From Bacillota bacterium (lineage in GTDB: Bacteria > Bacillota > Ch66 > Ch109), in the NCBI GenBank assembly GCA_050952625.1, contig JBMNLH010000001.1:160001-224000 (forward strand): a stretch of 64,000 bases of DNA, in the 5' to 3' direction. The position numbers and the translations under genes are program-made. The notes under the pieces are model-generated. The model saw only the letters and a list, made by a program, of their open reading frames with translations, was not told the origin of the DNA and did not search any database. Position 1 is the stretch's first letter. Each line of letters opens with the position of its first letter. Positions 1 through 64,000 of the stretch are shown here, one piece after another.

Positions 1-290
1 TTTTCATAGGCTTCACGAATATGTTCTTCGGTGTAGCGGGAAAAATCCCGACTAACTTCAGCTAATCGCAAACGGGTTTGTTTCTCGACCTTTTCCATTT
101 TGTCAACCGTTTGGATTAACTCATTGGCTTGGATCTTGGTTTCCTGAAGCTCTATCTGCATTCGGGTATATTCTTTTCGGGCATTCTCCGCGATGTCGAA
201 AATCTGGCCCTGACTTTTTTCAATAGTATTGATCATTTTGGCAACAATTGTTTCAAGAGCCTTTATGTCTAATATTTCTGCCCGGATCAT
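1..290 (-). CDS. degS: Sensor histidine kinase DegS, N-terminal part (runs off the window edge)
   Basis: Manual translation from ATG at 290: MIRAEILDIKALETIVAKMINTIEKSQGQIFDIAENARKEY...RLRLAEVSRDFSRYTEEHIREAYEK, a typical DegS coiled-coil sensor domain; AGGGGG RBS upstream. Confidence 0.85.
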   Translation of the reverse strand, partial: MIRAEILDIKALETIVAKMINTIEKSQGQIFDIAENARKEYTRMQIELQETKIQANELIQTVDKMEKVEKQTRLRLAEVSRDFSRYTEEHIREAYE

Positions 291-327
291 TATTGCTTCC
301 CCCTATTTATGATACATGTTAGAACTG

Positions 328-873
328 TTATTTTTCTCGGGGCCAGCAGATGATTTCTTTCACCTTGGTCTCAAAAAAACTATTGGAATGGGCCGGTTGA
401 ATCACAATGGCGGCATCTGCCCCAGTGGCCGTACCCCCAATTGAGATAACTTCCTGGCCGTAAGGAATAAGCCCGGCATCTAAGGCCATGACCGCTATCT
501 CGATTGCCACCTTGACTCCCTGACCAAAAATTCGTAAGGTTTGGGCCATAATCTCCGCCGGGTAAACCCCGCCAAACTTAAACCGGATTGCCCGGTCAAT
601 TCCGGCGAACAGATGGGTAGTCGTTAAAACCTTGACCCCGGCTGCTTGGAGTTCATTTCTGATCGAGGCTGGCATTTCGTCTATGCCCGGACCAGCAAAA
701 CCAACATGATGCGTTACGCAGACTACTTCCAAGCCTTGATTTAACAATTGGTCAACGGTAAAACCAGAGTTGGAAGCGACGACAATATGTTTTAGGTTTA
801 ACTCGCCGGCTCTTTTCAAAGCTTGCTGTACTGTCGCCTCGGTACAACTCTTACCCTTTTTGTCCCAAAGCAT
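328..873 (-). CDS. Pyruvate kinase C-terminal (alpha/beta) domain-like protein
   Basis: IVVASNSG, VVCVTHHVGF, GQGVKVAIEIAVMALDAG, GGTATGADAA motifs; start moved to ATG 873 (AGGAGG RBS). Confidence 0.75.
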   Translation of the reverse strand: MLWDKKGKSCTEATVQQALKRAGELNLKHIVVASNSGFTVDQLLNQGLEVVCVTHHVGFAGPGIDEMPASIRNELQAAGVKVLTTTHLFAGIDRAIRFKFGGVYPAEIMAQTLRIFGQGVKVAIEIAVMALDAGLIPYGQEVISIGGTATGADAAIVIQPAHSNSFFETKVKEIICWPREK

Positions 874-2014
874 TTTTAACCTCCTGCCCAAGTTTTTCAA
901 GATCTATTTTGATTCCTTTTTTTAGGTTCCGTAGAATTGAATCGGACACATTTTCGCCGAACACCTTGGTAATATATATGGTAGGCATTTTATCCAGATC
1001 ATGTTCTTGCCCATCTGGCAGCTTCCGGCCATGGTGGTCAAGCAGCATTCGAATCACCGGCCGGTGTTGGGACTGTTTGTTAACGTCGACAACGATTCCC
1101 ACGTCGCCGGTGTTTAATTGAACCAAACTACCCACCGGATATATCGCGACATTTTCCAGGAAAGCAGCAACCACCCGAGGATCAAAAAAAGTATAAGTCC
1201 CCCGGGTTAATTCCCGGATCGCCCCATAAGGCAGGAACGCGGGCCGATAGATTCGGTCAGCCAGCAGAGCATCATAGACATCGGTAACCGCGGTAATTTT
1301 AGCGTATTCGTGGATCTCATCTCCCTTGAGCTGACGCGGATAACCGCTGCCATCAATTCTTTCATGGTGCTGAAGAGCGACATGAGAGGAAAGAAGGGGT
1401 ATCTCTGGATAATGACGAAGTATTTCAAAACCGTGAAATGAGTGTTCTTGCATTTCTTGAAATTCAGCTGGGGTCAGACAGCTGGGTTTATCCAATATTT
1501 CTTTGGGGATTCTGGTCTTGCCAATATCGTGAAGTAGGGCACCAATTCCTAGTTCTCTGAGTTGTTGCGTATTATATGATAGAGAGATACCGGTCATCAA
1601 AGAAAGGATACAGACATTGACCGAATGCGCAAAGGTGTAATCGTCATAGGCCCGGATGTCTACTAGATGAACTAAGGCATTAGAACTGCTCAGGACCTCG
1701 TCGAGAATCTTATCGACGGCGTTTTTGATCAGCAGCATATTAATCCGGCGCGAATCTTCAAGCTGGGTGAAGGCTTGACGAATTACTTTAATTGTTTCCA
1801 CCCGCGTTCTTTCGGAGACCGTTTCGGGAATGGTTAAACCACCGGTTGTTTCGTCTCGAATATACAGAGACTGAATGCCTAATTCGTTTAGTCGATTAAT
1901 ATAAAAATCGTTTAACTCGGTACCGGCCGCTAGAAGAACCTTACCCTCTGAATTATGAATAGCCCGGGCATTGATCATACCTGGTTCAGCATATTCGACA
2001 AGAATTCTACGCAT
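851..2014 (-). CDS. HD-GYP domain cyclic di-nucleotide phosphodiesterase
   Basis: HSVNV, LLHDIGK, HHERIDGSGYP, DVYDAL motifs. Confidence 0.9.
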   Translation of the reverse strand: MRRILVEYAEPGMINARAIHNSEGKVLLAAGTELNDFYINRLNELGIQSLYIRDETTGGLTIPETVSERTRVETIKVIRQAFTQLEDSRRINMLLIKNAVDKILDEVLSSSNALVHLVDIRAYDDYTFAHSVNVCILSLMTGISLSYNTQQLRELGIGALLHDIGKTRIPKEILDKPSCLTPAEFQEMQEHSFHGFEILRHYPEIPLLSSHVALQHHERIDGSGYPRQLKGDEIHEYAKITAVTDVYDALLADRIYRPAFLPYGAIRELTRGTYTFFDPRVVAAFLENVAIYPVGSLVQLNTGDVGIVVDVNKQSQHRPVIRMLLDHHGRKLPDGQEHDLDKMPTIYITKVFGENVSDSILRNLKKGIKIDLEKLGQEVKNALGQKG

Positions 2015-2073
2015 GGTACACCTTCCTGCCCCACGTTGTAGATTTTCGGGTTTACTCGGTTATCTGCTTAACT

Positions 2074-2101
2074 AATTCGGTAAAAATGTTTTAAATCCTG
2101 C
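2074..2101 (-). promoter_or_regulatory. SigmaH-type promoter for the HD-GYP gene
   Basis: Minus strand GCAGGATTT-N-ACCGAATT, AGGA-N17-GAAT. Confidence 0.55.
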
Positions 2102-2194
2102 CGGTAATTGATTGACTAACCTTACTTTTCTGTATCCTTGCTTCAACTATTTACATATGGTAAACTGGGCTAAATATGCTGCGGGGGTGAGGGT

Positions 2195-4273
2195 ATGGCC
2201 AGAGGAATCAGAAACCGATCACGCCAGCGACCGAGCGTTCCAAGACATTTGATCCAAAATCTGGTACAGGACATGGTTTCGATGATGGAGAATGAAGAGA
2301 GTCATCCCTTGGCCCTGGAACTGGTAGATCAATTACCAGAAGAACTCCAGGCAATATTCATTGAAAATTTGTCTACGGTCCATCAAGTAGAACTGTCGCG
2401 TTTTTTCTGGTTGGTCGCCGAGGAATACAGTGGTGAGGTTCGAAAAGCAGCGAAAAGGGCCTTAGAGAAGTATCGTCTGCTCGGACTGGCAGTAGACGAC
2501 TGGCAGGTTAAAAAGACGCCAATTCCCACTAAGCTATACAAGGCCATGATTTCCCGGACCCGTCTGACCGGGCAGGTTTCGTTGATTATGGCGTGGGAAC
2601 AGCCGAATGGTCTGCTTGATGTCCGCTACTTTGTGCTGAAGTTTGGTCCCGAGGGGATCCAGCGTTATTTTAGAGTCTTGAATCTGTCTAAACAGGGTTT
2701 CCAGATGGAACACAACCCGTCGGAAACGGGATTGGCTGAAATAACGTTGGCTGAAGCGCAATATCTGCTTAAGGAATCCTATAAATATAACCAGCTTTAT
2801 GGAACCCGGGCCGCTCGGCCGTTTTTCCAGTATGAAGCCTGGTTAAAAGAGGAAACGACATTAGAACCTGGTGCAGTAGAGGCACTAGCTAGCAAAATAA
2901 ATGAGAAAAAACTGAAACCGCAGCACACGGTGAATGCTTTTTTTGTCGCGGAACAAAACCAGGATTGGGGTTTAGCTTATGACCTTTATTCGAGTAAGTC
3001 CACCGTCTGTCGCCGGTCTCGGGAAGAGTATCTGCAAGCCCAAGCGGCTAAAGAGCCCAAAGACAATTGCTTATACCTCATCTCAAATGTTGAAGAACAG
3101 GTTGTTCGTCGTAAAACAGCCGACGTTCAAGCCCGCTTGATCGTTAATGAAGATTTCCGATTAGAAGAACGCAGGTATGGCTTTAGTTTAGTCCTGGAGG
3201 GTGATAATTGGAAAATCAACCGGGTAAAACTGTTGGAATCGCGTAAGATTGAGGAAGATGATCCAGATAATCCTTTAAACTATGAAGTTTATAGTGCCCT
3301 TTACACCGTTGGCGAGACAACCCGGGTCCAGGATTTTTTGGAGGAACTGCCGGAAGTAGAAGTATTTGCTGAGATGGAAGATGGGTTGCATTACCGGTGG
3401 CCTCGGTACCCGGACCAAATCGAACACGGAATTAATATTGCGGATACGGTTTTTAGTGAGTTTATTTTAACTAGTGATGAATTACTTATTGTCGCCCGGG
3501 ATCGAGGGGATCTGGATTCCATCTGCAGTCTGGCCGAGGATCGACTAGGAGAGAGTATTCGATATCAGCAGCAGTATTACGTCGATATTAGCCTGGTTTA
3601 CGCAGTCCTCGGCGGTGAATACTCCTCTTTTGAAGAACTTTTGGGAGATCTGGCAGTCGAGGAACCAGAGGAAAAAGCCCCGGTGATGATTGCTACCTAT
3701 CAGGTAGATAATCCAGGCCCTGTCCTCAAACGGATCCGTTCCTTTACCGTGTTTGAATTTGACACGCCAGAAGGGGTCAAGGCTTTTTACGAGTTTGAAC
3801 ATATTCGTTCCCGCTCCGAAGGCGGTGAGGTGGGAGAGGGATTTATCGCCGAGTATCGAATAACTTCGGAATATTTAACGGTAGCCACCTTTGGTCGGGA
3901 GTATTTGTCTTTGGTATGCCAGGAATTGGAGAGGGGATTAAAAAGAAATCTACACCTGATTGATGTTCAGGAACAGGAGGAAGACTACTCCTTATTGGCG
4001 GCCGTCGGGAAAGCTAAATTGCCCAAGGAAACCATGATGCGCTGGCAAAGGGAGGAAGTAGGGCGCTGGATGGAAACAGAGATTCCCGCTTTAGAGGGCA
4101 TGACCCCTCAGCAAGCCAACCGGTCCCTGCGCGGACGCCAGCTTCTCTGGGAGCTGTTTAAGTATATGAAGGATCTGCAACAGGATTTACAGCGTAAAGG
4201 ATTGAACCCACCGATTGATTATCGGGAATACATTCGGGCTGTTGGTCTGGGCGAGTCAAGAAGCGGAGATTGA
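2195..4273 (+). CDS. Conserved hypothetical multidomain protein with a central NTF2-like segment and a C-terminal MbcA/ParS/Xre-like motif
   Basis: 692-aa ORF; YGFSLVLEGDNWKI is NTF2-like; C-terminal WMETEIPALEGMTPQQA resembles the WL..P.PAL.G.TP motif. Confidence 0.55.
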   Translation: MARGIRNRSRQRPSVPRHLIQNLVQDMVSMMENEESHPLALELVDQLPEELQAIFIENLSTVHQVELSRFFWLVAEEYSGEVRKAAKRALEKYRLLGLAVDDWQVKKTPIPTKLYKAMISRTRLTGQVSLIMAWEQPNGLLDVRYFVLKFGPEGIQRYFRVLNLSKQGFQMEHNPSETGLAEITLAEAQYLLKESYKYNQLYGTRAARPFFQYEAWLKEETTLEPGAVEALASKINEKKLKPQHTVNAFFVAEQNQDWGLAYDLYSSKSTVCRRSREEYLQAQAAKEPKDNCLYLISNVEEQVVRRKTADVQARLIVNEDFRLEERRYGFSLVLEGDNWKINRVKLLESRKIEEDDPDNPLNYEVYSALYTVGETTRVQDFLEELPEVEVFAEMEDGLHYRWPRYPDQIEHGINIADTVFSEFILTSDELLIVARDRGDLDSICSLAEDRLGESIRYQQQYYVDISLVYAVLGGEYSSFEELLGDLAVEEPEEKAPVMIATYQVDNPGPVLKRIRSFTVFEFDTPEGVKAFYEFEHIRSRSEGGEVGEGFIAEYRITSEYLTVATFGREYLSLVCQELERGLKRNLHLIDVQEQEEDYSLLAAVGKAKLPKETMMRWQREEVGRWMETEIPALEGMTPQQANRSLRGRQLLWELFKYMKDLQQDLQRKGLNPPIDYREYIRAVGLGESRSGD

Positions 4274-4284
4274 ATAATTAGCTG

Positions 4285-4313
4285 TTGACACTTAGGGGTT
4301 AATTCCCTATACT
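4285..4313 (+). promoter_or_regulatory. SigmaA promoter of the ilv-leu operon
   Basis: TTGACA-N17-TATACT. Confidence 0.8.
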
Positions 4314-4348
4314 ATTGATAAATTCTTTCCAAAAGCCAATTGGATAAA

Positions 4349-4643
4349 AAAGGCGATGACAGGATTATCGAAATATACTTGTGGCAGGCAACAGAGAGCC
4401 GGGGAAGCTGAAAGCCGGTCCTGCCGGGTATACAAGCGTCTCTTCCTTGAGCTGCTATCTGAACAGTTACCAGCCGACTGCTGGTTAACTAATTAGGTGA
4501 CGTCGGAATCAGTACCCGTTATCGTACTGGTGTGTTTTACACCGTGAGCTGGTTGCCGGATGGCGACAAACAGGGTGGTACCGCGGGTTCCCTCTCGTCC
4601 CTGACACTATAAAATATGTCTGGGAGGAGGGTTTTTTATTTTT
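4349..4643 (+). ncRNA. T-box riboswitch (probably Leu, CUC specifier) with terminator
   Basis: GCGATGA, AGAGAG and GCTGAAA stem-I motifs; T-box AGGGTGGTACCGCG at 4572-4585; following hairpin plus T-run; lies upstream of ilvD. Confidence 0.9.
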
Positions 4644-4682
4644 CCTAGAGGAGGAACTAGTAGAATAAGGGGTGATTTTCTA

Positions 4683-6350
4683 ATGATCAATCTAAAAAGC
4701 GACCAAACTAAACTAGGGTTGGAAAAGGCACCGCACCGGTCCCTTTTTAAAGCCTTAGGCTTAACCGATGAAGAGCTGAGGCGACCAATCGTGGGGATAG
4801 TAAATGCCAAGAACGAAGTAATTCCCGGGCACATTCATTTAGATAAGATTGCTGAAGCAGTGAAGGCCGGGGTTAGAATGAATGGCGGAACCCCCATGGA
4901 GTTTGGGGTAATCGGGGTTTGCGATGGAATTGCCATGAATCATCTGGGGATGAAATACTCCCTGGGCAGCCGGGAACTGATTGCGGACTCCGTCGAGGTG
5001 ATGGCCATTGCCCATGCCTTTGATGCTTTGGTCTTTATCCCGAACTGTGACAAAATTATTCCGGGGATGTTAATGGCCGCGGCTCGGCTTAATCTCCCCA
5101 GTATTTTTATCAGTGGCGGTCCGATGCTGGCCGGCCGTTTTCGCGGTCAAGCGGTTGGTTTGAGCCAAGTGTTTGAAGCGGTCGGGTCCGTGGCCGGTGG
5201 CCGGATGACGGCTGAGGAGCTCCATGAATTGGAAGAGTCGGCCTGCCCGGGCTGTGGTTCCTGTGCCGGGTTATTTACCGCGAACTCCATGAACTGTCTG
5301 ACTGAGGCTTTAGGCATGGGACTGCACGGCAACGGGACCATTCCCGCGGTTCACGCCGGCCGGATTCGGCTGGCCAAACAGGCTGGCTGGCAGATCATGG
5401 AGGTGCTGCGCCAAGATTTGAAACCCCGGGACATTATGACCCCGGCGGCTTTTCATAATGCGCTGGCCATCGATATGGCCTTAGGCGGTTCCAGCAATAC
5501 GATTTTACATCTGCCGGCTATTGCCCATGAAGCCGGTGTGCCGCTGGATTTAGAACTGGCGGATCAACTGAGCAAGCAAATTCCGCACCTGTGCAAACTA
5601 GCCCCGTCCGGGTCACACTTTATGGAAGATCTGGACGAAGCCGGCGGCGTAGCCGCGGTGATGGCGGAACTCCTGCAGCATGGTCTGATTAAGGGAGAGG
5701 CTTTGACCGTAACGGGCAAGACGGTGGCCGAGAACATAGCCGGCCGGCGGATTTTACGGTCAGATGTAGTGCGGCCCGTTACCGATCCCTACAGTGCCAG
5801 CGGCGGGTTGGCTATTTTGCGCGGCAACTTGGCCCCGGATGGAGCGGTGGTCAAAAAGGCAGCGGTCGCCCCGGAAATGATGACTCACCGGGGGCCAGCT
5901 CGGGTGTTTGATTCTGAGGAAACCGCCGTAGCCGCTATTCTTGAGGGTAAGATTCAGAAAGGCGATGTAATTGTGATCCGCTACGAAGGACCCAAGGGCG
6001 GGCCGGGGATGCGGGAGATGCTCACGCCGACCTCAGCGGTGGCTGGTATGGGCCTGGATAAAGATGTTGCTTTAATAACTGATGGTCGTTTTTCCGGGGC
6101 AACCCGGGGAGCTTCGATTGGGCACGTAGCCCCTGAGGCGGCTGAGGGCGGTCTGATCGCTCTGGTTCAGGAAGGGGATTCCATCTTAGTTGATATCGTT
6201 GGTCAGGCAATCACTTTGGAAGTAGACGAAGCCGAAATTAACCGACGCCGAGCTGCCTGGACGCCACCAGTGCCAAAAATTAAGTCCGGTTATATGGCCC
6301 GGTACGCGCAGATGGTTTCTTCCGCCAGCAAGGGTGCTGTGTTCAAATAG
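4683..6350 (+). CDS. ilvD: Dihydroxy-acid dehydratase
   Basis: [42 protein letters not shown]. Confidence 0.97.
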
Positions 6351-6377
6351 AAAACTTTGGAATGTGGAGGTGAGGTC

Positions 6378-8064
6378 ATGGAATTAACAGGGGCTCAGAT
6401 CTTGATTCGCAGCCTTCAAGAAGAGGGAGTAGATACTATTTTCGGTTATCCTGGCGGTCGGGTCCTGAATATCTACGATGAGATATATCAATCGAATTTA
6501 CGCCACATTTTGACCCGGCACGAACAGGGGGCGACCCACGCGGCTGATGCTTACGCGCGGGTGACCGGGCGCCCCGGGATATGTATCACTACCTCAGGTC
6601 CTGGAGCGACGAATGCGGTTACCGGCATTGCCACGGCTCACATGGATTCGATTCCCTTGATTGTTTTTACTGGTCAGGTAAACGTCGCGGCCCTGGGAAG
6701 GGATTCCTTTCAGGAAGCCGATATTACCGGCATTACTTTGCCGATTACCAAACACAGCTATTTGGTCAGGAACACCAAAGACTTGGCCCGGATTGTTAAG
6801 GAAGCATTCTATATAGCCACGACCGGTCGACCCGGGCCGGTAGTAATTGACCTGCCCAGTGACATCATGGTGAATAAGGCCCGGTTTGATTATCCGAAAT
6901 CGGTTAACCTGAGGGGTTACCGGATCTTGAAAAAGGTTAATCAACTGCAAGTCAATCAAGCTGCTCAGATGATCAACCAGTCCCGACGGCCGGTCCTGTA
7001 TGTTGGAGGTGGGGCAATCAGCAGCGGGGGCCCATCAGGAGCTTCTGGTCCTGGCCGAAAAAGCCGGCCTGCCGGTAACGACTACCTTAATGGGCTTGGG
7101 GGCTTTCCCCGGTAACCATCGTCTATCCCTGGGAATGCTGGGGATGCACGGAACCCGGTACGCCAATTATGCCATTTGTGAGTGTGATTGTTTGATCGCC
7201 GTGGGGGCCCGTTTTGACGACCGGGTGACCGGGAAGATCGAGGCTTTTGCTCCAAAAGCCAAGGTCGTGCACATTGATATTGATCCGGCGGAGATTGGCA
7301 AGAATGTCCGGGTTGATGTACCCATTGCCGGGGATGTCCGGATGGTTCTGGGGGAACTTGTCCCGAAAATAGAAGCTAATGCGGCTGAACGGGCCGAGTG
7401 GCTAGCTAAGATTGATGAATGGAAGCGGGAATACCCATTGTCCTATAACCAGGGGGAAGATTGCATCAAGCCTCAGTATGTGATAGAGCAGATTTATGAG
7501 GCTACTCAAGGAGAAGCCATTATCACGACTGAGGTGGGACAGCACCAGATGTGGGCCGCTCAGCATTATAAGTATGTCCGGCCGCGTTCCCTGGTCACTT
7601 CCGGCGGCTTAGGCACCATGGGGTTTGGCTTGCCAGCGGCGATTGGGGCTCAGATCGGGATGCCGGATCGCCTGGTGTTTGATATTTCTGGCGACGGCAG
7701 CTTCCAGATGAATTCTCAGGAACTGGCCACAGCTGTTTCTTACAATCTGCCGATTAAGGTGGCTATTTTAAATAATGGTTATCTGGGCATGGTTCGGCAG
7801 TGGCAGAAGCTTTTCTACGGCGGTCGGTATTCGCAAACTGACTTGGAGGGGTTGAGCCCGGACTTTGTGAAGTTAGCGGAAGCCTACGGGGTGACCGGGA
7901 TTAGGGTAACTCGGCCTGAGGAAGTTCGGCCGGCCATCGAGCAAGCCATTGCTACCCCTGGTCCAGTATTAATTGATTTTGTAGTGGACCGAGAGGAGAA
8001 TGTCTACCCGATGGTGCCGCCAGGCGGCTGTCTAGATAATATGCTAGGGGGGTGTACGGAATGA
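6378..8064 (+). CDS. ilvB: Acetolactate synthase large subunit, split by a +1 frameshift at 7026-7033
   Basis: FGYPGG, RHEQGA in the first ORF; GDGSFQMN...NN ThDP motif in the second; removing one base from GGGGGCCC joins them (..AISSGAHQEL..). Confidence 0.9.
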
Positions 8065-8543
8065 GTAAACGCCATACTTTAGCCGTAACCGTCCATAATT
8101 ATCCTGGAGTTTTAAACCGGGTGGCGGGAATGTTTAGTCGGCGCGGGTATAATATTGAGAGTCTAAATGTGGGCACCACCGACAATCCTCAATTCTCCCG
8201 CATGACTATTGTAGTCGATGGAGACAGCCAAATTATTGAGCAGGTGGTTAAACAACTGCACAAACTGGTTGATGTCATCAAAGTTAGTGACATCACGGAA
8301 GAACCCGCGGTCAATCGAGACCTGGTTCTGTATAAGGTTCAGGCCGAACCACCGGTCCGGGGGGAAATCATGCAGATCTGCGAAGTTTTTCGCCTGCGCA
8401 TTGTTGACTTTGGCCGGCGTTCCCTCATTATAGAAGCAACCGGGGAAAAGAATAAACTAGATGCGATTGAAGATGCCCTGCGGCCTTTTGGCATCCTGGA
8501 AATGGTACGCACCGGCCAGGTTTCGATGGTGCGGGGACGGTAA
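8061..8543 (+). CDS. ilvN: Acetolactate synthase small (regulatory) subunit
   Basis: ACT domain [23 protein letters not shown]; C-terminal EMVRTG. Confidence 0.95.
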
Positions 8544-8793
8544 ACGCTAACGCAAATAGCTAAACTTATTAGTTCAGTATTTTTCTGTGAAATCTATGGG
8601 TTTTTTTAATTGTTTTCGGTAAAATAACATATAAATTAATATTCCTAACATATAATCCCAGGCGTTTGCTTTGTCCATAGTTGTGTCTGGTTATCTTCAT
8701 AGGGGAATAACGCGGCGAATAACACGGAGAACAATGCGTTAACTTCGACTGTCATTGCAATGAATATTAATGTAAGGAGGTAACTATACTTAA

Positions 8794-9804
8794 ATGGCTA
8801 GAATGTATTATGAAGAAGATGCGGATCTGAAATTTCTAGAGGGCAAGACGGTTGCTGTGCTGGGCTACGGCAGCCAAGGACATGCTCAAGCCCAAAATCT
8901 GCGGGATAGCGGAGTCAAGGTAGTGGTCGGTCTGCGGCCGCCAACCACCCCGGAAACGACGGCGGAGTGGAACAAGGTTGTTGAAGCCGGCATCCCGGTC
9001 ATGACCGTCGAAGAGGCAGCCCAACAGGGAGACCTCATCCAGGTCTTACTGCCGGATGAAATCCAGGGCCGGGTCTATCGGGAACAGATCGCTCCCTACC
9101 TGCAGGAAGGGAACCTGCTCATGTTTTCGCATGGTTTTAACATTCACTTTGGGCAGATTGTTCCCCCGCCCAATATTGATGTCATCATGGTGGCCCCTAA
9201 GGGACCGGGTCATTTAGTCCGGCGGCAGTACGTCGAGGGATTTGGCGTGCCTTGTTTGATCGCAATGCAGCAGGATTTTACCGGCCAAGCCAAGGAACTG
9301 GCTCTGGCTTACGCGAAAGGAATTGGGGCGACTCGGGCGGGTGTCCTAGAAACTACTTTTAAAGAGGAGACGGAAACCGACCTGTTTGGTGAGCAGTGTG
9401 TTCTCTGTGGAGGAACAACCGAACTGGTCCGAGCTGGATTTGACACCCTAGTCGAGGCCGGTTATCAACCGGAGATTGCCTACTTCGAGTGTTTGCATGA
9501 GCTGAAACTAATCGTTGATTTGATGTATGAGGGCGGCATCCAGAAGATGCGGTACTCAATCAGTGATACGGCTGAGTTTGGTGACCTCACCGTTGGCCGT
9601 CGGATTATTACTGAAGAGACCCGTCAGGAAATGAAAAAGGTCCTGGCTGAAATTCAAAGCGGGGCCTTTGCTAAAGATTGGCTCCTGGAAAACCAGGTCG
9701 GCCGGCCCAAATATAATGCCCTGAAAAAACGGGATGCGGATCACCTGATTGAAAAAGTGGGAGCAGAGTTACGGAAAATGATGCGGTGGATTCAGAAGGA
9801 CTAG
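8794..9804 (+). CDS. ilvC: Ketol-acid reductoisomerase
   Basis: [34 protein letters not shown]. Confidence 0.97.
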
Positions 9805-9872
9805 GACACACGCCCAAAAACGCCGGCTTTTCTGTATTTAGGTGATTAGGATAACGAAAGGAGTGGTGATAA

Positions 9873-11402
9873 ATGGGAAATCGGGTATACATTTTTGATA
9901 CAACGCTGCGCGATGGAGAACAGTCACCCGGGGTGAGCCTTAATGCCCAGGAGAAACTAGAGATTGCCAAGCAGCTTGCCCGTCTGGGGGTTGACATTAT
10001 TGAGGCAGGTTTTCCGATTACCTCGACTGGGGATCAAGAAGCGGTCAGGCTGATCTCGCAAAAAGTCAAGGGCCCAGTTATCGCTGCTCTAGCCCGGACC
10101 GAAGAGGCTGATATAGATCTGGCCTGGGAAACTCTTAAGGAAGCAGAACGACCAAGAATTCATACATTTATAGCTACTTCGCCGATTCATATGCAATACA
10201 AACTTCAGAAAAGTCCTGAAGAGGTAGTAGAAGCAGCGGTAAGAGCGGTTAAACGAGCCCGCAGTTATGTAGAGGATGTTGAGTTTTCTTGTGAAGACGG
10301 TTCTCGAAGTGACCTCGATTTTTTGTGTCGAATCCTAACAGCAGTGATTGAGGCTGGAGCCACCACCGTCAATATCCCAGACACCGTCGGTTATTCCACC
10401 CCGGCTGAGTACGCCTCAATTATTCGCTACTTGCGGGAAAATATACCCAACAGTCACCGCGCTATTTTTAGTGTTCATTGCCATGACGACCTTGGTCTAG
10501 CTGTGGCTAATACCTTAGCCGCGATAGAGGCCGGGGCGGAACAGGTGGAGTGTGCGGTGAACGGAATCGGAGAGCGGGCGGGGAATGCCTCTTTGGAAGA
10601 AATTGTCATGGCTTTATATACCCGGCGCGCTACTTTTGGCAAAGACACCAAGATCAATTACTCGGAAATATACCGCACAAGCAAACTGGTTAGCACCATG
10701 ACCGGGATGCCGATTCAGCCCAATAAGGCAATCATTGGCAAAAATGCCTTTGCGCATGAATCGGGGATTCATCAGGATGGGGTCCTGAAGGAACGGACCA
10801 CCTATGAGATCATGAATCCGGAGTTAATCGGGATTTACCAGGATAACTTGGTGTTAGGGAAACACTCCGGCCGCCATGCCTTTCGGATGCGTCTGCAGGA
10901 AATGGGTTTCGAACTAAGTGATGCTGAATTAAAACGGGCCTTCGGCCGGTTTAAAACCCTGGCCGACCGCAAGAAGGAAATCACCGCCCATGATTTGGAA
11001 GCAATCGTGAAGGAAGAAATACGGGCGATTCCTGAGAAATTCCGTCTGGATAACCTGCATTTTTTCAGCGGCACCCAAGTTGTCCCAACAGCCACGGTTG
11101 GTTTATTTAACGGCGAGATTATTGTGGAGGAAGCCTCCATTGGCGATGGCCCGGTGGATGCGGCCCTGAAAGCGGTTGATCGGATAACGCAATTGAATAC
11201 TACCCTGAGTGAGTATTCAATCAAAGCGATCACTGGTGGTAAGGATGCCTTGGGTGAAGTTACGGTAAGGGTCCAGCATGGGGAACGATTTTTCATTGGC
11301 CGGGGAGTCAGTACAGATGTCATTGAGGCTAGTGTCAAAGCCTACGTCGATGCGATTAATAAAGTGGCTTATGAATTAGAGAAAAATAAGCTGCCGGTAT
11401 AA
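9873..11402 (+). CDS. leuA: 2-isopropylmalate synthase
   Basis: [38 protein letters not shown]-terminal regulatory domain. Confidence 0.96.
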
Positions 11403-11469
11403 CTCGGAACAATTGGTCATAAAATGAATAGACAGGCAATTTGCGTCTTTCTATCACAACTCGCCCAGA

Positions 11470-11494
11470 GGACTCCCGCCTCTATAGGCGGGAG
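11470..11494 (+). repeat. Isolated IS200/IS605-type end hairpin
   Basis: GACTCCCGCC-TCTATA-GGCGGGAG, a compensatory variant of the GACTCCCACT-TCTATA-AGTGGG hairpin in the dispersed element. Confidence 0.5.
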
Positions 11495-11567
11495 AGGCTT
11501 CGCCAATTCTTAGACAGATAAGGTAATATTTACAAGTTATTGACAGAACCATACTCTTACCTGGAAC

Positions 11568-11604
11568 AGAGAGAGAAGCTAATTAAGGGCCTCTCTCTTT
11601 TTTT
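11568..11604 (+). terminator. Probable intrinsic terminator downstream of leuA
   Basis: AGAGAGAG...CTCTCTCT followed by a T-run. Confidence 0.5.
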
Positions 11605-11691
11605 CTCTGGTGCGGATAGCTCCTCTTGCTCAAAATTATTCAAGCGGCTATTATAGAGAAGTAGATTGATATTAAGGGGGGTGTTAGAGGA

Positions 11692-12552
11692 TTGTTGGCA
11701 TTGCTGCAAAGCTGGTTACCCGATAGACCGATGGATCTCCTGTCCTTTAATACCTTCGTCTTTGTTTTGGATATTGCGCTTGTTGCCTTTCTCTTATATA
11801 AAGTATTGATGTTCATCAAAGGTACCCGGGGAATGCAGCTGCTAAAGGGTCTGGTCGTCTTGATTATCTTCTCCGGTCTGAGCAATTGGCTGCAACTAGG
11901 AACAGTAGCCTGGATTCTTGATAAAATGTGGGCAAGTTTATTTGTTGCTGTACCGGTGGTTTTTCAGCCGGAACTGCGTCGGGCCCTGGAACAATTGGGA
12001 AGGGGCCGTTTTTTTGCTCGTTCTTCAACCCAGTTAAGAGGGGAAAATCTGTATCGTTTAATTCGAGAAATAGTTAAGGCGGTTCAGGAAATGGCGCGAA
12101 CCAGAACGGGTGCCCTAATCGTTTTAGAAAGAAAGACCGGCTTACAAGATTACGTGGAAGGGGCGATTCGGATAGACGGGCTGGTTTCAGCCGAGTTTTT
12201 AACCAATATCTTTGTCCCGAAAACCCCTTTGCATGATGGGGCGGTAGTGATCCGCGGAGAGCGGGTCGTCGCAGCCGGTTGTCTGCTGCCCCTGACTGAT
12301 AATCCTTATTTGGAAAAAGAGTTAGGCACCCGGCATCGGGCGGGTATCGGGATAACGGAGAATACCGATGCCCTAACGGTGATTGTCTCAGAGGAAACCG
12401 GCATCGTCTCTTTGGCAATTAATGGTCGCTTATTACGTCATCTGGATGAAAAGCTGCTCAAAGAGCAATTAGAAACCCTATTGCGGCCCGAATCAACGAC
12501 AGTTACTTTCCGTGGCTGGAAGTGGCCATATGGAAACCTTAATAAAGGATAG
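11692..12552 (+). CDS. cdaA: Diadenylate cyclase CdaA/DacA
   Basis: 3 TM helices, FQPELRRALEQLG, TPLHDGA, LGTRHRAG, VSEETG. Confidence 0.95.
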   Translation: MLALLQSWLPDRPMDLLSFNTFVFVLDIALVAFLLYKVLMFIKGTRGMQLLKGLVVLIIFSGLSNWLQLGTVAWILDKMWASLFVAVPVVFQPELRRALEQLGRGRFFARSSTQLRGENLYRLIREIVKAVQEMARTRTGALIVLERKTGLQDYVEGAIRIDGLVSAEFLTNIFVPKTPLHDGAVVIRGERVVAAGCLLPLTDNPYLEKELGTRHRAGIGITENTDALTVIVSEETGIVSLAINGRLLRHLDEKLLKEQLETLLRPESTTVTFRGWKWPYGNLNKG

Positions 12553-12594
12553 ATTTTCAGTCTAGCGGCGCACATTATTTTAAGGAGGTAAGCG

Positions 12595-13881
12595 ATGAGC
12601 GGGAAAAATAATTCCGGCTCTAAACCCAAAAGGCCCCTCCTTCCTACACCCGAAATCCAGAGCGATAATAGCCAGGGCGGGGGTAAGTGGGTTGTCAGAA
12701 ATCTCCGTTATAAAATTTTGGCAGTGCTATTGGCGATTGTGCTCTGGTTTTATGCGGCTAATGAAAGAGGTTTAATGCGGGAGCGGGTTTTTGACAATGT
12801 GCCAATTGCCGTTCACGGCTTAAGCGAGGGATTGGTTTTGGCCGGAGAACTGCCTCAAGCCCAAATTACGCTTAGAGGCAGTGTAGAAGGACTAAACGTT
12901 AATGAATTAACGGCCTATCTTGATCTCAGTGGAATCTCAGTGGGACAAGCAACGGTCCCGGTAATGGTTAATGTTCCCAGCGGGATTTCTTTTGTAGGGG
13001 TAAAACCCAGCCGAATCGGGGTACAAATTGATGTCCGGGCGGAAAAACAGATTCCAGTTGAGATCAAGCTCACTGGTCAGACCGCAGCCGGCTATGTCTC
13101 GATGGCCCCGACCGTTAGACCATCCCAAGTAGTTGTTTCTGGAGCCAGGAGTGTGCTGGCCAATTTGCAGCAGGCCTATGTTAGTCTGGCTCTGAATAAT
13201 ACGGATCGGAGTCTCAGTGAAACAATTCCCATAAGCATTATTGATCAGCAAGGCCTTCTGGTTAAGGGGCTCCAGCTTACCCCGGCCAGCGTTGAAGTTT
13301 TTGTCCCGGTGATCAAAGAAGAACCCGAAAAAACGGTGCCGGTGCGGCCAGTAGTTACTGGGGCCCCGGCCAGTGGTTATCAGGTAGTTGGGGTGACGGT
13401 TGAACCAGAAACAGTTAAAATAGTAGGACCGGCGGAGTCTTTAGAAAAAGTGACTGAGGTGACCACCCGGCCAGTTGACATTACTGGGGTTGATAAAACC
13501 GCTGTTTATCCAAGTCAGTTGGAACTCAGGGGAATAAACGGGGTAGAACCAGCCCAGGTTTCGGTAATTGTGCGAGTCGCCCAGACAACGCTGGAACGCG
13601 ACATCGGACCATTAGCGGTTCAGCTGGAAAACGTGGTTGATGGTTTCACCGCCTCGGTCCAGCCCAAGGAGATATCAGTCCGGATAACCGGTCCGACTGA
13701 TCGGGTAGAAAAACTCACTCCGCAGGATATTTCGGCGCGGGTGAATCTGGCTGGTCTGATTGCTGGGAAACATCAGGTACCGGTAGCGGTTTCCTTGCCT
13801 CCCGGTCTAACTATTAGCCAAATAACCCCGGAGATCTTGGAAGTTTCTTTGACCCCGATCGAAAACGCGGGTGAGGAGTGA
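12595..13881 (+). CDS. cdaR: CdaA regulator CdaR (YbbR repeats)
   Basis: Single TM helix (KILAVLLAIVLW) followed by repeated YbbR-like domains; conserved cdaA-cdaR-glmM order. Confidence 0.9.
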   Translation: MSGKNNSGSKPKRPLLPTPEIQSDNSQGGGKWVVRNLRYKILAVLLAIVLWFYAANERGLMRERVFDNVPIAVHGLSEGLVLAGELPQAQITLRGSVEGLNVNELTAYLDLSGISVGQATVPVMVNVPSGISFVGVKPSRIGVQIDVRAEKQIPVEIKLTGQTAAGYVSMAPTVRPSQVVVSGARSVLANLQQAYVSLALNNTDRSLSETIPISIIDQQGLLVKGLQLTPASVEVFVPVIKEEPEKTVPVRPVVTGAPASGYQVVGVTVEPETVKIVGPAESLEKVTEVTTRPVDITGVDKTAVYPSQLELRGINGVEPAQVSVIVRVAQTTLERDIGPLAVQLENVVDGFTASVQPKEISVRITGPTDRVEKLTPQDISARVNLAGLIAGKHQVPVAVSLPPGLTISQITPEILEVSLTPIENAGEE

Positions 13882-14107
13882 GGAGTGAGGGGTGAGGGGT
13901 GGGGCGAGGTGTGAGGAGTAAAACGTGAGGTGTTAGGTGTGAGGGGTGAGGTGTAAGGGGTTGAGGTGTAAGGGGTGAGGTGTAAGGGGTGAGGTGTAAG
14001 GGGTGAGGAAGGAGAGCCCCGGCAGGTTCTGAAAGAAGAACTGGCCGCTGAAGGCGTTAAGGCGTGAGTGGTGAGGAGTAAGGAGTAAGGCGTGAGGGGT
14101 TTAAGGC
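13870..14107 (+). repeat. G-rich heptamer/14-mer tandem repeat
   Basis: GTGAGG(A/G/T) heptamers and (GTGAGGTGTAAGGG)n at 13870-14008; second degenerate patch at 14055-14107. Confidence 0.85.
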
Positions 14108-14285
14108 AAATAATCCGGCAACGTTAAGTCTTAATGACGCTGATGAACGCGATGTAGATGAGCACTGTAGAGGATAGATAGTGCTGAAAGCAACCAAGCT
14201 TGGAGTCAGGCTAATGAAGTAAATTTATTAATCTCGTAGAAGTCTCCTCTAAAATATTAATCTAGAATATGCAAAAAAAGGAGTA

Positions 14286-15636
14286 ATGTCAGGGATGGGT
14301 AATCTGTTTGGAACTGATGGGGTTCGAGGAGCCGCCAACGTAGAACTTACTCCGGAAACTGCCTTTCGACTGGGACGCGCCGGGGCTTATGTCTTAAGTC
14401 AAGAAGTTAAACGCCCCCAAATCGTAATCGGTAAGGACACGCGGATTTCCGGGGATATGCTGGAGGCAGCCTTAATGGCTGGGATTTGTTCAGTTGGGGC
14501 TGATGTTTATCGCGTCGGGATCTTACCAACACCAGGAATCGCTTATCTTACCCGCAGTCTGAGAGCCACTGCCGGGGTAGTCATCTCTGCTTCCCACAAC
14601 CCAGTAGTTGACAACGGAATCAAATTTTTTGCCGGGAACGGATATAAACTGCCAGATGCGATCGAGGAAGAGATTGAACGGCTGGTCTTAGCGGACAAGG
14701 ATGAACTGCCCAGACCCTTGGGCGGTGAAGTGGGCCGGGTTTATGAGGTGGAAGGGGCCAGCCAACGCTACTTAGAATACTTGAAAACGACGACAAATGT
14801 AGACCTTCAGGGTTTAACGATCGTCGTAGATGGGGCAAATGGAGCGGCTTACGAGGTTGCCCCCCGCTTGTTTCGAGAACTGGGGGCCCGGGTTATTCCG
14901 ATTAACTGCAGCCCAAATGGCATCAATATTAATGCCAGTTGCGGCTCTACCTATCCCGGGGTTCTGCAGGCGGCAGTCATAGAGCACCGGGCTGATCTGG
15001 GAATCTCGCATGACGGCGATGCGGACCGGGTAATTGCGGTTGACGAACAGGGGAACCTGGTCGATGGCGATTATATCATGGTGATCTGCGGCTTGCACTT
15101 AGCTCGGCAGCGGGCCCTTGCCGCTGGATACCATTGTGGTAACAGTGATGAGCAATCTGGGACTACATCTCGCTTTGCGCCAGGCCGGGGTGCACACGCT
15201 GGAAACAAAGGTCGGGGACCGTTACGTTCTGGAGGAAATGCTGCGAACCGGAGCCAAACTGGGCGGCGAACAATCAGGTCACGTGATTTTCCTGGAACAC
15301 AATACTACTGGTGATGGGATTCTGACCGCCTTGCAGTTAATGTCAGTTATGCGAGAGACGGGCTTGCCCTTGTCAACCCTCGCTCAGCAAATGACCCGTT
15401 TGCCTCAGGTCCTGGTGAACGTAAGAGTCAAAGATAAAAATGCCCTCGATACTTGCCAGCCGGTACAAGACAGTATCCAGCAAGCCAGTCAGCGTCTAGG
15501 AGATACCGGCCGGGTACTGGTTCGCCCTTCGGGTACTGAACCGTTAATCAGGGTTATGGCTGAGGGACCTAACGAAGACGAATTAAGAAAAGTTGTGGAA
15601 GATATAGTGCGGATGGTTGAGCGGCATTTGGGATAA
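14286..15636 (+). CDS. glmM: Phosphoglucosamine mutase, split by a +1 frameshift at 15112-15117
   Basis: [21 protein letters not shown] in the first ORF; [15 protein letters not shown] in the second; removing one base from GGGCCC joins them. Confidence 0.92.
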
Positions 15637-15774
15637 AGCGAATCTTCAGCAAATGCTTAACAACCTGGAAGTTTTGTTAATTTATAATTATAGCGGACAG
15701 CGGATTGTTAACGTATAATAGTTATTGATGCGTAATATATGGGTTAACTATGAAAGGAGGTGAGTTTTCGACTG

Positions 15775-15805
15775 ATAGAAGCGGGAGTCTTTTGATTCTG
15801 ATAAA
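15775..15805 (-). mobile_element. Fragment (TTTAT end) of the dispersed non-autonomous IS200/IS605-like element
   Basis: ATAGAAGCGGGAGTCTTTTGATTCTGATAAA matches the element end. Confidence 0.6.
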
Positions 15806-15892
15806 CTAGATTACCCAGGCTTAATTGGCAAGCGGAGCATTAACCATAGTGGTCATGCCTGAACCTAAAAACCGGTAAGGAAGAAAACTTGC

Positions 15893-16036
15893 AAAGCGCC
15901 AGGACCAGCCATGCTGTTTTGGCTGGTTGACGAGGAAGGGGTTTATCGAAAGATTCGGCGGGTGCCCCTCGGTGTGTCACCACCGTGAGTCCGGTAATAA
16001 AACCTCCGAGTAATCGGAGGGACAGAGGACCGGACA
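15893..16036 (+). ncRNA. glmS ribozyme (GlcN6P-activated)
   Basis: AAGCGCCAGGAC...GTTGACGAGG...TTATCGAA..TTCGGCGGGTGCCC core, upstream of glmS. Confidence 0.95.
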
Positions 16037-16235
16037 GTGACCGCCTGAGACGACCGGAACCGATTTTGTCGTTGAGGTGGAGCAGGGATATGGGACAGGA
16101 TTAGTGAAATAATTCACTAACCTTGTGCTTGAGCCCAGCTTCAGGCTTGTGTGGGATGATTTTTCACAGAGTGAACTCGGTCAGCTCATATGGGCCTTGA
16201 CCTCCATTGTCGTTTTCCAGGATGATTTTTTATGG

Positions 16236-16299
16236 AGTGACTCGTTCAGCTTCGCTGAACATTGAGGCTTCAGAGGGATACTCTGCTCCACCTGAAGTT
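16236..16299 (-). mobile_element. Partial copy (TTCAC end) of the dispersed element
   Basis: GTGACTCGTTCAGCTTCGCTGAACATTGAGGCTTCAGAGGGATACTCTGCTCCACCTGAAG; a further degenerate start at 16171-16186. Confidence 0.75.
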
Positions 16300-16540
16300 A
16301 TGATTGATTATTTAGTTTTCTTCCGTTGCCAATTGCCGGTGACGGTTTTGTTTTTGTTTGCAAGTTAAAAGGTAAAGTAAACAATAATATAAACTCCGGC
16401 TGTTATCTGTTATTGCTATGGATATAACCATAATTCGTTGATCGAGGTGCGTTCAACGCATGATAATTCTGAGCGAAGCGAAGAATCCATCCCTTTTAAA
16501 TGTAACAGACGATAAATGTAAAATTTAGGGGGATATAATA

Positions 16541-18373
16541 ATGTGCGGAATAGTTGGTTATTTGGGTACTCAACCAGCGGTGCCCATTTTAATAGAAGGC
16601 TTGAAGAAGTTAGAATACCGGGGTTATGATTCAGCCGGCATCGCGGTTTTAAACGGGGGCAATCTGACGGTTACAAAAAGTGCCGGTAAGATCAACTTGC
16701 TCGAAAGATTACTTCAAGAAGAAGGATGCCCGGACAGTCATATTGGCATCGGCCACACCCGCTGGGCCACCCATGGCCGTCCTTCGGACATCAATTCTCA
16801 CCCGCATACTGACTGCACCGGTGAATTTGCCGTGGTTCATAACGGCATTATTGAGAATTATCAAAGCTTGAAAGAGTGGTTGCAGCAGGAGGGGCATGCT
16901 TTTGTCTCTGAGACGGACACTGAAGTGCTGCCGCATTTGGTGGAGCACTTTTACCGCGGTGATCTGGAAACCGCAGTCTTGGAGGTTATCAGCCGGGTAC
17001 AGGGGTCTTACGCGATGGTGGCGTTTACCCAGAAAGAGCCGGGCAAACTGGTGGCGGTCCGCAAGGACAGTCCATTGGTCGTGGGTCTGGGAGAAGATGA
17101 GTACTTCTTGGCTTCGGATATTCCGGCTATTTTAAATCACACTCGCCGGGCCTATATTCTGGATGATGGTGAAGTGGCGGTCCTGATGGCTGAGGGGGTC
17201 CAGATCCTCGACCAATGGGGTCTGCCGGTCGATAAACCGATTTTTGAGGTGGAGTGGGATGCGAAAGCTGCGGAAAAAGGCGGTTACGATCATTTCATGC
17301 TCAAGGAAATTCACGAGCAGCCTAAAGCCCTGAAGGATACCCTGAGCGGCCGGCTAACCCCGGATAACCGCCGGATTCAGTTAAGTGAGGTTAAGCTTAC
17401 CCCTCAGCAGATAAAAAATATCCGCAAGGTTAGTATCGTGGCTTGCGGAACCGCCTATCACGCGGGAGTGGTGGGTAAGTACGTGATCGAAAAACTGGCG
17501 CGAATACCGACCGAAGTCGATATCGCTTCTGAATTCCGTTATCGCGACCCTTTGCTGGACGAACAAACCCTGGTAGTGGTCATCAGTCAGTCCGGCGAAA
17601 CCGCCGATACCCTGGCAGCTCTGCGGGAAGCGAAGCGCAAGGGGGCTCGGGTCCTAGCGATTACTAACGTGGTGGGCAGTTCCGTCTCCCGGGAGGCAGA
17701 TGATGTCCTTTACACCTGGGCTGGGCCGGAAATTGCCGTGGCTTCCACCAAAGCCTATACCACCCAATTGATCTGTATGTACCTGCTGGGTCTATACCTG
17801 GCCCAGGTCCGAGAAACCCTACCGGAGGGAGAAATCGAAACCATCATCGACCATTTGCGCCAGCTGCCGCAACAGGTGCAGATAATTCTGGATCGGGAGC
17901 GGGCGGTTAAAGAAATAGCGGAGAAATTTACGCAGGCAGAAAACTGCTTTTTCATCGGTCGCGGTCTGGATTACGCGGTAGCGATGGAAGGTTCCTTAAA
18001 GCTCAAGGAAATTTCTTATATCCATGCCGAAGCCTACGCTGCCGGGGAACTAAAACATGGCACTCTGGCTTTGATTGTGGAGGGAATCCCAGTTTTGGCC
18101 ATCGCCACCCAGGAAGAATTGTTGGAAAAGACCATGAGCAACGTCAAGGAAGTCAAAGCCCGGGAAGCGACCGTGATCGGCTTGACCATGGAAGGGAATC
18201 GCGAGATTGAGAAATCAGTGGACGAAGTGATCTATCTTCCCCGGACTCACGCCCTGCTAACCTCTGTTCTAACGGTTGTCCCTCTGCAGCTACTGGCCTA
18301 TTACGCGGCGGTGGCCCGGGGCACCGATGTGGATCAGCCGCGGAACCTGGCGAAGAGTGTGACGGTGGAGTGA
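16541..18373 (+). CDS. glmS: Glutamine--fructose-6-phosphate aminotransferase
   Basis: MCGIVG, GHTRWATHG, SQSGETADT, C-terminal PRNLAKSVTVE. Confidence 0.98.
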   Translation: MCGIVGYLGTQPAVPILIEGLKKLEYRGYDSAGIAVLNGGNLTVTKSAGKINLLERLLQEEGCPDSHIGIGHTRWATHGRPSDINSHPHTDCTGEFAVVHNGIIENYQSLKEWLQQEGHAFVSETDTEVLPHLVEHFYRGDLETAVLEVISRVQGSYAMVAFTQKEPGKLVAVRKDSPLVVGLGEDEYFLASDIPAILNHTRRAYILDDGEVAVLMAEGVQILDQWGLPVDKPIFEVEWDAKAAEKGGYDHFMLKEIHEQPKALKDTLSGRLTPDNRRIQLSEVKLTPQQIKNIRKVSIVACGTAYHAGVVGKYVIEKLARIPTEVDIASEFRYRDPLLDEQTLVVVISQSGETADTLAALREAKRKGARVLAITNVVGSSVSREADDVLYTWAGPEIAVASTKAYTTQLICMYLLGLYLAQVRETLPEGEIETIIDHLRQLPQQVQIILDRERAVKEIAEKFTQAENCFFIGRGLDYAVAMEGSLKLKEISYIHAEAYAAGELKHGTLALIVEGIPVLAIATQEELLEKTMSNVKEVKAREATVIGLTMEGNREIEKSVDEVIYLPRTHALLTSVLTVVPLQLLAYYAAVARGTDVDQPRNLAKSVTVE

Positions 18374-18502
18374 TTGCAAAGCTTTGCTCCTTGATCAGGT
18401 TAATGAGGTCTACCTGGCAGATCCGCTGCGTTCGAAAATAATCCGCAGAGTCTGTACATTAATAAACTGTTTCTTTTTAATCGAAATTGTGTATAATAAT
18501 AG

Positions 18503-18626
18503 CAAGAGACCCCTAGGCGGCAACCTAGAAGTCTCTCTAACCATCAGGGAGTTACTTCAACACCTGGTGCAAATATTACTAAAACATAGTTGCTTGGCTA
18601 ATACTTAGATATTAGCCTATTTTTTT
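18503..18626 (+). ncRNA. Putative type I antitoxin sRNA
   Basis: TATAAT at 18492-18497; 5' hairpin AGAGAC-CCCTAGG...CCTAG-AAGTCTCT; terminator GGCTAATA-CTTAGA-TATTAGCC plus T-run overlapping the 3' end of the convergent toxin ORF. Confidence 0.65.
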
Positions 18627-18685
18627 GTAAGTATTAAGAGTGAGACTATCAGCGTTAAAAGCATCAATAGTTCTATTGTGCTCAA
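18617..18685 (-). CDS. Putative type I toxin, 22-aa hydrophobic peptide MSTIELLMLLTLIVSLLILTKK
   Basis: TTG start with AGGAGGTG RBS; one TM helix plus terminal KK; 5'UTR contains anti-SD ACCTCC; TGTGGTAAAAT extended -10 at 18749-18759. Confidence 0.75.
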   Translation of the reverse strand: MSTIELLMLLTLIVSLLILTKK

Positions 18686-19085
18686 TCGCTTCACCTCCTC
18701 TCCTGGATCTACACCAGGAGTTGGAGGTTTCCCCTCAGGCTATCTCATATTTTACCACATCGTTGATTAACAACCTACAACCGATCTAATTGATGATTCG
18801 ACAAATTTCGGGGAGGGTCAGTCCCCTTTAACTTTGATAGCCAGTGGAAAGTACCACAAAAACAGCGTGTGAATCGTGTAAAGATAGTTAGTTTTGTATG
18901 ATAGTGTCATTGATCGTCACCAGCAGGTAAACCAGCAGGTTCTGCGTTTTGGGGATAACCCTTGCATTGCAGTAAGCCTGCTATTCTGTTAAATTTTGAC
19001 AAAATATGTCAAGATTAAAACATCCTGTTATCTTTTGGATATCCTAGTAAACTCTTGCACACCATTTAAAGATAACAAAAATTTT

Positions 19086-19112
19086 GCAGGAAGATTCTAA
19101 CGCATCACGAAT
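19086..19112 (+). promoter_or_regulatory. SigmaH-type promoter upstream of the defence operon
   Basis: GCAGGA-N17-GAAT. Confidence 0.5.
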
Positions 19113-19333
19113 TATTACAATATAACAAAATATATGTGCACTTATTTTGTCGGATTAGTTTATATTGTCGGAACTAGTTCTCTAACCGCGGTAAATGCGC
19201 AAACTGTTATGAGGCATGAAACGTTGGAACCGGAAGTTCTTTGAGATATTTGTTTATAAAGAAAGGTGTTATTAGTTAGGAAAGACACGAATTTAGGTTA
19301 ATATTCAATGGCTCTAAATGGAGGGATGAGCCC

Positions 19334-22300
19334 ATGAAATCAATATTGAATACTTGTCAGCCTCGACCCGAACTCTTAGCTGGCAATTTTAACCCGGAGG
19401 TTTTCACAGCATCGCTTGGTCCAATCATTGAGTATTATCATAACGGTCGTAATCTAATCGACAGTATCTACACCAATGCCGATCTTTTTTTTCGGGAAGC
19501 CACATATCCTACGCAAGGTCTGCGTTATACTCTGGCCGAGGTGTTCGGCCGGCTAGCTGGTGATATGACTGTTCCGGCTATTCACCGATTGGAAACTGCC
19601 TTTGGAGGAGGTAAGACTCATACCCTGATTGCCTGCACCCATATTGCCTTTCGGGGTACCGAGTTGCGAAGCGTCATTTCAGACATCCTTGACCCAGCAT
19701 TACTACCTGAGCCCGGCTCCGTCACCGTGGTGGGCGTTGCCGGTGATGAAGTACCCGTCCACCGACCCCGAGGCGACGCTTTAGTTCCCTATACCCTCTG
19801 GGGAGAAATTGCTTTTCAGCTCGGGGGAGAAAGACTCTATCGCGAGGTTGAGGATGAAGCTAATTCTCATGCTGCTCCGGGCAGGACGTATTTCGACAAG
19901 GTGTTTGCTAGTCGTAAGGCGTTAATCATGCTGGATGAGCTCGCCCAATACGCCGCCCGGCTCGAAGCCGCTAGGCCGGACGGGGCCAGCCAACTGGCGG
20001 CCTTCTTAATGGCTCTGCACGGCTATGCGCGTAATCACCCGGGGATTGCCGTCATCCTTACCCTGGCTAGCGCGACGGACGCCTTTGCAAAACAGACAGA
20101 GCGTTTAGCGCAACTTGTCGGTCAAGTGCGAGGCGAGGAAATGAGTGAAGACGATGCCCTTGGAATTGGCGAACGAGCGTTAAAGGGAGTAGCCAGCGTT
20201 GTTGCCCGGGATGCGGTTCAGATTACACCGGTACAGGCAGCCGAGATTTCGTCGGTACTCGCCAAACGACTGTTTGTTCTGATTGACCGTGACGCTGCTC
20301 AGGCGACTGCGGAGGATTACCGGCAGTTGTATATCCGCAATTCATCTTTACTGCCAGATGAAGCCTCAAGTGAAAACTTCAAGGCTAGGATGATTGCTCA
20401 TTATCCATTTCATCCAACTCTGATTAGCTTTCTTAATAATAAGCTAGCCAGTGCCGAGAACTTTCAAGGTACGCGCGGCGTGCTGCGGGTATTGGCTCTC
20501 GCAGTGCGCAGTATCTGGCAAAAAAAGCTGGCGGTCCCCATGATCCATACCTGCCACCTGGATCTTCGTTCCGACCGGGTGGTAAATGAATTGCTGGGCC
20601 GGACCGGCAGCTCGGATTTACTGTTTGTTCTCAATGCTGATGTGGGTAGTGTTGATACTGGTACACTGGAGGGTGGTTTTAGCAACGCGGAAATTGAGGA
20701 TCAACGCAACCCGCATCCAGAAGGACACCCTCTTTTTGAGTACACCTGGAAGACGGTCTTTTTGCATAGTTTAGTAGGCCGAGCCGAGGGCCTATCCTCC
20801 AAAATCTTTGGCCTCACTGAAGCTGAAGCCTTATTTAGTGTTTCTTTTCCGGGGCTGACGCCTACTCAGGTCCGGATGGCTTTGGAAAAGATTAGCGAGA
20901 GTGCCTTCTACTTACGTTTTGAGCAAGGGAAATATTTTGCCAGTGAAGAACCGACCATTAACAGTGTTTTGGCCCGGATCCGCAAGACGATTAAAGCCGA
21001 CCAGGTAAGTGAACTGCTGGAGGCTAGTGCCAGTAAAGTTTTGAAGCTTAAGAAGGGGAGTTCGGACCCTTTTCACATCGAATCATCTATTTCCCAACCA
21101 GAGCACCTACCGGATGGGAAGGGCCGGCCGGTCCTGGGGGTGGTCTCGCTAACGGCTGATACTATTGATATTGTGGAGTTCGTGACCACCAAGGGGTTGA
21201 ACAAGCCGAGAGATCAGCAAAACCTCATTTTTATCCTTGCCCCGGAAACGGTAACAATCAGAAGTAGCAACGAGCAGGAAGAATTCTTTCAGGCACAAAG
21301 TACCCGAACCCAGGAGGTTAGACAACGAATTGAGGGGATTGCCCGCCAAGTTAAGGCAATGCGCCTTCTAAAGGAAAGACCGCAGAATTATGGAGTTAAT
21401 CCCCAGCACTTGGAAGCGGAAGATTTTCAGCAGCGTTATACCAAACTTGAGCTTGACCTACAAACCGCCGTAGCGAGTATCTATACGAAACTCTATTATC
21501 CTTCAACATCAGGGTATATTGGACAAAAAGAAATTAAGACCGCTGGTGGCGAGGGCGGTGTACCCTTTATTGAGTTAATTCTAGAGGCATTGATTAAAGA
21601 TGGAGAACTTCTCACCGACCGCAATACCACCCAGTCAGACTTGATGAATCTGAAAAAACTCTTTTTTGAGCAGACGGATACAGTGGCTCTGGCCAAGCTC
21701 CGGGAAAATTTCTGCTGCGTTCGGAGTTGGCCAGTCCTAGAAAATTTTGGAGCCCTAGATCAGATTGTGCGGGCTGGGGTCCAAAAGGGCGAATGGATTG
21801 TCTTCCGCATGGGGGCGGCGAATAATGTCCGACCGGATGAGTTATATCACCAGGAAAATGAGGTTCCCATGGGGGTTAACTTGGCTGATCCGGGCTATGG
21901 ACTTATCACTGTCCAAGGGGCAAACCAGCGCGGCTGGACCAACACTAAGCAGATTGATCCGGCCAAAGTGGGCGAAGGACTTTACTATGCGGTTGCTGAG
22001 AGCGGCTCAGCCTCGGTGCAGCAGCTTACGGAAAACCTGATGGAGAAATTAGGCGAATTCTCGACTCAGGACCTAAATGAGGCGGTAGTGAATTTGGTTA
22101 AAAACGACCGACTGCTTGCTTTTCGCGGTTCGCCGGATCAACAAAAAAAGCCGGATCTAATTCATGGGTCCGGGGCGGTTCTTTATACTCCTCAACCCGA
22201 GGATGTCCTGATTACGCCGGCCCGGGCCCTCTGAGTTAGGTTGGATCACCACCCAGCACCGAGGCTTTAATCTCGCGGGGAAGGAAGGAACGGAAAAGCT

Positions 22301-22565
22301 CTTGCCCTTATTGCGGCGATTAGGCAGTATCTATAGTCGAGGAGCTAAATCGACCATTGAGACCCTGGATCTGGTAGATTTTGAACTGCCAGAAGGGGGG
22401 ACCCTCCGTTTGCAATTATCTAACGTACCGCCAGGATCAATGAAGGCCCTTGGTGAGTTATTTGAGGTGCTGGATGGTGTCGTAGAAAAAGGAGAAAATA
22501 CCGAGTTTTTCTTAGAAATCCTTGATCCGGAGGATGATTGTCTCTTGATTCAGGAACTTAAATAA
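19334..22565 (+). CDS. DUF499 family AAA+ ATPase of a restriction-like defence system; +1 frameshift at 22224-22229 joins ORFs 19334-22234 and 22302-22565
   Basis: Walker A LETAFGGGKTH, Walker B LIMLDE, YPFHP, FQGTRGVLR; removing one C gives continuous ..PARASELGWITTQHRGFNLAGKEGTEKLLPLLRR.. Confidence 0.85.
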
Positions 22566-22586
22566 CAGATAACGCGAGGCATAATT

Positions 22587-23195
22587 ATGGAAAACCAGAA
22601 GTCAAATCTAGATTTAGGCCAATTAACAGATTTTCAGCAACGGATCCGAATCCTGGTAGGGAACGCCCCTTGGGTTCTGCGGATCACGGATTTAAAGGAT
22701 AAACCAGCACCGGTTTTTATTGTGAAAAAACGTTATCTACCAGACGAAGACCCGAGAAAAAATGTATCTAAGAGCAAGACTGTGCTCAGAGACCAGGGGT
22801 TTATTTATGGTCAGTCCCTCCGCCGTTGTTTACCGGTAATCCGGCTGATTATCAACGGGGTGTGTGATGAGGCGGGTGTTCCCCTGGAATTACAGCAATA
22901 TACCGGTAACGGTCGGATCACGTTTCGGGGCAATCTGCCGCTCGATGAAGAAGCGGGGACCAAGTTATCGCTAATCTTCCAACTTCAGGCCCGAGTTAAG
23001 GACCTGGATCGGGTTGAACTAATTGCCTGGCGGGTGGAACGGTTCAGCCGTGAGGAGGCTGCCTACTGGTTGACCAGGGCGACTCAGTCCGGGGCAGCTG
23101 CTAATCGTTGGGCTCAGGCTGGGATGCGTATTATGCTTGGCGGACAGCCGGATGATAAAGCCATCCTTAATCTGCTGGAAAAGTTACGGAGATAG
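22587..23195 (+). CDS. Small accessory defence protein, DUF3780-like by position and motif
   Basis: Lies between DUF499 and DUF1156; C-terminal FSREEAAYWL...RWAQAGMRIML resembles the EE.WW...W..ALR motif. Confidence 0.55.
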   Translation: MENQKSNLDLGQLTDFQQRIRILVGNAPWVLRITDLKDKPAPVFIVKKRYLPDEDPRKNVSKSKTVLRDQGFIYGQSLRRCLPVIRLIINGVCDEAGVPLELQQYTGNGRITFRGNLPLDEEAGTKLSLIFQLQARVKDLDRVELIAWRVERFSREEAAYWLTRATQSGAAANRWAQAGMRIMLGGQPDDKAILNLLEKLRR

Positions 23196-23297
23196 CAACC
23201 GGAGGGACGGTTCTTGTGGCGGGTAAGTCGCAGCGAGCCGGGGATAAGGTGCCCTTAATCTACCGGGATGTTTGCGGAGACGGAAAGGGGAACAGCT

Positions 23298-26200
23298 ATG
23301 CAGGAGAGTAAAACCAGATCAGACATTAGATTTATTGAAGCCGGCTTTCCCTGTCACCAGGTGGGAGCGGAGACTCAGCGGGAGCGGGATACTGGTAAAG
23401 CACCGCCTACTCACCGTCTTCATGTATGGTGGGCCCGCCGGCCGCTGACCGCAAGCCGTGCGGCTATTCTGGGATCACTCTTGCCGGCCGGAACAGATCC
23501 GGACTGGTTTCTGCGGCAGTTGGGGATTGAGAAGGTGCAGGCCATAGTGAATGGGGAGCCGTGGACGCTGGAAGATAAACTGGTGGAGAGAATTGAAAAG
23601 GATGCCACAGGGCAAGAAAGATTAAAGGTGGATTCCGTTGTAGAGAGGGCTCTTCTAAGAGAGCAGGGCTTAAGGGAAGGTTATAGGAAACAAATCGAAG
23701 ATATCGTTAGCGTAAATTCTTCACTTAGTGAGCATCCAGTTATTCAGAAATGGCGAGAACTAAGTAAACCACTTCCTGAACCGCTATCTTTAGAAGGTAG
23801 AGCATTATTTATTAAGCGAATTGCTGCTGATCCAGCATGGTTTAAAGAATTGCTAGAGATTGCGGGAAGCGTAGGTGTTCGTGTGCCAAACCTTTACGGT
23901 TATTCCAGGGCTTTTATGCATCATCCAGATTGTTGTCAATCTAGTGAAATTACCGTGCTTGATTGCACTGCTGGCGGTGGTTCAATTCCGTTCGAAGCGT
24001 TGCGACTTGGTCACCGCGTGATTGGAAATGATCTGAATCCGGTCGCAACTGTAATTCTTTACGCTACACTAGATTACCCTGCGCGTTACGGTTTAACGCT
24101 AATTGATGACATCAAACAATGGGGTCAGAAGTTATTAGATGCTTTAGAAAGGGCTTTAGATCCTATCTTCCCTCGTAGTTTTCCATTGCCACAAAGCGAA
24201 CGTTATATTTTAGAAACACATCTAAGTAAGTGCCCTAGTTTTATCCCTGAGTACGATAAAGAGGATACGACTACTTATATTTACGCTCGTCAAGTCACCT
24301 GCCCCCATTGTGGAGGCGAAGCCCCACTGTTGAATACCTGCTGGCTATCAAAAGGGGGCGAGAAATGGGGCGTGCGGATCGTCACTGATCGAAAATTGAA
24401 GGGTGGCAAGGTCCATTTTGAGACTTACCGGCTTAAGGGCAACCGGGGGCCGAACGGCGAGGACCCCAACCTGGCCACGGTTAGCGGGGGTGTCGGAACT
24501 TGCCTCCACTGCCGTCAGGCCATCCCGGCTGACGAAATCAAGGCTCAAGCTCGGGGCGAGTCACCACATGGTCAATGGCAGGATCGACTATACTGTGTTG
24601 CAGCCGTGCGCTATCAGCCTAAATTAGACAAGCACGGTCAACCGGAGCGTTACAAAAGTGGTGAGCGAGCCGGCGAGATCAAGACGGAGAAAATTCGCTT
24701 TTTCCGGCCGCCTAATGCCCAGGATTTTCATGCTCTAGCTGAGGCGGAAAAGCGTTTGCAGCAGCATTGGCCAAACTGGGAGCGGCAGGGACTGATTCCG
24801 ACGGAAAAGATTCCTCCGGGTCATAAAACAATGGAACCATTACGTGCGGGTATGACTCGCTGGTGCGATATGTTTACCCCACGTCAGCTTTTGGGGCATC
24901 TATTTCTGGTAGAGGAACTGAATCGCCTTAAACCGGAAATTCTGCAGGAACTAGGTGAAGAGCGGGGTCGAGCAGTAGTAACTTACCTGCAGTTTATGAT
25001 TGATAAGGGCATTGATTATAACAGTAAGCAGACAAGATGGCATTATAGTCGTGGTGTCTTGATTAACACTTTTGGAAGACATGATTATTCAGTTAAGTGG
25101 ACCTTTGGTGAAATGGTTTTCAGCGGCCCTAATTCCGGTGCCGTCTGGGCCCTTTCGCAGATTTTGGACGCATATCAGGGAATGGCTGAGTTGATGGCTC
25201 CGCTGCATGAAAAACTGGCGGGTGCGGAACCGCCGGTGAGTATTCATTGCGGTACAGCAGCCCACCTTTATTTACCTGCCCAAACGGTCGATTTGGTGTG
25301 CATTGATCCGCCTTATTACAACAATGTCCAGTATGCGGAATTGTCGGATTACTTTTATGTCTGGCAGCGTCGTACCCTGCAGGATCTTTATCCGAATATC
25401 TTTAGACGCCGGCTGACCAATAAAACGGAAGAAGCAGTGGCTAATCCGGCTCGAGACGGTTCGGCTGCTAAGGCTGCTCGCGAGTATGAACGATTGATGG
25501 GCGAGATTTTTGCTGAGTGTCGCCGGGTGCTTAAAGACAATGGCATCTTAACCATTATGTTTACCCATAAAACTCAGGAAGCTTGGGAAACATTGACCCA
25601 TTCACTGATCGATAATGGTTGGACCATCACTTCCTCAATGCCAGTGGAATCTGAGGCCGGGGAGTCGATCCATCAAAAAGGGATGGCCTCTGCCGCTAGT
25701 TCTATTTTCTTGACCTGCCGTAAACGGGATCTATTAGATAGAATCCCAGCGACTTGGACCGGTTTTGGCGGCACGGGAGTAGCGCAGCGGATCCGTGAGG
25801 CAGTGCGGCAAGGCTTGAAAGAATTCGAAGTACTGCGCCTGAATGCGGTGGATGAGATGGTCGCTAGTTACGGCCGGGCCCTGCATGTCCTTTCCCAACA
25901 CTGGCCGGTATTGGATGGCGATGAACTGGTCAGCCCGATTCGGGCGATGAATGAAGCCAGTGCCGTCGCGGCCGCCCAGTATCAGATAGCTCGGCTAACG
26001 CAGGGGCGGTTAAAGGTCGAGGAACTGAAGTCAGAAACGGCTATGGCCTTAACTTTATATGGTATTTTTGGGTTAAGTAGTTTTCCTTACGATCAAGCGT
26101 TAAACCTTTCTCGTTCACTTAACATCAGCCTTGAGAGTAAATCAGCCGGATACGCGGTTAACGACCGAATGATCGGCATCAATAACGAAAATAGAGGCAG

Positions 26201-26534
26201 AAGTGCAAATAGGGGCAGACGGGCTGGTCGAGGCAATAATGAGGATACGGGGTACCATGCGCCGTTGCTGCGTCAAGGGTCTAAACTGCGCTTGGCCTTG
26301 CCCGAGGAGCGCAACCAAAGTCGCTTAAACCAACCGCAGACGGAATGGGATATTCTGCACGGGCTAATCCTGGCTTACCGGGAAGGCGATGTGCCGGTGG
26401 CGCGCGCTTACTTGTCTCAGCACGCAGAAGGACGGCAACCGGTGATCCTGGATCTACTTTCGGTTTGGGCCGCGGAAATGGCGGATGAACGGTTACGCAA
26501 GGAAGCGGAGGCAATCCAATTTGGGATAAAGTGA
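23298..26534 (+). CDS. DUF1156 family amino-(adenine) DNA methyltransferase
   Basis: LHVWWARRPL, motif I LDCTAGGGSIP, DPPYY catalytic motif, CPHC/CLHC Zn ribbon. Confidence 0.9.
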   Translation: MQESKTRSDIRFIEAGFPCHQVGAETQRERDTGKAPPTHRLHVWWARRPLTASRAAILGSLLPAGTDPDWFLRQLGIEKVQAIVNGEPWTLEDKLVERIEKDATGQERLKVDSVVERALLREQGLREGYRKQIEDIVSVNSSLSEHPVIQKWRELSKPLPEPLSLEGRALFIKRIAADPAWFKELLEIAGSVGVRVPNLYGYSRAFMHHPDCCQSSEITVLDCTAGGGSIPFEALRLGHRVIGNDLNPVATVILYATLDYPARYGLTLIDDIKQWGQKLLDALERALDPIFPRSFPLPQSERYILETHLSKCPSFIPEYDKEDTTTYIYARQVTCPHCGGEAPLLNTCWLSKGGEKWGVRIVTDRKLKGGKVHFETYRLKGNRGPNGEDPNLATVSGGVGTCLHCRQAIPADEIKAQARGESPHGQWQDRLYCVAAVRYQPKLDKHGQPERYKSGERAGEIKTEKIRFFRPPNAQDFHALAEAEKRLQQHWPNWERQGLIPTEKIPPGHKTMEPLRAGMTRWCDMFTPRQLLGHLFLVEELNRLKPEILQELGEERGRAVVTYLQFMIDKGIDYNSKQTRWHYSRGVLINTFGRHDYSVKWTFGEMVFSGPNSGAVWALSQILDAYQGMAELMAPLHEKLAGAEPPVSIHCGTAAHLYLPAQTVDLVCIDPPYYNNVQYAELSDYFYVWQRRTLQDLYPNIFRRRLTNKTEEAVANPARDGSAAKAAREYERLMGEIFAECRRVLKDNGILTIMFTHKTQEAWETLTHSLIDNGWTITSSMPVESEAGESIHQKGMASAASSIFLTCRKRDLLDRIPATWTGFGGTGVAQRIREAVRQGLKEFEVLRLNAVDEMVASYGRALHVLSQHWPVLDGDELVSPIRAMNEASAVAAAQYQIARLTQGRLKVEELKSETAMALTLYGIFGLSSFPYDQALNLSRSLNISLESKSAGYAVNDRMIGINNENRGRSANRGRRAGRGNNEDTGYHAPLLRQGSKLRLALPEERNQSRLNQPQTEWDILHGLILAYREGDVPVARAYLSQHAEGRQPVILDLLSVWAAEMADERLRKEAEAIQFGIK

Positions 26535-26647
26535 ACTGAGGCTAGCCGGTAATACAAAAATATCCCGCATTTAATCTGTGGGATAGTTGTTTTTATCAGT
26601 GATTGTGCTCTATGGGTATGGTCGTTAACAGAAAACGGGTGATGTAG

Positions 26648-29600
26648 TTGAAAAAAGATACGGCAACAGGCCGGAGTCTACAATCACGACCCTGGCTTCT
26701 TTCTTATAAAACCTCTTCCACGATCATTGATGGTCGGCCGGTGAACATTCTTCACGATTTTTATCTACCGGTGCTTCGTCTCGCGGTCCGGTATGACCGG
26801 GTCGCCGGGTATTTTCGTTCCTCTTCCTTAGCCGTGGCCTCCCAAGGGTTTTCTTCTTTTGTCAACCGGCAGGGCAAAATGCGCTTGATCGTCGGGGCTG
26901 ACCTGGAGCCGGAAGATGTCAAGGCGATCCTAGCCGGGGATGCACAGCGGCTGGCTGCCCAGTTAAATAAGGAACTAAACCAGCCGGAGACCTGGCCGGA
27001 GAAAATCCGCAACGGGGTAACCCTATTGGCCTGGATGATTGCCCGGGGCTATCTTGAAGTCCGAGTAGCCTTTCGGCTTCATCGGGAAACCGGTCAGCCG
27101 CTTCCTTTTGATGCAATGGAAGATGGCTACGTGCATGAAAAATGGTTCATTTTGCAGGATGAGTTGGGTAATCGTCTGTATGGAACCGGCACTCTTAATG
27201 AATCAAAAACCGCTCTGATCCTGAACGCAGAAAATATTGATATTCATTGTGACTGGTGGGGAGAGACGGACCGTCAGCGGGTTAACGAGGCAGTTGAGTC
27301 TTTTGAAAACCTGTGGCAGAATCGAGTACCGCACCTGCCGGTGCTGACCCTGCCAGAAGCGGTGCGACGTCAGTTAATCCGGTTGGCGGAGGGAATTAGT
27401 CATCCTGTTGAGCTTGATGGGACACCGGCCGTTAAGCAGGTGGTTGAACCACCCTCGGCCATGGAACGATTAAGATTTGCCATGCTACGCGATGCCCCCA
27501 AAATGCCGGGTGGTCGTTTCGTCGGGATGGAAACCGCTCCGGTCGAGCCTTGGCCTCACCAGACCATCGTAGTGCGACGACTGGTGGAAACCTGGCCTTA
27601 TTCATATTTGTTGTGTGATGAGGTTGGTCTGGGGAAAACCATCGAGGCCGGTCTGGCGTTTCGTTCCCTCTATTTATCAGGCCTGGTGAAACGCATCCTC
27701 ATCGCCGCACCAGCTAGTTTGACTTCCCAATGGCACCGGCAAATGGCTTCCAAATTGCTGCTTTCCTTTGGCCGAATCCGGACAACACCTAAGGCGGTGC
27801 ACGAGTACCTGCTGCCGGTGGAGGAAAATCGGGCAGCGAACTCGCTTTTTGGACCAGATCTGGTTATTGTGTCCACCGGGCTACTGGTCCATCGGGAACG
27901 GGCAGCGACTATAAAGGATGCAGAACCATTCGACATTGTCTTGGTTGACGAAGCCCATGCGGCTCGGCGGCAAAATCCCGCGATTGGTTTAGCTGCTAAC
28001 CCGGAATTTGGGCAGCTTTATACGGTGATTCGTGATTGCCTGCGACCACAGGCTCGTAGCCTATGGCTGGCTACCGCTACCCCGATGCAGATCCACCCGG
28101 TCGAAGTCTGCGATCTGCTGGCGTTGACCAATCGGGTGGGGGCCTTCCAGTTTGATCCAACCTTAACCTTGCAATACTATGAGGTGCTGAGCAAACTGGT
28201 GCAGGATCAAGAGCCCAACGATTATGAGTGGGAGTTTCTTCGCCGGGCAGTGCAGTCAATTCAAAAGCAGGACCCTCTGCTTTGGCAGTATTTTGAGGGC
28301 AGCGTAATCGATGGCCGCATTAGAACAGCTGTCCGCCAATGGTTGGAGAACCGGCGGCGACCCAGGGGCCGAGATCGTAAGCTGATGACTAGGTTGTTAT
28401 TTAGTGCCGCCCCTCTTTCGCGGGTCATGCTGCGTCATAACCGGCGGTTGTTAGAAATCTATCAGGCTAATGGACAATTACAGCAAAACTTGGCCAAGCG
28501 TCACATCCTCAAGTTGCCTCGGATCGAATTTCGGCCATTAGAACGTCAGATTTACGACCAGTTAGAAGAATACTGTCAGGGATTGACCCGGCAAATCCAA
28601 AAGCATGCTAATCAACAGTCGCGACAAATGATGAGTTTTTTATTGAGCTTTTTGCGTCTTCGATTTGCCTCCAGTCTTTATGCGATTCGCGAGACCTTGC
28701 AGCGTCGGCTGCACCGGGTGGAAGCAACCCTTCGCCACCAGTTAATAATTGAAGCTGAAGATACGGAATTAGGACCATCCGCACTGCAGGACCTGGTTTT
28801 AGAAGGTGATGCGGAAGACGACCAGGTAGCTGTAGAATCCATGCTAAAAAAACGGACCACACCGGATTTAGAATGGGAACAGGCTCGGTTGAAAGCCATG
28901 CTGGCTTCGATGTCGGACCTGTCGGAAACCTCGTCAAAAATGCAGGTACTGTTGCAGACCCTTGACCAGCGTAGGGACCGGCGGACCGGGCGTATTAGGC
29001 AGACCGTTATTTTTACCCGGTTCTATGATACCTTGAAAGATATTGTGGCCCGGCTGCATCAGGCGGATCCTCGAATGTGGATCGGCACTTATTCGGGTCA
29101 GGGGGCAGAGTATTTCGAGCCTGATAGCGGCCAAAAGATTAATTTGGACCGGGAAGAAGTGAAGGAGCGTTTTCTTCGGGGTGAAATCGATGTGTTAGTT
29201 TGTACCGATGCCGCGGCTGAGGGATTGAATCTGCAAACCGCGGACTGGCTGGTCAATTTTGATTTAGGCTGGAACCCAATGAAAGTCGAACAGCGGATTG
29301 GTCGGATTGACCGAATTGGTCAAAAACACAAGGACATCTATGTTCAAAATCTGTGTTATCTTGGCAGTGCTGAGGAAATCGTCTATGGTCGTCTTCTAAA
29401 ACGTTTGGCTGAGGCGAATATGATCGTTGGCACCCAACAGCTATCCCTACTTCCTGTCGAACCAGAAGACTTTCTCCAACTGGCTGAGGGTAAAATGACT
29501 GAAGACGATTTGGTGGCCAAGGCCCGTGAGCGGATTGCGTTACAACGCAAGAACACCGAGAGTATGGAAATTGATCCCCAGGCGTTGTACGAGATTTATT

Positions 29601-30556
29601 TGCGTCTGGCTCATACCAGTGAACGCTGGTCAGCTCCTGTAAACCTGCCTGCGATTGGAGAGGCTCTTTGTGGATCGCGTTATCTGCGCGATTTAGGATG
29701 CTTAGTTTTGGAAAAAGTAGCGGAGCCAACCTTAATTATGTCGGGCATTGAACAGATCCCTGATGGTACAGTAATGACAATTTCCCGTAGGTTGTATGAA
29801 GAAGGTCTGGGCGATGGCCACCCACGGGTACATTTCGCCTCGTATGGTGATCCATTCTTTGATGCTATTCTGGAGCATTTTGCTCAGTTTAAGCTTCCGC
29901 CATGTGTTCGCCGGATCAGTATTCCGGTCCCCGGTATGCCCCACTTAGAAATGGTGGGTTTTGCAGTCGCCAGCCAGCGGGATAGAGACAGCCATGAAGT
30001 GCGATTAATTCGGGCCTGGAATGATCTGGCCGACTTAAACCTAGCTGAGTCGCATATTTTGACGGAAGCAGAAATCGAGCCGGTGCGGGCGGAACTCATC
30101 CGAATTGCACAGGAAGAATATGGGCCTTACCTTGCGGCGGAGCGGATTGAGCGCGAAAATGTACGGGCAGCTAGGGCGCAGGAAATATTAAATTATTATG
30201 TCAGTCACCGCTTGCTGAAAGCGAGGGCTTGGTCAGCCGGAGAGGAAGCCCCGTACTGGACCTTACAGCGCGAAGTTGACCTGTTGTATGAAAATCGCGA
30301 ACGTCTGTTTATTAATGATTTACCAGCGTCTATGTTCCGGTCCTTGGCGGAGGAGTTGCTTTTTGATTGTCAGGTACCGAGTGTTGGAGATAAAGCCAGT
30401 CTATATGTGCCACATATTTTGGCAAAATCGGCCATGGATGCGGCAAATCGGCTGGCTAACAGCATGAAGGTGCGCCGGAGTGAGCTTCGAGCCAAAACGG
30501 TTATGACGCGCTTACTGCGGGAAGCAGAGGCGAGAAGGCAACAATGGAGCAGATAA
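26648..30556 (+). CDS. PLD-family nuclease fused to an SNF2 helicase
   Basis: N-terminal GYFRSSSL and HEKWFILQD...GTLNES (HKD-like); DEVGLGKT, DEAH, ATATP, QRIGRIDRIGQ. Confidence 0.9.
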   Translation: MKKDTATGRSLQSRPWLLSYKTSSTIIDGRPVNILHDFYLPVLRLAVRYDRVAGYFRSSSLAVASQGFSSFVNRQGKMRLIVGADLEPEDVKAILAGDAQRLAAQLNKELNQPETWPEKIRNGVTLLAWMIARGYLEVRVAFRLHRETGQPLPFDAMEDGYVHEKWFILQDELGNRLYGTGTLNESKTALILNAENIDIHCDWWGETDRQRVNEAVESFENLWQNRVPHLPVLTLPEAVRRQLIRLAEGISHPVELDGTPAVKQVVEPPSAMERLRFAMLRDAPKMPGGRFVGMETAPVEPWPHQTIVVRRLVETWPYSYLLCDEVGLGKTIEAGLAFRSLYLSGLVKRILIAAPASLTSQWHRQMASKLLLSFGRIRTTPKAVHEYLLPVEENRAANSLFGPDLVIVSTGLLVHRERAATIKDAEPFDIVLVDEAHAARRQNPAIGLAANPEFGQLYTVIRDCLRPQARSLWLATATPMQIHPVEVCDLLALTNRVGAFQFDPTLTLQYYEVLSKLVQDQEPNDYEWEFLRRAVQSIQKQDPLLWQYFEGSVIDGRIRTAVRQWLENRRRPRGRDRKLMTRLLFSAAPLSRVMLRHNRRLLEIYQANGQLQQNLAKRHILKLPRIEFRPLERQIYDQLEEYCQGLTRQIQKHANQQSRQMMSFLLSFLRLRFASSLYAIRETLQRRLHRVEATLRHQLIIEAEDTELGPSALQDLVLEGDAEDDQVAVESMLKKRTTPDLEWEQARLKAMLASMSDLSETSSKMQVLLQTLDQRRDRRTGRIRQTVIFTRFYDTLKDIVARLHQADPRMWIGTYSGQGAEYFEPDSGQKINLDREEVKERFLRGEIDVLVCTDAAAEGLNLQTADWLVNFDLGWNPMKVEQRIGRIDRIGQKHKDIYVQNLCYLGSAEEIVYGRLLKRLAEANMIVGTQQLSLLPVEPEDFLQLAEGKMTEDDLVAKARERIALQRKNTESMEIDPQALYEIYLRLAHTSERWSAPVNLPAIGEALCGSRYLRDLGCLVLEKVAEPTLIMSGIEQIPDGTVMTISRRLYEEGLGDGHPRVHFASYGDPFFDAILEHFAQFKLPPCVRRISIPVPGMPHLEMVGFAVASQRDRDSHEVRLIRAWNDLADLNLAESHILTEAEIEPVRAELIRIAQEEYGPYLAAERIERENVRAARAQEILNYYVSHRLLKARAWSAGEEAPYWTLQREVDLLYENRERLFINDLPASMFRSLAEELLFDCQVPSVGDKASLYVPHILAKSAMDAANRLANSMKVRRSELRAKTVMTRLLREAEARRQQWSR

Positions 30557-30965
30557 TTACCGTCACCGGAAATTCGTGCCTGGTAACTGGGAATACGATG
30601 AAAGTAAAACCAAACCGAAATAGATTGACCCCATCGCTCCTACATCAATATCCCAAACATAAACTTGGGACTTCGGAGCCGACAGGGCCATCTTTACAAG
30701 ATTATTATTTTACATCTTATTATAACCATAAGTGCAGCAGTTTTGGCAAGAGAAAATTCTAGAACTATTGGCTGTATAGGCTGTTATTTTGTAAAAAGGT
30801 TGTTTAAAGCTACTACTATGAGATAATTATGATAGTGGTTTTTTGGGGCGCTTGACGAAGCTAACGGCGATTATAGGAGAAGATTTATGCTAAACTGTAG
30901 TATTTGATTTATTATAAATTCTAATGTTTTCGATAATTAATACTATGAAGACAAGGGGAAGCCTG

Positions 30966-31673
30966 ATGAAGACTCTTATTTTAAAAATCAGTGAAATATA
31001 CAAACCTATATGTAAAATATTTATATATTTCTTGTTATTAGGTGGATTGCTCGTATTCTTAAGCGGCTGTGGCCAGGTAGAATCTGATGATGGGCAAGCT
31101 AATGCTAAACCGGTAATCGCCAAGACTTTACATAAGGAAACGATCAGGGACGAAATAATTTATCATTCTTTGCTGAAGCCAGATGAAGAAGTAGCGGTTG
31201 GTTTTGAGCTTGGGGGAAAAATCGCCCGGCTGAATTACAATGCAGGAGATGTCGTCACCATAGGGGAAACCCTGGCTTTGTTGGAAGATAATCAAATGCA
31301 GTTGAATATAACCCGGGCTGAATATCAGGTGGAAACCGCCCGCGCCAATTTAGAATTAGCGAATCTTAAATTGAAGGAAATCGAAGAGGATTACCAGCGG
31401 AAAAAGCATTTATATGAAAACGGAGCGATAGCGAAAAGTGTCTTAGAGAGTGTCGAGAACCAGTTGCAGAGCAGCCAAATCCAGGTCGAGCAGGCCCAAA
31501 CCCAGTTAAATACGGCCGAACTGGCCAAACAAGATAATTTGCTTTCCCACGCTAAAAGTATTCTCCGTTCCCCAATAAATGGGGTAGTAATCGATAAACT
31601 GGGCAACTGTCGCTTTGAGCATTATTCCCATTTATCGCCAATATATCGCGGAAAAGTATGCGATTTGGTCTAG
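30966..31673 (+). pseudogene. RND periplasmic adaptor (MFP) subunit, C-terminally truncated
   Basis: Lipobox LSGC, biotinyl-like GKIARL..GDVV, coiled coil, RSPINGVV, then out-of-family sequence. Confidence 0.75.
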
Positions 31674-33237
31674 CCGAACCGGCTACATAGGCCGGGTTTT
31701 AGACCAGACAGCTACTTATTATGCTGAAAAAATAGTTCCCTTCCTAATCAGGAAATCCAAAACAGTCGTCTTATTGATAATTTCCTTAAGTTTTTCTATT
31801 TATTTACTGATACCCTTCACCCCTTTAGAATTCTTCCCAGATACCGAAAGAGAAGAGATATTTATTGAAATGAAGCTGCCGGAAGGGACTACTATCGATA
31901 AAACTATGGTCCAAGCCAAACAACTTCAAGACTGGATTGTTAGCCAAGAGGAAGCAAGAGAAGTTAGTGCTTTTATTGGTACCCCCATGCCTCGGTTATT
32001 TGGTATGACCTCCAGCCAGGGTAATGAGCCTAATCAGGCTATGTTTTTGGTATATATCAACAAGGATAAAGCGCTAGCGAGCACCCTAAAGGATCAATGG
32101 AATAATCAATTAATTGAAGAATTTCCGCAGGCAGAGTTTAATACATCGGTTGTCGAGTCCGGTCCTCCGGTTGGTGCTCCTATCGCTATAAGAGTTAAAG
32201 GACAGTCCTTTGAAGAATTAGGGCTTATCGGGCAGGAAATTAGGGCCCTGCTTCTTCAACAACCCGGGGTAAACAGTGTGAGCGATGATGTCGGAAAATC
32301 TCTGGCTACCCTGAGTTTTCAACCGAAAAGGGAGGCCATGCAACAATGGGGAGTAAGCAATCAAGCAATCACCCAGGTGCTTAGGCTTTATGGAGAAGGA
32401 CTACCTATTGGTGAGTTTAGTTCAGACCAGACCCTCTTAGATATGAGAGTAGAGTATAAATTGGAAAAGGGTACTCCTTTAGATAATTTACATAACATGT
32501 CTGTGCTGAGTCCAACCGGAGATGCTGTTCCCTTAACTTCTTTAGTTGATCTCAGTCCTGATTTCACCATGCAAAGTATTCCTCACCATAACTATATCCC
32601 TAGCTTAACTGTGCGCGGCTACCTGGAAAGCAACGCCAAGGCAGACCGGATCCTGAACAACATGGGGCCAGAGCTAGAGAGGATAAGGGCCAATTACCCG
32701 AACTCGATTATTGAAATTGCTGGAGAAACCTCAGCCCGGACCGACTTTTTTATGGAAATCGGAAAAATCTTTGTTATCGTACTTTTCCTGATTCTAATAG
32801 TTATGGCCATCCAGTTTTACAGTCTGCTGATCCCCTTATTAATTATGAGCACGGTTTTCTTAGGGACCGCCGGGGCCATCTTGGTTTTATTTATCACTCA
32901 AACCGGCCTGGGATTTATGTCGCTAATGGGAATTGTTAGTTTAGCGGGGATTAGTGTGCGAAATGGCGTCATCTTGGTTGATTTTATGGAACAGAGAAGA
33001 AAGAACGGAGCCCCTTTGGCAGACGCCGTACAAGAAGCCTGTCAGAAGCGTTTAAAACCGGTTATATTAACTTCTTTGACGACGATCCTGGGAGTAATGC
33101 CGTTGATATTGAGCAACATTTTGATGTTTAAACCTTTAGCGATTGCGATAGCCGGCGGCCTCTTGTTTTCAACTTGTCTAACCTTGTTTTTACTCCCGGC
33201 TTTGTATGTGTCTTTTGTGGCGTATATGAGGTTGTAG
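31606..33237 (+). pseudogene. AcrB/CzcA-family RND transporter, C-terminal half only
   Basis: Begins at the TM6 end (VALSIIP); FFPDTER, GIVSLAGISVRNGVILVD, RLKPVILTSLTTILG; N-terminal half absent. Confidence 0.75.
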
Positions 33238-33371
33238 AAGGTAAGATTCATAATTCCTCGGAAATATAAGTTTGTTCGGTACCAGCGGATCTACTCGAAA
33301 GCATTATGCCTTCCCTGCGGTGACTTGAGTTTTTTCCACATTCAGGTGTTCTGTTGCTCGAACGGTCACTT

Positions 33372-33447
33372 AAGACTTGCTCCGCTTGCGGACACATGAT
33401 GGTGATTTATCTTTATCCGTAGGGATTGGGATTGTCCAGCTTGTAAC
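33372..33447 (+). pseudogene. TnpB (IS200/IS605 OrfB) C-terminal zinc-ribbon relic
   Basis: Across frameshifts reads KTCSACGH...DLSLS(V)RDWDCPACN. Confidence 0.6.
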
Positions 33448-33472
33448 TTAATATTCTAGGAACCTTGAAAAG

Positions 33473-33501
33473 TTAGCATAATTACGATAATATTATGCTA
33501 A
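33473..33501 (+). promoter_or_regulatory. Palindromic operator of the phd/relE TA operon
   Basis: TTAGCATAAT-N9-ATTATGCTAA perfect inverted repeat just upstream of the antitoxin. Confidence 0.65.
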
Positions 33502-33524
33502 GCTTTTTAAAGGGGTGTTGTTTT

Positions 33525-33812
33525 ATGCCGCAGATTAGACCGGTATCCGACTTGAGGAATAAATTCGCCGAAATTTCAAAGATTGTTCATGAAACTTCTG
33601 AGCCTGTTTTTCTAACGAAAAATGGGTATGGCGATATGGTTGTCATGAGTTTTCAAGCCTATGAAAAGCTTCAATTTGAAAGTGAGATATATTTCAAGCT
33701 GAAAGAGGCGGAGTTGCAAGCAAAACAAACCAATCAACGGTTTTCTCATAAGGAAGTATTTGGCAGTATACGGCAGGCCATGCAGAAAAAGGCAGACGAC
33801 CAGAATGTATAA
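33525..33812 (+). CDS. Phd/YefM family antitoxin
   Basis: MPQIRPVSDLRN, EPVFLTKNGYGDMVVMS. Confidence 0.9.
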   Translation: MPQIRPVSDLRNKFAEISKIVHETSEPVFLTKNGYGDMVVMSFQAYEKLQFESEIYFKLKEAELQAKQTNQRFSHKEVFGSIRQAMQKKADDQNV

Positions 33813-34116
33813 GCTTGTTTATCTTCCCATAGCCAAACAGGATATAACAGAGATTTTTTTGTATATATCCGACCAGTTGAAGGCACCTAAGGCCGCGCTG
33901 GATTTATTGGATGCGTTTGATCATTCGATTTCCCTATTAAGTGAGTTCCCATACGCTCATAAGATTTATCGTCCATTGCGGGCTTTGAAGGAAGAGTATC
34001 GAATGTTGCCAGTAAAGAACTATGCGGTTTTCTATACTGTTCGAGAGCCGGAGAAAGTGGTTGAAATACATCGAGTGATATATGCAAGGATGGATTTAAC
34101 AAAGTTTGTCAAATAG
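33805..34116 (+). CDS. RelE/ParE family toxin
   Basis: MYKLVYLPIAKQDI...YRMLPVKNYAVFY...VEIHRVIYARMD; overlaps the antitoxin stop. Confidence 0.9.
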   Translation: MYKLVYLPIAKQDITEIFLYISDQLKAPKAALDLLDAFDHSISLLSEFPYAHKIYRPLRALKEEYRMLPVKNYAVFYTVREPEKVVEIHRVIYARMDLTKFVK

Positions 34117-34227
34117 CAAGAAACTAAATAGACAGCCCCCATCTAAGTTGTAAGAAAGGGAAGTACCACAGCAGTATCCCGATTTTTCTTGGGAAGATTT
34201 TACGAAGAGGAGGACTGGTGAAAAAAT

Positions 34228-34560
34228 TTAATCAACCAGCATTTCTTTGATAATCTTTTTTACTTTCGCTATCTCCTCCAGGCTCAAATCGCCAATTTTC
34301 CGGCGAAGCCGGGTCTTGTCAATCGCGCGTATTTGATCCAAAACAATCCATCCAGCAATCTCATTTACCGATATTTTGACCCGCGTAGGATACCCTTCTC
34401 GGCATGTACTGGTTATTGGAGCAATGATGACCGTTCGTAAATGTTGATTCATCTCAATGGGCGAAATGATCACACATGGTCGAGTCTTATTGATTTCAGC
34501 ACCTTGAGTTGGATTTAGATCGACCCAGTAAACTGAGTATTGGTCAATGTTTTGAATCAT
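34228..34560 (-). CDS. MazF/PemK family toxin
   Basis: WVDLNPTQGAEINKTRPCVIIS, LDQIRAIDKTRL. Confidence 0.92.
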   Translation of the reverse strand: MIQNIDQYSVYWVDLNPTQGAEINKTRPCVIISPIEMNQHLRTVIIAPITSTCREGYPTRVKISVNEIAGWIVLDQIRAIDKTRLRRKIGDLSLEEIAKVKKIIKEMLVD

Positions 34561-34807
34561 CCCAATCCTCCAGCAATTCGTTGTCGATTTCTTCAGAAAT
34601 TAACAATGAATCATCTTCCTCTTTATGCATGAGTTTAAATGCTTCGACCCAGCCTTGACGAGGAGTTTTTATTGGCTTGATAATCAGGCAGTTATTCCTT
34701 ATCTCAAGCTGCACCTTAGATTCGATGCCACATTGTTTTAAGATAGTATGAGGAATCCTTATTCCTTTTGAATTACCGATTTTAATGACATCTAATTCCA
34801 TTTGCAT
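34544..34807 (-). CDS. MazE/AbrB family antitoxin
   Basis: IKIGNSKGIRIP swapped-hairpin motif, PRQGW, acidic C-terminus. Confidence 0.9.
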   Translation of the reverse strand: MQMELDVIKIGNSKGIRIPHTILKQCGIESKVQLEIRNNCLIIKPIKTPRQGWVEAFKLMHKEEDDSLLISEEIDNELLEDWDDSKH

Positions 34808-34915
34808 CCTTCCTCTCGTGATTACTATGTAATTACATTATATTGATGAGACAGGGTTTTTACAAGCGTTTTATGCTATAAAGTCTTGTGGGTTTCCTTC
34901 TGAAAATTCGACGGA

Positions 34916-35031
34916 TTGAACTCATTCAGCTTCGCTGAACATTGGGGTTTCAGATGGAGACTCTGCTCTACCTGAAGTTTAAACAAGGTAACCTCCGCTA
35001 ATCGAAGTGGGAGTCTTTTGCTTCAGATAAA
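34916..35031 (-). mobile_element. Full copy of the ~115-bp non-autonomous IS200/IS605-like element
   Basis: Three hairpins; ends TTTAT...TTCAA on the minus strand. Confidence 0.8.
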
Positions 35032-35053
35032 GTTTAACAATGGTGGGTGGAAC

Positions 35054-35785
35054 ATGAAACTAATTTGGCAACATCTCACCAGCGGTCTGGTTTATGCTCG
35101 CAGTTTTAGACTAATCCCGGCACTCGTGGGTACTGTTATCCCGTTTTTCTGGCAGCTGGTCAATTTGTACGGTACCTTGCCGGCAGTGCTTTTAATAGTT
35201 GGCGTATTTCAGATTATTATCGTAAGCATGTCCGCAATAATGTATCCTTTCTTGTTTTGGAAATTGAGATTTTTAGAGGTGTACTGCCTGGCAGCAGTAA
35301 TCATGCTGGTGGCGATTATTAGCTGGCAGGTTATTAATATTACCGCCAACCGCCGGGCGGGTTTTAAACTGATTAAGCTGCAATTTTCAACCCGTACCGC
35401 CTTGCTTTTGCTGGGCCTGCTACTGGGCCATCGTTTAATACCTCTGTCGGTATCGCCCCGGACTGTATTCTGGGATCTGCACTTAAAACCGCACCTGGCC
35501 GGACAGCTGAGATCAAGAAGCCGGGAGGAAATAATCGCTGCTATAAGACATGATTATCAACGGGCGGCCAATCTGATGGAAGATGCTATATTCTTCGGTT
35601 GTTCCCCCGGTTCGTTTAGGAAACTGCTAATTGCTGCTGGGCTTAAGGAGTCGCAGTTTGTGATGATGAAAACGACTATTCCCACAGAGCATTCAAGCAT
35701 TTTTGGCTTAAGACGGCCATTCTTTTTTTATGTTATATTTGTCCACGACCAGGCGAGTCCTGAATACAAATCTCAACATTTGTAG
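35054..35785 (+). CDS. Hypothetical membrane protein
   Basis: 3-4 hydrophobic helices followed by a soluble C-terminal domain; no recognised motif. Confidence 0.55.
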   Translation: MKLIWQHLTSGLVYARSFRLIPALVGTVIPFFWQLVNLYGTLPAVLLIVGVFQIIIVSMSAIMYPFLFWKLRFLEVYCLAAVIMLVAIISWQVINITANRRAGFKLIKLQFSTRTALLLLGLLLGHRLIPLSVSPRTVFWDLHLKPHLAGQLRSRSREEIIAAIRHDYQRAANLMEDAIFFGCSPGSFRKLLIAAGLKESQFVMMKTTIPTEHSSIFGLRRPFFFYVIFVHDQASPEYKSQHL

Positions 35786-36079
35786 CATGATCAGTAAGTA
35801 CATTATGTATCGCCTATATTCTTCAGGTTGCGTATTTGTCGCGATCAGGGAAGTGAAGCAAACCCACATATTACCTGTGACTTTTTGTGTGGAATTTCAG
35901 TTGTATATTTAATACAGTTGTTAGAACGGCAGACATTAATGCCAGATTTGAGGACAACTCCTGACGCTTGTCCAAATTATTCCAGAGTCTAGTCAGCTCA
36001 GAAACGGGAACTTTTTTTCGGAAGAATTGTCGAATAAAGAAAATCTAAGATTTTGAGAGTTTATTAGGGAGGGCACGTA

Positions 36080-37735
36080 ATGAAACAAATAAATGGCCTT
36101 AGAATTGCTGGTAAGCTAACCATGCTGGCTTTAGCTGTGCTGGTGATTGCGGCAGTTTGCCTCACTCCATCGGAGATGACATCGACCATCGCGATGTCTG
36201 ACATAGGAGTAACTATTGACGGAGAAGCAGTGGTGTTCCAAAGCGGGTATGGTAAGCCATTCATAGATGCAAATAATAGAACACTCGTGCCACTCCGCGG
36301 GGTGATGGAGTCCTTCGGGGCTGCGGTTGCCTGGGATAACCCTACCCGCACCGCCATTATCGAAAAAAACGGGATTACAGTCCAGGTGCCGATTGGACAA
36401 GCATATATTTTGGTCAATGGTGTGTCGGTGACAAATGATACCTCGGCCGTGATCAAGGACGACCGGGCGTACTTGCCGATTAGGGCTGTTCTTGAAGCCT
36501 TTGGGGCCGGCGTTTCCTGGGATGCGGTGAACAGAATTGTGGTGGTCAGAACCGATGGAACGGTTGCCGAAGGTCCCACAGATCCTAAGCAAGGTGAGGG
36601 TATATCACGCGCTGGCGAGCTTGATGCCATGTGGATTTCCTATCTTGAGTACATGGAAATGCCCAAAGATAAAGCCGGGTTTGAGGCCGCGGTCAATAGA
36701 ATGCTTGACCAGTGCGTTGATTTAGGGATGAATGCGGTTATTGTGCATGTTCGTTCCCACTGTGATGCCATGTATCCCTCCGAGTATTTTCCGTGGTCGT
36801 CTTTTGCCAGCGGACAACAGGGCGTTGACCCGGGTTACGATCCTCTTGCCTACATGATTGCAGCCGCTCACCAGCGCGGGCTGGAATTCCATGCGTGGCT
36901 GAATCCTTACCGGGTGACCGGCTACGGCTGCAATTGGGATCAGGTGGCAGCCAGCAATCCAGCTAAGGTTTGGCTTTCGGACAATAATCCTTCCAATGAC
37001 CGCTGGGTGCTCTTCCATAGAGGGGAATACTATCTGAATCCTTCGGTCCCGCAGGTGAGACAAATGGTGGTAGATGGAGTTCGGGAAATCGTGGCGCAAT
37101 ACGATGTAGATGGGATTCATTTCGATGATTACTTTTATCCTTCGGTTAACGACAATGATCCTTCGTTGTGTTTTGATAAACCGGAATATGATGTTTCAGG
37201 CAGCACTCTGAGTATCGCCAATTGGCGTCGCCAGAACGTAAATATGCTGGTTAAGGATGTCTATGCGGCAGTTAAGAAAATTGATGCTAACGTGGAATTC
37301 GGAATCAGTCCGGCCGGCAATGTGGATCGTTTACGCGATAATACTGTTTACTTTGTGGATATTGACACCTGGCTGGCAAACCCGGGTTATGTGGATTACA
37401 TTATGCCGCAGCTTTACTGGGGCTTTGAGCGAAGAGATGCTTCGGGTAATATTGCACCCTATGCCTATGAGAACAATTTAAAGACTTGGATTGGTCTGGC
37501 GGCTAAGGGAAATGCCAAATTATATATTGGTTTGAATATGGCCAACGCCGGGACGAAGGTGACTGACAATAACCCGGTTTCCGAATGGCTGCGTTACGAT
37601 GATATCATCGCCAGACAGGTATTGGCGGCTAGAGCGACAGGAAAAGTTGACGGCTTTGCCTTTTTCAGATATGCGATATTTAATAAGGGTGAAGCACAGT
37701 CGGAGGTTGCCAATTTAATTAAGGTATTGAAATAG
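36080..37735 (+). CDS. Secreted protein with copper amine oxidase-like N-terminal (stalk) domain and GHL10 glycosyl hydrolase-like domain
   Basis: Signal peptide; RTLVPLR/RAYLPIR repeats; HAWLNPYR, DGIHFDDYFYP, DYIMPQLYW. Confidence 0.88.
   Translation: MKQINGLRIAGKLTMLALAVLVIAAVCLTPSEMTSTIAMSDIGVTIDGEAVVFQSGYGKPFIDANNRTLVPLRGVMESFGAAVAWDNPTRTAIIEKNGITVQVPIGQAYILVNGVSVTNDTSAVIKDDRAYLPIRAVLEAFGAGVSWDAVNRIVVVRTDGTVAEGPTDPKQGEGISRAGELDAMWISYLEYMEMPKDKAGFEAAVNRMLDQCVDLGMNAVIVHVRSHCDAMYPSEYFPWSSFASGQQGVDPGYDPLAYMIAAAHQRGLEFHAWLNPYRVTGYGCNWDQVAASNPAKVWLSDNNPSNDRWVLFHRGEYYLNPSVPQVRQMVVDGVREIVAQYDVDGIHFDDYFYPSVNDNDPSLCFDKPEYDVSGSTLSIANWRRQNVNMLVKDVYAAVKKIDANVEFGISPAGNVDRLRDNTVYFVDIDTWLANPGYVDYIMPQLYWGFERRDASGNIAPYAYENNLKTWIGLAAKGNAKLYIGLNMANAGTKVTDNNPVSEWLRYDDIIARQVLAARATGKVDGFAFFRYAIFNKGEAQSEVANLIKVLK
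37389..37458 (+). repeat. Copy 1 of a ~70-bp direct repeat (inside the GHL10 gene)
   Basis: Nearly identical to 41882-41951. Confidence 0.85.
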
Positions 37736-37774
37736 ATAAATGCGCCTACGGCTTTATTTGCCCGAGTATAAACT

Positions 37775-37800
37775 AAAACCCCTCATAATTGAGGGGTTTT
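37775..37800 (+). terminator. Intrinsic terminator after the GHL10 gene
   Basis: AAAACCCCTCA-TAAT-TGAGGGGTTTT. Confidence 0.8.
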
Positions 37801-37997
37801 GCCGGGGATTTGTGATTTGGCTTTTTTAGGATTAATATTATTTTATTTGTAATATCTATAGCATCCTTTACATTATAGAATATTTATTATAAGATATAAC
37901 TATGTAGCAAAATATCTCTTTGCATAAAATGTAAATTATCGAGAATTCATTTATCTATTTTTTCAATTAAAAAACCATAACCTCAAAAAAACAAAAA

Positions 37998-38283
37998 GAA
38001 AGGTGGTGCCGGCCTGGTTTCCTGAGCAGCATTACCAAAGGGAAGCTACTAGCGTAAATTTCTCCGTGTTGCTTAGACAACAGCGAAAGTCGGACGCGGG
38101 TAAATTTAAATCGGTGGTGGGTAACCTCACCTTCGGGCAGGACGCCGTAAGCGGCGGTCAAAACCCACCCGAAGCACCAGCGAGAGCTGGTGGCTTAGTA
38201 GCTAAATCCTGTGAATGCTACCGCTCGTTTGTTGAATGAGTGAAAAACCTATTTAAAAGTATTGATGGGTTTAGAAACCAGGA
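37998..38283 (+). ncRNA. Candidate structured leader RNA (long form, with ~180-nt insert) upstream of rplY
   Basis: CCTGGTTTC (38013-38021) pairs with GAAACCAGG (38274-38282); several internal stems with GNRA-type loops; scaffold shared with 57624-57740. Confidence 0.7.
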
Positions 38284-38289
38284 ACAGAT

Positions 38290-38925
38290 ATGAGTAGTAT
38301 ACTGCAAGCCCAATCGCGTGAACTAAGTACCAAAGGATCCTTACGTAAGCTAAGAGAAGCAGGCTATATTCCCGGAATAATTTATGGAGGGAAAAAGCCG
38401 AATCGGAACATTACATTTAAGCGTAAAGAACTGGAATACATACTGGCGCATTCGGGAAAAGGAATCAATACTTTGCTTGAAATTAACCTAGATGGCGAAA
38501 AGAGTGCTGAATCTGATAAAGTAATGATATATGATATTCAAATAGATCCCGTTCGCCGCAGAGTAATCCATGTTGATTATTGCAGGATCTCTATGGCCGA
38601 GAAAGTAACTGCTGAGGTCCCTCTGACCTGGGTCGGCGAATCGCAAGGAGTAAAAGAAGGGGGGCAGTTACAGCCCATTTTACGCTCAATAAGGATTGAA
38701 TGTCTGCCTAACAAAATCCCAAATGACCTTGAAATAGAAGTCGCTGATTTGGGGATTGGCGACAGCATCACGGTTGCCGACATACCGTTATCGCCGGATT
38801 TTACAATATTGAACGATCCACAGGAAATAGTGGTGCAGATCGTTGCTCCAAGGGTTAGGATAGAAAGCACAGTTGAGACAAACAAACCTGATGCAGATGT
38901 AGAAGCAGGTCCGGTTAACAGTTAA
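38290..38925 (+). CDS. rplY: 50S ribosomal protein L25 / general stress protein Ctc
   Basis: RKLREAGYIPGIIYG, QIDPVRRRVIHVD, GVKEGG, ECLPNKIP. Confidence 0.92.
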   Translation: MSSILQAQSRELSTKGSLRKLREAGYIPGIIYGGKKPNRNITFKRKELEYILAHSGKGINTLLEINLDGEKSAESDKVMIYDIQIDPVRRRVIHVDYCRISMAEKVTAEVPLTWVGESQGVKEGGQLQPILRSIRIECLPNKIPNDLEIEVADLGIGDSITVADIPLSPDFTILNDPQEIVVQIVAPRVRIESTVETNKPDADVEAGPVNS

Positions 38926-38996
38926 CTCAAAAAAGAGGTAATGAAAAAGCCATAGAGTTAAACGTTGGGTGCCGAGATATTGAGGTAATGACTACT

Positions 38997-39036
38997 ACGC
39001 CGGTCGAGGTTGAGAAACCTTAACCGGCGTTCTTTT
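38997..39036 (+). terminator. Intrinsic terminator after rplY
   Basis: ACGCCGGT..AGGTT/AACCT..ACCGGCGT followed by TCTTTT. Confidence 0.75.
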
Positions 39037-39069
39037 ATTCAAAATTTTAAATTATATCTATACTAAAAG

Positions 39070-39129
39070 ACACATTGACATCTATCGATGTGTTGCCTAC
39101 AATAACATATATCGAAAGATATGAATATA
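39070..39129 (+). promoter_or_regulatory. SigmaA promoter with ArsR-type operator
   Basis: TTGACA(39075)-N17-TACAAT(39098); inverted repeat ACACATTGA..TCGATGTGT overlapping the -35. Confidence 0.75.
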
Positions 39130-39157
39130 ATTATCAAAAGTACTTGAAGGTGAAGAT

Positions 39158-39466
39158 ATGGAAAAAGAATATAAAAAATATGCATTATTGCTGAAAGCTC
39201 TTGGCGATGAAACCAGGGTAAAAATTTTTGCCATGTTATCGCAGGGGGAAAGGTGTGCCTGCAAGATTTTAGAGGAGGTTGCCATTAGTCAGTCAACCCT
39301 TTCCTATCATATGAAAATTTTATGTGATAGTGGTTTAGTAAAGGGCAGGCGTGATGGAATTTGGATGCGCTATACGATTAATGCGGATACTCTCGCTCTG
39401 TTAAAGGAGTTTTTTAACGCCATAGAATCATCCAATCTGGAGCTCAATATAGATTGTGACTGCTAA
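39158..39466 (+). CDS. arsR: ArsR/SmtB family repressor
   Basis: KALGDETRVKI, ERCAC, SQSTLSYHMKIL, C-terminal CDC. Confidence 0.85.
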   Translation: MEKEYKKYALLLKALGDETRVKIFAMLSQGERCACKILEEVAISQSTLSYHMKILCDSGLVKGRRDGIWMRYTINADTLALLKEFFNAIESSNLELNIDCDC

Positions 39467-39481
39467 AGGGGAGTAAGTGCA

Positions 39482-39597
39482 GTGAACTCGTTCAGCTTCG
39501 TTGAACATCGAGGCTTCAGATAGAGACTCTACTCCACCTGAAGTTTAAACAAGGTAACCCCCACTTATAGAAGTGGGAGTCTTTTGATTCAGATTAA
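39482..39597 (-). mobile_element. Full copy of the ~115-bp element
   Basis: GTGAACTCGTTCAGC...CCCACTTATAGAAGTGGGAGTCTTTTGATTCAGAT. Confidence 0.85.
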
Positions 39598-39645
39598 AAT
39601 TTACTTAGATATGAGGATGAAGAAAATGAAAGGAGTCTCAATAAT

Positions 39646-39885
39646 ATGGAAATCAAGATCTTAGGACCGGGCTGCGCTAAATGCCATGCCCTTGAAAAAG
39701 CCGTTGGCGAGGTTGTTCGGGAAATGGGTATTGAGGCAAAGGTGGACCACGTTAAGGATATTAAAGAAATCATGAGTTATGGTATCATGCTTACTCCTGG
39801 CCTGGTGATTAACGGAAAAGTTAAGTCTTCCGGCAAAGTAGTCAATAAGAATGATATAAAAAAGTTCATTAATCAGGAGAAATAA
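39646..39885 (+). CDS. Small redox-active disulfide (thioredoxin-like, MTH895/ArsE-type) protein
   Basis: IKILGPGCAKC, YGIMLTPGLVING. Confidence 0.88.
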   Translation: MEIKILGPGCAKCHALEKAVGEVVREMGIEAKVDHVKDIKEIMSYGIMLTPGLVINGKVKSSGKVVNKNDIKKFINQEK

Positions 39886-39894
39886 GTAACTAAA

Positions 39895-40010
39895 GTGAAC
39901 TCGTTCAGCTTCGCTGAACATCGAGGCTTCAAATGGAGACTCTACTCCACCTGAAGTTTAAACAAGGTAACCCCCGCTTATAGAAGTGGAAGTCTTTTGA
40001 TTCGGATAAA
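39895..40010 (-). mobile_element. Full copy of the ~115-bp element
   Basis: Same sequence as 39482-39597 with a few substitutions; ends ...TTCGGATAAA. Confidence 0.85.
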
Positions 40011-40025
40011 TTGGAGGTGCGCGTT

Positions 40026-40832
40026 TTGTATAATAAAGAAGAAATTAGAGAAGTAATCAGAAAAAATTATGCTGAGGTTGCACTGAAAGGTTCGGAAGGA
40101 GGATGCTGCAGCGGAGGCTGTAGTTGTAGCGGCCCACAGTTAATTATTAAGGACACATCCCTTAATATCGGTTATTCTGAAAGCGATCTTAAGGCTGTTC
40201 CTATTGAGGCAAATATGGGATTGGGATGTGGAAATCCAATTGCTATTGCTGCACTTAAAGAGGGTGAAGTGGTACTTGACCTCGGTAGTGGTGGTGGATT
40301 TGATTGTTTCTTAGCCAGGATGCAGGTAGGAGAAAGCGGATTCGTGATTGGCGTGGATATGACGCCAGAAATGATTAAGTTATCCAGACAAAACGCTGAG
40401 AAAAGTGGCTATAACAATGTTGAATTCCGGTTGGGAGAAATTGAGCACTTACCGGTGGCTGATGGAATAGTTGATGTCCTAATATCAAACTGTGTAATCA
40501 ATTTATCAGTCGAAAAGCAGAAGGTATTTAATGAAGCGTATCGAGTGCTTAAACCTGGAGGTCGTATTTGTATCTCTGATATTGTGGCCACAGCAGAATT
40601 GCCGGAGCACATTAAGAATGATCTTGCTTGTATGGTTGGCTGTATAGCTGGAGCTGAGTATGTAGAAAACATTAGAATGATGCTCCAGAATGCTGGTTTT
40701 AAAAATATTCGCTTACAACCTAAAAGTAACAGCAAAGATATAGTTAAAAGCTGGGCTCCAGGCAAGAACATAGAGGAATTTGTGGCCTCCTATATAATTG
40801 AGGCAGAAAAAGGCCAAAATCATAAGATATGA
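40026..40832 (+). CDS. arsM: Arsenite S-adenosylmethionine methyltransferase
   Basis: N-terminal CC, LGCGNP, VLDLGSGGGFDCF, ISNCVINL, GCIAGA; TTG start after GGAGG. Confidence 0.9.
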   Translation: MYNKEEIREVIRKNYAEVALKGSEGGCCSGGCSCSGPQLIIKDTSLNIGYSESDLKAVPIEANMGLGCGNPIAIAALKEGEVVLDLGSGGGFDCFLARMQVGESGFVIGVDMTPEMIKLSRQNAEKSGYNNVEFRLGEIEHLPVADGIVDVLISNCVINLSVEKQKVFNEAYRVLKPGGRICISDIVATAELPEHIKNDLACMVGCIAGAEYVENIRMMLQNAGFKNIRLQPKSNSKDIVKSWAPGKNIEEFVASYIIEAEKGQNHKI

Positions 40833-40888
40833 GGAAATAGGGAGAGGAACCGAAGTGAGAGTGTGATTGTTAAGGGAGAGTACACTAA

Positions 40889-41887
40889 ATGTTTAAATGG
40901 CTAAATGATCAGTTGCTAAGGATGGAGTGGCTATCCAATTTAGTGAAGTCTTTGGTAGAAGATGTCTTCGGTTTAAATATCCAAGAACAACTGGGTGGGA
41001 GTATCCATTTCTTCATTTATGATGTGATTAAGATATTTATCCTGCTTTCCATACTGATTTTCGCCATATCTTATATCCAGAGTTATTTCCCGCCGGAAAG
41101 AACGAAGAGGATATTGGGGAGGTTTAATGGAATTTTCGCCAATGTCCTCGGGGCAGCTTTCGGAACCGTAACCCCGTTTTGCTCGTGCTCCTCTATCCCA
41201 ATTTTCATAGGATTTACAAGTGCCGGATTGCCCATTGGGGTAACCTTTTCTTTTTTGATTTCTTCCCCATTGGTAGATATAGCAGCAGTAATTTTGCTGG
41301 CCGGCATATTTAACTGGAAGATTGCTATTGCTTATGTTTTGGTTGGTCTACTACTGGCTGTTATAGGCGGAACCGCTATCAGCAAGTTAAAGCTGGAAAA
41401 GTATGTGGAGTCTTTTGTCTTTAGCAACAAGATTATTGAAATGGAACAGGAAGACCTGACAACTAGGGACAGAATAGAATTTGCTAAGAACCAGGTAACG
41501 GATATCGTGAAAAGGGTATGGCTGTATATTTTGATCGGTGTCGGAGTTGGAGCTGCTATCCACAACTGGATTCCGGAACCGATTATAGCCGCTATATTAG
41601 GACAAGATAAATGGTATTCTGTACTGGTGGCAACGCTGGTAGGAATTCCTATGTATGCCGACATTTTCGGGACACTGCCAGTTGCCGAAGCATTGGTAGG
41701 AAAAGGAGTCGGCTTGGGGACCGCCTTGTCATTTATGATGGGGGTAACAACCCTTTCGCTCCCCTCCCTGATTATGCTGAAAAACGTTGTGAAAATAGAA
41801 TTACTAGCAACCTTCGTAGGAGTTGTTACCGTAGGTATACTAATTATTGGTTATACCTTTAATGCGATCGGATATCTCTTCATGTAG
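40889..41887 (+). CDS. ArsP-like (DUF318) permease
   Basis: TPFCSCSSIP, FLISSP, GIPMYAD motifs; multiple TM helices; ars context. Confidence 0.85.
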   Translation: MFKWLNDQLLRMEWLSNLVKSLVEDVFGLNIQEQLGGSIHFFIYDVIKIFILLSILIFAISYIQSYFPPERTKRILGRFNGIFANVLGAAFGTVTPFCSCSSIPIFIGFTSAGLPIGVTFSFLISSPLVDIAAVILLAGIFNWKIAIAYVLVGLLLAVIGGTAISKLKLEKYVESFVFSNKIIEMEQEDLTTRDRIEFAKNQVTDIVKRVWLYILIGVGVGAAIHNWIPEPIIAAILGQDKWYSVLVATLVGIPMYADIFGTLPVAEALVGKGVGLGTALSFMMGVTTLSLPSLIMLKNVVKIELLATFVGVVTVGILIIGYTFNAIGYLFM

Positions 41888-41951
41888 GATTACATCATCC
41901 GCAGCTTTACTGGGACTTTGAGCGAAGAGATGCTTCAGGTAATATTCCACC
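41882..41951 (+). repeat. Copy 2 of the ~70-bp direct repeat
   Basis: Matches 37389-37458; overlaps the stop codons of the convergent permease and P-II genes. Confidence 0.85.
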
Positions 41952-42251
41952 TACTTTTTCGATATCTAAAACAAGGGCTATTCCATGATGTGGTTTATTA
42001 AATTTTCCAGCTTCTAAAATGACACCAAAAACTCGATCGACAAACTGCTGCGATACAATAGTATAAATAATTTCGCATTGGGGCTCAATTTTTAGGTTTA
42101 AAAATAAAGTAGGGTTATCATCACTAATCATCCTACCTAATAAAACAGTACTTTTCTTTACACCTTCTTTTTCAAGAGCATCCAATACCTTTTCAGTTCT
42201 ATTCTTTGCCACAATCGTAATAATTAACTTAAGGTCTTTGGAAATACTCAT
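41907..42251 (-). CDS. P-II family signalling protein
   Basis: LIITIV, STVLLGR, EIIYTIV, PHHGIALVLDIEKVGG. Confidence 0.75.
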   Translation of the reverse strand: MSISKDLKLIITIVAKNRTEKVLDALEKEGVKKSTVLLGRMISDDNPTLFLNLKIEPQCEIIYTIVSQQFVDRVFGVILEAGKFNKPHHGIALVLDIEKVGGILPEASLRSKSQ

Positions 42252-42336
42252 AATTTAGCCACTCCTTATAAAATTATAACTAGGTAAAGAAACTTGCTTT
42301 ATATCCATCCATAGGTTTCCTCTACCACAAAAAATT

Positions 42337-42900
42337 TCATAAATTAACATCTACTTTTATTGGTTGGTGATGGTCTTTATCTATTCCGATATATCTCAGC
42401 GTTTCGGAGGGGCAGGAATGGCCAAAAATTGATCGTAATATGGAGATTGCAATCCCCTTACGGTAAGCGTGATAACCAAATGTTTTTCTAATAGTGTGGG
42501 TACCAATTTCCCCTTGAACACCTACTTCTCTTGCGGCCTTATTAATTATTCGATAGGCTTGCTGGCGGGAAATAGGTTTATCATAGTTTTTAGATTTAAA
42601 AAGAAAATCGTTATTCTTGAGATTTGTGGCTAATATATAATCGTTTAATGCCTCCCTAACGTTGTTGTTGATATAAAATGTAGTTTCTTTATGACGGCCA
42701 TTTTTAGCAATAAATAAAAATTCCTTAACTTTTTCCCCATCCCAAACATCATTCACTTTGAGATTAAGCAAGTCACATATTCTTATCCCCGTATTGATGC
42801 CAAATACAAATAACAAAAAATCCCTTGGTGCTTTTTGCTTTAAGGATTCTTTTATTTGATTAATTACCCCTATGTCTTTGATAGGGTTAACGTATTCCAT
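42337..42900 (-). CDS. Small tyrosine recombinase (catalytic domain only)
   Basis: GINTGIRICD, GTHTIRKTFGY, FGHS...TLRY catalytic R-H-R-H-Y residues. Confidence 0.88.
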   Translation of the reverse strand: MEYVNPIKDIGVINQIKESLKQKAPRDFLLFVFGINTGIRICDLLNLKVNDVWDGEKVKEFLFIAKNGRHKETTFYINNNVREALNDYILATNLKNNDFLFKSKNYDKPISRQQAYRIINKAAREVGVQGEIGTHTIRKTFGYHAYRKGIAISILRSIFGHSCPSETLRYIGIDKDHHQPIKVDVNL

Positions 42901-42918
42901 CCTTTCACCACCGTCTAG

Positions 42919-42953
42919 GTTACTTATCTATATTCTAGAACAAGATATGTAAC
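42919..42953. promoter_or_regulatory. Inverted repeat upstream of the recombinase (candidate binding or recombination site)
   Basis: GTTACTTATCT-N13-AGATATGTAAC, 10/11 match, central TTCTAGAA palindrome. Confidence 0.5.
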
Positions 42954-43133
42954 ATTGTCAAAAACAGTCGGAGGCATTATTGATCATTTTGGTTCATTAG
43001 CGACTGTTGAAAACGTGAAACAACGAAACACAGCCAAACATTTATCTGAAAGCCCAACCCGTGTGGTATAATATTCCTATAGGCTGTAGCTGAAAAAAGC
43101 AAACTTCTGAAGAAATGACTGGGAGGGTGGGTT

Positions 43134-43614
43134 TTGGGGCCGTTAATTTTACCCTGGTATATCGTATTATTAGTTTCCATACCGGAAACAATCTTCATTA
43201 TTAAGCTTGGTTTCCAGTTGTTTAATGTGGATGTGGACTATAAGAAGGCTCTTTGTTATGTCCTTCTTAACTGCCATTCTCACTATCCTCATTAGAAAGC
43301 TGCCCTTAGTATTTGGGTTTCACACCTTAATCCTTATCTTTGTTTTAGTTGTCCTAACTAGAGTCATTATGAAAATTCGCTTATGGCACGGCTTCATTTC
43401 GGTACTTGTTGGCGTCTTAATATTGGGAGTATTAGAAAGCACTTTATTGCCTATCTTTCAAAAAATAACTTCAACGAATACCGAATCATTAATCTTACAG
43501 CCTTGGCTTAACGTTGGTTTCGCCATCCCTCTGGTATCCGTGATGGGAATATTATATCTCTTGACTAAAAAATATAGAGTGGTCATTTTTGATTTGAGTC
43601 TTAACGAGGACTGA
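43134..43614 (+). CDS. Membrane protein (probable stand-alone sensor module of the agr-type kinase), frameshifted near 43250
   Basis: GGGAGG RBS then TTG 43134: MGPLILPWYIVLLVSIPETIFIIKLGFQLFNVDVDYKKAL, continuing in the +1 frame as VMSFLTAILTILIRKLPLVFGFHTLI. Confidence 0.6.
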
Positions 43615-43619
43615 TTATA

Positions 43620-44486
43620 TTGTTTAAAGATAATAATTTATTAATGATTTCCACAATATTAATTGAGACTCTCTTCATTGTCCTAATGAACCAACAGATT
43701 TATATTGCCCATGATATTACTAATTTAAAAGTATTACTGCCAATAGCTAATGTCTTGGTGCTTTTTATGGGTGGACTAGCCTTGTTTTCTATTAAAGGAA
43801 TAGAAAACAATGTTAAGAAAAGAGTGGAAGTTAATCTCCTGAAAGCCCATCTCCAACAAGTAGAGGGATTGCTTAGTTCTCTCCAGAGTCAGAAACACGA
43901 ACATGCCAGACACATCCAGGTTATTCAAGCGATGCTATATTTAGAAGAAATAGACAAAGCCAAAGAGTATATTGATGGGATTGCCCAAGATTACCAGCCT
44001 AGCGAAGGAATAATTCACGTTGGGCACCCGGCCTTAACCGCTCTACTCAATAGCAAATGTAAAGTAGCTGAAACTAAGGGGATTGATTTTGCCTTTTCCG
44101 TAAAATGCAATCCATTAAATATAAAAATGCATCCTTGGGATTTATGCAGTATCTTGGGAAATTTATTGGACAATGCCATGGAGGCAACTGTTCAGAATAC
44201 TGGAGATCGTCGGGTAGCCTTAGAAATAAAATTTGAAGATAACGAGTACGTAATGTATATCTACAATAATGGACCAGCTCTTACTACAAAAGAAAGAAAG
44301 AGGCTGTTTGAGCCTGGCTTTACGACCAAAAATTCTGAGGCGCGTGGGTATGGATTATATTTGGTGAAAAAATTAGTCGATCAGTATGGTGGAAATATAG
44401 TGGTTAAATCAGGGGAACGCACATCTTTTATCGTGCATCTTCCCGATCAGAATCAGGGACGCGGCTTAGAGCGGGTGGTCATTTAG
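43620..44486 (+). CDS. AgrC-like GHKL histidine kinase
   Basis: 2 TM helices, QKHEHARH phospho-His box, ILGNLLDNAMEA, GFTTK, GYGLYLV. Confidence 0.85.
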   Translation: MFKDNNLLMISTILIETLFIVLMNQQIYIAHDITNLKVLLPIANVLVLFMGGLALFSIKGIENNVKKRVEVNLLKAHLQQVEGLLSSLQSQKHEHARHIQVIQAMLYLEEIDKAKEYIDGIAQDYQPSEGIIHVGHPALTALLNSKCKVAETKGIDFAFSVKCNPLNIKMHPWDLCSILGNLLDNAMEATVQNTGDRRVALEIKFEDNEYVMYIYNNGPALTTKERKRLFEPGFTTKNSEARGYGLYLVKKLVDQYGGNIVVKSGERTSFIVHLPDQNQGRGLERVVI

Positions 44487-44564
44487 ACCACAAATTTGGT
44501 TATTTAGGAGTAATTTCTGGCTAGTTAATTTTATGCTGCAGGAATTACTTGCCTTTTGTAGAAT
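44475..44564 (+). promoter_or_regulatory. Three 21-bp-phased direct repeats (LytTR-like sites) followed by a sigmaH-type promoter for agrBD
   Basis: GTGGTCATTT(44475), TTGGTTATTT(44496), CTGGCTAGTT(44517), then GCAGGA(44538)-N17-GAAT. Confidence 0.6.
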
Positions 44565-44656
44565 AGCTCTGAGAAATTATAGTTGAGAATTTAGTGAAAA
44601 GATAGATAGATGTCGATTATGGCCCAAAGAGCAAGGTTAAAACCAGGAGAGTATAA

Positions 44657-45298
44657 ATGAAACGACTTTCTAAAGAATTGGCAGTCATATTAGGCAAGAC
44701 AATAAACGCTGATCAGGATGATGTAGATATATATGCCTACAGTTTGGAGGTTTTATTGGGAACCGTCCTGGAAATCGCCTTAATCATCTTGTTAGCCTTT
44801 CTAACGAACATTCTCACAACTACAGTGATCTGTCTGGCGGTTTTTTCATCTATCCGCTTTTTTGGGGGTGGAGTGCACTGCAGTACTTATTTAAGATGTC
44901 TGGTTACCGCTAATTTTCTGATGTTAGGCCTCGGGAAATTAGCCACCCTTCCGGTTAGTCAGGGTTTACTAAGCAGCCTATTACTGGCCGCTTTATTATT
45001 TAGCCTATACGCTGTCATTGAATGGGTTCCGGCTGGAACGGAAAAGAAAGTGATAACAGATATACCCATCAGATTAAAACAGAAGAAAAAAGTCGGATTA
45101 CTTCTTGTTTTTTGGTTAAGCGTGGCTGTTTTAGTAATGAAAAATGAGTTAAACACGGCTGCCTTGGCCATCGCCTTAGGCATTTTAAGCAGTGTATTTT
45201 TAATATCGCCGGTAGGCTACAAAGCCGTAAAGGCTCTAGAAAAGTTTATTAACAATTTTGTCAATTGCATACGAAAGGAGGTGAAGATTGATGTTTAA
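44657..45298 (+). CDS. agrB: Accessory gene regulator B (AIP-processing peptidase)
   Basis: IYAYSLE, IRFFGGGVHCSTYLRC catalytic H/C motif, multiple TM helices. Confidence 0.92.
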   Translation: MKRLSKELAVILGKTINADQDDVDIYAYSLEVLLGTVLEIALIILLAFLTNILTTTVICLAVFSSIRFFGGGVHCSTYLRCLVTANFLMLGLGKLATLPVSQGLLSSLLLAALLFSLYAVIEWVPAGTEKKVITDIPIRLKQKKKVGLLLVFWLSVAVLVMKNELNTAALAIALGILSSVFLISPVGYKAVKALEKFINNFVNCIRKEVKIDV

Positions 45299-45437
45299 AA
45301 AGTTTCAAGGAATGATGCTTTCCAGTGTTGCTGCTGCGTTAATGGCTATTGGTGGTATTGGAATAGGACCGAATTGTTGGTTTATCATCTACGAACCGGA
45401 CCTGCCAAAAAATTTGCAACGCAAGGGTAGAGCGTAA
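45291..45437 (+). CDS. agrD: AgrD cyclic lactone autoinducer precursor, 48 aa (not in the ORF track)
   Basis: MFKKFQGMMLSSVAAALMAIGGIGIGPNCWFIIYEPDLPKNLQRKGRA; AAGGAGGTG RBS; overlaps the agrB stop; C-xxxx-YEP-xLP pattern. Confidence 0.9.
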   Translation: MFKKFQGMMLSSVAAALMAIGGIGIGPNCWFIIYEPDLPKNLQRKGRA

Positions 45438-45439
45438 TA

Positions 45440-46162
45440 GTGGATATTTTACTGCTTGAAGATGAGGAATACACCAGAAGATTTTTAAAGAAATTAGTAA
45501 TGGAACATCCTCTGGTGGACAATGTGATCGATACCCCAAGTGGTAAAGAGGCTGTTAGACTAGCGAAAGAAGCTAAACCGGACATAGCCTTGCTTGATAT
45601 AGAGTTAACACCTGAAGAAAACGTTAACGGCATAGAAGTAGCAAAACTTATAGGCATTTTTAGTCCAGAAACGCATTTCGTTTTTATCACTGGTTATTCA
45701 AAATACGCCATTGAATCATTTGCCGTTCATCCTTATGATTATCTTTTAAAACCAATTAATAAAAGCAAGGTTCTTGAGACGATTGGAAATCTTGCTGGTA
45801 AATCTGAAAGCAAAACCGTTAATAAAAGGAATATAAATAGAATACCGGTAAAGGTTAATAATGAAATTTTTTTGATAAACTCTACAGATATATTATTTGT
45901 TGAGAAATTAGAAAAAAGGACCCTGATTCACACGGTAAGCAACGTCTATAAAATATCGCAGACCTTGAACGAGTTGGAGAATAAATTAGAAGACAGTTTT
46001 CTCAGAGTTCACAAATCTTTCATTGTTAACCTGGATAAAATCAGCAAGATAAAAGAGGTAAGCAGCCGGTCATATGAAATTAGTTTTGAAAATAGTAAAA
46101 AAGTAGCTTTGATGAGTCGATATAAATTCGAAGAATATAAAGACCGATTTATGCCCTCTTAG
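45440..46162 (+). CDS. LytTR family response regulator (AgrA-like)
   Basis: REC domain (LLEDE, LLDIEL, DYLLKP) plus LytTR domain (FLRVHKSFIVN). Confidence 0.92.
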   Translation: MDILLLEDEEYTRRFLKKLVMEHPLVDNVIDTPSGKEAVRLAKEAKPDIALLDIELTPEENVNGIEVAKLIGIFSPETHFVFITGYSKYAIESFAVHPYDYLLKPINKSKVLETIGNLAGKSESKTVNKRNINRIPVKVNNEIFLINSTDILFVEKLEKRTLIHTVSNVYKISQTLNELENKLEDSFLRVHKSFIVNLDKISKIKEVSSRSYEISFENSKKVALMSRYKFEEYKDRFMPS

Positions 46163-46176
46163 GAGGGATTTTTTTT
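46154..46176 (+). terminator. Terminator after the agr locus
   Basis: CCCTC-TTAG-GAGGG followed by A and T8. Confidence 0.6.
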
Positions 46177-46224
46177 GCAAAATAGATAAGCAATTTTCTT
46201 GGGTTACCATAAAAATACAGATAA

Positions 46225-46293
46225 ATGGTTGTTTAAGCCCCATATTTGGTTATTGGGCAGTTTGCTGAAGGAATACGTAGTTGCATGTAGAAT
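46225..46293 (+). promoter_or_regulatory. Two 21-bp-phased repeats plus a sigmaH-type promoter for the PAS kinase
   Basis: ATGGTTGTTT(46225), TTGGTTATTG(46246), GAAGGA(46267)-N17-GAAT; same geometry as the agrB promoter. Confidence 0.6.
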
Positions 46294-46433
46294 GAAACGA
46301 TAAACAATGATTGATTGATTGCAGCTCAAGTCAAAAATATTGATGATATTATAGAATTTTATCCTAAGAACACTTTTTGTCGCAAATTACCGCAAATTAC
46401 CTTTAACCTGAAGTAGAAAAAGGGGGGGGCTAA

Positions 46434-47564
46434 ATGATTTTATCCTTTGATGAGATGGTGAGGTATGGGCAAGATGAAGATATAATGGTGGAGAATATCC
46501 TTGAAGTAACTAACCGAAAAGTAGTTAATATTTTAGAGAATATTACGGATGGTTATTTTGCTTTGGATCGAAGTTGGCGATTTACTTACCTCAATAAAGC
46601 TTCAGAGAAAATCTTTTTTAATAGTCGAGAAAATTTATTAGGTAAAATTATCTGGGAGGTTATCCCGGAACATATTAATCAGGCATTTTTTGAATTATAC
46701 TCAACAGCGATTGCCGAACAAAAACCGGTTTATTTTGAAATGCAAATTTGTCCTGAAGGCGATTGGGTAGAAGTCCATGCCTATCCAACAGAAGACGGTT
46801 TATCAGTTTACTTCAGAGATATTACACAACGCAAGCGAGTCGAAGTTGCCCTGCGTCGTTCAGAAGAACGCTCTGCCAGATTATTGAAAGAAATAAGTCG
46901 TTTAGAACGCCTTCAACTTATCGAAAAAATGGCTGGATGTATCAGTCATGAAATCAGAAATCCGCTAACCACTGTGCGGGGGTTTCTCCAACTGCTTTCG
47001 AAAAATGTTGAATTTGTCCGATACCAGGAATACTTTGATTTAATGATAGAAGAACTTGACCGGGCTAACGCCATTATTACTGAGTATCTTTCTTTATCCA
47101 ATAATAACTCGGTAGAGTTAAAACTCCTGAATCTTAATCAGATTATCGAGAAACTGTTGCCATTGATTCAGGCGGATGCTTTAATGACTGATAAGTATAT
47201 TGAGCTAGAACTTCGGGAAGTTCCCGATTTACCGCTTAATAAATCAGAAATTCACCAGTTGTTGCTAAATCTAGTACGTAACGGTCTAGAAGCGATGTTT
47301 ACCGGTGGTTGTCTGACGATTAAAACCTACACTGAAGGGGAAGATGTTGTTTTGGCGGTTAAAGATCAAGGTCAGGGCATCCCTCCATCGGTTTTGGAGA
47401 AGATCGGGACTCTCTTTTTTAGTACTAAAGATAATGGGACCGGATTAGGTTTACCGATCTGTTACAGCATTGCGCGCCGACATAACGCTAGTATAACAAT
47501 TGAAACTAGTGCTAAGGGGACAATTTTTCTTGTTAAATTTAAAAAACAAGCTGTTGCAAATTAG
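46434..47564 (+). CDS. Cytoplasmic PAS-domain orphan histidine kinase (sporulation-kinase-like)
   Basis: PAS domain (DGYFALD..FTYLN..FRDIT), HEIRNPLTTVRGFLQL, NLVRNGLEAM, GTGLGL. Confidence 0.88.
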   Translation: MILSFDEMVRYGQDEDIMVENILEVTNRKVVNILENITDGYFALDRSWRFTYLNKASEKIFFNSRENLLGKIIWEVIPEHINQAFFELYSTAIAEQKPVYFEMQICPEGDWVEVHAYPTEDGLSVYFRDITQRKRVEVALRRSEERSARLLKEISRLERLQLIEKMAGCISHEIRNPLTTVRGFLQLLSKNVEFVRYQEYFDLMIEELDRANAIITEYLSLSNNNSVELKLLNLNQIIEKLLPLIQADALMTDKYIELELREVPDLPLNKSEIHQLLLNLVRNGLEAMFTGGCLTIKTYTEGEDVVLAVKDQGQGIPPSVLEKIGTLFFSTKDNGTGLGLPICYSIARRHNASITIETSAKGTIFLVKFKKQAVAN

Positions 47565-47794
47565 AGTACTATGAATTTAAATAATATTCATTATTGGAAT
47601 CAATTGATTACCATTTCTATGTTAAACGAGTTAACTTGAATAGTTCACTTGCACTCGTAAAATTGTGGTGTATTTAATTAAGCGATTGGGTTACCATTTG
47701 GAGAAGGTCTTCGATCAGTCGGTTGACTTAGAGAAGGCCTTTTTACATTTTCTTAATTTTTTTGGCTTTAATTTGAAAAATTTTGTTGTTTCTA

Positions 47795-47821
47795 GAAGGA
47801 GTTTGTCGCATATTGAAGAAT
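47795..47821 (+). promoter_or_regulatory. SigmaH-type promoter upstream of the carbamate kinase gene
   Basis: GAAGGA-N17-GAAT. Confidence 0.5.
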
Positions 47822-47955
47822 AAATACTTTTCGGGGCATGCTGAATTCCTTTCTGGTGCTAATCCAATACGCAATCGCATACTGTGATTAGGATTTACTC
47901 AGATTAAGAAGGAGTGCCCTTTAGATAACATTTTACTAGATAAGGGAGAGAGTAT

Positions 47956-48897
47956 ATGGAGAACAAGATCGCCGTAGTCGCCTTTGGTGGAAACGCCCTT
48001 CATCCGGAGCATCAAGTAGGAACAATCGAAGAGCAGGAGATCAACGCCTCGGAAGCTAGTGCCGCAATTATTGAAATTGTGCGGAATGGTTACGACTTAG
48101 TGGTTGTCCACGGCAATGGTCCCCAGGTGGGAAATGTGCTTATTCAAGTAGAACGGGCCGCTGACGAGGTGCCCCCTTTACCCTTATATACGTGTGTTGC
48201 TTGCACTCAAGGGTCAATTGGTTTTATGCTGACTAATGCTTTGCGTAAGGAGTGTGAAAAGCTGGGGCTGAACAAGGAAGTTGCCACAGTGATGACTACG
48301 GTGGTAGTGGACGGAAACGACCCGGCGTTTCAAAGACCGACCAAGCCCATTGGGCCTTTTTTTAGCGAAGAATATGCCCGGCGGATGACTAAAGAAAAAG
48401 GCTGGCAAATAGTTGAAGACAGTGGTCGTGGTTACCGGCGAGTAGTTCCTTCCCCGGTACCCATCGACATTCTGGAGAAGAAAGTTATTCAACAAATGGT
48501 TCAGGATCATAATATTGTCATTGCCTGCGGCGGCGGGGGAATTCCGGTTATGCTGAAAAATAATGAGATAAAAGGAGTAGAGGCGGTTATTGATAAGGAT
48601 TACGCTTCTAGCCTGTTAGCTCAGGAAATTGGGGCAGATCTTTATGTAATCTTGACTGGAGTGCCGCAGGTTTCCATCAATTTTGGTAAACCGAACATGC
48701 AATACCTAGATACTATGACGGTTAGTGAGGCTCGAAAGTACATGGCCGAAGGGCAGTTTCCGCCCGGCAGTATGGGGCCGAAAATAGCAGCTTCCATAAA
48801 ATTCATTGAAGCAGGGGGTAAAGAGGTGCTGGTTACTTCGGCCAGTGAACTGGGTAAAGCTTTGCAACGGCGAGGTGGAACGTATATTGTCCGGTGA
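47956..48897 (+). CDS. arcC: Carbamate kinase
   Basis: AFGGNAL, HGNGPQVG, PTKPIG, GYRRVVPSP, GGGGIPV, GSMGPK. Confidence 0.95.
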   Translation: MENKIAVVAFGGNALHPEHQVGTIEEQEINASEASAAIIEIVRNGYDLVVVHGNGPQVGNVLIQVERAADEVPPLPLYTCVACTQGSIGFMLTNALRKECEKLGLNKEVATVMTTVVVDGNDPAFQRPTKPIGPFFSEEYARRMTKEKGWQIVEDSGRGYRRVVPSPVPIDILEKKVIQQMVQDHNIVIACGGGGIPVMLKNNEIKGVEAVIDKDYASSLLAQEIGADLYVILTGVPQVSINFGKPNMQYLDTMTVSEARKYMAEGQFPPGSMGPKIAASIKFIEAGGKEVLVTSASELGKALQRRGGTYIVR

Positions 48898-49052
48898 CCA
48901 TCTTTTTTCTTAAGTGTAATACTTTAATACTTTGTTACGCGTTTTTGGTTCATGATTTCCGAGTCGATGTGGTTATTGACCTGACCAGGCAAGACTGTCA
49001 TACTAGTAAAATAAAGGTTATAAAGTAGATTCAAGTCTACTTGACCTTAATT

Positions 49053-49155
49053 AAAGGCCTCCCACTGCTATCAGTCGGGTCACCTTGTTTAAATTCCAGA
49101 TGGAGTAGAGTCTCCATCTGAAGCCTCAGTTTTCAGCGAAGCTGAACGAGTTCAC
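49053..49155 (+). mobile_element. Degenerate copy of the ~115-bp element
   Basis: CTCCCACTGCTATCAGT...GATGGAGTAGAGTCTCCATCTGAAGCC...GCTGAACGAGTTCAC. Confidence 0.8.
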
Positions 49156-49173
49156 TATGGAAGGAGTTAATTA

Positions 49174-49512
49174 TTGATGAGTCAAGAAAAGATTTTGGTC
49201 GAAGTATATGATGGAGCTGCGATTGGTGGTTGTTGTTCCTGTTCGGGGTGCAGTTCTGAGGGTAGTTGCGGACCCGCGGAGTCTGCAGCAGAAACCACTG
49301 CGGCACTCGCAAGAGAATTAACGCAAAGTTTTGGGGCTGGGGTTGAGGTTAAGTTTATTGATACTAAAGATAAAGGGATTCAGGAGTATGCTCAATTGTG
49401 GCCCTTATTGCGTAATGGTTATCAGTTTCCCTTTGTCTTCATCAAGGGAGAGCCGCGAATGGCCGGTGGCATTAGCGTGGAGAAGATCAAAGAGTTGCTA
49501 GAAAAACTTTAG
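49174..49512 (+). CDS. Small Cys-rich thioredoxin-fold protein
   Basis: GGCCSCSGCSSEGSCG, VEVKFID, YQFPFVFIKGE (cis-Pro loop). Confidence 0.65.
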   Translation: MMSQEKILVEVYDGAAIGGCCSCSGCSSEGSCGPAESAAETTAALARELTQSFGAGVEVKFIDTKDKGIQEYAQLWPLLRNGYQFPFVFIKGEPRMAGGISVEKIKELLEKL

Positions 49513-49544
49513 ACCTGCGGACATCGTCTAGAGCAAAAGCATTT

Positions 49545-49730
49545 TTTATCTGAATCATCTGTATCAAAAGACTCCCACTTTTATAAGTGGGGGTTACCTT
49601 GATTAAACTTCAGGTGGGGTAGGTCTCCAAGCAGATATGTTCATTGAAGGAGTCGCCAATATAAACTTTGTAACGGTGAGTAGGGTCTCCATCTCAAGCC
49701 TCGATGTTCAGCGAAGCTGAACGAGTGCAC
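49545..49730 (+). mobile_element. Copy of the element with an internal ~46-bp insertion
   Basis: TTTATCTGAATC...AAAAGACTCCCACTTTTATAAGTGGG...; duplicated GT..GTAG(G)GTCTCCA flanks the insert; ends GAGTGCAC. Confidence 0.8.
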
Positions 49731-49965
49731 TGATCAGAATAAGCTGAAGAAAATGAAACCGCTCTTTGTCATTAATTGGGCGGTTTTTCACGTTAACGGT
49801 TATATGATAAATAAGGTTTATGATTTTTCGTTATATATACCGTAGAGGATTGATGCTCGTTAAATCGAATATACTAGTCAGAGATCTTGCTTCGGGGTTT
49901 ATGATTAATGCGAATGCGCAAATAGCCCTGCGTTTTTGGGCTGGAAATCAACTTAAAGAAAGTAG

Positions 49966-50625
49966 GTGCGTTTCATGCGCGAAGTAGATGCCCGGGGTTT
50001 AGCTTGCCCCCAACCGGTAATTCTGACCCGAAAAACCTGGCTGGAATCCCCGGCCGGACCCTTGTTGGTTCGGGTCGATAACCCAATTGCCCGGGATAAT
50101 GTTTGTAAACTGGCCCAGAGTCTGGGTTGTATCACGGAAGTTACAGAAATCGGGACTGAATTCCAAATTTTAATTAATAAAGGCGAATCCGCCGGTAATC
50201 AGGAGAATCAGCCTCCGAATGCCTTAATACACGAGCAGCTGTTAACTTCGCTGGCCTCGTCTGGGTGCGGTTGTCTGCCAGCCGCGGAAACGGGAATTGT
50301 GATCTTGATCAAAGATGATGTTTTGGGGGCAGGCAATCGCGAACTGGGACAGGCCTTAATGAAGAGCTTTTTATACACTCTGCGGGAACTGCCAGAGGGA
50401 ATAAAGGCATTGGTTTTCTTAAACCGTGGTGTTTATTTGACTTGCGAAGGTTCGGATTCGCTGGAGCATCTAGAGTATTTAGCGAACGAGGGGGTTGAAA
50501 TTTACTCCTGTGGGACCTGTCTGAATTTCTTCGATTTGCAGGATCAATTAAAGGCTGGGGTCGTTACTAATATGTATAATATCTTGGAAATCATGAAGGC
50601 TGCTAGTAAAGTGATTGCTTTATAA
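49966..50625 (+). CDS. yedF: Sulfurtransferase-like selenium metabolism protein YedF (TusA + DsrE domains)
   Basis: VDARGLACPQPVI, ELGQALMKSFLYTL, SCGTCLNFF, GVVTNMY. Confidence 0.85.
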   Translation: MRFMREVDARGLACPQPVILTRKTWLESPAGPLLVRVDNPIARDNVCKLAQSLGCITEVTEIGTEFQILINKGESAGNQENQPPNALIHEQLLTSLASSGCGCLPAAETGIVILIKDDVLGAGNRELGQALMKSFLYTLRELPEGIKALVFLNRGVYLTCEGSDSLEHLEYLANEGVEIYSCGTCLNFFDLQDQLKAGVVTNMYNILEIMKAASKVIAL

Positions 50626-50689
50626 GTTTTGATAGCTTTGACACGGATGATCTGGTTCGAGAAGGTTATGGCTGGACGTCAACGTCTAC

Positions 50690-50723
50690 TGCTACTTCAA
50701 CGCTGAAGTAGCAAATTTTTTTT
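50690..50723 (+). terminator. Terminator after yedF
   Basis: TGCTACTTCA-ACGC-TGAAGTAGCA followed by a T-run. Confidence 0.75.
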
Positions 50724-50753
50724 ATATTCATATTATAAATCAGGTGTTTACGG

Positions 50754-50773
50754 AAGTTAGCCACAGCTAACTT
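50754..50773. promoter_or_regulatory. DtxR/MntR-type operator of the feo operon
   Basis: AAGTTAGC-CACA-GCTAACTT palindrome resembling DtxR boxes; a DtxR-family gene closes the operon. Confidence 0.7.
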
Positions 50774-50817
50774 TTTTCTATCACTATTTCTATTACTAGC
50801 TAAGGAAGGAATGGAAG

Positions 50818-51159
50818 GTGGGCAGCATTATGGATTGTCTCACAAAAAAGCAAAAAACTATACCCTTATCCGATATTCCTGTGGGGGCCACCGGCGTAAT
50901 TGCCGGCCTTAATCTAAACGGTCTGCTGCGGCGGCGGGTGCTAGATTTGGGGATGGTTCCGGGAACTTTTATTGAATGCCTTCGCCAAAGCCCGTCTGGC
51001 GACCCGACTGCCTATCGGGTAAGGGGAACCACCATTGCTTTGCGCCGGGAGAGTACCGATCAGATAGCAGTCTATCAACTCAAAATGGGACCAGGAACCT
51101 GTCCTCCTGTTCCGGGAAAAAAGGGTAGCTTGGACATGAGAAATGTTTACCAGCCATAA
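50818..51159 (+). CDS. feoA: Ferrous iron transport protein A
   Basis: RRRVLDLGMVPGT, SPSGDPTAYRVRGTTIALR; C-terminal tail derived from a repeat. Confidence 0.9.
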   Translation: MGSIMDCLTKKQKTIPLSDIPVGATGVIAGLNLNGLLRRRVLDLGMVPGTFIECLRQSPSGDPTAYRVRGTTIALRRESTDQIAVYQLKMGPGTCPPVPGKKGSLDMRNVYQP

Positions 51160-51197
51160 GAACCGTCCCCGTGGTAAGAAAGAGGGGTAGCAGACAC

Positions 51198-51992
51198 ATG
51201 AGAAATGAGAGGCAGCTAAAGATGCTGGCGGAGTACTTTGGGATTACCCCGAAAAAGGACCAGTACATTGTTGCTTTAGCCGGCAACCCCAATGTGGGTA
51301 AGAGTACGGTTTTTAATGCTTTAACCGGACTGCGCCAACATACGGGCAACTGGCCAGGCAAAACAGTGAATAACGCCCAGGGAAGCTTTAATTTTAAGAA
51401 TAAATCTTTTTTGCTGGTTGACTTGCCGGGGACCTATTCCTTATTAGCTCATTCGGTGGAAGAAGAAATCGCCCGCGACTTCATTTGCTTCGGGCAGCCG
51501 GATCTGACCATTGTTGTTCTGGCCGCCTCTTCCCTGGAACGCAATCTAAATCTCGCTTTGCAAGTTTTGGAAATCACCCCCCGGGTAGTAGTCTGTGTCA
51601 ATTTGTTGGATGAAGCGAAAAAAAACAACATTCACGTAGACCTAAAAGCTTTGAGTAAAAGGTTGGGAGTCCCAGCCATTGGGACAGTGGCTCGAACCGG
51701 TCAAGGGCTGGATGAATTACTTGAGGCTGTGGCGGCCAGAATTGAAGACCCCGGAACCAATCAACCGCGACAAGTTGTTTATGCCCAAGAAGTGGAAGAA
51801 ATAGTCGCATTCCTCATCCCCCAAGTTCAACAGCTAGTCGGTACCGCCATTAACCCTCGCTGGCTGGCCCTTCGTTTGTTAGATAGTGACTGGACGTTTA
51901 TTGAAAAAATTGCTCAATACCTTAATTTCCAGCCGAGTTTGGCGATGAGTTTGGAAATGAGTTTTGATCAGCACCTGGAGGCAGCGATATGA
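51198..51992 (+). CDS. feoB: FeoB N-terminal GTPase (split FeoB)
   Basis: GNPNVGKS, GNWPGKT, DLPGTYS, NLLD. Confidence 0.9.
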   Translation: MRNERQLKMLAEYFGITPKKDQYIVALAGNPNVGKSTVFNALTGLRQHTGNWPGKTVNNAQGSFNFKNKSFLLVDLPGTYSLLAHSVEEEIARDFICFGQPDLTIVVLAASSLERNLNLALQVLEITPRVVVCVNLLDEAKKNNIHVDLKALSKRLGVPAIGTVARTGQGLDELLEAVAARIEDPGTNQPRQVVYAQEVEEIVAFLIPQVQQLVGTAINPRWLALRLLDSDWTFIEKIAQYLNFQPSLAMSLEMSFDQHLEAAI

Positions 51993-53395
51993 ACGGGGCT
52001 GAGCCGCTAAAAACCCTGTCCCAGATCTACACCGAAGTAAATAGGATCAGTTATTCAACAAGGATAAACCTAAGTGATCAGATAGTGGCGGATATTTACG
52101 CCAATGCGGAGCAAATAGCGAATGAGGTGGTAGTAAAGAACCCTTTCTCAGCCAGCCGCGATTGGGATGCCCGGTTGGACAATATTCTGACCTCCCACCT
52201 TCTTGGTTATCCGGTGATGATCCTGCTTCTGGGTCTGGTTTTTTGGATTACCCTGCAGGGTGCCAATATTCCTTCCGAAATGCTGGCGACCGTTCTGTTT
52301 GGACTGGAAGGTAAAATAAGTGCCTGGCTTCTTCAAGCCGGGGCCCCGGACTGGTTAAACGGAGTGCTGGTACTGGGTATGTATAAGACTCTAGCCTGGG
52401 TGGTCGCGGTGATGTTGCCGCCGATGGCCATCTTTTTTCCTCTGTTTACTCTGCTTGAGGATCTGGGGTATTTGCCGCGAGTAGCTTTTAATCTGGACAG
52501 CTTATTCAAAAAGGCCAGGTCCTGTGGCAAGCAGGCCTTGACCATGTGTATGGGCTTTGGTTGTAACGCGGCCGGGGTAACTTCTTGCCGGATTATTGAT
52601 TCCCCCAGGGAACGGCTGATTGCTGTCTTAACCAACAACTTTGTTCCTTGTAATGGACGATTTCCTACCTTGCTGGCCATGGCCACCATTTTTGTGGCCG
52701 GAGGCTTGGCCTATTCTGCTCAGATGATCGTGGCGGCGGCTGTTATCACCGGTCTGGTTCTAGTCGGGATCGGGATTACTTTTTTAACTTCCTGGGGTTT
52801 ATCCCGAACAATTCTTCAAGGAGAAGCTTCTGCTTTGATTTTGGAACTGCCCCCTTATCGCCGGCCTCAGATAGGAGCCGTTATCTACCGTTCGATTATT
52901 GATCGCACTATTTTTGTGCTCATGCGAGCGGTGGTGGTCGCGGCTCCAGCCGGGGCCTTGATCTGGATTCTGGGCAACGTGCAGATTGGTCAGCTAAGCA
53001 TCATTGCTCACTTGGCCCACTGGCTAAATCCGTTCGGACAGTTAATTGGACTGGATGGTTTTATTCTCTTAGCCTTTATTTTGGGCTTTCCGGCTAATGA
53101 AATCGTGCTGCCTATTTTACTCATGAGTTACCTGGCTGTCGGGCAAATGACGGAATTTCAAAGCCTCGAAGAATTAAGGCGGCTTTTGGTTAATAACGGC
53201 TGGACCTGGCTAACTGCGGTAAATATGATGTTGTTTTCTCTGCTGCACTGGCCTTGCACCACGACCTTGCTGACTGTTTTCAAGGAAACTAAGAGCCTAA
53301 AATGGACCTTCATGGCTTTTCTGTTGCCTACCGCAATCGCTATTACGGTCTGTTTTTCAGTTGCCCAGTTGGTACGATTCTTGGGATTGATTTAA
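51989..53395 (+). CDS. feoB: FeoB membrane (gate) domain (split FeoB)
   Basis: LEDLGYLPR, GFGCN, VPCNGR, ELPPYRRP, WPCTTTL; own GGAGG RBS and ATGA overlap. Confidence 0.9.
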   Translation: MNGAEPLKTLSQIYTEVNRISYSTRINLSDQIVADIYANAEQIANEVVVKNPFSASRDWDARLDNILTSHLLGYPVMILLLGLVFWITLQGANIPSEMLATVLFGLEGKISAWLLQAGAPDWLNGVLVLGMYKTLAWVVAVMLPPMAIFFPLFTLLEDLGYLPRVAFNLDSLFKKARSCGKQALTMCMGFGCNAAGVTSCRIIDSPRERLIAVLTNNFVPCNGRFPTLLAMATIFVAGGLAYSAQMIVAAAVITGLVLVGIGITFLTSWGLSRTILQGEASALILELPPYRRPQIGAVIYRSIIDRTIFVLMRAVVVAAPAGALIWILGNVQIGQLSIIAHLAHWLNPFGQLIGLDGFILLAFILGFPANEIVLPILLMSYLAVGQMTEFQSLEELRRLLVNNGWTWLTAVNMMLFSLLHWPCTTTLLTVFKETKSLKWTFMAFLLPTAIAITVCFSVAQLVRFLGLI

Positions 53396-53470
53396 CAACA
53401 GGTTTCAGTTGCGCCGAGCAGCATGGGCGATTAATAAGAAAATATCAGGCGAAAAACGACAAGGCTTGAG

Positions 53471-53932
53471 GTGACTAGAATGAGGATATATGAAGATAAG
53501 TTTTATACGGTTCGTGGTTATGCCCTGCTTAGCCAGGAAAATCCTTTAACTCCCAGCCTGGAAGATTACCTGGAGATGATCTGCCGTTTGACGCAGTCTA
53601 AATCATTTGTCCGGTTGAGCGATCTGGCCAGGGCCTTGAATGTTCAGCCCCCGTCTGCTAATAAAATGGTTCAGAAACTGGCTGAGTTAGGTTACATCGA
53701 CTATGAGAAATACGGGTTAATCAAACCAACCAAGTCCGGGCAGGAGTTGGGACGTTATTTCATTGAACGGCACGAAATTATTGAGCGGTTTTTTCAGTTG
53801 ATCGGGGTAACCGAAAACTTATTGGAACAAACAGAGAAAATAGAACATAGCCTTAACGAGCAAACCTTAAAAAAAATAAAATGTTTGGTAGAATATTTAC
53901 AAGTTATGCAACCAGAACTAATTGAGGAATAG
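53471..53932 (+). CDS. DtxR/MntR family metal-dependent repressor
   Basis: SLEDYLEMI, VQPPSANKMVQKL, RHEIIERF, EKIEH. Confidence 0.9.
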   Translation: MTRMRIYEDKFYTVRGYALLSQENPLTPSLEDYLEMICRLTQSKSFVRLSDLARALNVQPPSANKMVQKLAELGYIDYEKYGLIKPTKSGQELGRYFIERHEIIERFFQLIGVTENLLEQTEKIEHSLNEQTLKKIKCLVEYLQVMQPELIEE

Positions 53933-53971
53933 GCGGCCTATCTTTCCGGATTTTTACTTAAAAACAGAAGC

Positions 53972-54046
53972 GAGACAGCAAACCTGTACCCGTGTCTCAT
54001 TGTGAAGTAGTGGGGTCCCGGGACAGCAAACCTGTCCCCGTGTCCC
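53972..54046 (+). repeat. Two REP-like palindromic units
   Basis: GAGACAGCAAACCTGTACCCGTGTCTC and GGGACAGCAAACCTGTCCCCGTGTCCC with compensatory ends; relatives at 23198-23220, 51087-51113, 51153-51175. Confidence 0.75.
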
Positions 54047-54193
54047 ATGAAAGAAATGCCAATCATATAATTAATTAATAGAGAAACTTTGGTCTATAAA
54101 ACTGTCGTAATTTTCTGTGTATATTGAAAGTGTTTATTCTAGATAACCGTATGCTAGAACAAGTAACAAGAACCTGATAAGGAGGGACAGGTT

Positions 54194-55546
54194 ATGTCTC
54201 GAAAGAAAATAGCCATTGATCCTGGTCATGGTGGTGAGGACCGGGTGAATCGGGGGCCGACCGGTTACGTTGAAGCGGACGGGGTCTTGGACATTGCGCT
54301 AAGGCTTAAGCCTCTTTTACTCGACGCGTTTGATGTTTATTTAACCCGTGAATCGGATATAACTGTAGCCTTGAATGATCGCCCGGCTAAGGCGAATAAT
54401 TGGGGGGCGGATCTTTTGGTCAGCATTCACACTAATGCTGCCTCGCCGGAAGCCCAGGGCGTTGAAACCTGGCACAGTAAAAATGGTGAATGGGGCACCG
54501 TTTTTCAGGCCGAGGCCAGGCAGGTTGCCCTGATCGTGCAAGAAGAGTTAGTCAGAGCTACCGGCTTAAAAGATCGGGGCATAAAAACCCGGTTGGTCGA
54601 TCGCCGAGATTCTCCGATCTATGGCCTGGACTATTACGCGGTCATCCGGCGGGCTAAGTGCCCAGCCCTTATTATCGAGGCCGGTTTTCATACCAACCCT
54701 TTGGAAGAGGCTAGGTTGAAAACCGCTGATTTCCGACAGAAGGTAGCGGAGGCCATTGCCGCAGGTTTGAAAAAGGCGTATCAGGTTAAAGGTGATGACG
54801 AAAGCAATCTAACCCCCATTAAAGGGAGGGCTCAGGCGACCAGAGATCAGGCCAAGACGTGGCTCCAGCAGAAAGCTCCCGATTGGGTTTTCCTGGTGGA
54901 TCTCTACTGGGATATCGCCCCGGCATATGGCCTCCGGCCGGAAGTAGCCCTTTGCCAGGCCTGTAAAGAAACGGGCTTTTTCCGCTTTGGGGGACTGGTC
55001 CAGCCCTGGCAGAACAATTTCTGCGGTCTGGCAGCCACCGGTCAAGCCAGCGATGGGGATACTCCCCTGTACGGGGCCGAGCCGAATCGGGTCCGTTTTG
55101 AGAAGAATATCCATGGGGCGATTTTTATTGACCGGCCAACCGGGGTTGAGGCCCACTTGCAGCACCTATTCGCTTATGCTTCGGATGAGCCGCTGCCGGC
55201 CGGCAAGGTTTTGCTGAGCCCGCGGTTTAAGCTGGTTAAACGCGGTTCCGCTCCTTATGTCGAATACCTGGGGGCCGCGGAAAACCCAACTGGGGTTGGT
55301 TGGGCCTATCCTGGGGTAGATTATGGTCAAAGTATTGTTCGTGATTACCTTACCTTGTTGCTGCGGACCTCGCCGCCAGTTTCTCCACCATTTACTCCGC
55401 CGCAAGATCCAAGTCGGGGTGAGACTATCCGCGAATTGGAGGGCCGGGTTAATCTGCTGCAACAGGAACTTGGCCAGGTGAAAGATGAGTTGACCAAATA
55501 CCGGCAGGCGGTAGGGGCGATCCAAGAGATTGTAAAGGGGTTATAA
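54194..55546 (+). CDS. N-acetylmuramoyl-L-alanine amidase (Amidase_3) fused to a glucosaminidase-like domain
   Basis: IDPGHGG, VSIHTNA, IIEAGF; second domain QACKETGFFRFGG..QNNFCGL; C-terminal coiled coil. Confidence 0.88.
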   Translation: MSRKKIAIDPGHGGEDRVNRGPTGYVEADGVLDIALRLKPLLLDAFDVYLTRESDITVALNDRPAKANNWGADLLVSIHTNAASPEAQGVETWHSKNGEWGTVFQAEARQVALIVQEELVRATGLKDRGIKTRLVDRRDSPIYGLDYYAVIRRAKCPALIIEAGFHTNPLEEARLKTADFRQKVAEAIAAGLKKAYQVKGDDESNLTPIKGRAQATRDQAKTWLQQKAPDWVFLVDLYWDIAPAYGLRPEVALCQACKETGFFRFGGLVQPWQNNFCGLAATGQASDGDTPLYGAEPNRVRFEKNIHGAIFIDRPTGVEAHLQHLFAYASDEPLPAGKVLLSPRFKLVKRGSAPYVEYLGAAENPTGVGWAYPGVDYGQSIVRDYLTLLLRTSPPVSPPFTPPQDPSRGETIRELEGRVNLLQQELGQVKDELTKYRQAVGAIQEIVKGL

Positions 55547-55686
55547 CCCTTCTTAATGCTCGCTTTCTTTAAGATTTATCAATTGCTAATTTGCAATCAT
55601 GTTCTGATGATGCTGCCCAAGCAGCAACATCAGAACATAAAGTATTTCAAACTAAGGTTAGCGTTTGGTGGTTTGGATCACGCTAA

Positions 55687-55801
55687 ATTATTTGAATCAA
55701 TAGACTCACACTTCTGTAAGTGGGGGTTGCCTTGTTTAAACTTCAGGTGAGTAGAGTCCCCATCTGAAGCCTCGATGTTCAGCGAAGCTGAACGAGTTCA
55801 C
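55687..55801 (+). mobile_element. Full copy of the ~115-bp element
   Basis: TTATTTGAATCAATAGACTCACACTTCTGTAAGTG...GCTGAACGAGTTCAC. Confidence 0.85.
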
Positions 55802-55812
55802 TTGCAAAGTAG

Positions 55813-56316
55813 TTAGGGTAGCTTGTTTTGGGCTAAAACCGTAACGTAGACGTCAATCTGGTCAGTCACCACGATTAAATCAACTTCCTGAAGATAGACC
55901 TGCTGATTAAACGTTATTTCTCGGCCATCAAGGACAAGGGCGATCTGAGGATAATTTAGTTTAGAGAGCTCTTGTCCAATTAAACTGGCTAGTCTTTCTT
56001 TGGAATTTTTAATTACCTCTATTTCAATTTGTTCTTGTTCTAATTTGGTTAGATTTAGGTTGTTTAAGCCGTTATCGTCAATAGCCACATGAATATCTAT
56101 ATTTGTTAGCCGTCTATTCTTTTGTTCAGCCAGGTTTTTCTTGAGTTCGGCCAATTCTTTTTGACAACTGCCTAATTGCCCTTCCAGCTCTTTTTTATTT
56201 AGATGCAATTCATCTATTTGGTAACCGATAAAGATGTTTATGGCCGCACTGCCGAGAGCCAGCCCGATAATAAATGCAGCTAACATTGGCAGTAGCCGGC
56301 TATTAATTTTTGCCAA
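55813..56316 (-). CDS. Sporulation membrane protein YtrI-like
   Basis: N-terminal TM helix (AAFIIGLALG), coiled coil, downstream of ytrH. Confidence 0.65.
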   Translation of the reverse strand: MAKINSRLLPMLAAFIIGLALGSAAINIFIGYQIDELHLNKKELEGQLGSCQKELAELKKNLAEQKNRRLTNIDIHVAIDDNGLNNLNLTKLEQEQIEIEVIKNSKERLASLIGQELSKLNYPQIALVLDGREITFNQQVYLQEVDLIVVTDQIDVYVTVLAQNKLP

Positions 56317-56629
56317 GACTTAAATTCACCACCACAAAGTATCCAAGGTGAGCTCCAGCAAAACTGCTTAGAATAAAGAATAGCTGTTTGACTACTGCTT
56401 TAATATCTCCTTGCAGGATACCAGATTCTAGGATTTCAAAAGTTGAGAAGGAACCGCCGATCGCGGCAACAACTGCCCAGATTTTGATTTCCTTGGCCAA
56501 AGTGAGCATGATGGCCACTGGTGGCTCCCGAAAAAGCAAGGCAGCCAGTGATCCCATGGTACAAGCTCCCAGCATAATTCCGAAAGCAGTGAAGAAAACA
56601 AGGGCCATCTTAGGGAAAAAGGCATGCAA
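56303..56629 (-). CDS. ytrH: YtrH family sporulation protein
   Basis: FFTAFGIMLG, IKIWAVVAAIGGSF, FAGAHLG. Confidence 0.85.
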   Translation of the reverse strand: MHAFFPKMALVFFTAFGIMLGACTMGSLAALLFREPPVAIMLTLAKEIKIWAVVAAIGGSFSTFEILESGILQGDIKAVVKQLFFILSSFAGAHLGYFVVVNLSLGKN

Positions 56630-56961
56630 AGTAACGCACCCTTTCGTCGAAATAATGTTAATTATGGACGTAGAGGATTAGTTATGGTAATATTTGAAAA
56701 ATGGATAAAATAAGTTCCTTATCTTAGATTTATATGTTCTAATTAGTGGGCTAAGAAGTCTTTCGTCTTTCTTGCTTTATAAGCATAAGCAGCCTTGCTT
56801 GACAATTGTCCATCAAGCAGTCTTCCGCCTCTAAGATGTTTTGCCCGAGAAGCGAGAGCGAAGTCAGAGATAATAAAAATAACGCAAGGGTAAAGGTAAA
56901 GGCTTAAGTTTGGGAAGAATAGTCAACAACGGTAGTTGGATAGGAAGGAGAGAGAGCGGTA

Positions 56962-57189
56962 ATGAGTGAAACGATTATCTACACCAAGACCGGTTGTCCT
57001 TACTGTGCTCGGACCGTGCAAGAATACAAAGCCAAGAGGATTCAATTTAAAGAGATTAATACCAGCCAGGACCAGGCAGCCCGGCAGCTCTGTCGGGAAA
57101 AGTATGGAGCCAGTAAGGTGCCAGTTGTTGTGCAGGATGGAAAAGTTATTCAAATCGGGGATAGTGCTGGCATGGGATGAGGTCTATAG
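56962..57189 (+). CDS. Glutaredoxin-like protein, probable selenoprotein ending ...GMG-U-GL* (Uxx-star type)
   Basis: CPYC active site, VPVV; TGA at 57178-57180 followed by GGT CTA TAG and a hairpin CCGAC-GGTCA-GTCGG. Confidence 0.75.
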
Positions 57190-57226
57190 TGACCGACGGT
57201 CAGTCGGGTAGCAAAAGCGAGAGAAT

Positions 57227-57259
57227 AATCCCTGGATTCTGGATGGTCCAGGGGTTTTT
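57227..57259 (+). terminator. Terminator after the glutaredoxin gene
   Basis: CCCTGGA...TCCAGGG followed by GTTTTT. Confidence 0.7.
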
Positions 57260-57623
57260 ATTGGAAAAAAATTTGGAATCTTGTAAGTTCGCAAAATAGC
57301 TATAGTTTGTGGATATTCGTCTATAAAGCTGGTTAATAAACAATTATCTAACCGTTTACTATCTAATTTTTTTGGAAATTGAGAAGGAACTCGGATAATT
57401 AATGTCGAATAAATATATTTAGGATACTTTAAAATTATTATAATGTTATTAATAATATTTATCAAAAAGTTGTCAATCAACCATTACCGTAGATGATTGC
57501 GGGTGATAATTGGTTATATTAGGAAGGGAGCTGATTTGTAATGTCCCTAATCCATACTATCTGAATGATTATAACCAATTATTTTGAATGCGTTTTTAAT
57601 TGTTAATAAAGGTGCAATGGATA

Positions 57624-57740
57624 GAAAGGTGGTGTCAGCCTGGTTTCCGGGCAGTATACTTGATGCTGCCGCTCGTTAGTTGAACGAGAGACAAGCCTGA
57701 TTTGACCCGTTCAGCTGAGTCAATCATAGAAACCAGGAGA
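57624..57740 (+). ncRNA. Candidate structured leader RNA (short form) upstream of the Ca-ATPase/ter cluster
   Basis: CCTGGTTTC (57639-57647) pairs with GAAACCAGG (57729-57737), covering most of the AGGAG SD; three internal hairpins; scaffold shared with 37998-38283. Confidence 0.7.
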
Positions 57741-57744
57741 ATAA

Positions 57745-60348
57745 TTGCTAGAGTACAAAGAAATTACTGAACTGACCGGAGAAAAGGGGATCTCTGAGGC
57801 GCAAGCACAAGTAATGCGCCAAAAATTTGGGGTCAACCAGCTTACGCCCCCGGTCAGGGACCCGATTTGGAAACAGTACCTGAGGAATTTTGATGATCCG
57901 ATAATTAAAATTTTATTAGTGGCCGTGGTTGTTTCGACGATTGTCAGTATTTTTCAGGGGTCAGGACTATTAGATACCTTGGCGATTGTAGCAGCCGTAG
58001 CTTTAGCTACTGGTATTGCGTTTATAAATGAGTACCGGAGTAATAAAGAATTTGATGTTTTAAACGCGCAACGCGACGAAATTTTGGTAAAAGTTATTAG
58101 AGACGACAAACCGACGCAAATTCCGACCAAAGACATAGTGGTCGGGGATCTGGTTATGTTAGAAGCCGGAGACGGTGTCCCGGCTGATGGCTGGGTTATT
58201 AATGCTGATGATCTGCACGTTGATGAGTCAGCTTTTACTGGGGAAAGTGAGCCGGTCGCAAAAGATCACGGGGACTCAATTCTCAAGGGGACCTATATTA
58301 CGGCCGGGAAAAGCATGTTGCTTGTCGCTGCTGTTGGCGATGCCACCCAAATGGGCGATATCGCCAAATCTTTAGGGATTGACCGGACCCAAACTCCGTT
58401 AGAACACAAGTTGGAGGTTTTAGCCGGGCAAATTAGTAAGTTCGGCTATATCATGGCAGTACTGATTGCCGTAGCGTTATTCATTCGTGGTGTTTTTCAA
58501 GGAGAAGTGACCGGGCTTAATCTGGAAACTCTAGGTTTTATCCTGCACTACTTCATGATGGCTGTGGTCATAATTGTGGTGGCTGTGCCGGAAGGCCTGC
58601 CCATGAGTGTTGCTTTATCCTTATCCCTGGCGATGCGAAAAATGACGAAAGCAAACAGTTTGGTCAGGCGGATGGTGGCCTGTGAGACGATTGGGTCAGC
58701 GACAATTATCTGTACAGATAAAACCGGCACCCTGACGAAGAATCAGATGGAAGTCCATCAGGGTTCAGTCGATAAACCAGGTCGGCTATCGGGGATACCA
58801 CAGAATACTGCCGAATGGCTGAGTTTAAATGCGGCGGTTAACAGTACGGCTTTTCTGGAACGGAAAAACGATCAGTTAGTTGTCATCGGCAACTCAACCG
58901 AGGGTGCCTTGCTTCGATGGCTGCAGAAATACGATATCGATTACGCCAAAGTGAGACAAGCCCACAATGTTGTTAAACAGATTTTGTTTGACAGTACTCG
59001 GAAAAGAATGTCGACAATCATTGAACTGGATGGCCGGCGTTGGTTGCTGGTCAAAGGCGCACCCGAGGTGGTGGCCGGACTATGCCGGGATCAAGTAGAT
59101 TTAGAGCCGGTTAAAGCTTTGGCCCAACAAGCCATGCGAACCTTAGCATTTGCGCATAAAGAATTGAGTGACCAGGAGGAAAGTGAATCCAATTTAATCT
59201 GGGATGGCTATGTGGGGATCATGGACCAACTGCGGGATGATGTGCCGGAGGCGGTTGAGGCTTGCCAGAGGGCCGGGATCACGGTGCGGATGGTCACCGG
59301 GGATAATGCGGAAACCGCCAAAGCGATTGGTCAGGCAACGGGGATTTTGGGTAACGGACGAGTGATCACGGGATCAGATTTTCGTGCCCTTAATGATGAG
59401 AATCTAGATGGGATGGTTGATGAAATTGAGATTATCGCCCGGGCGGAGCCCATGGATAAACTGCGGTTTGTCCAGGCCTTACAGAGAAAGGGTTATGTGG
59501 TAGCCGTAACCGGCGACGGGACGAACGATGCGCCGGCCTTAAAGAACGCCGACGTTGGTCTGGCCATGGGTAAGGCGGGTACTGAAGTCGCTCGGGAAGC
59601 CAGTGACATTATCCTGTTGGACGATGCCTTCCCAACGATTGCCCGGGCTGTTTGGTGGGGTCGGTCCCTGTATGAGAACATCCAGCGCTTTTTGCAGTTC
59701 CAATTAACAATTAATGTGGGGGCGTTGTTAATTGCTTTTATAGCACCGCTCCTTGGTTTCCCAGCTCCTTTTACAATCATCCAACTCCTGTGGATTAATA
59801 TCGTCATGGATACCTTGGCAGCGTTAGCTCTTTGTTCAGAAGCACCGCATAAGGAGTTACTAAACAAACCGCCGGTCCCTAAAACCGAAAAGATCATTAC
59901 GCCATATATGTGGCGGTCAATTATAATAACCGGCTTGTTCTTGGCGGTGGCCAGCATTGCCCATTTATACACCGGGTTTCTGGGAGGGAATAGTGCGGCA
60001 GAACAAAATACAATTCTTTTTGCCACCTTTATATTTGCTCAAGTCTGGAATGGCTTTAACTGCCGAGCCTTAAATGGAAAAATGCCGCCCTTTTTTCAGG
60101 GCAATCCCACCTTCTTCTGGGTGATGGGGGTAATCGTCATTTCCCAGATTGCGATGGTTCAGTTCGGTGGGGCAATCTTTAATACGGTTCCTTTAAGCTT
60201 AGAAACCTGGCTGAGGATTATTGCTTGTTCCGCCTCTGTGTTGGTTGTTGGGTTTATCCTACGGCTGACGATTCCGCAACCCAAAATTGCACCGGCGTCA
60301 TCTCCGCAGGTGGCACCAATCCATTATTTGCAAAATCCTCAGGAGTGA
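57745..60348 (+). CDS. Calcium-translocating P-type ATPase (P2, PMCA-like)
   Basis: TGES, VAVPEGLP, DKTGTLT, KGAPE, TGDGTNDAPAL, FLQFQLTIN, QLLWINIVMDT. Confidence 0.92.
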   Translation: MLEYKEITELTGEKGISEAQAQVMRQKFGVNQLTPPVRDPIWKQYLRNFDDPIIKILLVAVVVSTIVSIFQGSGLLDTLAIVAAVALATGIAFINEYRSNKEFDVLNAQRDEILVKVIRDDKPTQIPTKDIVVGDLVMLEAGDGVPADGWVINADDLHVDESAFTGESEPVAKDHGDSILKGTYITAGKSMLLVAAVGDATQMGDIAKSLGIDRTQTPLEHKLEVLAGQISKFGYIMAVLIAVALFIRGVFQGEVTGLNLETLGFILHYFMMAVVIIVVAVPEGLPMSVALSLSLAMRKMTKANSLVRRMVACETIGSATIICTDKTGTLTKNQMEVHQGSVDKPGRLSGIPQNTAEWLSLNAAVNSTAFLERKNDQLVVIGNSTEGALLRWLQKYDIDYAKVRQAHNVVKQILFDSTRKRMSTIIELDGRRWLLVKGAPEVVAGLCRDQVDLEPVKALAQQAMRTLAFAHKELSDQEESESNLIWDGYVGIMDQLRDDVPEAVEACQRAGITVRMVTGDNAETAKAIGQATGILGNGRVITGSDFRALNDENLDGMVDEIEIIARAEPMDKLRFVQALQRKGYVVAVTGDGTNDAPALKNADVGLAMGKAGTEVAREASDIILLDDAFPTIARAVWWGRSLYENIQRFLQFQLTINVGALLIAFIAPLLGFPAPFTIIQLLWINIVMDTLAALALCSEAPHKELLNKPPVPKTEKIITPYMWRSIIITGLFLAVASIAHLYTGFLGGNSAAEQNTILFATFIFAQVWNGFNCRALNGKMPPFFQGNPTFFWVMGVIVISQIAMVQFGGAIFNTVPLSLETWLRIIACSASVLVVGFILRLTIPQPKIAPASSPQVAPIHYLQNPQE

Positions 60349-60524
60349 ACTCGTTTGGAGAATTATTTTGAAAAACGTAAGAAACAAACAGTTTAATTGA
60401 AGGCAACGTTTTGAATTAGTTTGAATTAATACTAGCTTTACGAAAGGAGGATTGGCGAACTGGTACAGAGCAGGAGTCAATTAGTGATAAATATTGCATC
60501 AAAAACAAAGGAGGAGTTATTACA

Positions 60525-61097
60525 ATGGCGGTAAACTTGCAAAAGGGTCAAAAAGTAGACTTAACCAAAGGAAGAGCAGGTCTTGCCAAAGTTATTGTCG
60601 GTTTAGGATGGGACACCAATAAGTTTGATGGTCCTGATTTTGACCTGGATGCCTCGGCATTTTTGCTGGGCGAAAACGGTAAGTGTGCTTCCCCTAGCGA
60701 CTTTGTCTTCTACAATAACCTGAAGCACCCCAGCGGGGCTGTTGAACACTTGGGCGACAATTTAACCGGTGAAGGTGAAGGCGACGACGAGCAGATCAAG
60801 ATTGATTTGAGCAAAATCCCGGCTAGCATCCAAAAGATTGCTATTACCGTTACTATTCACATGGCTCAAGAGCGCAACCAGAATTTTGGTCTGGTATCGA
60901 ATGCTTTTGTGCGAGTGGTCGATGAGAATAACAACTCTGAATTGCTAAGGTATGATTTGAGTGAGGATTACAGCACTGAAACTGCCCTTGTGTTTGCCGA
61001 ACTTTATCGCCATGGTGCGGAGTGGAAGTTTGCTGCTGTCGGTCAGGGCTTCAACGATGGACTGGCCGGGCTGGTTCGTCTTTACGGTTTAAGCTAA
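60525..61097 (+). CDS. terD: TerD family protein
   Basis: [33 protein letters not shown]. Confidence 0.9.
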
Positions 61098-61113
61098 GAA
61101 GGGAGACAGTTTC

Positions 61114-61719
61114 TTGATCAATTTACAAAAAGGCCAAAAGATCGACCTAACTAAAACCAATCCGGGATTATCCAAGATTATGGTTGGTTTAGGCTGGGAC
61201 CCGGCGGATAATGCCGGCGGTGGGGGCTTCCTGGGCAGCCTGTTTGGTGGAGGCAAATCCAATATCGACTGCGATGCATCCGTTTTTATGCTTGACGCGA
61301 ACGGTAAGTGGGCTAAACCGAAAAACCTGGTATATTACGGCAACTTGACGAGTCCGTGCGGCAGTGTCCGTCACGCTGGGGACAACCTGACGGGTAAAGG
61401 CGAAGGTGACGACGAACAGATTCACATCGATCTATCAAAAGTTCCCAGTGATGTTCACCGCCTCGTATTTGTGGTTAATATTTATAAGTGCGTTGAGCGC
61501 AAACAGCATTTTGGCATGATTCGCAATGCGTTTATTCGGGTGGTTAACAGCGCAAATGGACAAGAGTTATGCAAATTTAATCTAACTGACCAGTACGCGA
61601 ATAAGACTACTTTAATCACCGGGGAAGTGTACCGACACCAAGGCGAGTGGAAATTTGCCGCCCTAGGCGAAGCCACAACCGATCCTGGACTGCAGGCCTT
61701 GAGTAGCCGTTACATGTAG
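61114..61719 (+). CDS. TerD family protein (TerZ/YceC-like)
   Basis: GLGWD, GGFLGSLFGG insert, IDCDAS, GDNLTGKGEGDDE. Confidence 0.88.
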   Translation: MINLQKGQKIDLTKTNPGLSKIMVGLGWDPADNAGGGGFLGSLFGGGKSNIDCDASVFMLDANGKWAKPKNLVYYGNLTSPCGSVRHAGDNLTGKGEGDDEQIHIDLSKVPSDVHRLVFVVNIYKCVERKQHFGMIRNAFIRVVNSANGQELCKFNLTDQYANKTTLITGEVYRHQGEWKFAALGEATTDPGLQALSSRYM

Positions 61720-61762
61720 GATTATAAAAAAGATAATGAAAAAGATATAAGGAGAGAATTGT

Positions 61763-62341
61763 ATGATTTCTTTAGCGAAAGGGCAAAAAATCGATTTGAC
61801 CAAGACTAACCCGGGCCTAACCAAAATATTGGTTGGCCTCGGTTGGGATACCAATAAGTACGATGGTGGACATGAATTTGACCTGGATGTAGTCGCTTTC
61901 TTAGTCAATAAAGAGGGTAAAGCGACTGGTGATGGAGCTTTCATTTTCTATAACAACCTGCAGGATCCCAGCGGTTCCGTTGTTCTGTCCGGGGACAACC
62001 GCACTGGTGAAGGCGAAGGTGACGATGAATCATTAAAAATCAATTTGGCTGGTGTTCCCGCTGAGGTAGAGAAGATTGCTATTTGCATTAATATTCACGA
62101 GGCGGCTGAACGCAACCAAAATTTTGGTCAGGTTTCTAACGCCTATGTACGGGTAGTCAACGAGGATAATGGCGAGGAATTGCTCCGTTATGACTTGGGT
62201 GAGGACTATTCCATCGAAACCGGCCTGGTGGCCGCTGAAATCTACCGTCACAGCGGTGAATGGAAATTTAATGCGGTCGGCAGCGGGTTCCAAGGAGGAT
62301 TGTCAGCCTTAGCCGCTACCTATGGCTTAAATGCCGGTTAG
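61763..62341 (+). CDS. TerD/TerE family protein
   Basis: [34 protein letters not shown]. Confidence 0.9.
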
Positions 62342-62417
62342 ACTAGCCGCAAGATAATAACGCCCTAAATCCGATTAACATTAACAATCAATAATCAATC
62401 AAATATGGAAACTGAAT

Positions 62418-62444
62418 AAGGGGTGCTGATATTAGCACCCCTTT
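62418..62444 (+). terminator. Terminator-like hairpin after the terD genes
   Basis: AAGGGGTGCTGA-TA-TTAGCACCCCTT. Confidence 0.7.
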
Positions 62445-62540
62445 ATAAAAAACCCAAAGGTTATTTTCTATAACTCAGAAAGGATAAGGGGGCTTTCTGA
62501 TAATAAGTAAGGCAACCAGTAAGGGATAAATAGGGGGGGA

Positions 62541-63782
62541 TTGGCTATTGACCAAGCGATAGCTGAAAAATCAGATGAACAAAGGCTGAAAAGGCTGAAT
62601 TATTTTAATTTTTTGAGTCCGGAACAAAAGCAACAGATATTTTATCTTCCACCGACCGAAGAACCGTTAAATGCTGATAAAGTGACCCTGTCGCATGCCT
62701 TGGGAGCTACCTTATATATGCCGGGGAATTCTACTGAAGCAATTAGTAAGGTGATTAACTATGAAATTCCCGGTCTTATTTCGTGTGTGTTGTGTCTGGA
62801 AGATGCGGTAGACGATCGAGATGTTCTTGATGCGGAAAGAAACCTTGCCCAATTACTAGTCCCTCTCCAGGCAACAACCGTTAAAGGCAGTCAACCGCCC
62901 TATGTTTTTATCCGCGTCAGGAGTATCGACCAGTTTAAAAGATTAACCCAAACCCTCGGGCCGTCACTTGAGGCCATAACCGGTTTCGTGTTCCCAAAGT
63001 TTGACGCGGTTACGGGCTGGGAGTATTTTGAACACTTGGTCGAGATAAACAAGTGGTGCGCAAAAACTATCTACGGGATGCCGATCCTGGAGTCTCCCCC
63101 GGCAATCTATTTGGAATCGAGGTTTGAGTACCTTATTAAAGTCAAGGAACTATTGGACAAGTATAAGAGCTGGGTACTAAATGTGCGCATAGGCGCAACG
63201 GATTTATCCGGAGTGTATGGCCTGCGGCGAGGACCGGAGCTAACCATCTATGACATTGGCGTTATTCGTGATTTTATTAGCCTGCTGGTGAATGTTTTTG
63301 GCCGGCCTCAGGATGGATACGTTATTTCCGGCCCGGTTTGGGAGTATTTTTCTGCCGGCCCCCGGGTATTAAAGCCTCAGTTAAGGCAATCACCTTTTCG
63401 AGAGCGATATGGCAGCGAGGGCAAAAAGGTACGCCAAAATTTGTTAGGTCGTTATTTGGATGGGCTTATTCGAGAAGTAATGTTGGATAAGGCCAATGGA
63501 ATAATCGGCAAGACTGTTATTCACCCCAGTCATATCCTGCCGGTTCAATCCCTCTACACGGTAACGCATGAGGAATACTGTGATGCCAAAGATGTCTTGG
63601 CTAATGGGGGAAACGGCGGGGTTACCAAAAGTGTTTATAACAACAAGATGAACGAACCCAAGCCGCACGTTAATTGGGCCCAAAAAGTGATGACATTGGC
63701 CAAGATATATGGGGTGTTAAAAGAAGACCATGACTATACAAGCATTATCTACGAAGGAGATAAGTTATCGAGTACTGGATGA
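62541..63782 (+). CDS. HpcH/HpaI aldolase / citrate lyase family protein (ter-associated)
   Basis: LGATLYMP, CLEDAV, FVFPKF, VRIGATD, GKTVIHPSH, KMNEPKPH. Confidence 0.88.
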   Translation: MAIDQAIAEKSDEQRLKRLNYFNFLSPEQKQQIFYLPPTEEPLNADKVTLSHALGATLYMPGNSTEAISKVINYEIPGLISCVLCLEDAVDDRDVLDAERNLAQLLVPLQATTVKGSQPPYVFIRVRSIDQFKRLTQTLGPSLEAITGFVFPKFDAVTGWEYFEHLVEINKWCAKTIYGMPILESPPAIYLESRFEYLIKVKELLDKYKSWVLNVRIGATDLSGVYGLRRGPELTIYDIGVIRDFISLLVNVFGRPQDGYVISGPVWEYFSAGPRVLKPQLRQSPFRERYGSEGKKVRQNLLGRYLDGLIREVMLDKANGIIGKTVIHPSHILPVQSLYTVTHEEYCDAKDVLANGGNGGVTKSVYNNKMNEPKPHVNWAQKVMTLAKIYGVLKEDHDYTSIIYEGDKLSSTG

Positions 63783-64000
63783 ACTGAGCGTCAGGCTTAA
63801 AGTGGAGGAAAACCCCTACTTTCTGGCTCTTGATAACGTCTTTTCCATGGCCGCCCGCAATAATCCCAAAAGAAGTTATTTGTTTGTCAGTAAATTAATC
63901 GGGAAACACATTCCGGTCCGCCCCGCGGTTCCGTTTGTTGCGGGATTCCTCTTGGCCTCAAGATTGGCCGAAGTCCTGGGGTTGGCGGTTGATCAGAGAA
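63730..64000 (+). CDS. Ter-associated phosphoribosyltransferase, N-terminal part (runs off the window edge)
   Basis: MTIQALSTKEISYRV...MAARNNPKRSYLFVSKLIGKHIPVRP. Confidence 0.8.
   Translation, partial: MTIQALSTKEISYRVLDELSVRLKVEENPYFLALDNVFSMAARNNPKRSYLFVSKLIGKHIPVRPAVPFVAGFLLASRLAEVLGLAVDQR

Follow-up and report, generated by a model that had tools for sequence, protein, structure and literature searches.

Two sites on the forward strand of the window, as we call the whole stretch of 64,000 nucleotides analysed here, present the same series of short conserved blocks directly in front of two unrelated genes, and this raises the question of whether such a leader is a regulatory RNA of the host or a residue of something else. 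A preliminary description had favoured the former and proposed a translational cis-regulator (riboswitch, thermometer or protein-binding site) of two stress operons. We conclude instead that both elements are very probably fossil right ends of an insertion sequence (IS) of the IS607 family, and that their fold is that of this element's right-end RNA. The observations behind this reading are homology to IS right ends, the junctions and empty sites of related elements, covariation, the lack of an intact protein gene in the assembly, and contiguity of the leader with rplY.

Two structured leaders and their relatives

Copy 1 opens with a Shine-Dalgarno (SD)-like motif, GAAAGGTGGTG (37998-38008), which together with the A before it is complementary at 11 of 12 bases to the 3' end of the 16S RNA (..GATCACCTCCTTTCT), and continues with the 5' arm of helix P1, CCTGGTTTC (38013-38021), assigned from fold and covariation. 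P2 and an extension of ~170 nt follow (38026-38222), in which folding and covariation place several helices with GNRA and UUCG loops; this region is the putative body of an omega-RNA-like scaffold, and in the aligned copies it shows covariation in helices P2, P2a, P2c and P2d. Next come the P3 hairpin GCTCGTT-TGTTG-AATGAG (38223-38240), recognized by sequence and covariation, the P4 hairpin (38247-38270), recognized by its fold and differing in sequence from copy to copy, and the 3' arm of P1, GAAACCAGG (38274-38282). This arm coincides with an IS right terminus, as defined by the right boundaries (..AACCAGG) of elements in two other genomes, G207 and G068, and on a C. estertheticum plasmid; its final GG is the predicted recombination core. 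A 7-nt spacer (38283-38289) leads to the L25/Ctc gene (rplY; Pfam Ribosomal_L25p and TL5_C), which has its ATG at 38290, spacer and gene together spanning 38283-38925.

Copy 2, likewise on the forward strand, comprises the motif GAAAGGTGGTG (57624-57634, by sequence), the P1 5' arm CCTGGTTTC (57639-57647, by sequence and fold), a P2 reduced to an 8-bp hairpin (57650-57670), from which sequence, fold and alignment indicate that the extension has been deleted, the P3 hairpin (57671-57688, by sequence comparison), a J3/4 segment with a P4-like hairpin (57689-57728, by sequence and fold) and the P1 3' arm GAAACCAGG with the IS right terminus (57729-57737, by sequence). Again a 7-nt spacer precedes a gene, here for a P-type cation ATPase identified with Pfam (TTG at 57745; spacer and gene 57738-60348). 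Copy 1 is a near-full form of the element and copy 2 an internal-deletion form. Homology of copy 1 reaches upstream of the start first noted for it, to an A-rich stretch at ~37970-37997 whose upstream similarity among copies marks it as a remnant of the 3' coding region of a TnpB-related gene (..AACCATAACCTCAAAAA..); this stretch may have a present-day role as a promoter or 5' leader.

The shared blocks are present as first described, in the same order, at 37998-38282 and 57624-57737, and the 24-nt pattern at their 5' side has two matches in the window as against none in 100 shuffles. In single-sequence folds CCUGGUUUC pairs with GAAACCAGG, and P1 closes a multi-helix domain in both copies (fold z-scores of -3.2 for copy 2 and -4.1 for copy 1); the pairing proposed in the preliminary description is borne out by these folds and by covariation of P1 and the inner helices across 21 copies. 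The proposed overlap of the P1 3' arm with the ribosome-binding site (RBS) also stands, in that no SD-like AGG other than the one in this arm lies 5-10 nt before the start codon. We infer that this terminal AGG is the present SD of both rplY and the ATPase gene and that it could be masked by P1.

The impression that the RNA belongs to no known family agrees with a comparison of both sites with Rfam, which gave no match at the gathering score and none of relevance at E<=10; weak matches to RNaseP-T (E = 3.9), to snoRNA models and to the Histone3 stem-loop were dismissed as chance. A T-box, considered by comparing GGTGGTGCC with the T-box sequence, was rejected on the grounds that the motif lies at the 5' and not the 3' end and that the genes are not aminoacyl-tRNA related. 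Elsewhere in the window, the sole gathering-score Rfam matches are glmS and DUF3800-VIII, which are unrelated.

The two sites had been presented as a pair; they belong to a family of 12 in the window's genome (G000, with an assembly 96% complete). Searching with the pattern AAAGGTGGTG-N4-CYTRGTT and at most one mismatch yielded 12 copies there, 10 in a congener (G001) and one in another genus of the same family, while all other genomes gave 0-2 matches each, the level of a reversed-pattern control that itself had none in G000. Six to seven of the G000 copies reach ~300 nt and have a P2 extension that is large and conserved, and five contain little beyond the 5' motif and the P1 hairpin, the shortest being a 43-nt hairpin. 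All 12 lie directly upstream of a co-oriented open reading frame (ORF). The idea of a regulator of stress operons is not upheld by the genes that follow, which are unrelated: beyond L25/Ctc and the P-type ATPase they include pyrE-like, HDAC-like, transketolase, opuAC-like lipoprotein and nadB-like genes, purC, and genes for an AAA ATPase, a Lon-like protease and others. Several copies in G001 sit at genes orthologous to G000 sites and others precede metK and an MBL-fold gene; over the whole set, in which flgK and cobT also occur, the downstream genes have no common pathway.

A scan for the exact pattern through one genome for each of 185,579 species placed real members solely in records titled Syntrophomonadaceae, Pelotomaculum sp. 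or Bacillota MAGs, the ~35 other matches being chance singletons without a 3' arm, and BLASTN with one copy reached only its own genus and one other. A covariance model of 87 positions, built with a hand-given structure from the 3' half alone (the full RNA has ~300 positions), recovered eight G000 copies (E<=2.2e-4) and, over 151 genomes, members in three more genera (G039, G021 and G124). In these genera, too, the SD-like motif lies 4-5 nt before CCTGGTTT, and there it is a canonical SD, AAGGAGGTG, AGAGGTG or GGAAGGT; variants at the same place in other lineages are GGAGGTG, AGAGGTG and GGAAGTG. The matches of this model fall exactly on the right ends of complete IS elements.

Complete elements, their protein and their insertion sites

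Upstream of the members in further genera lies a conserved peptide, ..NWKQWSxIxKAAxAAIKK..SLVxWQHHRKQLLG followed by a stop, which in one locus (L079) is the C-terminus of a long ORF. The RNA overlaps the 3' end of such a TnpB-related ORF in L079, L110/L145, L122, L146, L179 and L180; in L079 an ORF ending at 992 is overlapped by an RNA at 928-1268, and in L179 the RNA occupies 2658-2922, with 2696 as the ORF end and 2922 as the IS boundary. The tnpB-like ORF shares its final ~40-65 nt with the RNA, which runs on to the terminal base of the element; the last codons of the gene hold the SD-like motif along with the 5' arm of P1 and the 5' strand of P2. In intact elements GAAAGGTGGTG encodes K-G-G or K-E-V near the ORF end, and the CTG GTT that had been taken for the start of a small upstream ORF (uORF) codes for the Leu-Val within ..SLVxWQH.., a conserved C-terminal stretch of the TnpB-related protein. 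We reject the CTG/TTG uORF also on its lengths, which range from 3 to >25 codons with no common frame.

The protein matches the NCBIfam model TIGR01766 (TnpB-related) at 42-43 bits, above the cutoff of 32, and guided_TnpB with E = 2e-17 to 2e-18, below the cutoff of that model; a profile of 15 sequences of the family matches Cas12f and TnpB structures (E = 6e-10), and the plasmid homologues are named 'IS200/IS605 family accessory protein TnpB-related protein' in RefSeq. It is present in 48 of 401 genomes of the phylum at E<=1e-8 and is multi-copy in many of them. In the C-terminal part neither a TNB zinc ribbon nor a RuvC-III segment was matched, and only D and E are invariant among the 15 homologues; this clade may have a working mode different from that of the TnpBs studied so far. 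Judged by the coordinates above, the RNA lies where the scaffold of a TnpB guide RNA (omega RNA) would be expected, being structured, ending at the right boundary and having the flank as its prospective guide. A recent report on IS607 elements (bioRxiv 10.1101/2023.11.20.567912) describes a right-end omega RNA, immediately after which the guide begins. It seems likely that the TnpB-related protein has the present RNA as its omega-RNA scaffold.

Complete elements were found in several genomes. The two copies in G068, which are 99.7% identical over 2321 bp, contain tnpA followed by the TnpB-related gene; the tnpA product (ORF 653-1309 of L179) matches Pfam Resolvase (5.8e-22) and MerR (5e-08), and this architecture, a TnpA with MerR-type helix-turn-helix (HTH) and resolvase domains alongside a TnpB-related gene, is by its domain content that of the IS607 family. 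Four 2.0-kb copies in G207 (95.9-97.3% identical) have an internally deleted tnpA, of which a remnant was seen by eye, and the copy on the C. estertheticum plasmid is annotated as 'IS607 family transposase' plus 'transposase'. The left junction has ..GGAGG immediately before the IS, whose first base is T, in 8 of 8 cases (four in G207, two in G068, one in G172 and the plasmid). At the right end every case reads ..(A/G)ACCAGG, then 5-10 nt, then a start codon, the genes that follow including flgK, cobT and a sugar O-acetyltransferase gene. The GG dinucleotide thus stands at both junctions of the complete elements, and a strict GG core is reported for IS607 elements, along with an upstream target motif, TGGG, that equals the TnpB target-adjacent motif (TAM), in the same source (bioRxiv 10.1101/2023.11.20.567912).

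Comparison with empty orthologous sites locates the insertions to the base. At metK, the empty site in G000 has ..TAAGGAGG joined directly to AATTGCTG-GTG (in a wider view, ..GATTAAGGAGG before AATTGCTG-GTG), and the filled site in G001 has ..AACCAGG joined to AATTGCTG-GTG (in a wider view, ..GGAAACCAGG before AATTGCTG-GTG); the MBL gene gives the same pattern of empty and filled sites. At flgK, three relatives of G207 read GGGAGG-N6-ATG, and G207 itself has GGGAGG, the IS and then CATAGC-ATG. As the empty sites overall read GGAGG-N6-8-start codon, GGAGG is the host SD and the element lies exactly between SD and spacer. For the L25 and ATPase genes of the window, five relatives within the family yielded no close orthologue (identities of 47-52% and 31-38%), and for this reason no empty site can be presented for these two loci.

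Of 31 independent sites, 29 have a start codon 0-14 nt past the right end that opens an ORF of at least 60 amino acids (11 of 12 in G000 and 18 of 19 elsewhere, the two exceptions preceding short ORFs), compared with 12.4% (4834/39013) of random AGG sites in G000 under the same criterion; some of the distances of 0-2 nt probably reflect in-frame alternative starts. An automated look at 25 loci of more distantly related proteins (28-38% identity) gave a clear reading at six, which end in ..ACCAGG followed by 7-10 nt and a start; at one more of the 25 (L164), 24 nt with an SD of their own follow the end, and the others, lacking called boundaries, gave no reading. From the junctions and empty sites it is quite probable that the transposase targets GGAGG, aided by selection against insertions elsewhere; the strict location at RBSs could owe as much to such selection as to target choice.

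The course of events that we propose would begin with integration of this IS clade at the GG of the SD sequence GGAGG, the insertion coming to lie between the SD and the start codon of a gene, in the orientation of that gene. The ..AACCAGG terminus would then leave a substitute AGG at the native spacing, and the flanking host sequence would become the guide of the putative omega RNA. Later, the genome of the window would have lost both the left ends and the protein genes and kept 12 right-end remnants, from ~300 nt down to a bare P1 hairpin, which now form the leaders of host genes at their 5' side.

Neither window copy is an intact element: both are fossils without tnpA, tnpB and a left end. 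In G000, no intact TnpB-related gene was matched at E<=1e-8, and tblastn with the protein (E<=10) returned C-terminal remnants adjoining two fossils, otherwise weak short matches (E>=1.7), and no remnant beside either window copy. The longer remnants, one at C2:143075-143200 and the other in G001 (L010), cover in translation residues 282-326 and 228-326, respectively, of the protein encoded in L079. At 96% completeness an unassembled intact copy could still exist. The left-end sequence of the element (..T[TC]NNNNCAGCT..TAAAAT..) is carried by no fossil.

Multiple copies, inverted 9-nt arms and internal-deletion derivatives might also describe a still-mobile, MITE-like non-autonomous element with the P1 arms as terminal inverted repeats. 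We regard this as extremely improbable, given that intact elements have the 5' arm within the tnpB-like ORF, with the true left end ~1.7-2 kb away, that the left end is missing from all fossils, and that IS607 elements have no terminal inverted repeats according to PMC6188088. Nor do we expect the copies to be stand-alone guide-RNA genes that act in trans with a TnpB-like effector and have guides matching their own downstream translation start regions. The near-complete scaffolds of 6-7 copies and the RNA-library contigs described below, for which DNA carry-over is possible, would fit such a role, and TnpB-derived RNA-guided regulators (TldR) are known from the literature; this account is nonetheless very unlikely, as G000 has no cognate protein gene at E<=1e-8, the helices are decaying, and each guide fits its own locus alone, with ..CCAGG instead of GGAGG at the TAM position and no obvious target.

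Structure, decay and retention of the remnants

Covariation was assessed on an alignment of 21 copies from 12 genomes, made with MAFFT and supplied with a structure of nine helices. In this alignment 82.0% of cells are paired, as against 32-42% when partners are slid by 1-3 columns; changes on both sides occur at 32 of 57 pairs, and 105 cells are changed on both sides compared with 45.3 +/- 5.8 in shuffles, a number reached by none of 500, these figures being conservative for P3 and P2b, where the MAFFT register is imperfect. P1 itself covaries, reading CCTGGTTAC/GTAACCAGG in G172 and CCTGCGTTCA/TGAACCAGG in G068. RNAalifold on a MAFFT alignment of the 3' halves recovered only part of P3, owing to register shifts between two P3 subtypes. 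Three full IS loci compared with Rfam (E<=0.1) gave no relevant match, with neither a group I intron nor an IS605-orfB motif among the results. The covariation that the preliminary description had proposed to look for is thus found, but we attribute the fold behind it to IS ancestry.

Between orthologous large copies of G000 and G001 the interior is drifting. Differences affect 19 modelled pairs, of which seven are still paired (one through a double change), eight are broken in G001, three are broken in G000 and one is unpaired in both. Substitutions occur at similar rates in stems (19/332 nt) and loops (50/633 nt). Such drift argues against a ligand-sensing junction.

These results bear directly on whether the leaders are host riboswitches, thermometers or protein-binding leaders for stress genes. 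A multi-helix fold with covariation, a 3' arm overlapping the RBS and the lack of an Rfam match are what such a regulator would offer; yet IS ancestry accounts for the fold, the downstream genes share no pathway, half of the copies have no junction, and the G000/G001 comparison gives seven pairs kept against 11 lost in one species, with stems changing about as fast as loops. We consider a host regulator of this type highly unlikely. What endures of the original translational proposal is a real fold and an AGG before the start; the riboswitch or thermometer evolved for stress operons gives way to an IS607-family right end, in substance the mobile repeat that had been named there as the contrary outcome.

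RNA-library contigs from four metatranscriptome runs of four studies extend from the element through rplY to 38948-38984. Their starts differ between runs (37877, 37940, 37962 and 37994) and none covers 37600-37876; element and rplY are contiguous in one contig of 1045 nt and one of 701 nt. As contigs alone, these data carry no strand, 5' end or level, and DNA carry-over is possible. Upstream of five copies we noted a sporulation-type -10 box (CATAnnnT); the stretch in question is homologous to tnpB coding sequence.

The 5' part of the fossils has fared differently from the interior. Both P1 arms and the motif are kept in the five short forms and in copy 2, the interiors of which differ, and no exact AGAAACCAGG before a gene start was found without the 5' motif. 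In orthologous copies of G000 and G001 the 25-nt 5' module has 4/150 substitutions against 69/965 for whole elements, a marginal difference on overlapping data (Fisher p = 0.049). A further possibility, compatible with IS origin, is therefore an exapted translational module in which the motif (4-5 nt ahead of P1) would load or hold a 30S subunit, and P1 either brings the motif beside the start (a structure-bridged, split RBS) or opens to expose the terminal AGG. Besides the retention and the lower substitution just described, this module would be consistent with the exact 11-nt motif in 8 of 8 G000 copies found by the 3'-half model alone (E<=2.2e-4), with P1 changes in the short purC and AAA-ATPase copies that keep pairing (G-U to A-U; C-G to U-A or G-U), with complementarity of the motif to the anti-SD in all lineages despite differing residues (KEV, KGG, KGS, RKV), and with the contiguity of leader and rplY in the RNA-library contigs. 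Set against this are an ascertainment bias, the short forms having been found through a motif search, the tendency of Lys/Gly-rich codons to yield purine-rich SD-like strings anyway, a bridged SD-to-AUG distance of ~12-14 nt plus a helix, which is long for an SD, and the small numbers behind a marginal p value. We therefore hold the exapted module to be a tentative idea.

Its parts can be put as follows, each of them speculative. The clade might use the SD both as integration motif and as TAM, and offset the damage through an SD of its own inside the tnpB end before P1. The folded scaffold could conceivably set this SD beside the host start, or offer a standby site until the terminal AGG is freed. 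Once the transposon is dead, hosts would perhaps keep the SD-plus-P1 module as a structure-bridged RBS, which would explain its retention in every fossil down to the 43-nt hairpin.

Significance and comparison with known systems

With both window elements read as IS607-family right ends, the locus carries a caution for the discovery of RNA motifs: covariation and a fixed position before start codons can stem from the RNA of a mobile element, and a candidate 'new riboswitch' may turn out to be transposon debris. For transposon biology, it leads to an IS607/TnpB-related clade that occurs widely in Bacillota and, judged by its junctions and empty sites, seems to integrate at GGAGG, to a large right-end RNA family with covariation support that is absent from Rfam, and to one genome in which a dozen right ends survive only in front of housekeeping and accessory genes, as their 5' leaders. 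Should the protein prove RNA-guided, it would have the SD for a TAM and translation start regions for natural guides, which would be of interest for transposon-host conflict and for compact RNA-guided tools. In the literature searched we found no description of a TnpB/IS607 lineage that targets the SD, although the TAM tables of TnpB surveys may hold GGAGG-type motifs, and none of this RNA family or of the retention of right ends as gene leaders. The kind of object, IS607/TnpB right-end RNA and remnants thereof, is already known; as a regulatory-RNA candidate it is ordinary, and for transposon and OMEGA biology it is a useful and perhaps new variant.

In SD-sequestering riboswitch and thermometer leaders, as in the elements described here, the SD region is held in a helix by a strand upstream of it, and the 5' UTR contains a multi-helix junction; the elements differ from such leaders in having no coherent regulon, no ligand evidence, a transposon-end ancestry and decaying interior helices. 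PATEs and solo right ends of IS200/IS605-family elements are protein-less and keep the guide-RNA-encoding end of a TnpB transposon; PATEs have both ends and are still mobilizable. The fossils of the window's genome are likewise protein-less derivatives with a guide-RNA-encoding end but, unlike PATEs, they keep the right end alone and cannot be substrates of TnpA. IStrons, which combine IS605 or IS607 elements with a group I intron, resemble them in landing inside a transcription unit, where RNA structure could lessen the cost to the host; here no group I intron was detected in three full IS loci (Rfam, E<=0.1), and the message would not be repaired by splicing, its RBS being at most replaced or bridged.

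For the tentative translational module, precedents exist in the split, structure-bridged RBSs of phage T4 genes 38 and 25 and in the STAB-SD 5' stabilizer of Bacillus thuringiensis cry3A. The likeness, an SD-like sequence far upstream of the start and near a helix or 5' end, may serve as a lead only.

Close known systems are IS607 elements with TnpB and a right-end omega RNA, such as CboIStron and ISXfa1 (bioRxiv 10.1101/2023.11.20.567912). Where those target TGGG, the elements considered here appear to target GGAGG, the SD, and to insert between SD and start; the RNA, at ~300-400 nt, has no Rfam model, the protein is without a recognizable TNB zinc ribbon or RuvC-III, and the window copies are protein-less. 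In other features described by Zedaveinyte et al. the two agree: a tnpA for a serine recombinase with MerR-type HTH, an overlapping tnpB-type gene, a GG core at both junctions, a short upstream target motif that would equal the TAM, and a structured RNA that overlaps the 3' end of tnpB and terminates at the right end.

Genes and RNA elements of the window

The two fossils of the window, decayed right ends of the IS607 family, each lie just upstream of a co-oriented gene. The L25/Ctc protein encoded behind the first (38290-38925) shows only 44-52% identity to the closest L25 proteins across five genomes belonging to the same bacterial family, and the N-terminal 300 residues of the P-type ATPase encoded behind the second (57745-60348) show 31-38% identity in the same five genomes. 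Both genes look lineage-specific when judged by protein sequence, and a second, canonical L25 gene may reside elsewhere in the genome. The window also carries a glmS ribozyme/riboswitch on the forward strand (15884-16045; full-length Rfam match, 120 bits, E = 1e-27) and a DUF3800-VIII RNA motif on the reverse strand (30625-30691; Rfam score of 54 bits versus a gathering score of 40).

Fossils at host start sites

At the pyrE-like ORF of the window's genome (contig C1, 708873-708960), a GTG located 9 nt past the right end precedes the conserved ATG (..MFKDSQ..) by 20 codons, with the reading frame open throughout. This gene may owe an alternative start, or extra residues at its N-terminus, to the fossil. 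In genome G084 (locus L164), 24 nt with a GGGAGGTG of their own separate the right end ..TTTAAACCAGG from the ATG, which places the insertion upstream of the SD. By its sequence, this locus is an exception to the rule of insertion after the SD.

A 3663-nt contig from an RNA library (run X18) terminates in the 5' motif (window 37993-38025). The upstream part of this contig corresponds to the flank of the nadB-like paralogue (contig C7, around 96680) and not to that of the window; running from this flank into the motif, it suggests that transcription of the upstream genes reads through into the nadB-like copy.

Insertions within the P2 extension

Two copies harbour additional insertions inside the P2 extension: an AT-rich repeat of ~60 nt with units AGCTACTA / ATAAAGTT in the transketolase copy of the window's genome (contig C2, 142773-143126), and a palindromic purine-rich block of ~100 nt in genome G161 (L149:2095-2170).

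A clade of TnpB-related proteins

The clade was sampled as an alignment of L179:1290-2693, L146:1498-2946 and 13 homologues, among which no TNB zinc ribbon was detected. Across this alignment, an Asp (GIDTN) and a Glu (..EDL..) are invariant, and similarity to Cas12f / TnpB structures stops at the ..PAYTS strand. Where TnpB has D-x-NAA-x-NI, by contrast, the clade has H-x-AAA-x-VIARR.
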